From Peribolospora baueri (lineage: Eukaryota): DNA of 48,510 nt. Below the pieces are notes generated by a model, which made no database searches, was not told the DNA's origin, and worked only from the letters and a program-made list of their open reading frames with translations. The stretch lies in assembly GCA_029717555.1 (NCBI GenBank), contig JAMDHS010000124.1, positions 1-48,510 on the forward strand, written 5' to 3'. The translations under genes were made by a program, and so were the position numbers. Every line of letters starts with the position of its first letter. The stretch's first letter is position 1. This document shows positions 1-48,510 of the stretch, piece after piece.

Positions 1-45
<45 letters not shown>

Positions 46-144
46 GGAAGGAAGGAAGGAAGGGGGGGTAGTAGGATCAGTCGGTTGGTTTGCCTCGAGG
101 TGGAAAGAACGGGATGACCCCGCCCCGGTGGTGACGGTAAAGGG

Positions 145-186
<42 letters not shown>
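1..186. repeat. Homopolymers G44 (1-44) and A42 (145-186) plus short GGAA repeats
   Basis: Directly visible. On the minus strand these are pyrimidine runs inside the last SDR intron. Run lengths at a sequence end may be inaccurate. Confidence 0.9.
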
Positions 187-189
<3 letters not shown>

Positions 190-1336
190 GAAACACGCGG
201 CGGGCGAAAGAGGGACCGGACCGCCCCTTCGAACACCCACTGAACCGGTTGAAAGACGTCGAGACGTGGCCTGGACTGGCGGCGTTTACTTTAAACTTGG
301 CTGTTGTTGGCGATGGGCGAAATGCCGGACGTTCAATTCAATTCAGAAGGAGAGAAGGGGGGGGAGACGGGGAGGAAGGGTGCGGTGGACGGCGCTCGTC
401 AGGGTGACGGGCTCTTCCATCTTCGTCGGCACTGTGATGGACGTGGGCAGTACTGACGATTGTGCTCAGGAAAAGCCTTGGCCTGCATGACGGTGACCAT
501 ATCTGCATCGTAGAGTCACACCGAGAAAGACAACGCGCGCAGTTGGTCAGCGTCGCCCCCTCCATGGCTCGTCTCGTCCGCTGTAGCCGCGCCGTTGTCG
601 TTATTTGTTGTCCCACTCACTCAACGCTGCCTTGGAGGCGTTATAGATCATGATCCCGGCACGGGCGTTGGGTATTTGAGACTGGAGGGTGAGCGACCCT
701 CTGGCAGAGCTCACGTTGACGATTCGAGGGAGATCCGACTTGGATAGGAGCGGAAGGAAGGCGTCTGTGTCGGTGAGAAGCGGACAATACGATCCAGAGG
801 CAAGGTATTAGATCGAGAACGCAGGGTGTTTGAGACCCAGAGAGCGGGAGAAACGGTTCTTCACTGGAGATTTGAATGACGCCTGACACGTTGGCCAAGA
901 ACACCTCCTGCGCGTCGTCCATGCTAGCCGTCTCCGTCGTAGGCCTCCTTTCCGCAGCCGCAAGCTCCTCGAACCGACGTTTGGGGAGCGCAAGACCGGC
1001 GTTATTGACCAGCACGTCGAGCTTGCCAAAGTCCTTCTCCACCGTGTCCACCGCGGCACGGATGGAGGAGGGGTCGGAGACGTCCAACGCGATCGCGGCG
1101 ACCCTGTTTTCTATCTCCTCGGCGCCCAGGCCGGCGCTCTCCTCTTTCAGCTTGGCGCGGAGGGCCGTGGCTCCTGCTTCGGCGTCGGCCGGGTTGCGGG
1201 CGGAGAGAAGGACAATATAGGAGTGTGGATTAGAGGCCAGCTGGCGTGCGACTTCGAAGCCGATACCCGTCGGGTTCCCCGAGCCCGTGACGAGCGCGAG
1301 GCGACGTCGAGGCGAGAAGGCGGAAGGAGCGGCCAT
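1..1336 (-). CDS. Short-chain dehydrogenase/reductase (carbonyl-reductase-like); 3' end runs off the window start
   Basis: Exon 1 has LALVTGSGNPTGIG (TGxxxxGxG-like) and LVNNAG. Spliced exons (~764-621, ~502-460, 300-241) give IVNVSS, catalytic YNASK and KVNAASPGHVST. The last visible intron (starts at 240) contains the poly-T/poly-C runs. Confidence 0.88.
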
Positions 1337-1543
1337 GGTGGTGAGGAGACTGTATCTGCAGTGGGACGAAGAGCGAAGTGAGAGTGCAGCTAGGAAGAGT
1401 GAATTCGTCGTGTGGCCAACCGTCCGCCTGCTCGCTCCTGTTTATCTAGTTTTCCTCCAGGTCGTCGCGCCTATCTCGAGCCGTGATGCCGACGCCGGCG
1501 ACGACGACACGTATGTGCCGGCTCGGCTCGATCAGCTCCGCCG

Positions 1544-1599
1544 GCGACTAGCGTCGTCAGCCGACTAGCGTCGTCAGCCGACTAGCGTCGTCAGCCGAC
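1544..1599. repeat. 17-bp tandem repeat CCGACTAGCGTCGTCAG, ~3.3 copies
   Basis: Units at 1544-1560 (one mismatch), 1561-1577 and 1578-1594, plus a partial unit. Confidence 0.92.
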
Positions 1600-1724
1600 C
1601 GCTGGATGGAGCCGTGGCCGGAGCCGAGGAACGCACACACAGCGAACGGGGCCATGCAAGTCGAAGCAGAAGTAGGGCGAGAAACCAATTTGGTCGGTGC
1701 CAATGTCGACGCAGCGTCGAATGG

Positions 1725-2043
1725 CGGTGACCGCCGGATGCAGTGAGCGGGTAAAGATTGTCGGTGACGTATCTGGCCGTCGTGTCCACGTGATTAGCAC
1801 GTGGCTGCTCACGTGCTCATGCTCCCATCTGTCCCGAGCGTCGGCGAGAACGGGGCGAGACGTAGGCGAAACAAAGCCACCACGTCCGCACTGACGTCCA
1901 GATAAAGGCGCACGATGAACGAGCGATATCGTTGGTCTCAATGCGTCTCGCTCACGTCGGAGAGCGCCGGAGGCACGCTCGCCTCGTATCGGGTCCTGGC
2001 GTGGCAGTGGCAGGACGGCCACGCCAACTGGTTTTTATTTAAA
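1725..2043 (+). promoter_or_regulatory. Putative AOX promoter: two CGG-N7-CGG elements, three CACGTG E-boxes, TATA-like element
   Basis: CGGTGACCGCCGGA at 1725-1738 and CGGAGAGCGCCGGA at 1958-1971. CACGTG at 1787, 1798 and 1810. TATTTAAA at 2036-2043. Confidence 0.5.
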
Positions 2044-2158
2044 TGGCAACGTCACCGCCCGCGACGACGACGCTCACCGCGCCGGCAGAGATACCTAGTA
2101 TAACACACGACTTCCGTCGTGTTCTCTGATTACCCTTGCCCTCGTCTCATCCTTCTCC

Positions 2159-4439
2159 ATGCTAGCTCACCACATACCGCCCCTGTCCTCGCCATGGGGC
2201 GGGGCAAGCACACACGCCCTCGCCGTCCGTCTTGGCCCCCTCGCCGGGTCGTCCATGCACTTGTCCGCGCGGGCCATGTCCAGCATGTCTTACTCGGTGG
2301 GCAGGCGACCCATCTCGACCCGCCGCCGACAGCACCTCCCCGTTTTCGCTTCCACCCCCATTCGCGCCGCACCGCTCGTCGGAGGGCACCCTTGGGGCGC
2401 GCCGGCGAATCGTCTGCTCTCCGCTGCCATCTCTGCCGCGCGCCCGTTCTCTACCACCCCGGTCCCGTCCGTCCCAGGCGCGATGAACAAGGAGATCAGC
2501 GATACCAGCGTCGAAGGCGCGGTTCACAGGAACGTAAAGCACGAGACGGAGGGCGGAGAGAAGGAAGAGGACAACAAGGTGAAGCAAGTGGAAGGCGATT
2601 GGGTACTTTCTCACCCCGTGAGTGGCACATTCCATCCTTCGGTCCTGGCCTGATGTTGGCCGACGACCGAGCAGAGCGGGGGAGTTTTTCACAATAAGGC
2701 TACTTACAGCACTACTTATGTGGTTTTGGTTTCTGTCCTTTTTTCCCGCTTTGCCCGCTTTCTTTCCTATGCAAAAGGTCTACACCCCCGCCGAGCTCCA
2801 GTCCGTCAAAGTAGCCCATATAGAGGCGAAGACGCTGAGCGACAAAGTAGCGATCTTGTTTGTGCACATACTACGGTGCGTTTCTTCCCGGTGGCTTGCA
2901 AGGTATCCGTCCATCACCCTGTGCTGAACCCGTCTCCATTTCTGGCTCGTGGTGGCTCACCACAGCATTGGCTTCGACGTCGCCACCCGTTACAAGCACA
3001 ACGACAACCTCCCTCCCTTGATCAAGAAAGATGGCGCAATTTACAAGGCTCTCGAAGAAGGCAAATCTCCTGGCTCTGCCGCCGCCGCTGCCGCTACTAA
3101 GCAAGCGACGGCAGGCGGGGATGCAACGCAAAAGCCCATGACACTCGAGGAAATGCGCAAGGAAGGACTCGTCATGGATGAGTGGCAGTGGCTTCGGAGG
3201 TGTATCTTCCTGGAGAGCATCGCTGGAGTACCTGGTGCGTTTCGTTCCTTCCGTCTGTTCATCTCTCGCACGTCGCTTTCCCCGCGCGGTGAGCGATCGC
3301 TTAATTCTCGGCCATATCCCGTTCTCTTCCTCAAATCAAACAGGCATGGTGGCCGCCATGCTCCGCCACCTCCGCTCCATGCGTCTCATGCGTCGCGACG
3401 GAGGCTGGATTCATACCCTCTTGGAGGAGAGCGAGAACGAACGTATGCACCTGCTTACCTTCCTCCAACTCAGACATCCCGGCTGGTTCTTCCGCGCCAT
3501 GGTGATAGGCGCGCAAGGGTAGGTTTCTTTTCCGGCTGATTGGAACAGCGGTGGGGCCAGCGCATGTTATCAGTGAGATGTGGCTTGAGAAAGCTCAACC
3601 TTCATCCCCCGCCGTCCTTCTTTAACCCACCCGGCATACAGAGTCTTTTTCAATGTATTCTTCCTCTGCTACCTCATCAGCCCCAGGACTTGCCACCGCT
3701 TCGTAGGTGTTTTGGAGGAAGAGGCGGTTGTGACGTACACGAGGTTGATTGAAGAAATGGAGGAGGGCAGGTTACCTGAGTGGTGAGTCGGCACGCAGGT
3801 TCGCAGTACGAGGGAGGACGAGTTCGGCGACATGTGTGCTGACAACCCACCTCTATCTCGCCAATTGGACAGGGTCGGCCATCCCGCACCGGACATCGCC
3901 AAACGCTACTGGTATGTCTGGACTTCTATAGTTCTATTCTTTTCCGCGTGTGCAGTCCTCGTCGCTTCCTTCACCAAGCGCCGGCACTCAAAATATGCTT
4001 TTGTCTCTGCCATTTCTCCGCTCAAACCGATGTTTGACGCGCGCAGGCGCCTCAACACTGACGCGACTCTCTTGGACACCATCTACGCCATCCGCGCTGA
4101 CGAGGCCACGCACCGCTTCGTGAACCACAGCTTGGCCTCTCTGGATCAGAAGTCGTGAGTGCCCGTCTGGGTCACTTCCGATTCGGCTCACCTCCAAACC
4201 TATTCGGCACGCCCACCTTCGCTCATGTCCCCGCTTCTCTCCATTCCATCTTCCTACCATCCCACCCGATCTATTTTCCCATTTTTCGTCTCCAAAGCGA
4301 CTTCAACCCCTTCGCGATCCGCGACCCGCCGGCAGAGATGCGCGGCGAAAAGTGGGGTCTGACCAAAGAGGAGGCGGCGCAGTGGTCAGAGGAGGCTGCG
4401 GCGATTGCGGAAAAGGGGGCGTCGAGGGACAAGGATTGA
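2159..4439 (+). CDS. AOX1: Mitochondrial alternative oxidase, 8 exons
   Basis: Di-iron motifs [34 protein letters not shown] and [10 protein letters not shown]-terminal [10 protein letters not shown] and an Arg/Ser-rich presequence. Seven GT-AG introns join the frames. The start codon (2159 versus downstream ATGs) is uncertain. Confidence 0.96.
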
Positions 4440-5248
4440 GCGAAGGACGGGGAGGCAAGGGCTTCGCTATGGACGGACTCGACTGGATGGAGAAGTCGGT
4501 CGAGCGATCCGGGAGTTGGGCTGTCTCCTCTTTCATTCGCCTCATTTCAAGAACGGGGGCATTACCTCTTTTCTCCTCCCCTCTCTCCGGTTCTCTATTA
4601 ACGCGCGCTTCACTAAAACCTTAACCTGTCGTCCCTAGGTGCGCCTCGCCGTGCGGACCATAGGTGGGTGGAAGCGTTGTACTCATACCGCAAGCGCCTT
4701 TGCCCTAGGCCATTCTGTTCCTGTTCTGTTATGTTCCTCTCGTTCTCTCTTCATCGGTCCATCCCTCGGGTGGAGGAAGGATCCCCGTGTATTCTGGATA
4801 TCGTGGAGGTTTTACTAGCTGGCTTCGGAAAATCAATCCCACCTCTCAATTCATCAATGAATGGACGATGATGCCTCGTCTCCTCATGCTTGGCTAGATT
4901 CGTCAGGTCTTGCGTCCCTCCAGACTGAGGTCCTTGACGAAGGCCGCAAAGCCACAAAGTCCCGTGTGCTAGTGATGCTACACACACGTTACTTCAGAGG
5001 CCATCGCCTCATCGGACATTCTATACAGACGATCCATGGATCTCGTATGACACAAGGCGCTCTCTTAGACAGGCTGAGGCACGTGGTGCCTCTTATCATC
5101 TCTTGCGGGGCGTGATCCTGTCATGCGGCAAGAACGGGTGATCAGCCCTTATCAGCTGCAAACACTGCGGTAATAGTCGGGTTAACGGAGTGCTTGCTCA
5201 GCTCGTGTCTAAACACCGTTCCTTGCACGCCTCATCCCCCTGCAAGCC

Positions 5249-6948
5249 ATGAGTCCCTCATCGCCGTCGCTCCCCATCATTGACCCTACCCCCTACTTCC
5301 TTCCCCTATCGGAGGCGAATGTCCCCGAGGCCCGGAAGAAGGCAGCCAAGGAGATCTACGATGCCACACGCCAGTTCGGCTTCTTCTACCTGCGCGTCCC
5401 TACCGAAGGGTGGCATAAGCGCGAAGGAAAAGGAAAAGGTGGTAGGGTGGATGCCGAGGAGGCGAAGCGAGTGTTGCAACTTGCTAGAGAATTCTTCGCG
5501 CGCCCCAATGAGGAGAAGGAGAGGTGAGTCGTGTGGCTTTCCCGGACGTTCGCAGTGGACTTCGATTGATGATCGCTTGGACGGATGCTTCACCAGACTC
5601 GCAATCAAGAACTCGGACATGGCTCGGGGTGGGTGGAGGCTTGTCGTCCGTATTCTCAAGCTTGCTTTGGATACTTCTCTCATCTGGCACATTTTCTTGT
5701 CGTTCTCTGGCCCGCCCCATCGCAGGATACCAGCGCCTGGGCGAGAACGTCACAGCCTACAAGGCCGACTACCATGAAGGCCTGGACATGTACCGCCCGG
5801 TGACCTCTCCGCCGCCTAACCCCTCCCACTCCTCATTTGAGGGCCGCTACCCTCCGCTGCAGGGTCCGAACCAGTGGCCGGACGTCGAGGGCTTTCGAGA
5901 GACTTATGAAAGTTGGATGGAGAGTATGAAGGAGCTGGGTATGGTCGTCATGCTCATGATGGGTGATGGACTGGGCATGGAGGAGGAGGAAAAGAAGCAG
6001 TTGTTGGGCAAGGTGAACGATTCCTTTTGGGTGTGTAGACCTGTCCTATCGCTGGTCGGCTTCTTCTCTTCTTGAAAGACTCACGTTCCGGCGTGCCTGA
6101 TGGTCCTTTCTGTTCCCATTTCTAGGTCATGCGTGCGATAGGCTATCCGCCTTTGCCACCAGGCCACAATGGCTATTCATGTGAACCATCTCTTGACTTG
6201 CAGTCGGCCCTTATCAGTTCTGCTCTTAATCTTTCTTATTTGTCCGTGGACCTCTGCGTCCCTTGCAGGTGGTGCCCACCGCGACTATGGCTGTCTGACC
6301 TTTCTCCTAGCCGACAGCACAAAGGGCGCACTCCAAGTCCTCATGCGAGATCCGAACGCCAAGCTGGACGATGCAGAGACGGACGTGGCGGGGGTGAACG
6401 GGGAGGATGAGAAGGGGCAATGGATCGGCGCCGACCCCATTGACGGATGTGTGGTCGTCAACATCGGCGATATGAGCCCCTATTTCCCATCTTCGTCGGG
6501 CTTCTGGGCATGCCAACCTCGATCTGGCGTTCGTCTCATTATCGTTTACTTTCGTATTTGCAAAACAGATGTGGGACCTCTGGACGGCTTCCCACTTCCC
6601 TTCCACCCTCCATCGCGTCATCCACAGAGGCACGAACTACCGCGTCTCCATTCCCTTCTTCTTTGAGCCCAACTATGACACGTTCGTCGAGCCCCTGCCC
6701 TCTGCCTTGCGCATCCTCGAGAGGGAGCGCAGCAAGGACTGGCTGCAAAGGGAGATGGAAAGCGGGAAATGGAAGGGCATCCGCTACGGTGACTGGCTCA
6801 TGGGAAAGGTAAGCATATTCGCTCTCGACGACGCACGCCTCGCTTCCCCACCCCACCGGCTTGCTTGACATGCCTCCTACTCTTAACCTGTTTTTGCCTC
6901 GCCTCCCCACGGCTCCAGGTCACCAACAACTTTGCAGTAGAGGACTAA
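5249..6948 (+). CDS. 2-oxoglutarate/Fe(II) dioxygenase (DIOX_N + 2OG-FeII_Oxy, IPNS/flavonol-synthase-like fold), 7 exons
   Basis: LPIID...FGFFYL, ARGYQRLGENVT, HxD motif GAHRDYGCLT, VNIG[D/E]MW, STLHRV and RVSIPFF (RxS). Stop TAA at 6946-6948. One intron needs a non-canonical donor (see findings). Confidence 0.92.
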
Positions 6949-7514
6949 TTCTGCACATTTGCTAGAGAAGGAGACTCTGTGACAAGATTTAAAGAGAACG
7001 CGTGCAGGTTGCTGCAACGAACAAGTTACCAAGGAACCAGGGCGAACACGATCGCACCTCTGCTACGCGGCAACCAGCTTATTCCTGCACCCTTCCTCTT
7101 TCTTCCCCTCTGCACTTTCTCTCCACGCAATAAGGCTTCCGCCTCCGCCCAACGTCCGCCTTCGAACACAGACTGTACGGTCGTATCGCCGGTGATGTTG
7201 GATCCTCTTCCAGAAACACGAGATTGCAGACTCAGCGTATCTAACCTTCGCTTCAGAAATCTACCGCAGGCGTGAGGCGAAAGGACGCGATGCTAAGTGA
7301 TCTAGTAGGTGGACGAAGTGCGGGGAAAACCAATGGGCAAAGAGGGAGGAAAGAAGACGAACGAGGGGCCAATGAACAAAAATGGGCGTGCGAATGAATG
7401 TAAGAATGCTGGTATATGATCCATGACGTTAACTTCTCGACACAAAAAAAAAAAAAATGGGACGGAGAGTGATCGAAAAGCCACCACGGCTCGCGCTTCG
7501 GACGGCGGGTTGGC

Positions 7515-10370
7515 TCATGCCCAGCCTACGGCGATGCCTTGACAAGCTTCCCACCACCGCCCGACAGCCATCAAGAATGAGGAGCCGAGGAAATGGGCGA
7601 AAGGCAGAGCGAAAGCACCATCGCCGCTGTCCGAAAGCCCATCCGAAACGACAGGGACGGCAGCACAGCTGAACGCGTCCCTCTCGTTGTGAAAGACCTT
7701 GGTAGCGCGGTAATGAGCGAGAATGGCGAGCACGATGGCGACGTGCCAGAACTGGTGCGAATGGCCCCAGAAGTCGAACCTGCCCGGCGAGACGGACTCA
7801 GGAAACTGGAAAGCGTACAGGATCAGGCCTGAGATGTAGCAGAGAAGCGAGGGAATGATGGGCCCTGTTGCAGCGGTGAAGAGGAATAAATGGAAACGGT
7901 AAGATGATCAGTGCCTCATCAAAACCCGGCCTCGCTCACCGCGCGTGAGGTGGGACATCTTGTACTCACTGAAAAAGTTGAGCGTCTCCTGCTCCCCATG
8001 CTTATACGACATGTGAGCGAGCGGGGCGAGAGCGGTGGCGCACATGCCCAGGAAGACACAAATCCGGCGAAATTTGTTTACTGTAGGAGGCGAACGATCA
8101 GCCCGCGTCGGATGGGACATGCCAGAATGATCGTCAATCCAGAGCTTCCCTGCAAGACAGCTGCGTGTTTTGTCCGAGGCAAGCTGAGAACAAAAACTCA
8201 CCACGCTTGTTCCACCAAGCCTGCAACGGCAGCACCGAGCCCACGATACCAGTCAAGAGTGTGGTGATGCCGTAGATGATGGCCAGGTTGGGTTGACAGT
8301 AGAAGCTTCAAAAAATCGGTGAAAGGAGCAAAGTCAGTGCTATCCGAAACGCGCTCATCATCTCGAGCCACCTGGTCTAAGTAGGTAAGTAGGATATTCA
8401 CCCATTATAGATGACTGTCCAAATGGAAGCCGCGACGAGCCAGGAAATACCGCAAAAGTCCATCGTCGCGCAGCTGATCCAGGAGGGGGACCACCGAATT
8501 GGTCAACAGCGTCAGTCCGAGCTCCAGTTTATACTCCCGCTCCGTCGTTGCTCGTGTACCCTGGACGGCTCACCTTTCCATCCACCTCCTCTCCGCACAC
8601 CCAGACATGACATGCCACCCAACGCTCATCGCTAAACATGCGATGCCAGCGACGAGATAGATGGAATTGGTGAGCCGGTCGAAACCGGTGTAGAGCGCAC
8701 CGAGCTGTGCGTCGTCTGCCAGGAACTGGTAGAGGAGGAGGGGAATGATGATGAAGATGCCCATAAGGTGGGTGTGAATATTGCCCGTCTCGTTGTGTAG
8801 GGTGAAGGTGGAGAGGACGAGGGTGCGCCAGGAGGTCACGGGAATGAACCTGGATGGCGGATAATCGAGCAAGGTGAAACGGATTCGTTGAAAGCCGAAA
8901 AGGTACAGAGAGCGTTTCAGTAGATGTTCCAATGTCGGACAGGAGACGAGAAGGAGGACAGAGAACGGCCGGCGATGCTTCTTTACGAATGCTCACCGAT
9001 ACCCGTGCCTGATGCACTCGTTATTCTTCCAAGCATTCGGCAAATCATCGTACCCGATAAGCTTCCTTCCGCCTTCGGCGACATGCAAAGCAGCCTTGAC
9101 GAGTGTCTCTTCTGCCTCCAACAGCGCGTGCTCCGCCTTATCCATCATTCGCTCCGCGACCTCCTCTGCAGAATGAATGACGGAGTTGGCCCGCCGACGC
9201 GTCGCCGCAGAGAAGGAGGAGAGCTTTTCCTCTAGACTCTTTCGACTCTCGCTGGTTGGCTTCCAAGATCGGGCCAATGCGTGAGGCTGAAAGGCGACCG
9301 GGTCGGCTGAGGGATCGAAGGGAAGAGAGAGGGACAAGCGAGACATAGCGTCCTTGAGGGCGTCCAACCTCGTCTGCATCTCTTCGAAGAGCGCACCCGC
9401 CCCCGTCGGAGAGGGGAAGTGCTTGGTCAAGGGCTGCAAGATGGAAGCAAACACTTTCGACAGATCTGGCAGCGCGGGAGCGAATCGAAGGGCAGCTAGA
9501 CCGGGAAGGCTTGGCAGGTCGGGGTCCATCTCATGGTCCGCAGCGATGGCAGAGGCAGAGGTCGCGCCGCTTTCCGAAGTGTCGTGAGAGATGGTTGGGC
9601 CGAGGCATTTGGGCCGAGGCAGGGTTATGCTGAACTGGTTCGAAAGACGTTCCCAGTCCGCGGCAAGAGAAGCGGGCCGAGCGACGAAAGCCTCCTTAGG
9701 AGAAGGGAAGGGGAGCGCTGTCGAGGAGGAAGGGAGGAGCAACGAAAGCTGGCGAAGGTCCTCCTTCAGCGCTTCCAGATGGGAGTAGACGGGTGCAAGC
9801 AGAGAAGCTGTGCGCGCGCTGGACGTGAGCTCGTCTTCGTCCACACCTTCGATACGAGAAAAGAAAGGAGAGAGCTTCTGGAGGCGGTGCTCGAGCTCGG
9901 AGAGGTAGGACGATAAATGTGCCCGTAGCGAGGTGATGGCGTAGGGAAGGGTCTGAGGAAGATCCAGCTGAAAAGAAATGAAAGGGCAGGAAGGCCAAGG
10001 TGAGCGACTCAGTTTGCGGACGTCGGCATGATCATCAAAAGCGACAGCGACAAAAACAGCATCAAGAACTCACGTATTCTATCGCAGAACGGCTCATCCG
10101 GCTACGGCTGCCGCCTTCTACGATGCCTATCATCATTCCCTCCCACGCCTTCCCAGCCCTCACGATCCCCACCATTGGCCACTCCCATTCGTTACCGAGG
10201 AAGTTGCATCGCTCCGACGCAGATGCAGTATCGGCAGAGGTGGTGGCGAGCGCTTTTCGTAGGCGGGGGGTTCGCAAAGAGGTAGAATGAGAGTAGGCGC
10301 GGCGGTGAAAGGTGCGACGGGATTGAGTCGTAGCAGAGGTGCGGACGGCATCGGTCGGCTGGGCGGACAT
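7515..10370 (-). CDS. PAQR / hemolysin-III (IZH-like) membrane protein with long N-terminal extension, 7 exons
   Basis: LPNAWKNNECIRHGYRF, TLHNETGNIHTHL, SVGWHVMSGC, MDFCGIS and FPESVSPGRFDFWGHSHQFWH. Six GT-AG introns. Confidence 0.92.
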
Positions 10371-11472
10371 GATACAACGAACGTCCTTGATGCAAGAAAA
10401 CAGATACGGATAGCCAAACGAAAGGGCTCTGGGTGGCGACCAGGATACAAGAAATGCTAGGCTGTGGCGTACGCAGATCCGGCCCCCGAAGGATCAACCG
10501 AAGTCTTGAGCGAGACAGTAAGAAACGAAGTGCGAGAAAGACGGGAAGCGCCGGGTGGGCGTGAAATATTAGTGAGCAGGAAAACAAGAACGTGGGCGCG
10601 AGAAGAAGAGTGGGTGGAATAGAGGCGAAGGAGAGCGGACGGAGACGGAGCGTGTGGGACAGGCGAGATCGTTCGGCGAGCGGCAGCACGTTCAGCGGGC
10701 GGAAGTAGTCACGTGGAAAAATTCGATCACGTGCCAGAGACCATGATTTCAAATTGCCGGCGTCGGTGGCCGTCCACTTCATCACTCCTTCGTCCATCTC
10801 AGGTGCATCTATCTGTGCACAATCCAGTCCAAGCCAAGCTACCGCGCCGTGCGTGAGGGTCAGAGGCGAGAAGGCAGAAGACCGTTCCTGCGAGTCAGGA
10901 GGGACACGCCCTGTGTCTGCTTGAGAGCAGTCCTGGATGTAGCTGCAGAAGTGGCACCTGCTGAGGGACGGGAAAAGGATTCAGTCTCAGAATAGTAACG
11001 TCGGTCGGAGCGGCATGGGCCCCCGTCCAAGTAACCTCTGGAGCCCCTTTCCCTTCTCCAGCTCCCATCCGCATTCGCTCAACAACGAAATCTCAACCCC
11101 CCTTTTCGATCCTCGATCCATCTGGCGCCATCTCTGATCCCGAAGCAGGCAACTGACCTCCAACATCTGCGCGGTCGTTGGTCCGAACGCGGAGAGCAAT
11201 CGCAGGTGTGGCACACGAGGCCCATCATATTGCAGCCGTTGCCGGAAAGGGACGCACGTTCCACACCGCGTAGGATCGCTAAACTCGACACTCCATTTTT
11301 TCTTCATGACCACAGCCTGGCGGCAACTGTGACCAACTCCACTCAGCACCCAACCCGCCCGCCTACTCACCGCCTCCTTGGTTGTTCGCCGTGTGCGCAC
11401 AGACATCCGAGCGACAGGAACCGCACCTCGTCTGAGGTCACCTTGTCTTCATACGCCCTGGACTGTACCATC

Positions 11473-12100
11473 ATGTCCACCACGTCCGCCCTCTGTCTCC
11501 ACCCCGCGATTTTCAATCCTACCAGCAGCCCCACCCTCTCCGCCTTGCACCAAGCCCAACAGAGGCTGGCAGTGGTGGAGCAAACGGTGGAACGCGTCGA
11601 CGAGCGCCTCTTGGGGATGACGTGGGGAAGTCAGGAGCAGAGGACAGAGGCCGTCGTTTGGGAGCTCAGACTCAGGCCGGTGAGAGGATTTGATCCGCCC
11701 AAGTCGTCCAGCGACGGAGAGGCCAGAGGCCAAGGCTGATCCACTACCTCCTCCCGTTCCACAATAGTACCTTCGCACGATCCCAGCCCTTCAACACCGC
11801 ATCGCTCGACTAGAGGCCAGGGCGCTCGCCGAAGGGCACATCCTCCAAATTGCTAACAGGCACGACGAGAAGGAATGCTGGGCAAGCTCCCGAGTCCAAA
11901 GGAGCTGGAAGCAAGTAGCGACGACGACCATGTCGTCGTCGTCCTCCGACGCCTCGATGGTCGCCATCACCACCCCCTCGGTCGCGACTGCAGACTCCGA
12001 GCTCCTCCCCATCTCCGCGCCAACCGCAAATGGGGCAGGCGAGATGACGAACAGGATGAGCCGACTCAAGCGGCTCGTCAGGTGGGGAGGGAAGAGCTAA
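11473..12100 (+). CDS. Hypothetical protein (~179 aa), 2 exons
   Basis: ATG in ATCATG context. A GTGAGA...GCTGAT...AATAG intron at 11680-11767 joins two open frames. Helical/coiled-coil-like middle; no recognised motif. Confidence 0.55.
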
Positions 12101-12958
12101 CTGCGAGCGGGAACCGGAACCGGAGCCGGAATTAAATCCGGAAACTGGCGCTCAGGCGCGGTGCAATAAGGGGCCTACCTATGAAACGTACGACTCGGCG
12201 AGACACGACCTGTCATGCCTTAACGACGGCCCGGTGGCGAGGATCGGTTAGACCAACACGACCCGACCGATGGAGCTCGGAACGATATCAGGCGGGGCCA
12301 GCGTGCAAGGTGGACGAGGGAGGAGTCTTGGCCATCACCGCCGATGCTCTCAAACAACCGCGAACGAGATTAGGAACAGAGCGGAAACGAGCGCTCTCAC
12401 GTCGATCCATCACGACGCTGGGCCGGTTCCATGGACAGGTCCTTCTGTAGAGGCACTCTTCGCGCGCGGGTGGGCTGGCGAGCGGCACGCTGGTCCAGCC
12501 CGTAGAAGGGAGGAAGAATACAGTGTAATGCAATGTGAAGATGTTCGTGGAATCGCAGCTGGTAAAATGCGCGGGTGTGCGAGAGACAGGGGTGCAGTAC
12601 ATAGTATGAGTGGAAGGAAGAGCGGATGGCCTGGGACGCGGAAAAGAGAAATGCAGATGAGGGGAGGGGACGGCATGAGGAGACGAAAACCTGGAATACA
12701 AGGGACGAAAGGGGGGGAAGAACTAGAGGAATGAGACATGGAAGGACGATGTAAATGCGGACGCGACAAGAGAAGACGGAGAAAAGGGCGGGCAAGTCGC
12801 TTTGTCAGGAACGTCAGACCAAATTCAGCGCACATAAAGAGTTATGTCTGCTGCTACTGACAGACAAGCCCAACACGGCCAAATAATAACCCCTGGGCAG
12901 CGCGAGCAAACAAGGGACCCGCTCAGCCGCCCCTTCGCGTGAGAAGCTTCGCATCGCA

Positions 12959-13041
12959 TCACAATGCTCCAACGATGACGTCCTCGTCTGTCTCTGACCC
13001 GCTCCCCGTCGACACCTTCCGTCGCTGCGAAGGACCCCTCC

Positions 13042-13072
<31 letters not shown>

Positions 13073-15128
13073 CTCCTCCTCCTCCTCCTCAGCCCTCTTC
13101 AAAGCGTCTCTCTTCCTCTTCGTCCCGCTCGTCCGCCGCGTGGTTGACGCCGACGTCGCCGTGGCACCCGCTGCTACTGAGGGGGAGGAAGTGACGTCGA
13201 TTGGTTGAGCCGACGAGGGTCCTTTGCCCGCGGCGGCCAATTTGCCACCGCTACTCTTCTTCCCTCTAGGCGAAGCGACAGGGCGAGGTGGTAGGGGAGG
13301 CAGGCCGAACTCGATACCGCGCACATCGCGTCCGTGGAAGCCATTGAGCTTCGTCTTGCACAGCGGACATTGCCCGCCCAGGTCGCCCAGCGACTTGTCC
13401 CACTGGTGTCGGGGCTTCGTCTGAGTCGTCGTCGCGGCCTTGCCTCCCCATTGTGCCTTCGCACCCCGATTGCTGCCTCCAGTTCCTCCCCTGATGTCGC
13501 GGCGTTGACCAGCGGCTGCTCCGAACAGAACCGTGGTACGCCCGGTACGGCGTGCGACAGGCGATGGCGGCTCCTCTACGTTCTGACGGCTCATGGGACC
13601 TCGTTGGACGGGAAAGACCTCGCAGTCATCGTCCGTATCCTCCTCCTCGTCGTCCTCCTCGTCATCTGCCTTCTCAGCAGCTTTCTTCGCCTCCCTCCTC
13701 CTCCTAGCTTCCGCCAGTGCACGGTGTAGCTGCTGATGGTGCTCAATCGCTCCTCCCCAACCCGAAAACCTGGCCATGCCATGCAACGGCTGAGGAGAGA
13801 CATGAAGATTCGCCGCCGATTCCGCGGACGACTTCAATTTCAGCAGGAGCGCTTGGGCGGAGTAGCGGAAGTGGGAGAAGAGACATTCGCCACTGCGAGG
13901 AGAGAAGACAAAGGAAGCGCATTGAGATACCGGGAACAGGGCCCATTTACGTTAGTGAATGACTGCATGCGAAGAGCTCATCCATTACGCCTCACCAGAA
14001 AAGGTGTCCGCACTGCGTCACCACGGCCTTCCTTGGGGGACCAAGACAGATGCCGCAATGTACCTCCGACAAGCTGGGTGCGTCTGACGACGCACCGCTG
14101 GACCTGGAGGGAGGTGGCGTCGTGCGTCCGCTAGGCGTCTTGACGTACTTCTTGATCTCGTTATTGCCCTTCGCCTTGCCCATGTCGAACATGTAGTCCA
14201 CCAAAGTCGTATCCAATGACGGAAGAGCGCGCTGCATGGACCGAGTTGTGAGTCGTCCGACGTTGCGTCCGAAATTGGCGGTGAGACTCTCCCCAGGATA
14301 GTAAGCGGGTGGAGGCGGAGGAGAGAAAGGAAGAAAGGATGTGGACGTGCCGGCAAGTTCTTGAGCCTCGTCCATCGCCCCTGGAGAGCGAGAGGATACA
14401 ACGCGGGTGCGCGCTGTGTCGTCCGGATCGACGGTAAGATCTAGAGACGGAGAATAAGAAGATTCGGAGACGACCAGTTCCGGTCTGGGAAGGGTGAGGT
14501 CGTGACCATGGCGTTGTGTCCGACGTAGGCCGTTCGGGCGATCGCCTCGAAACCTTTCACGTGCGCCTGCGCTTGTGTTCGAGCCGGTATAACCTTCAGA
14601 GCTCCGGCTGGACCTCGACATCGCATATTCCCCCGCGGCGGTCGAAGGGGCCGACGAACCGGCTCGGGAAGAAGCCCTGCTCGACGAGCGACTAATGGCG
14701 GTAGGGCGCGGCAAAGGGGCTTCCGCCACCGTCAGATCGACTACCGGGCTAGGCCATGCGGAAGACGCAGAAGATGAGGCACGGCCGCCGGTGCGAGCTA
14801 ATCGGCGTGCTGCATAGTTGCTCGGCCCAGCGACGGGAGGACGATCGTCGTCGGTGTCAGACTCAAGGACGACGACGTCGGAGGCGACGGCGGAACCCTG
14901 TCGACTGTCGGTGGAAGGAGGCGATGGGCGTCGGTCCTTTCTAGCTGGAGGGTCTTCCCTGTTCGACCCTGTGACCTGCATGGCGATAGAAGGAGACGGA
15001 GGGGGAGCCGGGGAGACGGAAGGGTGGCGGACCGGGGAAGGAGAACGACGTGACGACCGTGATTCGATCGTTTCCTGTGTGGTCGACAATCTTGAGGCGC
15101 TGTTTTCGGAGTGGCGAGTGCTGGACAT
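12959..15128 (-). CDS. C3HC4 RING-finger protein with SIM-like motifs (STUbL, Slx8/RNF4-like), 2 exons
   Basis: CGIC...CGHLFCGEC across the intron at ~13994-13893, with a distal CPLC. SIM-like VVVLESD, VVDLTV and LDLTVD lie in a disordered N-terminus. The start could alternatively be at 15266. Confidence 0.75.
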
Positions 15129-15538
15129 GGCACGCGATGGGCTCACGTGGAGCGTAGGGGCGTGGTGTTGCGAATGGAGGAAGAAATGTAGGAGAGAGAA
15201 GGGGTGGAGGCGGAGGTGTCGCTGGACGGAGCGGAAGGAACGAGTGGGACCAACGACACTTGCCATGACTGCGGCAATCGATCGTCGATCACATCCGATG
15301 ACGGGGTATCGTTCCAAGTCGGCGGCTAAGCAAGTGGATAGATACAGCTGGCTGGGAGGACGCAGTGCAAAGGAATACAGCACAGAGGAAACTGGGGAAG
15401 CAGCAAATAGAGAAGAAAAATGGGGAAGACGATGACCTTGCTTGAGGAACAACAAAGGGCAGAATAGACTAGGCCTTCCTGCGGAGGGCAGCTCCTCCTT
15501 CGACGAAGCAGATGCGGCAGCAAGCGAGCGGACAGCCT

Positions 15539-17929
15539 TCACTCCAGTAGAGTGGCCTCGTCCTTCTGTCGGACAGTGTGGAAGATGATCCTAGCCGTAA
15601 TCTCTCCCTGATCGTGGCAAAAAAGGCGCTGGGGTCAGTTATGGCGTGATCGTCAGAAGAAAAACGACGCAATGCTACTCACGACGGCGACGAGGCAGGC
15701 AATGACAATGAGCCAGATGATAGCTGGAACGTCGTTCCAGACAGACGAGGTCAGCTATCCATAGCAAAAACTGAAAGGTCGACCTCTGCGACCATAGGTC
15801 CAAAGATGGCGACTCACTCCAGGTGATCTTCGTCATTCCCTTATTGTTGATGTCCTCGTGGATCATCTCGAGGAGGTCGCTCGCCACACCGAGCCTTTCG
15901 TTGAGCACCTCGACTCTGCTTCCAATCTCCAAATAATCTTTGATGGCGTCGTATAGGCGATAGAGCGATGCTTCGTCCCAGAAAAGCTCCGGAACGTCTG
16001 CAGGTGCAAGGGTGGAGGTGCGCCCGGACCGGTCAGAATCACTTGATCGCCTCTGGAGACATTTTGGAAGACGCAACCGGACTCACCCAGCACATTGCTG
16101 ACGAGGTTCACATCTACCCTGAGCTTGAAGAGCCTTCCAGTGAGCATGAGCGCCTCCTTTCTGCTGAATTTTAGCTCTCCAGTGAGTGCAAGCTCCTTGG
16201 GGATGCCGGATGTCATCTCCAGCGTCTTTTGCATCCTCTCCTCGAAAACGCTTAGCTTGGCGCTCTGGGCGATCGCGTGCGCAAGGCTGAGCTTGAAGAG
16301 GTGGTTGGGGGTGGTGAAGGTGAGGAAATCGTTGCGAATGCGCGGTGCCGTGAGAGAAGGCTCGTAGCAGAAGTGAAGTTGCTCCACCTCCACGTCGCCC
16401 GGGTGCAAGGGCCGCTTGAGCGCGCCGGCGATGGAGAGGTCGTCGAGGATGTCGTGCTCCTCGCTTTCCGTAAAGTTGTAAAAAACGACAACTCCGTAAT
16501 CGAAAAAGACTACCTCGCCAATCTGCAGAGCCTCGTTGATGGCGATCTTGGTGGACAGAGGCACTGGCCGTTTTGCCGGTGCCTCGTCCAGCGAGACTAC
16601 CAGGGTCCCTTCACTGACTCCCTCTCCGTCAGCGTGTTCGTCGCGTTCACCGACTTGGGCACCGCCTTTGATGCGTCGCTGCCTCCCACCAGCCGGACTG
16701 TCCTCAGGAGCCGAAGTGGGTGAGCCAATTGACAGGCCATCAATGTAGCCGTGTTCATCGATGTGGTTCTCGTGCTCGTTTTCCGGCTGTGCGAAGTACT
16801 GAGCAATCAAAGCAGACACGCCAAAGGTGTGGCACGATCCATTAGACCGATGGACTGCCAGCAGCATTCTAAACGTGGATTGGGCCGGGAAGCAGTACGG
16901 ACCACGACTCACCGATCCTTCATATCCTCTTTCTTCCCTCTCCTCGAGCTGCCTATCGACGGCACTGCCGCCGCCAGGGCTCCGTTCCCCTTTTTCAGGG
17001 CTGCTCCTCACGTTGATCCCCGGCGCAAAGCCGGGCAGCAGGGGCTTGTAATACAGCGCCAAGCACGCCTCGTCGTAAAGCCTCGGCCGCACTCCATGCT
17101 CGCGGCGCAGAAACGCGAGCAGAGAGGGGAAGTGCAGGCCCTGTGCGACGGCGTAACCCGTGAGTCGAGGTAACGAAGTGTCGGCGCGCTCAGCGGGAGA
17201 CATGCGCTCGTATGTCTCATAGTCTTCCGCCTTTCTTTTTGCCCTTCTGCCCTTTGGAGGCTTCTTGAGACCCTCTCCAACAGATGGATGGCGCCTCTGC
17301 GACGGGTACGTGGCCAGATCGCCTCGCAGCTCATCCACTCGATCTTCCATTTCTTCTCTCTCCTCGACCGTGATTTCCTCTCGGTCCTCTTCGTCTCTTG
17401 CTTCTTCATCCTCCTCCTCTTCTTCTTCCCGCTCTTCCCCCTCCTTCACATCATCCGGAAACGGCTTGGTCTGGGCCTCCTCGGGCAGAAAGACGTGTCG
17501 GCCTGTGGTCTTGCTCGTCCGCACTCGTCTGTCGGTCCTGACAGGCAAGCTGTACTGTGTTGAGAGCGCGGGAGTCCCTTTTACCACTGTTCGCTTCGGC
17601 AGCGAGGAAGAGACGCTCGCTAGCGTGGTAGAGGTCGACGACGTCCGACGGAGAGGGGCCGGGCGCGCTCCGCCGGTCGACGTCATCCCGCCGACACCAC
17701 CGCCCGCTGTGGATCCAGGGACGTCTGCACTGGCGCCGCGGAGAGCCCGCTGAGCGTTTGCAGTGCCCGCAATTCCGGGCAAAGCCGTAGTAGTGCTCCG
17801 ACGAATCACAGAGGGTGGCACAGGATTCTGCGGCCCGCCGGTTGGATTCGGCGACCCGGGGGGCGGCGACTGGGCGCCGTTGCCGCTGGCACTACGCCCC
17901 GATGGGATTGCTGGCGGCCTGCGAGACAT
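15539..17929 (-). CDS. DUF155 / RMD1-RMD8-Sif2 family protein, 5 exons
   Basis: LPRLTGYAVA, GEVVFFDYGVVVFYNF, KLSLAHAIAQSAKLSVFE, LFKLRVDVNL, DVPELFWDE, YLEIGSRVEVLNER and a C-terminal TM WTIIWLIVIAC. Confidence 0.92.
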
Positions 17930-18560
17930 TGCGGATGATGCCCAGGTCGGGAAAGTAAGAAGTCGTCAATAACCGATGCAGGGAGCGATGAACTGTTGGG
18001 AAGGTGGTCAATGATCCGACGAAAGGAGCGATGGATGAACTTGGGTTGTGCGAGCGTGCTCGATTACTTTCCGCTTATGTATATGACGCACACGACGCCG
18101 CAGCCGCGGACGACGTTTGTTTGTACGCATGTGGGCAATTCTTCGCAACGTTACTGCACGAGATGGCCAAGAGAGGCAGTGAACGGCTGGATAGAATGGG
18201 ACAAGACGAGAACGAAGAGACTGACGGCGATATTCGAACAGTGAGCTGCCAAAAATGAGGAGAGATGCTAAAAAAAAAATGATGAACTGCAGCATTGAGG
18301 ATTCCCGCGTGGTCCCCCACCGCAGTACTGACTCAACGGTACCATGCTTAACTTTGCAGATCGGACGGGATGCAGTGCTTTCATGGTCCTATGGCCGCAG
18401 ATACCGGTTGAGATGCGCCTGATGTTTTATACCCATAGTGAGATGCTAGCACGCCGTCGCGCTCATTCACGTACGCTCGTAGAATACAACACGACCGTAG
18501 AAAGCAGGCTAGTAACGCAGCCCCCCACCACAACCGGAGCAAAGTCGAGAGAGGGCCCCA

Positions 18561-20796
18561 TCAAATCCGCTTGCGCTTAGGCCAACCTCCTCCCTCCTCA
18601 GGCTCCCACTTGTCCTTCTCTCCGGCTTCCCAGTCCCTAAGCCACTCCGGCTTAGCCTCCTCCATAGACTTCTTCTGGTCTCGAAGGAAGCGCGCGTGCG
18701 ACGTCGCATCCGTTTTCGAGATGCGCGGGACTGGAATGGCAGAGGGTGGCAGAGGGTTAGAAAGAGGGAGGAAAGAGGAGAGGATTGGTCGCGTCAGTCG
18801 AGCGTGCCAATTGGTTTTTCTTCGCGTAGCGAGTGCCCAGGAAAAAATGAAAGTGCTGGGATATCGATAGATACGGCCAGCCTTGAGCAATCGTAGATGA
18901 CTCACGGAGGCCATTCCCGCCCAGCTGAATGACGATGCTTTGCGACTTCCTGTCGACATCCTCACCCTCCTCTTCTTTCTGCTTCTTTCTCTGGCTCAAT
19001 TTGCCCCCTTCGTCTGTGCGCTCATTCACCGCCTCTTCCTCCGATGCCACTGCCTCATCCAGGTCTTTCTCGGTCCAACCGAGAGCTTCGGAAAACCGCT
19101 CGGCGACGTGTATGGACTGCTGGTAACCGACGTACTCTCGGTTCTGCTCTGAACAGCGAGAGAACCGTTGCACGAGCGGCGACGACCAAGGAACTATCTC
19201 CCCAAGCTGCTTGTTCCGTTCGTCCTCCTCAGCGCTCACTCCCTTCGTCTCTCCCTCCCCTCCGTGCTGTAAGAGGTACTTCCGCCATGTTGGTACCCGC
19301 TCGACCTGCCCCTCTACCAGTCCCTCCCAGTCCGCCGGGTCCCTTTGGATCCACTTCCGTACCCATGGTTGCACATCGTTTACGATGTCGCCCCAGATTG
19401 CGCCTCGATGGATCTCCGTCTGGGCAACTTTGGCATCGAGCGACCGGAAACCTCCGCTGGCCCGGGCAAAGCCGAGGAAGTCGAGGTTAAACCAGGGCAA
19501 AGCATTCGGCCACCGGGGCTTGCTGTTATCGAGGCGGAAGAACGGAGTGGTCACGCGGCCCTGGCCGGAGGACAAGACGTAGGAGCGAATGTCGAGAATA
19601 AGTTGCAGGGAGGACCCCGGGAGAGAGGGATTAAAAATGCTTACCTTCTCGGTATCGGCAGTTAGAATCATCGTCGTGGACTTGCCCGACTCGTCTCCCC
19701 CAACACGGTATTCGGCTATGTAAATTGGCCACAGAAGCGGGTACGCGGCTGATGGAAGAGACGAGGGGCGCGATGACAGGCGCACAAGGCAGGACGCGGC
19801 AAACAGTGATGAGCGTTCCTCTATGCAAACGATATTCGGGACGGGTCAGGACTTACCGAGAAGTTTGACATCCAAGCTCGCCGGCTCGAAACTCGTCTGC
19901 TCCCACATGCCCATTGCTTGCTCGTGCTCCTCCCTCTGCGCCTTCGTTTCGAATACCTGTTCGTCGCCTAGTTTAGCCTCCTTCTTCGGCAGATCTCTGA
20001 TGGCCTTGGGAAGATAGAGCGGATGCATCTGAAACGGCAAGAGCGTAACTCCTTCCGGAATGTCGACGTCTCGTGGTTGCAAATGAACCGTCGGATCGAA
20101 GCGCTCGAACTCCATACCCTCGTATGCTGTTGCTAGGCGAAGAGCAGACAGCGGGGGCCAGTGGAATCCTGGATGATACGAGTTGGTGGTGACAACTTTC
20201 CAAGGGGGGAGAAGCAACGGAAAATCAAAAAGGCTTCCTTGGGTGTGGCGGTGTCAAGACAGAGACGTCGAAATCAAGCTTACCCGTAGCGACCGCCGTC
20301 TCCTCGCCTTTCCTGCACTTGATATCAAAGGTGGAGTCGATTATCCACACAGGAATACTGACAGCGCCAATTCACCGCAATCAAAAAATGGATCAGTCTA
20401 TGGATCTCCTCGCTGATATAGAGAGCCGAACACAAAAACGTACTAGACGGCCTTGATATCCACCAGGTCGACCTTCGTTTCCTGGCCCCAGCCCATACCT
20501 CCCCAGCCGAGGAAACGGAAGAAGGCAAACTTCATCGCCTCCCAGAAATTACGTCCGCTGACAATCGTGGCAAATGTTGCTGGGAATTGAAGTTGGGAAA
20601 GGGCATCGCTTGTGGAAATGCGAAAGGGCAGGGCTTCCACTTTGGGGTGCGGTGCGAGCGAGCGCGGCGTGGTGGAAAAGGTGCGTCCTGTACAGAAGCA
20701 TGATCGGGAGAGCTGCGCTTGCTGGACAACGGTGGCCAGACGATATGTCCGGACGGCCGAGCGGATCAAGCCTCTTGTGCCGGGGATTCGGTTCAT
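18561..20796 (-). CDS. Hypothetical protein with mitochondrial-type presequence, 6 exons
   Basis: Arg-rich N-terminus (MNRIPGTRGLIRSAVRTYRL...RTFSTT). Five GT-AG introns connect long open frames. No family recognised. Confidence 0.7.
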
Positions 20797-21507
20797 GAGA
20801 AAGCAGAGATGCAAAAGCAGACTCGGTCGTTGAACTTTCCGCATCACCCTCGTAGGAAGGTCCACCGCCCGAAGCGATCGGTCACTGCGCACGTGACCAT
20901 GATATCACGTGAATGCTACGGCAGGACCATGTGTTCAGATCCGGGGACCTAAGCGGCTCGGGAACAGTTTTGGGTCGGTGGAGTGCAGCTTTGTGCTGCA
21001 CAAACGCGCTCAGCCGCCTTGCTCGCGCGACCGGCATCCAATTCGACGCTTGATACTGTTCTTATCTGGTCCCCGCCAGGTCGTTCTGGCGGGCGAACTT
21101 TTAGGGCGTAGCCTCTGACGCACCGTCGGCCACACAAAGGGCAGGCACAAGACGCAGTGCCAGGTAACTGACTATCTGTGCAGTGTCAGGTTGTGCCGCG
21201 TCTAGTTGACTGCCTTCGAATTTGTCCCCTATCTTTCCCATTTTATGGAAGGGTAACTAGCTTCTATGCGGACGAATGGCCTATCTGGCATCACCCGCCT
21301 GTCGTGTGGGGCGTTTTGAAGCGTCCTAAGGTTCCTGCAGCTATCCGATCCGCGCACCACCACCAGCTCTGGTCTAATACTCTGAGCTGATAAAGACCGC
21401 CGCGCTGCGCCAGACTTCTCACTCCTCCCCTGGAACGATCCATCTGGATTTGACCCTCTAGAGCAGTTCTCTTCTTTGCGCTTTCTTATTTTTACCACAG
21501 GTCCGCC

Positions 21508-24411
21508 ATGTCTGGCCGACATGTGGCAGACGATGCGGGTGGCCCAGGGGCCTCGCCAACCCATTCCATTCCTGATGCCGCAGGCTTGCCGAGGACCAGC
21601 AGCAAGGATGAAAAGGACGTTGAGGCGGGTGTCGCTGGGAAGACCACCGTTGTCAACCTCGACACCGGGGCCCAAGGCCTGAACAAAGGCGGCGGCGGCC
21701 TTGTACCTGAGGAGAAGGTCAGGATCGGGCTCCAGCAAAGGCACATCCAGGTGAGAGGACCTTTCGGCGACCCGGCCAACATCGCCCTTGCTTCTTGAAC
21801 CGTCTCAACAACTTCTCTTTAAACATTGGAAGATGATCTCTCTGGCGGACAGCATCGGCACGGGTGCGTTTTCCTCCCGGTCGCTGAGAGACAGAGCCCA
21901 CTAGAAAGCCACGTCTGACCCACCCATTGGCCTCCTCTCCTACGTTGATCACATCCACAGGCCTCTTCCTCGGTTCCGGAAAAGCTCTTGCACAGTAAGC
22001 ATTTGTTCATGTGCTGTTGCACATCCGATGATCAACAACACCGACTTGTCATCTGATTCATGTGTACACCCCATCATCTCCGCACTTCAGTGGCGGGCCC
22101 CTCGGTATACTCCTAGTGAGTGCGATTCTACCCCCGCTATCACTTGGCGTCGCTCACATGATGGGTTGGACCTTCCAAAGGGCTATGCAGCTGTCGGAAG
22201 CATCGTCATAGGCGTCGTTCTTTCCCTTGCAGAGATGGCCGCGCTCGTTCCCGTCTCCGGCTCCTACGTCCGCCACGCCACCATATTCTTCGACCCGGCC
22301 CTCGGCTTTGCGAGCGGTTGGAATCTCATCTACTCGTCCTGCCTCACCATCCCTAGCGAGATCATCGCCGCCTCTGTTCTCTTCCAGTACTGGACGGACC
22401 TGAATTCGGCCGTGTTCATCTCCATCTTCATCCTTTGCATCTTGGCGGCCAATCTGTTTCTTGTCAGGATCTACGGCGAGGTGAGCCATCTTGAGCCCAC
22501 CAGTCTCGAAACAAGTACCGTCACTCACGCGTCCATGTTCGTCTTTCCAACGCATACGACCGTCGATCGTTAGATCGAGTTCGGGTGAGAGACCGCCCTT
22601 CTTACTCTGCCTTTTGGATGGATGAGCGCGCTTTCTGGCCGCTTGTAATGACCGCACGCAACTGCATACCCCGCATTTCTCAACACACGCAGGTTTGCCA
22701 TGCTGAAAATCATGCTGGTCGTTGGGCTTATTATATTTGGCATTTGCATCGATCTCGGTGCTGGTCCCAACGGCGACAGGATCGGATTTCGCTACTGGCA
22801 CGGTTAGCGATTTTCATGTCCTCCACCGTTACGCGAAGCCCGTTGCAGGTTGATCTGACACCTCGTGCATTTCACCCCGTGGCCAGACCCAGGTCCCTTC
22901 GCCGAGTATCTCGTCTCGGGCCCGGTCGGGAAGCTCGTCGGCTTCTGGTGAGTCCCTCTAATCACATTCCCCTTCACTAGAGGCGCACATCGAACGTTTG
23001 CTGAACGGTGTTCTGTAATATCTCTCCTAGGGCTGTCCTGACTAATGCAGCCTATGCATACTCAGGTGAGCGTGTCCACTAACTTCCTGCAGAAGCGCCA
23101 TTCAACACTGACCTGTAGAATCCTCCTGCCTCGTCTTTCAGGTTCCGAGACAATTGCCATGGCGGCTGCAGAGACTCGGAACCCGAGGAGAGCGATTCCA
23201 CGCGCTGCCAAATCGATCTTTTTTAGGTTGTCCTTCGCCTACATGCTCGGCGTCTTTGTTGTGGGACTCATCGTTCCAAGCAACGACCGACTCCTTGTTA
23301 ACAGCACCGGCACAGCCAGTCAGAGCCCCTTTGTCGTGAGATATTACGCCCTACTTGGTTGTGCAGAGCATCATAAACCAGGGCATGGTTCTCATACGCC
23401 GCATCGTTCTCCACATCTCAGGTTGCAGCTCAGCGCGCAGGTGTGAAGGTCTTGCCGTCAATCGTCAATGCAGTCGTAATCACCTCAGCTTGGTCGACTG
23501 CGAGTAAGTGGTCTGCCGTTGATTTACTGGAGATTAAGCTGCGCGTGTGTTACAGACAGACGTTTCTGACCTCATTTTGACGGCACCATATTCCGCTCAC
23601 TCTCCTCCGTGCTTCCGCCTCGTTCAGATGCGAGCATGCTCGGAAGCTCCCGCACTCTCTACGGGCTCGCACTTGACGGTGGTGCGCCTAAGATATTCGC
23701 GAGGGTACATCGCTTTGGCGTGCCATATATGGCTGTTTTGTTCGTGATCATGTGGTCTCGTGAGTTCAGCCACATGCTTCGTTACCAAAGCCATAGAGGC
23801 TGTCCCGCTCACTCGCCGCTTTGAGCATGTATTGGGATGGACCGTCTTTTCTTGTCTTCTCAGCCCTCGCATACACAGTCCTAGGATCAACGGCGACAAA
23901 AGTGTTTGGCTATGCTCAAGCTTTGATTGCCAGCCTTTCCCTGGTCATATGGATGATCATCACCGGTATTTACCTCCGATTCTATACCGCTGTGAAGGCC
24001 CAGAACATTTCGCGTGACCGTGAGTAAATACAGTCGACTCCTCGAAGCACCCACGTGCTGACCTTGCTCCATGCTCTTCCTGCCTGCTCAGAACTCCCAT
24101 ACAAATCGCCTTTCCAGCCCTACCTGGCCTGGTTCTCCTTCATCTTCTGCACCATCCTTCTACTCACCGGTGGCTTTGAAGTCTTTATCCACGGCAACTG
24201 GAGCGTCGAGGATTTCTTCTCCGCCTACTTCGTCTTCGTCCCCTTCACCGCGCTCTACTTCGGCTACAAGGTCATCAAACGCACGGAGATAGTGCCTCTT
24301 CATGAGGCCCCTATTCAAGGGTTCATCGACTTTGCCAAGGCCAATCCCGAACCGGAGCCCAAGAGGACCAAAGGCGTGTTTGGATGGCTCCGCGCTGCCG
24401 CGTGGGGTTAG
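21508..24411 (+). CDS. Amino-acid permease (APC superfamily, YAT family), 14 exons
   Basis: GLQQRHIQMISLADSIGTGLFLGSG, LAEMAALVPVSGSY, YGEIEFGFAMLKI, IGFRYWHDPG, AYSGSETIAMAAAETRNPRRAIPRA and LPYKSPFQPY. Includes an 11-nt microexon at 22574-22584. Confidence 0.95.
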
Positions 24412-24885
24412 GGGATGCGATCGTAGGCGGCTTCGACAGGTCCGAGGGATCCGGTCGTGATCGTGCGGTTCAGTCTTTGTATATTCGTACTGCAACAGCC
24501 GGGTTCAGAATGAGTTGCTATCTCAGCAGGTGGGCGCCGGAGTGAACAGATAGAGCGAAAACTAGCGAAAACTATAAGAGCCGAAATGAAATATAACTGG
24601 ACCTCTCCCGAGCCAAACAGAAGCGGACGACCGCTCCTCTTAATCGTCCTCGCCTCATATTTATTGGCATTTTTGTATGCCTTCATGCAACTCCAGTTGT
24701 ATGGTCTCTTATCTTCTACGCGTCGCCTGCCGCTGTGTTTCTCCCCGTTCTATCCAATCTCTACTTTGACCTCCTTACTCTACAAGACGTACCGTCTCAT
24801 GTCACATATGATGACCTACGGCGTCGAACAAGTTCACACGGAGAGCCGTATGCAGCTATCTTTGCTTGACCCAAGTCGGCTTCCA

Positions 24886-26398
24886 CTATCTACCGAACAT
24901 CACGTCGCTCCGCCTGATAGCCATAGAACAGAGAAACAAAGGACGTCGGGTTACACCATTCGCGAAGCCTAACGTGTGGAGCAAACGAAGATGGAATCAC
25001 ACTCACAGTACCCATTTGGTCCCTTTTACGGGTGCCCGGCCTTCATGCAACATGCATGCCTAGACGACAAGCAAGATGAGAAGCGGCGATCTGAGCGAGT
25101 TATAGTGACACCAGAAAACGGTCCGGGCTCTCACCTGTCCATGCCGATGCAGCAACGCCCGACCTCTCCGCAAGGGGGCCACGATTGGCGGGGGTCGCTG
25201 GCCCTTGGCACCAGTCTTCCCGTCAGTCTCGGGATAGAAAACCGTTTCTCCTCCTTCCACGCCGTCCTCAACTCCGGTCAGGTAAATGAGCAATGTCCAC
25301 TCGGAGTGGGTCAACGTTGAGGGGTGTCGGACCCTGATATGGAACACAAGCGAAACGAAGCGCAAGCCCGTAACGTGAGGAAGGAATGGAAGGCAAGCCG
25401 TTCGACCAGGTCAGATCGAGCCCGAGCTGCGAGCGAGGACAATGATGTACGACGGTCCAAACTTACGTATCATCATAATGAGGGTTGAAGAGCTGATGTG
25501 AAGACGAAGAGAATGGAAAGTCAGTCATATTACGAGAAAAGTCTGGTATTTGGCCCGGACGCACTGGGTGAGCGAACCTCACCTGTCCGGGCTCATATTT
25601 ATATCTATCGTCGAATAGCATGCGGTGGAGAGCCATATCAGTTCTATGTGCCAGTGTACACAACCACAACGCCAGCCTGAACTGAACTGGGCATCCACAG
25701 AAGCAGCCTTTCGCAGCATCTGCAACCAAACGTAGGAATGGCGGACGTCGCAAGACGGAGGACTCACATACGGATATTCTCACTCAGTCCCACCGTCTTC
25801 TCCTCTCCTTTTGCCGGGGCCTTAGCCTCACAGGCTTTCCACCTCTGCGCTCCGCCCTCCCTTTCCCAAGCCGCCTCGAGTCCTGTCTCTTTCCACAGCG
25901 TCCTGGCGAATTGCGGGTCCTGCACGGAAAAACGAGAGTTGGTCCGGTGCGCTTCGCCCTTTTTTGCCGGCGGCGTGGGTTGAAGGGGTAGAGTGGCAAA
26001 CATGGAGAGGAAGGACTGGATCTCGGATCGGTGGAAAAAGTTCTGGGCGGAGAATAGGAGGGGCAGGTCAGAGAGGCGTGAGAACAGAGCGCACAGGAAC
26101 AAGCTGGCAGGCCCGTCCAGATGAGCATTGCTGCACGAGCGACCTAAATACGTAAACGGACGGTGCGGGAAGAAAAGAAGGGGAATGACGGGCGAGCGCT
26201 GGAGCTCACATCGATGATGATGATCTGATCCTCCTCCGTCTCCTCCAACACGAGCTCCTTCCAGCCAACCTTCGGCCACTTCACAGAGGAAGACGCCTGA
26301 GACGCCACCGTCACTTTCGAATTCAACGGCGCGCCATTCTGGCCACCCTTTCCGGCCTTTTTGGGCGTCGTCGCTGTTACCTTGCCTTTGGGAGCCAT
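24886..26398 (-). CDS. Prolyl-4-hydroxylase-like 2OG-Fe(II) oxygenase (2OG-FeII_Oxy_3-type), 7 exons
   Basis: VGLSENIRIYKYEPGQLFNPHYDD (HxD), WTLLIYLT, GGETVFY, CMLHEG and KWVLRSDVMF. Confidence 0.88.
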
Positions 26399-26730
26399 CC
26401 AAGCTAGCTTCCAATGTCAAAGCTGGTTCGCGACGGCCGTCGTGCTTTTCCGCAAGGTGATCGCCGGGAAACGACGAGAGATCGACTGTGATCGAGTACC
26501 GCAGCCCCCACCTTGGGAACGGATCCTTATGTGGCGTCCGGGGTGGGCCATGATGTGCATCTCCACGTCCTGTACCTGGTCAGGGTATTGACCCAAGGTA
26601 TCCTAACAGGCATCTCTGAGAACGACGATGAAAGACACGGGCTCTACTGAAGAACGCCTCAATCGAGCAGGGGTGACAAGCAGGAAGGGTATGCGTATAC
26701 AACCGAGTGAAACTATTCGTCAGCTAAGCT

Positions 26731-27571
26731 TTACCGGCCAGCCAGCTGCATGCTCGTTCTATCCACCGCGACCATAGTCGTCCGCGCCGTCGAAGAGGTC
26801 GGCGTCCTGTCTATGATGAGGGCTCTTTCGTGGCCTGGGTATCTGACCAGTTCCTGAGGACGCGAGGGATGGGACCGTGAGGAGGCGACGACGATGGAGG
26901 GCAAGCGCGATATGAGGCCGGATGACGACCAAGATATGCAAACAAGAAACGGTCCGAGCACTCACCAAAGAAGCTCTGGTCCCACCGCACAGATAGACGA
27001 GCTCCTCATCCATGGAGGACTGGAGCGCGTGAGCGTTCATTCGAGCTTCCTCGCCGGCGGGAAAGCCGATAAAGTCACCCTTCTTGACGTTCACCTCGCG
27101 GAAGGCGCCACTTTCCTCTCCTTTCCCCTCTTCAGGCCCCTCGTACCCAGAAGAGTCCTCTGCCAGCAAAAGGGTCCCGCTTCCTTCCAGAATGAAGTAC
27201 CACTCGTCTTCAACGGCGTGCCAGTGAGGGACGGTGCTCCTCTTGCCGCCTTTAGGCACGCGGGCATACGTGATCCCTTGCTGAGTCAAGCCGGCCGCAT
27301 CCCCCAAAGCAAACACGCGACGGTCGATGGTCGAGTCGAGCGGGTGGGCGGCCGGCTTAAGCCCTTGCTCGATGGTCCCGCGCCGGACGACCGGCGACGC
27401 GTTCTCTCGCAGGGGCCTCGGCGGAGCGCATTGGGTGGAACTCCTGCGCGCCAGCAGTCCTGTTCCAGCCGTGACCGCAGTGTGCGTTCGCGGTCCAGTC
27501 GGGACAATCAAGGCAAGCGGAGCGCTGAGGGCATTGCGGCGGGGACAGAAGCGCTGCATGTGCCCCGACAT
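26731..27571 (-). CDS. Cupin-domain protein (cupin_2)
   Basis: STVPHWHAVEDEWYFILEGSG and GDFIGFPAG...AHAL cupin motifs. Intron at ~26965-26855, last exon ELVRYP. The start codon and 5' structure are uncertain. Confidence 0.82.
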
Positions 27572-28021
27572 GGTGAAGAGTGGAAAGCAGGGCCGAGCAG
27601 CGGCAGTCGACAGGGGCGGAGTATCTGGAGTGGTACGAAGACGACCACTTCCACCGGGTCTCAATCTCGATCGTATTGCCGCAGCAACCAGCCTAGGTCA
27701 CGGGAAGAAAGCGATGGGCACGTCCCCGACTGTAGGAATAGGCGCCGGGCCAGGGAGGTCCGTGGCAGCATCGGACATGAGCAACGTGAGCATGGACTCA
27801 CACCCGACTCATGATCTGTCTGTCCCTCCTTTTGGCTGACTTCGGCCCTGGACGCGCTCTAAGTATTATGCCGTGAAGTAAGGCGTCTGATGATCCAACC
27901 CATCCCGCTCGCTGAAAACGGTCAGAGGTGGAGAGAGCGGGGCGAGTACGGCCACGTGCTATATAAGATCGGTGACCGTCCCCCTGGGGCGTGACTTTCT
28001 ATCTTAACGACCACCACCATC

Positions 28022-29213
28022 ATGGCCACTGCTAACGACAGACTTGTCATAGTACACGATGTGATGGGGACGTGCTTCGCCTTTTCGTCCCTAATAGAAG
28101 CACTCAAGCAAGCCTTCCCCGAGCAACTTGAGAAAAGAGACAACCTGGCGGAGCAGATCGTCATGAACTGGTACGTTACCAATAGCTTACCCCTGGCACA
28201 AGCGTGGCTTCTCCAGGAGTGCCACTAATCTCCCTTCTTTGACTGCTCGTGTCAATACACGTGTATGTGCTTGCATATCTCATTTCATTTCAGGTATCAC
28301 ACTGCTCAGCGAGACTTTATAGTGAGCCGATTTGAGCCGCGAGTAGCACACGATGAAAAGCGAGCTGAGTGCGGCGTTGAAAACCTGGAATGCAGTACCT
28401 CTCCAGCAATGGCTCTTACACAGCCTGGGCCAAGGTCCTGGCTTCCACTCTCCCCCGGACCCTCCTCCAAGGCGGCCTGTCTCCCCCCGCCGCGTCGTCG
28501 GGGTCCAAACCCCGACTTGGTTCGAACCCGTTCCCCTCCTCTGTCCTCGACCCAATCATCGCCTCTTGGGCTTCACTCGAGCCTCGTCCAGGTCTCGCCA
28601 GGGCTTTCGAGACTCTTCGCTCCTTCGGCCCTCGAGCGGAAGTGTGGGCTTGCACGAACGGCGGCTTTCAGTTCACGCGGAATGCTTTTGTTCGAGCTTT
28701 GGGTGAGCAAAATGGAGGAGAGCTCGCGAGGCCACCAAACAGTGCTGCTGCTGGGGCAGAAGTGAGGGGAGTGGGCCTGATGAGCTGCGACGAGATACGC
28801 AAGGCCAAGGCGGAGCCCGGCGTCTACAAGGCGATGATGGAGAGAATAGGATACAAGGAGGGCGAGACTCGTGACTTCAGAAGGCCGTGGTTCGTCGCGA
28901 GCCACACTTGGGATTTGTTCGCTGCCAAGAAGGCGGGGTGAGCGTCTCTCTCTTCCTTTCCTTGTTTACCCCATTTGCAAGACGGAGTCGTGGGAGATTT
29001 CTCTAGGCACTGCTGCCAGATCCACGGACGCGTTTTGACTGTCTTCTTTTTATCGATGGTCTGCACAGGTTCAGAACCGCCTGGGGTTCCTATGAAGAGC
29101 ATGCACTGGTCGACGTCTTCGGCGAGCCGGACGTCATCGGTGAGAACCTGGAAGAGGTGGCTCAAAAGATCGTCGCATTCGAAAGGGCGACCGAAGCGGT
29201 AAAGCAGACGTGA
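28022..29213 (+). CDS. HAD-superfamily hydrolase (haloacid dehalogenase-like), 4 exons
   Basis: Motif I VHDVMGT, motif II CTNG, motif III K(AEPGVY) and motif IV FVASHTWDLFAAKKAGFRTAW. TATATAA at 27960-27966. Confidence 0.88.
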
Positions 29214-29434
29214 TTGTCAAGAGGAGAGGCTTTCGGGCTGCGTGGGTGCGGTCACATCCGTTCGCCAGTGTATAATATGAAAACCATCTTCACAGCCTTG
29301 GAGGAAGGGAGCTTTTGACTACATGACGATTTCGCAATGGAAGAATGTTCGCCGCAGCATTTCCGATATCTTCCAAGTCGACTGCTGTTGCCTTTCTCAA
29401 GGCCACGACCACCGGTGTAGCCCTACTATCAGCC

Positions 29435-30754
29435 ATGGCGGCTGCTCCCTTCTTTCGCTCTTTCTCCTCCTCTCTCTGTGGCCAACGGTGCGCCGGCTTG
29501 CGTTCCTCGAGTCTTTGCTCACTTCGATCCTCCCACCCGCTCCGAACGCGCCCACGAAGACATGCCAGCACCTCGTCTTCATCTCCCATCCCGGCCGGCC
29601 CCGCAGGCACCTCGGGCTCTCCGTCTCCTTCGAAGCCGATGACGCCGTTGAGGCCGAAAGCGGATGAGTCATCGAAAGTAATCTATGACGGCCCGCCCTT
29701 GCTTCGGCCTCTCTTGTTCTACATCATGGGCGGAAGCGCTGTGTTCGTCATGTGAGTGTTGAGTAGAGTTCAGGAGAAGTTCCTCGAAGACTTTCGGACT
29801 GTTACGAGTAGAGCGACTGCACGATGGTCACACTCATGATATAGGCATCCCACGTCGTGAACGAGCTTTCTTACGTTTGATTTCTTCTATCTTGCCTTCC
29901 GACGAACTTACAGGGCCAATGGTGCGGACCTTGCTCGAAGTCATTGGGGCAGGAAGAACTCGTGAGTCGCACCGCCGATATCTTCTTGTCAACTTGTTGG
30001 CAATCCGGAGTCATGGTCGGATAACTGTGTCTCTGTGCCATGACGGACCGACGAAATAGCGAGACGGGCAAGTTTGAACTGGCTTCGCGAACAGTGAGAT
30101 GGAGTGTGGCCACGGTGCTCTTTCTCTCCGGGACGATCGCCGCCGCTGGCTTGTGCTTCTATCCCTCTCGGTGAGATACGTTGTTCTTCGTATGCTCCTC
30201 GAGGCTTCTCTTGCCTCAAATACGTGATTCTCTACAATCGCTGTGCGGCTATTCCGTTTTCCGCGGAAGGTTCTGTGTATTGACTCTGACCCTGCCTTTA
30301 TTCTGTTTGAAGCTTCATCACTCGCATCACTCTCCACCCCACCTCCCAAACAGTTACGCTCACCACCGCCGCTCCGCCCATGCGCCATATCGTGCCAGCC
30401 TTTTTGCTCTCTCCGTCCTTTAAAGCTTCTTCAGCTGCGCGCGGCTATTACACTGGCTCCCCCGAGCACCGTTTCGAGCGCACGTTGCGAGTAGACGACA
30501 TGCAGGTCTGGGGTGACTTACGCGGCAAAGGTGGCGGTCCTCTCGTCTCTGACAAGCAGGTCCCTCTGCGCGTCAGGGGCGAATCGCTGGTGTATCAGAT
30601 GGAGGTCGGGCCCAAGGCTTCCGTTGTGAGCCGGTTCCTAGACCCTCGTTACGGCTTGTTCGCTCCCCTTCGCAGTCCGTTCTCAAGCCGATCTCGCACC
30701 CCGTGGTCAAGGTTATCGATGTTTGCGCGAAGCCTTCTCGGCACCAACCGTTAA
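29435..30754 (+). CDS. Hypothetical mitochondrial two-TM membrane protein (topology reminiscent of TMEM223/Mrx15), 4 exons
   Basis: Presequence MAAAPFFRSFSSSLC..., IYDGP, two hydrophobic segments, then SRFITRITLHP...VTLTT. Three GT-AG introns. The family assignment is inference. Confidence 0.62.
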
Positions 30755-31531
30755 CCTGCGAACGTATTAGAATGTGGACACTGCCTCACGTGGCGATAGT
30801 AGACTGCTGCAGCCCTCCGTGCCACTCAAGTGAAGGGGAGAGACTCCAAGGTCTAGCGTCAGAAAAAATCCTCCACGGGGGCAAAGGGACTCCGGCCTTA
30901 AGGACACAGGCAACGCAATCATGTTGAACTTCACCGCAGAGGGCAACCGCGACAACTCATCAAAGCTCTTCCCATGCAACACTCCCCGTTATTAGTCTAA
31001 AAGTGGGGGGATGGACGTTGTGGATTCTCGGCAGTAGGTGTCATGCTTACTAGGTGGAAACGAGGAATGAGTGTTAAGAATATTCAATCCTAAAGAAAAC
31101 TTTGTAAACCTCGAACACTCGACGTGTTCGCATCGTCAGCCCTGCTCAAATCAACGAGGCCCGGGCCGCGTGGACAAGTTGAAGTGTCCTTCCGACGCGA
31201 GGCAGGCCTCGCTCGGGTGTGCGGCTAGCTCGAATGACACTGCGCTGACGGTCGGACTTGGCTCGAGTTCTCTTCCCTTCTTTTCCCTGCTCTCCGCTTC
31301 ACTCCCTCCCCTTTTCCTCTCCATCATCTAGCTGACCCAAGCATGTCCTTCAATGACATCGAGGCCTTCTCCGACGACGATTCCCCGTCCTTCTCCTTCT
31401 CGTTCAAAGCAGACATCTCTTCACATAGAAATGCCGATCCGGGAATGGAAAGGTAGTCCATAGCCTACATCCAAGTTACGAGTCTGAAAGAACATTAATA
31501 TTACCATTCCGAGCTTCCCCACCTCTCACTG

Positions 31532-33244
31532 TCAAGGGCCACCAACGTTGGCGAGGACCTCCAAGGCGCCGTCCATCTTGACCTGCTTCATAACGTCGGC
31601 GAAAGCCTTCCTCCTCGGCTCCCACTGCCTCGTCTCAAAGTACCTCTCGGCGGGCATCTCGAGGGCAGTACCAATGTCTCCGCTCCGTTCCACCGCTGCA
31701 ACGAGACCTTCCTCACTGAGGTCGCCGTACCGCCTCAGCACGGGACGGGACTTGACCCCGTTCTTTTTCGCTTTCTTGCCATAGTGCTCCTTATGCTCCC
31801 TCCTCAACTTCTCCGCCCGATCCCAGTTACCTGCCGCACCCGTCGACGCGTCCGTGCCCGCTCCGAGCAGAGATCCATAGCCAGCCATGGCGATGATCAC
31901 TCCGGGAGGGATGGTCTTCCTGCCGGATTTGAAGACGTACTTGCTGACGCTTATGCACGCCAGCACCTCTTCTTCCTCCATCTCGCCCGTCTTTCCCGCC
32001 GAGGACGGAAGCGGCTTGACCGTGCCGGGCAAGGGCGTATTGGCGCCAGAGGCGGAAGGAGTCGGCAGGCTTTCGCCGCCCGAGATCAGGCTCGCTAGAG
32101 CGGCAGAGCTGGCAGCAGTGGCTGGGGTGCTGGGGACCGTCGGGGTCGGAGAGGAAGAGGACTTGGCGCTCCGCTTTCGCTTGAACACGAACTTACCCAC
32201 TGCGGGACGAAAGACGAAAGGGAAGCCGACCGACCAAACTGATCACTCACGTCGGACGAGAACGATACTGGCTGAGAGCGAACCGGAAATGAGAGCCCGA
32301 CTACCCACCGACAAAAGCCCACTTTTCGTCCCACCCGGCGATGCCGATCCGGATCTTGTAGGGCGTAAGCCTCGGGATTTCGCGGTAGAAGGTGTAGGAT
32401 GCACCTGTTGGACAAGCCGATATGACAGAGAAGGAACGGATAGTTTGAAGGGATAGGTGAATTGCCCGACGTGGGGCGGATGAGATGAGTGGTGAAGTTG
32501 GTGAGCAATGATCGTAAACACCTGGCACCGTCGCCGTAAGGACTCACCGCCAAGGCCGATCCAGCCACCGTCGTGGTGGAAGGAAGGGAAGCGCTGGGCC
32601 AGATGCGTCATGCGAGCAATGTCGAGGTTCTGCATGTACTCAAGGAAACTGAAATCAGGGCCGTTCCAGCCGATGCCGTCGCTTGACGCACCCGATGAGC
32701 CGATCGGCGAAACGAAACGTCCGGACAGCTCACCTTGGCATAGCTCGAGTTACTCAAATGTCCGTTATAGTCGCAATCGTCCCAGCCAGCGAAGAAGTCG
32801 AGCGTAGTGTAGTCTTCGAAAATGTCCAAGCCGATAGCATGTGCAGACACGAGAAGTCCGTGTGCGGATACTACCTTCTTTCCCGGCTGCTTGCCCGATG
32901 CGGTCGCCGAGGCTGGGAGGAGGTCTGGAGGGCGGAAAATCAAGCTTAGGCGAGGATTGGCACGGAAGTGGGTGAGCAGCGCGGGCGTCCAAACTCGGAG
33001 GTGCCAGACGAACTGTGCGGTGGTACGACGAGTCGCAGAGACCAGTCAGTATCAGAGCCGCTTTTTGTCTTCAGATGACGAGGGCCATCAGACTCACAGG
33101 CAAGCTCTTCCAGTTGAGCAGGAGCAACGCGAGGGCAGCGTACGTGGCAGATTTTGGAATATCTGGCAGACGCAGGAGAGGAAGAAGTGCTCGCAGCTGC
33201 TCGGGCAGATGCTCTGCGAGCTGGGAGAGAAGGCTTGGTGGCAT
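31532..33244 (-). CDS. Hot-dog-fold thioesterase-like protein (THEM6/YBR096W-like), 5 exons
   Basis: LLLLNWKSLPFVWHLRV, DDCDYNGHLSNSSYAKNLDIAR, FYREIP...GWDEKW and SKYVFKSGRKTIPP. Confidence 0.87.
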
Positions 33245-34359
33245 AGTCGGATGCCGTGGTGGTAGGGGACCGAGACAGCAAGGTTGTCGAAGAGAGGGTA
33301 AGAGTGCGAAGGAGAGATCGCAAGAGGGAGTGGTCACGACAAGCAAGGGCCGGAGGCAAGTGGTCCAAGTTTGTGTGCCCCAACGTCCGTCGTCCTCGTC
33401 GCCGGTCTCTATCATACCCGGCAACCTCCCGCCCGATCATCCGTCCAGACCGGTTGCACTTACTGCACGTCATCAACGCCGCCCGAGCGTCTCGCCTCCC
33501 GTTACGCACCTTGCTTGGTTTGGTTCCCCATCTATTCCTACTTGACGCAAGCACACTTCACTTCGACAGAATCCGTACCACGCTCGTCGTGCCGAGCGGA
33601 AGGCAGCGTTCTACAAACTCTCGCACAGATGAAGCAGTCCTCGGAAGTGAGCGAACGAATTGGGGTGGTCACTAGGTTGTCGGCACTCTCCTTCCGATGG
33701 AGCAAGGCCAAGGTGAACGACGATGGTGGTCGTTTCGGAAGGACACCTTGGAGGCCGGACGGTCCGGTGCCAAGCTGGCCGCGTAAGAGAGGGGTTAAGC
33801 GCAAGGTCCCTTCCTTCGTGCTCGCTTGGCGTTGGGTGGCCAACACCGCCGGCTCGCGAAGGGCGCAAGAGAGGCTCTCCATCGCTCTCGACATGAAAAG
33901 TTCCCGAATCGCAAGGTAGATATGTCTCTGAACGCTGTAGAGAACATTCAAGTCAGCGTACGAGACGCGTTGACAACACGTTGGGGACAGTGCGAGGTCC
34001 GGTCTTTCAGTCTGCTCCCACCGCCATGTCGTCGCGTCGTATCGCACCCCAGCCGTTCGACGACTGCATCACTCCGAAGACACAGAAAAGCTTGCCGATC
34101 CTGTCGGCGTGAACCTCCAGAGACGGCCTATGATGAGGGAGCGGCGAGCTCAAATTGGCGTCCGGCAACGTTTGCTTTCCAGTCTGTCCATCGGAGGCGC
34201 GCAAAGAAGAAGCAATGCCCCGTTCACGGAGAGACGACCGCGCTTTGTATCGACTGCGGCGGTCAGTGAGGGCACTCATCACCCGCTGTTATCTTCCTCC
34301 AAGTGCCAGCCTTTCCTTGCACCCACATCCACCCTCAGTCGCCGCTGGCCGCCCTGCAA

Positions 34360-35627
34360 ATGAGCACCCTCTCGTGGTCGCTCCGCTGGCAGCTTTCTCT
34401 GTTGCGTGGGCTCCAGCGATGCTCCATCAAGACATTTGCCTTGCTCACCCGTCAGCCAGGGCCAGTGCCAATCACCTTCAACGTCCCCTCTCACCTCCAT
34501 CGTGGACGGCTGATCCGTGTCACCGCGTTCGTTCCTAAGGCAAACCAAAAAGATGGAGACGAAACCAAGGAGAACAAGCCGCTCCCTGTCTTGATCAACT
34601 GCCATGGCGGCGGTTTCGTCACCGGGGAGAGCACGGATGACGGAGAGTGGTGTGCGCGCGTTGCGAGAGAGCTTGGGGCCGTAGTCCTGAGTGTCGACTA
34701 TGGCCTCGCCCCTGAAGAGCCGTTCCCCTTCGCTCTGGAGGTGAATTGGGAGCGAGCCGTGGCGCACGGATATCTACCACCATTGCCCTCGTCGTGTTTC
34801 TGTCTGATCCCGTTTGATTTCCTTTCGTTCTCCATCCTCAGGACGTCGAATCCGTCCTTCATCAGATTCTCTCTCCGGACCCAGGCGCTGAGGACGCCTT
34901 TGGCCCTCTCTCTTTGAAGCTCGACCGCGACCGCATCTCGCTCTGCGGCTTCTCCGCCGGCGGCGCCCTCGTCATCGCAGCGGCGTGCAATGATCTCTAT
35001 CGCGCGCGCATTTGTTCCGTTCTCTCGTTTTATGGTGTTCTTGACGTCTCCAGACCCTGGTCTCAAAAGCTCATCCGGGACGACCTCGTACCTGACTACC
35101 CCATCTCCTTGAAGAAGGGTGACCCATTCAACTCTCTTCTCGATAAACTTGTCCCCACGTACTGCGACAACTACGGCGAGGCGCGACAGAAGCGATGCTC
35201 GCCTATGTTCACGGACGTAAGCGAGCTGCCGAAGGAGCTTATGATCATTGCGCCGGCTTGGGACCCGCTCTTGGATGAGCAGATGAGGCTTGTTGAGAAG
35301 GTGCTGGGCAGGCCTGTGGTCGATGATGACTTTTCGCCGCCTCTCGCTGTCTTCAACAATGCCTCTGCGTCTACTGCGACCGCTTCGAAGGACGGGCAGT
35401 GCTATTCGACGGTCAAGGCTGAAGCGGGCAGCGAGGTCGGGTCGCGCGTCACGCTTCATCTCTTCCCACGGTGTGTCCATGGATGGAATCTCCTGCCATC
35501 CGCCTTCTTGGGAGTGGAGGCGTTGCGGAGCAAGGAAGCTGCCATTGAAGTGGCTTTGGAGTCGTTGAGAACGACGTGGCGGATGGAAGGCGAGGGCGAG
35601 CTAACGAGGTCAGATGCACGTCTTTGA
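34360..35627 (+). CDS. Alpha/beta hydrolase, HSL-like esterase/lipase, with C-terminal PTS1-like ARL, 2 exons
   Basis: HGGGF oxyanion motif, VDYGLAPEEPFP, nucleophile GFSAG, WDPL and HGW. Intron at 34741-34841. Confidence 0.92.
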
Positions 35628-35939
35628 TCATCTTTGATCGCCGGTCGACTTTGATCCACGATTCTTCTGAGCCTTTCCGGATGACTCGACCAGCCCGTCC
35701 TTCGACCACTTGTTCTTGTCTATTTTTCTGAGCCTTTCAGGATGGGGCCCGTGCCCAAGTCCCGCTCCGTATACCTCCCCTCGGTATCCTCGTGACTTGT
35801 TTCTTTCGGATCGATTAGCGCTCCTATCTTATCCTATCAACCGAATCGCCAGAAGGTGTCACCCCAATTTCAACCCCAACTTTTCTGACCTTCGAGCCAA
35901 CCAGCGTCCAGTTGTTTGTGAGGATGACGAGGAAGCGCC

Positions 35940-36530
35940 GGACCGGTGGATGCGTTGATTGATTATTAATCGATTTATCTGCTTAAAGTCCGTATATACA
36001 CCACAAGGGTCTTCTCGTTCCATCCAAGCCTCTCCGAGATGGCCCGGAAGCGAGTGGCGTAATCGCCCGCTGAGCCGGTCTGTCGAAGAGCAAGGAGCTG
36101 CTCGCTCGCGGTCCTGGACGAGTGAGGATCTCCGAAGCGTGAGAGGAGCGCAATAATCCCATTCGATTCGACAACGGAGAATGATGACGCAACTAGGGAG
36201 AGACGCGCTGGCCACTGCTCCAGTGCCCCCAATGTGCGGTTCGTTTCGGCCTCAGAAGTCGTCAACGACACTGCCTTTAGTGCTTTCGCTTCCGCCTTTA
36301 GCTGATCTGGCCGCAATAGCTCCATAAAATTCAGCTCCTTCGTGCGGTTCTTGCCGTTGATGGGTCGCGTGGGCGCCTCCCCCCCATAGATGTCGCTCCT
36401 GCGCGTCAATGCATCGTGTTTGCTCCCCTCCAGGCCTGGTCGGTAGGTGATCGTGAAATCGAAGTCGGCGAGCTTGGTCGCCCACCGGTCTTGGCGGCGG
36501 TTGAGAAGGCGTTTCGTTACGAACCACATC
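35940..36530 (-). mobile_element. Ty3/gypsy relics: RNase H C-terminus followed by a gag fragment
   Basis: [25 protein letters not shown]...DALTR is the end of RNase H. Downstream, RFGDPH...[28 protein letters not shown] is retrotrans_gag-like. Confidence 0.85.
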
Positions 36531-36532
36531 CG

Positions 36533-36845
36533 CACGGACTGCCTACGGACATTGTGTCGAACTGCGGCCGGGAGTACGTCAATGAGTTCTGGGAGGCTCT
36601 CGCCAAAGCTCTAGGAATCAAGCGGAGCTTCTCAACGGCGTACCACCCACAGACAGTCAGACCGAGCAAGTAAACCAGACTCTCGAACAGTATATCCCAC
36701 TCTACGTCTGCTATCAGCAGGACGACTGGGTCAATCACCTTCCGTCCGCCGAGTTCGCGTACAACAACGCGGAGCACAAGAGCACCGGCGTAACGCCGTT
36801 CTTTGCGAACAAAGGCTACCACCCGCGTTTGGAGATGCGCACGAG
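36533..36845 (+). mobile_element. Ty3/gypsy integrase core fragment (frameshifted)
   Basis: [19 protein letters not shown]...STAYHPQT, then a small deletion near 36657, then QTEQVNQTLEQY...QQDDWVNHLPSAEFAYNN...STGVTPFFANKGYHP. Confidence 0.92.
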
Positions 36846-36949
36846 CTTAAGAGGCGGGGTCGGCGGGATACCAGGAGTACGCTGCCGACCTCCGCTTACT
36901 TCACGACCACTTGAGACAAGATCTCGTTCCCACCGCGTGCGGGGGCCGC

Positions 36950-37385
36950 CGATATCGGCCATTACGACCCCGCCTCCGTCAACCTCTGCTCCTGGTTGCG
37001 ACGCGTCGAGGTCCTTTGCGAGCGCGAGAGCGCGACGAGGACGATCTCACCTAGTCCGCGCCATCCTCCGCGAGCTGCCGTTTTGTATGAAGGGCGCTCC
37101 GGGCGTCTGGTACTCCAACCTGTCCCGGAGCCAGCGCTCCGCGCTGTTCCTGAGCTTGGCGGAGTGTCTCTCGGAAGCCTTCGGCGACGATGAGTATGCC
37201 GCATCGCCGCCGACGACCGTACGTGGCAGGTAACTTCGGAGGATGCCGTCACGTACGCTCGTCGGCGGCGATGCGGGCGGCAAACTCATCGTCGCCGAAG
37301 ACCTCCGAGAGACCCTTGTCCCATTTCTCCAGAGCGCGCAGGGCTGGCTCTTGGAGAGATTTGAGTACCAGACGCCGGGGCCAGC
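36950..37385. mobile_element. Second gag-like relic present as two inverted, diverged copies
   Basis: The plus strand reads DIGHYDP...WLRRVE / LPFCMKGAPGVWYSNL...LSEAFGDDEYAA, resembling fungal gypsy gag N-termini. The minus-strand copy at 37382-37250 reads PGVWYSNLSKSQ...LSEVFGDDEFAARIAADERT. Confidence 0.6.
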
Positions 37386-37669
37386 GACGAACGTATTAGC
37401 TCGTCGCCCGAACCTACTACTGGTCTGGGATGAAGAGATACGTCCAGGAGTACTATGGCTCAGGCGAGGACCGTACCTGGACTGACTCGGTTCATGGAAC
37501 AGAGTAAACGAGAGACAGCCACGGCGAACATGTTGGGAGGGCGAGAGCCGTCGGAGCTAGGCGGGGATTGCAACACATGCAACATTGGAATTAGGCGGGA
37601 ATTGCAACACCTAAAATTCAGGCGCACGGTTTGTACGCTGTACAATACATACGATACCGTTGAGGTGCG

Positions 37670-39296
37670 ATGGCCGATACCAATTCCTCTCTCGATGGCT
37701 CGGAGGGGCAGAATCTCACAAAAGAAGCGCAGATTGAGTACGCGCTGGCGCAGAACAGAGTGGTGAGCTTTGTCGATGGACGCTTAGACGGGGTGTCCAC
37801 GACGCCGTCGGTCAGTACCACGTACCTAACCGCCCCCCACGCCCGTTCTCTGTGCTGGGTTTCCTAACGTGTCTCATCCACAAGTCAAGGTAGCCACCGA
37901 GTTCCAGATCCGAAAGCATGAGCGGGAGGCGGCTCGCAATTGGGACATCTTCTATAAAAGGTAAGGTGGAGTAGCTAGTTCTTCTCGGCCCGCTCGTTGG
38001 CTGGCGCTAACTGCTCAATATTTCGCTTTGATAGGAACACCACCAACTTCTTCAAAGATAGACACTGGACGGATACGGAGTTTCTTGAACTCAAGATGGG
38101 ATTACCATCTGCATCTGCATCTGCATCCCCTGCTCAGGGTGGAAATGGAGATAGTGACTCTGAAGGGCTGAGGGCGTCAGGATCAGCCTCGTCGGGTAGC
38201 ACTGCTGTTCTTACCTTAGGCGGAGATGTCCTAGTCCCCCGCGATACAGGCGATCGGATGTTCATATTAGAAGTGAGCTTTTTTCGTTGTTTTCTTGATT
38301 CAATCTTCGCGAACTAACTCCTCTCATCCTCGCCTCACCCCCCCTCGACACCCCCCTCTTCCTTCAGCTCGGCTGCGGAGTAGGCAACACCATTTACCCT
38401 CTTCTCGAAAAGTATCCCAATCTCGCTGCCCATGCCTGTGACTTTTCTCCTCGCGCCGTCGACTTTGTCAAGGTAAGCAAGAGAACACATTTTCAAGGTC
38501 CAGACGTCACGTTCTTCCGACTTTGCCCCGATTTCTATTTACTCGTTCATCGCTGGGGATCAGCACTAAGCATATTCGCATATCTTACGGTCGACTTATC
38601 ACATATCTCTATTTATCCCAGTCTCATCCATTGTACACTCCCGAGCGGGTTCATGCATTCGTGCACGACCTGACCTGCGACGAGCCATCCTTGCTGTCGA
38701 AGGTATCCTCGACCGACGCCTTCTCTACCGTCGCTCATCTCTCCACTCCACCGTCACTAGCGCTTCCAGTGCTAGCGACAGCCTTCTTTGTTCTCTCTGC
38801 CATACCACCCAACCACCACCTCCCCGTCCTGCGCTCCATTGCCACGACACTCCAACCAGGCGGGCACCTTCTCTTTCGTGACTATGCCTTTGGCGACTTG
38901 GCTCAGCTGCGGTTCCACAGCCCGACGAGACCCTCAAAGGGATACGGAACGCCGAGCCTTTTGAGCGATGCCAAGCCACTGTATAGGCGTGGTGATGGGA
39001 CAATGACATATTTCTTCAAAGAGGAGGAGGTGAAGGGGTGGGTTGAGGGGGCCGACGTGGACATCACTGAAACGCGGCGTGATAATGAGGGGAAGGTGGG
39101 TGGAGAGCGGTCGGACGAAGGTCAACGGAGAGGCGCGGGCGGAGGTGTGGAGATGACACGGAGGGTGTCCGAGCTGGAGCTCGTGTCGCTTGAGACGGTG
39201 AGGAGGACAGTCGAGAACAGGAAGGAAGGCATCGTCATGGAGCGGGCCTTCATTCAGGCCAAGTTTCGGAAACGCCTCGTCAACACCGTCCGATGA
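37670..39296 (+). CDS. tRNA N3-methylcytidine (m3C32) methyltransferase, METTL6/Trm141/Trm140-like, 5 exons
   Basis: EAARNWDIFYKRNTTNFFKDRHW..EF, LELGCGVGNTIYPL, ACDFSPRAV, FFVLSAIPP, LFRDYAFGDLAQLRF, YRRGDGTMTYFF and MERAFIQAKF. Confidence 0.93.
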
Positions 39297-39930
39297 TTGT
39301 TTTACTGTGGATTCATTCGGAATAAAGGACGTTGATCCCTCGCCTGCCAGACCCATGCTTCGCCGCTACGTCACATTCTCCCCCCTTCTATCCATTAACT
39401 TAAATGTTGGTATGCAATTTAGTTTTTGGGCGACCAGGCGGAAATGTCAAAAGCGAGGGACAGCGTCGTACGGAGCGAGATGACATATCGGTCGACCACC
39501 CACTTTGCCCGGTTGTTGCGCCGGTGGCTTTGCTATGACTTTCATGTAGTATGTAAGAAGCACAAGTGGCCATGGGTTTTCCATCGTGCAAAATGAAGCA
39601 CGGCGATATCCCAACAGTGCGTGTCGCCCCTTTGATGGTCCTCACAAAAATATCCGAGCTCAGGTAAGTTGGAGTTTCGGCGGTCCTTGCACAAATGGTG
39701 CAACGCATCTAACGTGTTCGCCCAACCCACCTCTGCATATCCTGCATGCCCAAAACTTGGCTAAGCTACTTGTCTAAATCAACATGGCAAACAGCAGAAG
39801 ATGGACCATAAGGCCTTACGCATGCCAAGACGTGTCGACAAGTGAGTCCAGCGAATGTGGCGTGGAGAATTGAACTGGAGGGATAAACGACACCGTCAGG
39901 TGGAAGGGGTACGTTCTTCCAGCTTTGCGC

Positions 39931-42900
39931 TCAGTTCATAACGTCCTTCAGCTGAGTCTTCGGAATGGCGGCTGCGTACGCCCTGCGTTCGAGTCTCGTG
40001 TGAGTCTTCTGCTCGTACGCGTACGCGTATCCGATCAGGTCGTATTCAGAAAACTGCGTGCCGAGGAAGGCTAAGCCGAAAGGCACGCCCGGTGCAGGAT
40101 AAACGGTGTTGGGGTCCGACGACTGGATGGTCACATTCGCGGGGTAGAAGCCGAGCGGCACTGTTCGACGCGTAGAGAACGTAGCAGGACGTCACGGTGC
40201 AAGGCCAAAGGAGTCGGTAAGCGCGCACACAAGATCCATAAGGTTCCGAAGATCTACAGCTCACCGGTAATGATCGGGTAACCGGCGATGGCAGCTGGCA
40301 CGGTGGTGTCTCCTCCGGAAGGTAGGACGAGCGCGTCGAGGCCGTACTTCTTCAGTGCGCCGTCGATGCCGCGATCACGGCCCAGGCTGTGGTCATTAGC
40401 AAGGGCGGCGTAATAGGTCGAGTTGTAGCCGTTCGTCGCTTCCGATTCAATGAAGCTGAAGAGGAAGGACGCGGAGCAACATGATGCGCGCCATTGCGGA
40501 GAGAAAGGGCCGTATGAGCGTGCCAATTCATTGACGAGCCAATTACCGAAAGTACCAATGGGAGATTTAAGAGCAGGGACCCACATCGACTGATCAGAAT
40601 AATTGGCCGGAAGCTCCAGCTGAGGGTGGTCGTTGTCGTACTTGATGAGGTCTGCTAGCGTACGTACGCCCGTCGGGACTTTGACCAGTTTGGAGAGGTA
40701 GCTGTTCAGGTTGACTATCGAGCGCGAGTGCGCGGTGTGCAGTTCAGTAAAACAACGTGTCGTCGAGATTGTATGAAGACGGGAAGGAGACTCACGCTTA
40801 AAGTCGATATCGAGAACTATCGTCTAATGGCGCAAGAGGAGCATCAAATAATAAATGGTTGAGAGGATGAGAAAAAAAACGACGCTTTGAATGGAAGCGC
40901 GCCAACAGTTCAAAATTGTTGCCGCCAGCGAGGCCGCCCACCTCGTTGTTGCTCGCAATGAGTTCGTCCGCGTCCGGAAAATCAGCCGGATCGACGACGG
41001 TAGCACCAAGCTGCTTCAGCGTCTCCAAGCTCTCGTTGAACTTGACGATCACGCTCGGATTGAAACCGGCGAGCGTTGCATTGAGGAAGCCACGGCGAGG
41101 CACGCCGATTCGCTTGCCTTTCAGGGCGTCCTTGTTCAGCGCCTTGGTGTAGTCTGGAACTTGGACTGGTTGCGCGAGCGTGTAGTTGTCCCCTTTGGGG
41201 TCTCGACCTGCAATGACGGATAGGACGTGAGCAGCGTCCGCCACCGAACGTGCCATCGGCCCCACAGTGTCTTGATTGGCCGAGATGGGGATGACTGTGC
41301 GAGCATATTCAAGCGACAGAACAAGAGCAAGTATGTGAGCGAGAATCCGTCAATATGACAGCGGGAACACCTGCTGTGGGATGAAAACGGAGGTATCCGC
41401 CCACCTCCGGCTCTGCTGGTGAGGCCTACGCTAGGTTTGATGCCAACGAGATTGTTATACTGGCTAGGGCAAATGATTGAACCATCTGTCTCGGTACCCA
41501 GCGCAACGGTTGCGAGCCCGATGGCGGAAGAGACGCCCGAACCCGATGAAGAGCCGCATGGGTCTGCACCAGGGTAGTAAGGGTTGGTGCACTTAACACA
41601 TGGAAGAAACGTGATGCGGTCATGTATTAGTCGGCCTTTCCCGATGCAAACCCGCGAGACTATCTTCGTCACACCCCGCCGTCTTCTAGCATGTCGCCCA
41701 AACCAAGATATCTGGCAAGAAACCAAATGTGCCACCGTGCCTACCTGCCCTCCACGACCAGACCAGCCCGACGTCAGATTGCCTCGATAGTGAGCCCATT
41801 CAGACTGTATCACAAAGCGAGAAAGAGACGGGAGTAAGGACACTGGCCGCCATCATTACTAGAAAACAACATTCTCTGTGGAACAAGGAAATTGTATCTT
41901 TGTGACGCTTACCAGATTTGCCTTGCCAAGGATAATCGCACCCGCCTTACGGAGCTTGGCAATAACAGTAGCGTCGGAGGGAACGATGGAGCCTATTCGC
42001 AGAGCAAACCATAGCGATCAGCGGGGTCGCTCCTGGTCCTTGACGGTAGGACGAAGCGGGGTCAGATGTCACTCGCCCAAAAGAGCGTACGATCCAGCAG
42101 TCGTGTTCATGCCTGGCGTTTCATCAGGAGCAATCATAATCGACCAAAGGATAAATATCAATAGATATCCAGACGGTGAACGAAGCCGTTTGATCCATGA
42201 GGCTATCTGAGTGGAACCACTGGACGACATCCCAAACTCACCTTCCCAAGCAGCTGTAGCTATGTTGTCCTTGACAATAATAGGAATTCCGTGCAAGGAC
42301 CCGCGGCCCTTGCGACCGGGTGAGAGGTCCCGTTCGGCGTCAAGTGCGTGGGCCGCCGCAATGGCATACTCGTTCGTCTCGATGACGGCTCGTAGCATTG
42401 GACCTTGGAGGTTCACCTCTGCGATACGGGCAAGATAGGCCTGCAGGGGAATAGAAGAGATATGGAAACGGGACGGTTCAGCCTTGAGCTGTACCTCAGC
42501 TCGGCTCACTTCATCACTCCTCAACGGCTCACGTTCACAAGGTCGGCGCTGGTGTAGTCGCCGCTCCGCAGCCCGCGCTGGAGCTCATCGATGCCAGCCT
42601 CGTACAAGTCCGGCAAATCTTGCGTCCTGGCCTCCTCGCGATGCTTCGCTTGCTTCTCCTGCTTGAACCCAGGAGAACTCACCAAGACTTGCATGGAGTC
42701 AGCATCGGCTCGACGATCGTAGAGACCATCCTTATCGGAAACAGCCTGGGGACCGGGAGCGCGGAACTGGACGGATCGGGCGTCGAAGTAGTTCGTTGGC
42801 GAGCCCGTGAAAGACTCAGTGCGGACTTCGAGAGCAGAGGCGGCCAGAAGCGCGAGGGAGGGAGAGAAGAAGAGACGCGGAACGACAGAAAAGATGCAGA

Positions 42901-42934
42901 GGAGAGCGGCGAAGGTGGGTCGGAGAGCGGGCAT
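39931..42934 (-). CDS. Secreted amidase-signature family enzyme, 11 exons
   Basis: Hydrophobic N-terminus, LHGIPIIVKDNIAT, GKANLSEWA, PCGSSSGSG, LGTETDGSIICP, GIKPSVGLTSR, DTVGPMARSV and AGYPIITVPLGF. One GC-AG intron at 42076-41993. Confidence 0.95.
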
Positions 42935-43528
42935 GGCGAGCGGTCTGGGAGGGAGGTGTGGGAAGCGGCGGCCTCCTAAGCAAGGGGAGAAATAGGGAGG
43001 GTAAGAAACAGCGGGGAGAGCGACGAACAAGAGCGGACAATGTGGGCGCCCGTCGCGACGATCACTAGCACTTGTTGCTCCATATTTATGCGCCCCCGGC
43101 GATCTTTCTTCTCCATCGCCAATGCAGGCTTTCCGGGCGTAGCGAGCGCGGGGACGATAAAGTCGCTCAGCTTATCAGTCGGCCGAAGAGCGCCGCCGGC
43201 CGCCGATACCGAGCAATGCGGTTCGCACGGACCAGCGGGCGATCAAAGTAGGGTTACATGGATTGCATGAGCTTTACAGAAACTACATCTCCGGACATGG
43301 CCGCTTTCGCCCGCCACCACCCTTTCACGTCGCTTTACCGCAGTCCCGTCGCCAAGAAGTCAGTCGTCCGTGGCCGTCTGTCTTTCTCAGTCGTTGCCCT
43401 CTCAGTCTCCGACATCCTCAAGCCGCGTTACCGGTCACCGCTGACTCTCCGCAAGTTACGTCGCCGGGTTCTTCGCCACGAACGCAAAAGCCACCAATTT
43501 GTAGTAGTACCCCTCTACACCTCTCCAA

Positions 43529-44108
43529 ATGTCTGCCGCTTACGAGAAGAAGGACGTCGAGGGCGCCGGCCCGGCTGCCAAGATCCACAAGATCAGGATC
43601 ACCCTCACGAGCAGGAACGTGAAGAACATCGAGAAGGGTGAGCAGCCGTGGTCACCGCCGCTCCCGACGCGAAGCTCAGACAGGGGGTGCGAAAGGTGTT
43701 GCTATGCGTGTAGGCTGACTTTAATATGGATATACCCCCACCTGCAGTCTGCAACGACCTGATCACCCGCGCCAAGGACAAGCAGCTCCGCGTCAAGGGT
43801 CCCGTGCGCCTTCCCACCAAGACGCTCAAGATCACGACCCGCAAGACGCCCTGCGGTGAAGGCTCCAAGACGTGGGACAGGTACGAGATGAAGATCCACA
43901 AGCGCCTCATCGACCTCCACTCGCCCTCCGAGGTAAGTCCGCACGCACCACTTCGTCGGAACATGCCGATCTTTGGTACTGATGGATGGATGTCTTCGTG
44001 GGTTTTCGAACCGAACCTTGGGACGGCGCGTGATTTTTACAGCTCGTTAAGCAGATCACGAGCATCTCCCTCGAGGTCGGCGTCGAGGTCGAGGTCACGA
44101 TCGTGTAA
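43529..44108 (+). CDS. RPS20: 40S ribosomal protein S20 (uS10), 3 exons
   Basis: [25 protein letters not shown]...[67 protein letters not shown]. Introns at 43638-43747 and 43933-44042. Confidence 0.98.
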
Positions 44109-44547
44109 ACTACACCTACGCGGACGGAGTCATGCTCCATGTTTTAAAATAGGGGACGAACGTCTCCATGCTTTTTTTTATTCGTCAGCGGGGATCGGGG
44201 CCGTACGTCGTGGCGGTCATGTCATGATCGCTGTCGTTACACCTGGCGGCGTCTTGGTCTGTTCGGGGACGTCTATATCGAATCTTCGTACCTGTGCCCC
44301 CCGCCAACTTGTGTCCGTCCGACGCACAGAAGGCGGATGACAGGGTGAACGAGAAGAGAGACAAAAAGCACCTCGGTTTGCTATTCGTCAGATAAAGGGT
44401 CCTTCTCCTTCTCCTAGCCTTTCCTTCACGTGAAACTCGCTCAAGGATAGATAGGGTCGGGTGACGAGACGAGACGAGTGTGCGAGAAAAAGAGAGTAAG
44501 GGCAAGGGCAAGGGGAGGAGATGTCCTCGGTCGGGCGAGGGGTCCGT

Positions 44548-46150
44548 TCAAAACTTGGTATACGACCTCGTAAAGCTGGGAGGGACATTGGCGGCGCCAG
44601 CGCCGGCATCTGCATCTGCACCTGCACCTGCGTCGACGAAACTGACTCTGTATCCCCCATCCGGTGCCGGCCGCTGCCTGGCGGGGCCGTGGCCGTAAGT
44701 GGGTAAAGGCTTTTGGGGGATCGGTCGACTGATGTCCATCTTGAATGGTTTTAGGCTGAACCGCCTCGTCGGGCCGGCGGCGCCTTTGGTCACCTTGGCC
44801 TTGGCGAATCCACCGAACATGCCCGCACCCTCGCCCGTCCCCGGTCCGGCGCCTCGACCTCCACGTCCGCCACCGCTGCCGCCGGCGCTCTTCTCCCGCA
44901 GGGTGTCGAACATGACCTTGGCGGCGGCGCCTCTGGGAGGTTTGAGGTCGGAGGTGTGGGCTCGATGGCGAACGGCTGCAAAGACGGAACGGATGGATTT
45001 GATACGAGCTCTGAGGAGGAGGCCCTGTGAGCCGAAATCGTGGGAAGGGCATGCGCGGTGAGCATTCGCGAGCCTGTTCCGCGGCGCTCACGGCGAAGGG
45101 CCACACAGAGGGGGGAAACTCACGAGAAGGACGTTGAGCAAGCCGACGACGAACAGGAGCCAGCTGGACACGAGTGCAAAGGTCTCGAGGCTGACGCGTG
45201 TGTGAGGGCGACGAGCGCGGAGGTGATCAAGGTATGAACGAGAACGAGCGTCTCACGATCCATCCACATCTAACACGCGAGAAGGTGAGATGCGAGACTA
45301 GACGGCACTCACAAGTGTGACAGCATCGAAGACGCAATGATCGCTTGCCACACACCCAGAGGCGCTGTGCTAAATCCGAAGCCGAGGATGGGCAGGCTTG
45401 TCATGTTCGCCGGGCGAAGAGGTAAAGTAAAAAGCAGGCTGAGCGACCGAAGTGCGTTGGGAATGCTCGGCTAAAAATGACGATGGAAAAGAGTCGGAGA
45501 TAATAAGAGCCTCACCAGTAGTCGAAGAACCTGTCGGCGTGTTTCCAGCTGACTTCAGAGAGGACGAGGAGGAAGCACTGGAAGATGATGAACAGCCGAT
45601 TCAGCTGCGCCCAAAATGGTCCGCCGACGTGGATGGGTATATCTGCAGGGAGGCAAGACAAGACGTTAAGTGGTCGCGCGGTTGACGCGCGGGTTGAAAT
45701 CGTATTTATCAAGTCAAGGAAGGCCCTCCTCCTTCATGACCGGGGAGGACAGAGGGCGCTCACCCGTATTGGCGAAATATTCGCAGTCCAGGTCTTGCTC
45801 AGGAGCACCCGGTCCGTCGCCTGTGACAGTCGCGTTCCGGCTTTGGCTCTGGCTTTGGTCTTCGCGCAAGGACTTCAAGTCACTGTGGGCAAGGAGTTGT
45901 ATGTGAGCCAGGGGGCCCGGATCGAGCACTTTAATGAATGCGGACACTCAGAGAGAAGAGGGGCTGACTTGGAGATGAGAACGCAGGTAGAGGCGAGGAC
46001 GAGGAGGAGGGCGAGGACGGACAAGAGGCGCTGAACGTTCACTGTAGGTGGGCGTGGGACGCGTCCAGGGAACCAAGTCAGCTTGAGTGAAGGGCCCACC
46101 ATGCGCATGTACTCACGGCCCAAAAAGAGAATGGCTTTGGGCGGAATCAT
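44548..46150 (-). CDS. Conserved-looking fungal multi-pass membrane protein of unknown function, 7 exons
   Basis: MIPPKAILFLGLNVQRLLSVLALLLV, DCEYFANTDIP...FWAQLNRLFII, LPILGFGFSTAPLG and SWLLFVVGLLNVLLGL. Six GT-AG introns. Confidence 0.78.
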
Positions 46151-46909
46151 GACGGCGGTGCCCTTGTCTCCCTTGAAGAAAAAACAACGGTGAAAAGACA
46201 AAATCAAGGCCACCTGGGCCTAGAGACGAAGGTCGAAAGCGAAGCGAGACGTGAAGGGAGCGTGTGAGATGAAAAAAAGTCAGTGGGGAACGAGAGATGA
46301 GAAAGGTACACCAGACCAGGCGCTTGGAGGCAGGGGCGTCTTATAACGCAGACGCAGACAGCGGTGCGTTCCAACATTGAGGATGGCATGGAGCTGTGTT
46401 TGTAGAGACAAAAGGGAGGACAATGGTGGCATGACGGACGTCTGTGGCAGAGGCGACAGCGAAGGAGGGAGGGAGGCCTGGCTGGCCGTGGGAGACGGGC
46501 GTGGGTGTCAAAGGAAAGAAGAAGCACCACAAAGGGCAAACACCCTTCGTCCAACCATGTTTGAGAGGATCTCCTTGGAACGTGTCAGGCTGCTCCATGG
46601 CGTTGCGTCGTCGCCTGATCATCGTCGCTGACGGTGAACGACAAAGGACAGCGCCGAAACAGGAGAACAGGAAGCGGTGTCCGTGGGGAGCACGTGACAG
46701 ACGCTCGCTATCGCGCGCTCTCCGTGTTCCGGTTTGGCCAGGTAACCCTACTCTGTGTCTGCATGTGTCTGTGACCACCTCCGTGCGTTGGCTGCTTGAT
46801 GGTTCCTCCTCCGTCCTCCGTTGACCTGCAACTCGGTTGCACTCCAAGGGAGCACGGATCGGGGCTTGTTCACTTTCACTTTAACGGGCCCGCTCGCAGC
46901 GCTTCGCAA

Positions 46910-47425
46910 CCTGTCGCTGTCGCTGTCGCTGTCGGCACGTCGTCGAATCGCGTCCGTTCGTCATCCACCGGTGCCTCCGTGCTCCGTGCTCCGTGCTCCG
47001 TCCGACTTGGCAGAGGGGGCTGGCGATCTTATTGTCATCGGTCCTTAGGCGAGGAATGGGGACTGGCAGCCGGCTCGGCTCGGCTCGGCTCGACGTCCTT
47101 GCATGCGTGCCGTTCTCCTTGATCCTATCCGATCCTCTTCGTCGTCGCCAGCAGCGCGCCTCGATCCAATCGGGACCTTCTTCCGCGATGGACTGACTGG
47201 CTCGGCGGACGGACTGACTCGCAAGCTAACCGCCTCCTTCGTCAGACCCCTTTGGTATGCGCTCAGCGCAGCCCACACAAGGCCTCCCTCCGCTCCGGGG
47301 CGTGCGTGCGTGCGTCACACCGGTTCTTATACTCACCGTAGCTCTCTCTCCCCTAGGTGCGAGGTGGCGGGTCGTCGTCGCTGTCGCTGTCGCCGTCGCC
47401 GTCGTCGTCGTCGTCGTCGTCGTGC
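46910..47425. repeat. Cluster of short SSRs in the long intergenic region: (CTGTCG)n, (GTGCTCC)n, (GGCTC)n, (GCGT)n, (GTC)n
   Basis: Visible at ~46911-46934, ~46971-46999, ~47071-47091, ~47299-47315 and ~47372-47422. Confidence 0.85.
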
Positions 47426-47724
47426 CCGCGTCGCCTTCGGCGTTGCGTTGCGCTGCCCTTGAATCCATCCACATCCGCCGGTCAGCGAGCCAGCCATCTC
47501 GGATCGCACTGGACAGATGCGAGATGTAAGCTCTACCGTGCGTCGCGGGGCGGCGTCTGGCATGCCGCGCGTGTTGCTGCCCGCCTCCTCTGCTCCTCAT
47601 TCTCATTCTCTTGGGCGCCTCCGCTCGGCCTAGCCTCTCCCTCAGAATGCGCGTAATCCCTCGCTCGCCCAAGTCCATGTCCCAAGCGCCGACCGTCCGG
47701 AACGCCAGCGCCCATCTTTCTACC

Positions 47725-47731
47725 TATAAAG
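47725..47731 (+). promoter_or_regulatory. TATA box of the secreted repeat-protein gene
   Basis: CTATAAAG lies ~145 bp upstream of the ATG at 47871 and is followed by a pyrimidine-rich leader. Confidence 0.6.
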
Positions 47732-47870
47732 ACGCGGCAGCCGACCGCAACAGCCGCCCGTCTCTTCCACCATCGACGCACGCGTCCCCGCCTCTGTCCG
47801 TTTGTTCTCCACCCCCGACCCGTATTGCCCACGCTCTTTTTGTCCTTCCATTGTCTTACGCCCGTTGACT

Positions 47871-48510
47871 ATGCAGGTGAGCACGCGCACCACAGCAGTC
47901 CATCTCGATCGTCGTCTCGCGTCACGCGGTCTGCTCACTCTCGTCGCGTCGCTCAACGCGTCTCGCGCCCGCGCGTCTTTCCCCTCCGTCAGCTCTACTC
48001 CCTCGTTGCTCTGGCCTTGGCCGCCAGCGCCGCTCACGCCGCCCATCCCCACCCGGCCGCTCGCAACGCCGCGCCCAACAACCTCCCTGACCGCCGCCAA
48101 CTCCCGGTCAACGGCCAAGCCCTCGATCTCGTTACTAGCACCGTCGGCGGTCTCACCAGCGGTGGCCTCCGTCGTCAGGAGGGCTCCGCTGCCCCGGCCG
48201 GCGGCGACAACTCCGCCGCTCCCGCCAGCGCTCCTGGCGCTTCTTCCGGTGGCAACCCGCTCAGCGGTCTCCTCGGTGGTCTTGGCGGTGGCCTCGCCGG
48301 CCGTCAGCTTCCCAACCTCGGCGGTGTGACCGACGCTCTCCCCCTCGGCGGACGTCAGCTCGACCCGAGCGGCGTGGTTAACATCGCTACTGGTCTCGTC
48401 GGCGGCGTCACCAGCGGTGGCCTCCGTCGTCAGGCGGACTCTTCTGCCCCCGCTGGTGGCGACGGCTCCGCCGCCCCGGCCAGCGGTGACAACTCCGCCG
48501 CTCCCGCCAA
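47871..48510 (+). CDS. Secreted Kex2-processed repeat protein (KEP / repellent-like precursor), 3' truncated by the window
   Basis: Exon 1 is ATGCAG, followed by a GTGAGC...TCAG intron (47877-47992). The product reads MQLYSLVALALAASAAHA-AHPHPAARNAAPNNLPDRR|QLPVNGQALDLVTSTVGGLTSGGLRR|QEGSAAPAGGDNSAAPA...GGLAGR|QLPNLGGVTDALPLGGR|QLDPSGVVNIATGLVGGVTSGGLRR|QADSSAPAGGD... Codon usage is strongly C/T-ending. Confidence 0.85.

Follow-up and report, generated by a model that had tools for sequence, protein, structure and literature searches.

Gene structure and comparison with a related organism

The locus lies at the end of the window, the whole 48,510-nucleotide stretch of DNA that was analyzed, and comprises a TATA box, a two-codon first exon, an intron and a second exon that starts at 47993 and is open up to the window end at 48,510 (Table 1). 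The ATGCAG exon, the GT..AG intron and the open exon 2 given in a preliminary description of this DNA are all present as described, and the ATG at 47871 is the sole ATG between the TATAAA box and exon 2. The predicted N-terminus resembles the signal peptide that had been claimed, fitting manual rules with an 11-residue hydrophobic core (mean Kyte-Doolittle value of 2.23) and A-H-A at positions -3 to -1, the n-region having no basic residue; the AlphaFold2 model also places a helix at this position. A gene neighbouring the precursor locus places the host in the Ustilaginomycotina.

The gene was compared, via contigs, with that of a related organism (organism B; organisms A and B both come from one single study). 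That study has four public DNA runs, and two of these may be the source of the DNA analyzed here. Within the single-copy part of exon 2 (47993-48178), all eight substitutions fall at codon position 3, an outcome with a probability of 1.5e-4 by chance, and seven of the eight are synonymous. When the six frames were compared, the exon-2 frame alone was both open and matched to the pattern of substitutions in organism B; one antisense frame has 8/8 substitutions at position 3 and 6/8 synonymous, yet it is closed except for a 40-aa ORF. The intron of organism B is longer by 4 nt behind 47893 and shorter by 2 nt at 47970, with 4 substitutions besides, so that any reading frame would be broken there. 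None of the differences listed, 11 others being left out of the list, falls between 47818 and 47892. The comparison thus backs both the frame and the intron of the hidden gene proposed in the preliminary description, and on this comparative evidence the locus is a genuine protein-coding gene with a two-codon first exon and a predicted splice. Codons of the four-fold boxes end in C or T in 91% of cases in the precursor, against 51-63% in two ordinary ORFs and 76% in a ribosomal protein S20 fragment. This codon use is consistent with high expression, and the excess of pyrimidine-ending codons may in part reflect strand composition, as the intron is likewise C/T-rich.

Table 1. Elements of the precursor gene and its predicted product, in window coordinates
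Feature	Position	Strand	Remarks
TATAAA box	47725..47730	+	141 nt 5' of the start codon; read directly
Exon 1, ATG CAG (Met-Gln)	47871..47876	+	A at -3; ATG 47871-73, CAG 47874-76
Intron, 116 nt	47877..47992	+	GTGAGC...pyrimidine tract...CAG; 3' end ...CCTCCGTCAG at 47992
Rest of predicted signal peptide, LYSLVALALAASAAHA	47993..48040	+	Predicted cut after A-H-A; manual rule
Short pro-region ending D-R-R	48041..48097	+	Contains two His
Peptide 1, 24 aa, QLPVNG...TSGGL, plus RR	48098..48175	+	
Spacer 1, 42 aa, ending L-A-G-R	48176..48304	+	Acidic Ala/Pro/Ser/Gly head, Gly/Leu hydrophobic tail
Peptide 2, 16 aa, QLPNLGGVTDALPLGG, plus R	48305..48355	+	
Peptide 3, 23 aa, QLDPSG...TSGGL, plus RR	48356..48430	+	Homologous to peptide 1 (repeat families D1/D2)
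Spacer 2, partial, reaching window end	48431..48510	+	Holds 27-nt (9-aa) sub-repeat

Basic sites, repeat units and composition of the precursor

Five basic sites followed by Gln had been described and were all found, as RRQ at 48092-48100, 48170-48178 and 48425-48433 and as RQ at 48302-48307 and 48353-48358. The 156 residues past the predicted signal peptide contain six Arg runs, five of which are followed by Gln, and five of the six Gln residues are preceded by Arg. In 200,000 composition-preserving shuffles the maximum was four Arg-run/Gln pairs and none reached five, with the reservation that duplicated copies are not independent events. Downstream of the pro-region Arg is confined to the unit boundaries and Lys is missing. 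The two RQ sites in the window and a further site downstream of it (see below) are monobasic; their P2 residue is Gly or Ser, unfavourable for Kex2. The P2' residue is L, E or A.

Among the differences listed for organism B, the four substitutions in peptide 1 (48100, 48106, 48115 and 48127) are all synonymous, and the second Arg codon after this peptide has a synonymous substitution at 48175. Directly after this second Arg-Arg, organism B has His for Gln (Q>H at 48178), so the claim that Gln follows every basic site does not hold generally, and Gln would be dispensable at that site. Organism B also has an in-frame 27-nt insertion behind 48181, in spacer 1, and a variant unit that likewise ends GGLRR, followed by QEDS. 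For a divergent paralogous copy 13 of 26 differences were listed. Six of those listed fall in 48305-48361 and are all synonymous: four in peptide 2, one in its Arg codon (48355) and one in the next Leu codon. Those outside the list may include non-synonymous changes in peptide 2. Despite these changes GRQLPNLGGVTDALPLGGRQL is intact, and the divergence comes after it. As far as sequence comparison goes, the Arg sites are conserved through synonymous changes both in organism B and in the divergent paralogous copy.

The higher-order repeat of ~255 nt that had been claimed is present as a 102-nt direct repeat (48129-48230 and 48384-48485) that is 82% identical at a spacing of 255 nt. A 27-nt sub-repeat lies at 48446-48509, and a 20-nt motif (family D2) is common to all four hydrophobic segments, the window holding two copies of each peptide type. 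Beyond the window the contig path returns from 48510 to 48243 across 8 intervening nt, so that the loop has a period of 276 nt, or 92 codons, and is in frame. Relative to single-copy sequence, depth is 2.8-2.9x for the unit contig, 4.2-4.3x for the junction contig and 1.1-1.25x for the exit contig. The preliminary description had proposed counting repeats past 48510; loop and depth do indicate further units, at about three 276-nt copies and a divergent last copy, although depth is a rough measure of their number. The full gene probably has about three copies of the 92-residue unit plus the divergent last copy, and such multiple copies would account for the end of the sequence at 48,510. A further Arg-Gln-Leu site is read at the loose end of the exit contig (...SIGSRQLSGT).

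As had been noted for Cys, Lys and aromatic residues, C, F, K, M, W and Y are all missing past the signal peptide. The predicted peptides are weakly anionic, with a net charge of -1. They had been called amphipathic-looking, a description that did not survive analysis: their hydrophobic moments at 100 and 170 degrees do not exceed those of shuffled controls (lowest shuffle fraction 0.094). The missing amphipathicity weakens the likeness to surface-active repellents. The other class had been described as acidic, which is correct for the Ala/Pro/Ser/Gly head of these segments and not for the hydrophobic Gly/Leu tail with which they end (NPLSGLLGGLGGGLAG). Ser and Thr together make up 13% of the precursor, a low share for mucin-like wall proteins, and the precursor is therefore not of the mucin type. 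An AlphaFold2 single-sequence model has a mean pLDDT of 46.8 and a pTM of 0.19, and the precursor protein is predicted to be intrinsically disordered. The sole hint of possible amyloid formation is a beta-hairpin modeled over peptide 1 at low confidence (pLDDT 53-68), where the beta-type hydrophobic moment is not above that of shuffles.

Searches for relatives and comparison with known systems

No relative of the precursor was recovered. A word-indexed search of proteins of 302-2000 residues gave no match at E <= 0.001, Pfam has no family in the product, none of 593 pattern matches in metagenome contigs was confirmed by tblastn, and the best feature score in the ESM Atlas was 0.75, under any useful level. 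A tblastn search within the window gave no paralogue elsewhere (best off-target E-value 0.05). The motifs GGLRRQ and GRQLP do not occur in the searched text of the supplementary files of PMC7329392 (three files) and PMC6339444 (four files), in which long files were truncated, so that their absence is weak evidence. The one match returned by phmmer from 1.84 billion representatives at E <= 1e-3 (E 9e-5, 13 stretches) is a 13-fold translated satellite-like tandem repeat of unrelated architecture and was rejected as spurious. As for the neighbouring processing genes that had been suggested, 110 ORFs upstream of the gene (32.6-47.9 kb), read from stop to stop and 75 aa or longer, gave no match to DUF3328/UstYa, to a peptidase or to a glutaminyl cyclase.

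The Kex2-processed repeat proteins (KEPs) are defined operationally by a signal peptide and repeats separated by KR or RR, with at least three mutually similar fragments, no transmembrane segment and repeats amounting to at least 15% of the protein (PMC6339444). As far as it lies in the window, the architecture of the precursor is consistent with this definition and with the Kex2-processed repeat reading of the preliminary description. The window holds two similar copies per peptide type, and contig depth and loop suggest more; three RR sites divide the visible part after the predicted signal peptide into four fragments, it is nearly all repeat, and it contains no hydrophobic stretch with a mean Kyte-Doolittle value above 1.5. 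About a third of catalogued KEPs (2,560 of 7,878) are without homologues (Le Marquer et al. 2019, PMC6339444; Umemura 2020, PMC7329392). Several peptide types per precursor are frequent, and a DUF3328 neighbour occurs in 6.1% of basidiomycete KEPs (PMC6339444; PMC7329392). The precursor resembles KEPs in its predicted signal peptide followed by tandem units parted by RR, in having more than one peptide type and in its lack of homologues, and it resembles most basidiomycete KEPs in having no DUF3328 neighbour on the upstream side that was read. Unlike in KEPs, half of its unit boundaries are monobasic (L-x-G-R or I-x-S-R) and go uncounted by KEP pipelines, its unit is long, at 85-92 residues when RR sites alone are taken as boundaries, and its first exon has two codons. 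According to published reports, Kex2 also cleaves where P2 is a different residue, and at P1', P2' and P4' of cleaved sites residues that are acidic or small are enriched.

In Coprinopsis cinerea, KEP peptides begin with Gln at the Kex2 cut, and Vogt et al. (2022, PMC9769878) report them in pyroglutamated form, among them pyro-QVPVDEPA and pyro-QIPAELPTK..., a documented case of the modification that had been proposed for N-terminal Gln here. These peptides are linear and minimally modified, and kep knockouts have no axenic phenotype (PMC9769878). The Coprinopsis KEPs are thus also basidiomycete and Gln-initiated; they differ from the precursor in composition and have no sequence similarity to it in the exhaustive protein search. 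Basidiomycetes do not employ KEPs as mating pheromones, and the Ste13 signature of alpha-factor (X-Ala or X-Pro after the Kex2 site) is not present, the sites of the precursor being followed by QL, QE and QA, of which Q-A alone fits X-Ala and occurs just once (48431-48436).

The Ustilago maydis repellent precursor Rep1 yields 10 peptides and one 229-residue protein, and its 34-53-residue peptides lie in the wall as surface-active amyloid (PMC3133707). Putative Rep1 orthologues have been reported from fungi as distant as Tilletia. The precursor belongs to the same subphylum as Rep1 and, like it, would be a pre-pro-protein in which a signal peptide, here a predicted one, precedes some dozen repeats at most, parted by Kex2 sites. 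Homology to Rep1 was found neither by phmmer (1.84 billion representatives, E <= 1e-3, bar the one spurious repeat) nor by the word-indexed search, the presence of Rep1 in the library being unconfirmed. The processing sites of Rep1 are KR, whereas in the precursor RR or a single R stands before Gln; at 16-24 aa its peptides are also shorter, have acidic spacers between them and lack amphipathic periodicity. The preliminary description had also drawn on Candida albicans Ece1, a secreted polyprotein that is a Kex2 substrate in vitro and from which Kex2 yields several peptides. Candidalysin, a lytic peptide, is cationic and forms an amphipathic helix; unlike it, the precursor peptides are anionic (-1), Gly/Pro-rich and not amphipathic. 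A candidalysin-like lytic peptide is therefore unlikely, given this charge and an amphipathicity that does not go beyond chance. Ustilago maydis Rsp3, which decorates the hyphal surface, is like the precursor a secreted, disordered protein with repeat-length polymorphism from a smut-type fungus (PMC5923269). Unlike the precursor, with its conserved Arg or Arg-Arg at every unit boundary and its lack of Cys, Rsp3 has a Cys-rich region and no predicted cuts between its repeats.

Proposed processing, alternative readings and significance

On balance we consider it somewhat probable that the locus is the 5' part of an Ustilaginomycotina gene for a secreted, disordered tandem-repeat polyprotein of the KEP type, for which cleavage is predicted. 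Transcription would begin 3' of the TATA box, and the 116-nt intron would be spliced out after codon 2, a step with comparative support. The signal peptide, of 18 residues by rule, would direct the precursor into the endoplasmic reticulum, and the late-Golgi kexin Kex2 would cleave behind each Arg-Arg. At the monobasic sites, Leu-x-Gly-Arg and Ile-x-Ser-Arg, P4 is aliphatic throughout, and cleavage there would probably be by Kex2 as well, or else by a yapsin-type monobasic protease. The C-terminal Arg would then be trimmed by a Kex1-type carboxypeptidase, and the exposed N-terminal Gln would cyclize to pyroglutamate as in the Coprinopsis KEP peptides. Each unit would release two or three peptides rich in Gly, Leu and Val, 16-24 residues long, slightly hydrophobic and carrying a net charge of -1. 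It would also release a single spacer peptide, 42-50 residues long, in which an acidic head of Ala/Pro/Ser/Gly is followed by a Gly/Leu tail.

The same architecture might instead belong to a protein that is secreted but uncut, or cut once near its N-terminus, and that serves, intact and disordered, as a protein of the surface or wall, polymorphic in length and GPI-anchored or not; its Arg residues would then belong to the repeat without marking cleavage sites. Rsp3 is a precedent, decorating hyphae as a large repeat protein with N-terminal processing only and repeat-length polymorphism (PMC5923269), and the repeat indels between organisms A and B (the 27-nt insertion and the unit variant) and the predicted disorder would suit it; certain good Kex2 motifs stay uncut in vitro, and the C-terminus lies beyond the window, where it could carry a GPI signal. 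The distribution of Arg argues the other way: past the pro-region it occurs at unit boundaries only, Lys being absent, and Arg and Gln-Leu are kept through synonymous changes where neighbouring residues vary. The low Ser+Thr content also counts against a mucin-like wall protein, and we regard the intact-protein reading as unlikely, if well worth taking seriously. Decidedly unlikely in our estimation is a cleavable N-terminal repeat array before a folded C-terminal domain past the window, which would give peptides and a protein. Ustilago Hum3 has this form, with repellent-like repeats carrying Kex2 sites and then a hydrophobin domain. Both rep1 and hum3 are described as repetitive proteins with Kex2 sites, the peptides of Rep1 come with a long protein, and a 2,511-nt single-copy contig runs on past the last divergent repeat and would leave room for coding sequence; against this, the 30 nt read downstream are still repeat-like (SIGSRQLSGT). 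A Hum3-like protein would be a variant of the polyprotein reading more than a contradiction of it.

A precursor of cyclized or heavily modified peptides, that is, a dikaritin- or ustiloxin-type RiPP with DUF3328/UstYa oxidases, would have a matching architecture in its signal peptide and its repeats parted by basic sites. Past its signal peptide, however, the precursor has no Tyr or other aromatic residue, and the known DUF3328 cyclizations need Tyr; together with the absence of DUF3328 from the upstream ORFs and its rarity beside basidiomycete KEPs, this makes such a product highly improbable. Equally hard to credit is that the locus is no gene at all and consists of GC-rich low-complexity repeat DNA that is open in several frames by chance. 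The minus strand is indeed likewise open across 47720-48508, and the protein, metagenome-contig and ESM Atlas searches gave no homologue. The open minus-strand frame, however, has only one of eight substitutions synonymous and none at position 3 in the comparison with organism B, against the eight at position 3 and seven synonymous of the exon-2 frame; indels in the coding repeat have lengths divisible by 3 (27 nt, and 276 nt for the loop) and those in the intron do not; codon bias is strong; and TATA box, first ATG and splice signals are all found where expected.

For the peptides of the proposed polyprotein we favor, by analogy with the Ustilago repellents, a role as surface-active or self-assembling material that is laid down on the cell surface or in the wall. 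Less likely are a cationic lytic toxin and a cyclized RiPP, and a signalling role may also be considered. A more specific possibility, which we put forward as speculative and rather unlikely, is a lineage-specific "repellent" system independent of Rep1, in which pyroglutamate-capped block amphiphiles, their head acidic (Ala/Pro/Ser) and their tail Gly/Leu, and short, likewise capped Gly/Leu/Val peptides would be released at strict Arg|Gln-Leu sites, the monobasic ones included. If this were true, the Arg|Gln-Leu motif would represent a processing specificity, of a kexin with aliphatic P4 preference or of a dedicated monobasic protease, that present KEP mining misses, and many precursors with micro-exons and monobasic sites would have been overlooked in basidiomycete yeasts.

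Three weak points of genome annotation and KEP mining show up at this locus. The two-codon first exon conceals the predicted signal peptide from ORF-based callers, mining rules restricted to KR and RR ignore monobasic boundaries, and near-identical 276-nt units collapse in short-read assemblies and leave the gene at a contig end. The preliminary description spoke of an uncharacterized peptide system, and the sequence itself is indeed unmatched, but the kind of system is already known: Kex2-type polyproteins, pyroglutamyl peptides and wall-associated repellents are established in other fungi, and the precursor gene therefore extends a known class and raises no new question. If the polyprotein reading is right, it would add an orphan, probably highly expressed peptide precursor to the poorly studied smut-related fungi.

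A short-exon gene at the contig end

The gene layout that the preliminary description had placed at 47871-48510, a two-codon first exon, an intron and an open second exon, was borne out by our reading (see table). The sole ATG between the TATAAA box and exon 2 is that at 47871. Translation of exon 2 (P0001, 172 residues) opens with LYSLVALALAASAAHA, and Met-Gln followed by LYSLVALALAASAAHA gives, by a manual rule, an 18-residue signal peptide-like N terminus with a hydrophobic core of mean Kyte-Doolittle value 2.23 and A-H-A at positions -3 to -1. A (GTC/CGT)n microsatellite of ~18 units (47371-47423) precedes the start codon by about 450 nt and sits inside a 3.5-kb stretch (44.4-47.7 kb) without any Pfam-matching ORF.

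Features of the candidate gene and of a gene with a conserved domain in the same window
Feature	Coordinates	Strand	Remarks
TATAAA box	47725-47730	+	read from sequence
Exon 1, ATG CAG	47871-47876	+	read from sequence; A at -3
Intron, 116 nt	47877-47992	+	GTGAGC start; pyrimidine tract and CAG end
Exon 2	47993 to last base of window	+	read from sequence; no stop
Predicted peptide 1	48098-48175	+	with RR
Predicted peptide 2	48305-48355	+	with R
Predicted peptide 3	48356-48430	+	with RR
DUF155/RMD8 (Sad1-interacting factor 3) homologue	15863-17929	minus	single exon, 688 residues

We compared the locus with contigs from four DNA runs of one study, two from organism A, which may be the source of this DNA, and two from its relative, organism B. 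Where exon 2 is single-copy (47993-48178), all eight listed differences of organism B fall at the third codon position (chance 1.5e-4), and seven are synonymous in the exon 2 frame, as opposed to one of eight in the long open minus-strand frame and none in the unspliced frame from the ATG. The one other frame with all eight at position 3 is antisense and is closed except for a 40-residue ORF. Within 47877-47992, organism B has gained 4 nt at one place, lost 2 nt at another and differs by four substitutions; because coding sequence does not tolerate such frame-breaking indels, the interval behaves as a non-coding intron, and this comparison supports its predicted splicing. Length changes in the coding repeats are multiples of three, namely a 27-nt insertion behind 48181 in organism B and a 276-nt loop. 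Codons of four-fold boxes end in C or T in 91% of cases, compared with 51-63% in two ordinary ORFs of the window and 76% in a ribosomal protein S20 fragment, a bias consistent with high expression to which strand composition may contribute. We regard the gene, with its two-codon first exon, as very probably real.

Repeat units and basic sites

The higher-order repeat of ~255 nt proposed earlier was recovered as 102 nt at 82% identity with a period of 255 nt; each of the four hydrophobic segments contains a shared 20-nt motif. The spacer, an acidic-headed segment between peptides, carries a 27-nt sub-repeat. In both organism A runs the single-copy contig ends at 48285. Relative to single copy, depth is 4.2-4.3 times for a 57-nt junction contig and 2.8-2.9 times for a 279-nt contig over 48283-48510; the latter loops from 48510 to 48243 with 8 extra letters, giving an in-frame period of 276 nt (92 codons). 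A single-copy exit contig of 2,511 nt opens on a divergent copy of 48283-48418, different at 26 places, beyond which it exits the repeat. In the simplest interpretation, the gene has one N-terminal unit, then about three nearly identical units of 92 residues, a divergent final unit and a remainder, so that roughly 420 residues would precede the C-terminal part; the copy number is an estimate only, because contig depth ratios are rough. The organism B array (window 48181-48510) has an extra 9-residue GSAAPAGGD unit as well as a variant unit without peptide 3; its contig depths are lower and more uneven. Between organisms A and B, the array is evolving quickly via gain and loss of units.

The window starts with 44 consecutive G (1-44) and has 42 A at 145-186; given this odd start and an opposite end in a collapsed repeat, it is possibly an entire short-read contig whose first part is artefactual or of low complexity. 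A perfect 17-nt tandem repeat, CGACTAGCGTCGTCAGC, occurs in 3.2 copies at 1545-1599.

All five basic sites lie where they had been placed. Beyond the signal peptide, Arg occurs in six runs; Gln follows five of them, and five of the six Gln residues are preceded by Arg. None of 200,000 composition-matched shuffles reached five Arg-Gln pairs, a result to be read knowing that the units derive from one another by duplication and the sites are therefore not five independent events. Six of the 13 listed differences in the divergent copy (26 in total) fall in 48313-48361, all synonymous. With 13 of 26 listed, GRQLPNLGGVTDALPLGGRQL is unaltered including both Arg codons, and non-synonymous changes are still possible since the other 13 are unlisted; the residues that follow switch from DPSG to GGGS. 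The 30 repeat-leaving letters of the exit contig read, in frame, SIGSRQLSGT, with one more Arg-Gln-Leu site. Organism B keeps the Arg codons at every covered site, one via a synonymous change (48175), and its variant unit joins peptide 2 straight to ...PGGLRR, then QEDS. The exception in organism B is His in place of Gln at 48178, after the second Arg-Arg; the constant element is thus the basic residues, with Gln strongly preferred rather than obligatory. At each of the three monobasic sites (L-A-G-R, L-G-G-R, and I-G-S-R) P4 is aliphatic, and Kex2 cleavage is improved by aliphatic P4 residues. Bader et al. describe processing of Kex2 sites with other P2 residues as well, and enrichment of acidic or small residues at P1', P2', and P4' of cleaved sites.

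Predicted products

Cuts after each Arg run would release three Gly/Leu/Val-rich peptides of 24, 16, and 23 residues (GRAVY 0.50, 0.32, and 0.74, respectively; net charge -1 each) and spacers of at least 42 residues. The class previously called acidic has an acidic Ala/Pro/Ser/Gly head as described, but its tail is hydrophobic and Gly/Leu-rich. The label "amphipathic-looking" finds no support, because no peptide exceeds its shuffled controls in hydrophobic moment at 100° (helix) or 170° (strand), the smallest shuffle fraction being 0.094; such amphiphilicity as exists is arranged blockwise along the chain. The sequence after the signal peptide lacks Cys, Phe, Lys, Met, Trp, and Tyr, in agreement with the earlier claim for Cys, Lys, and the aromatic residues Phe, Trp, and Tyr; Ser and Thr together account for 13% of residues. 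The AlphaFold2 model, built without an alignment (mean pLDDT 46.8, pTM 0.19), shows the signal peptide as a helix and, at low confidence, a hairpin in the region of peptide 1; we read it as disorder.

Relatives and class of precursor

The gene product matched no Pfam family, a word-indexed search of longer proteins returned no relative, none of 593 pattern matches in metagenome contigs was confirmed, ESM Atlas gave no relative (best score 0.75), and tblastn against the window itself found no paralogue. The single phmmer match among 1.84 billion representatives (E 9e-5) is a 13-fold translated tandem repeat and was rejected as spurious. The protein library searched apparently excludes the organism's own proteome. 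We place the organism in Ustilaginomycotina because the best named matches of the DUF155/RMD8-type ORF are from Microstroma, Tilletia, Kalmanozyma, Sympodiomycopsis, Sporisorium, Meira, Testicularia, and Jaminaea (61-70% identity over the conserved domain). Only that domain, 22-23% of the length, shows good alignment to other Ustilaginomycotina; the N-terminal part is lineage-specific.

A Pfam scan of the 15 kb upstream, covering 110 stop-to-stop ORFs (75 residues or longer), matched an alpha/beta-hydrolase, a methyltransferase, an amidase, ribosomal protein S20, and retroelement gag and integrase fragments; none of these ORFs matched the neighbors that had been suggested earlier, DUF3328/UstYa oxidases, peptidases or glutaminyl cyclase. 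Weak gag (E 2e-4, minus) and integrase core (E 4e-5, plus) matches at 35978-36670, under Pfam cut-offs, are probably a decayed retroelement. The amidase-family gene (40257-42584, minus) is broken up into three or more ORF pieces, a pattern suggestive of several introns and an example of the intron-rich genes of the window.

As defined by Le Marquer et al. (PMC6339444), a Kex2-processed repeat protein (KEP) carries a signal peptide and lacks any membrane segment; KR/RR cuts give four or more fragments, and three or more of them are similar and make up at least 15% of the protein. Umemura (PMC7329392) counts 7,878 KEPs, 2,560 without homologue and many with more than one repeat type, and reports a DUF3328 gene near just 6.1% of basidiomycete KEPs. 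In Coprinopsis, KEP-derived peptides that begin with Gln after a Kex2 site are described as pyroglutamated (Vogt et al., PMC9769878). Cuts at the RR sites of the present gene would give the fragments of this definition; its signal peptide is assigned by the manual rule, and its repeat number is one we infer. Rep1 of Ustilago maydis is described as having a signal peptide followed by 12 repeats; cleavage at its Kex2 sites yields 10 peptides (34-53 residues) and a 229-residue protein, and the products form amyloid in the hyphal wall (PMC3133707). A putative Rep1 orthologue is listed for Tilletia. Because the present gene has part of the KEP features and no sequence homology to anything, Rep1 included as far as the library reaches, we assign it to the orphan KEP-type precursors, with a possible repellent-like function, and do not count it in the Rep1 family.

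The main rival is an uncut, disordered surface protein; the Ustilago repetitive protein Rsp3 is described as working as an intact surface protein (PMC5923269). With Arg codons retained in both the divergent copy and organism B, we judge this rival less likely than a processed polyprotein. The preliminary observation itself is confirmed and its interpretation partly supported: on balance we lean toward a kexin-processed polyprotein that would supply the cell surface with pyroglutamyl Gly/Leu/Val peptides and acidic, hydrophobic-tailed spacers. A first exon of two codons, boundaries that are monobasic and repeats that collapse in assembly all hide such genes from routine annotation.
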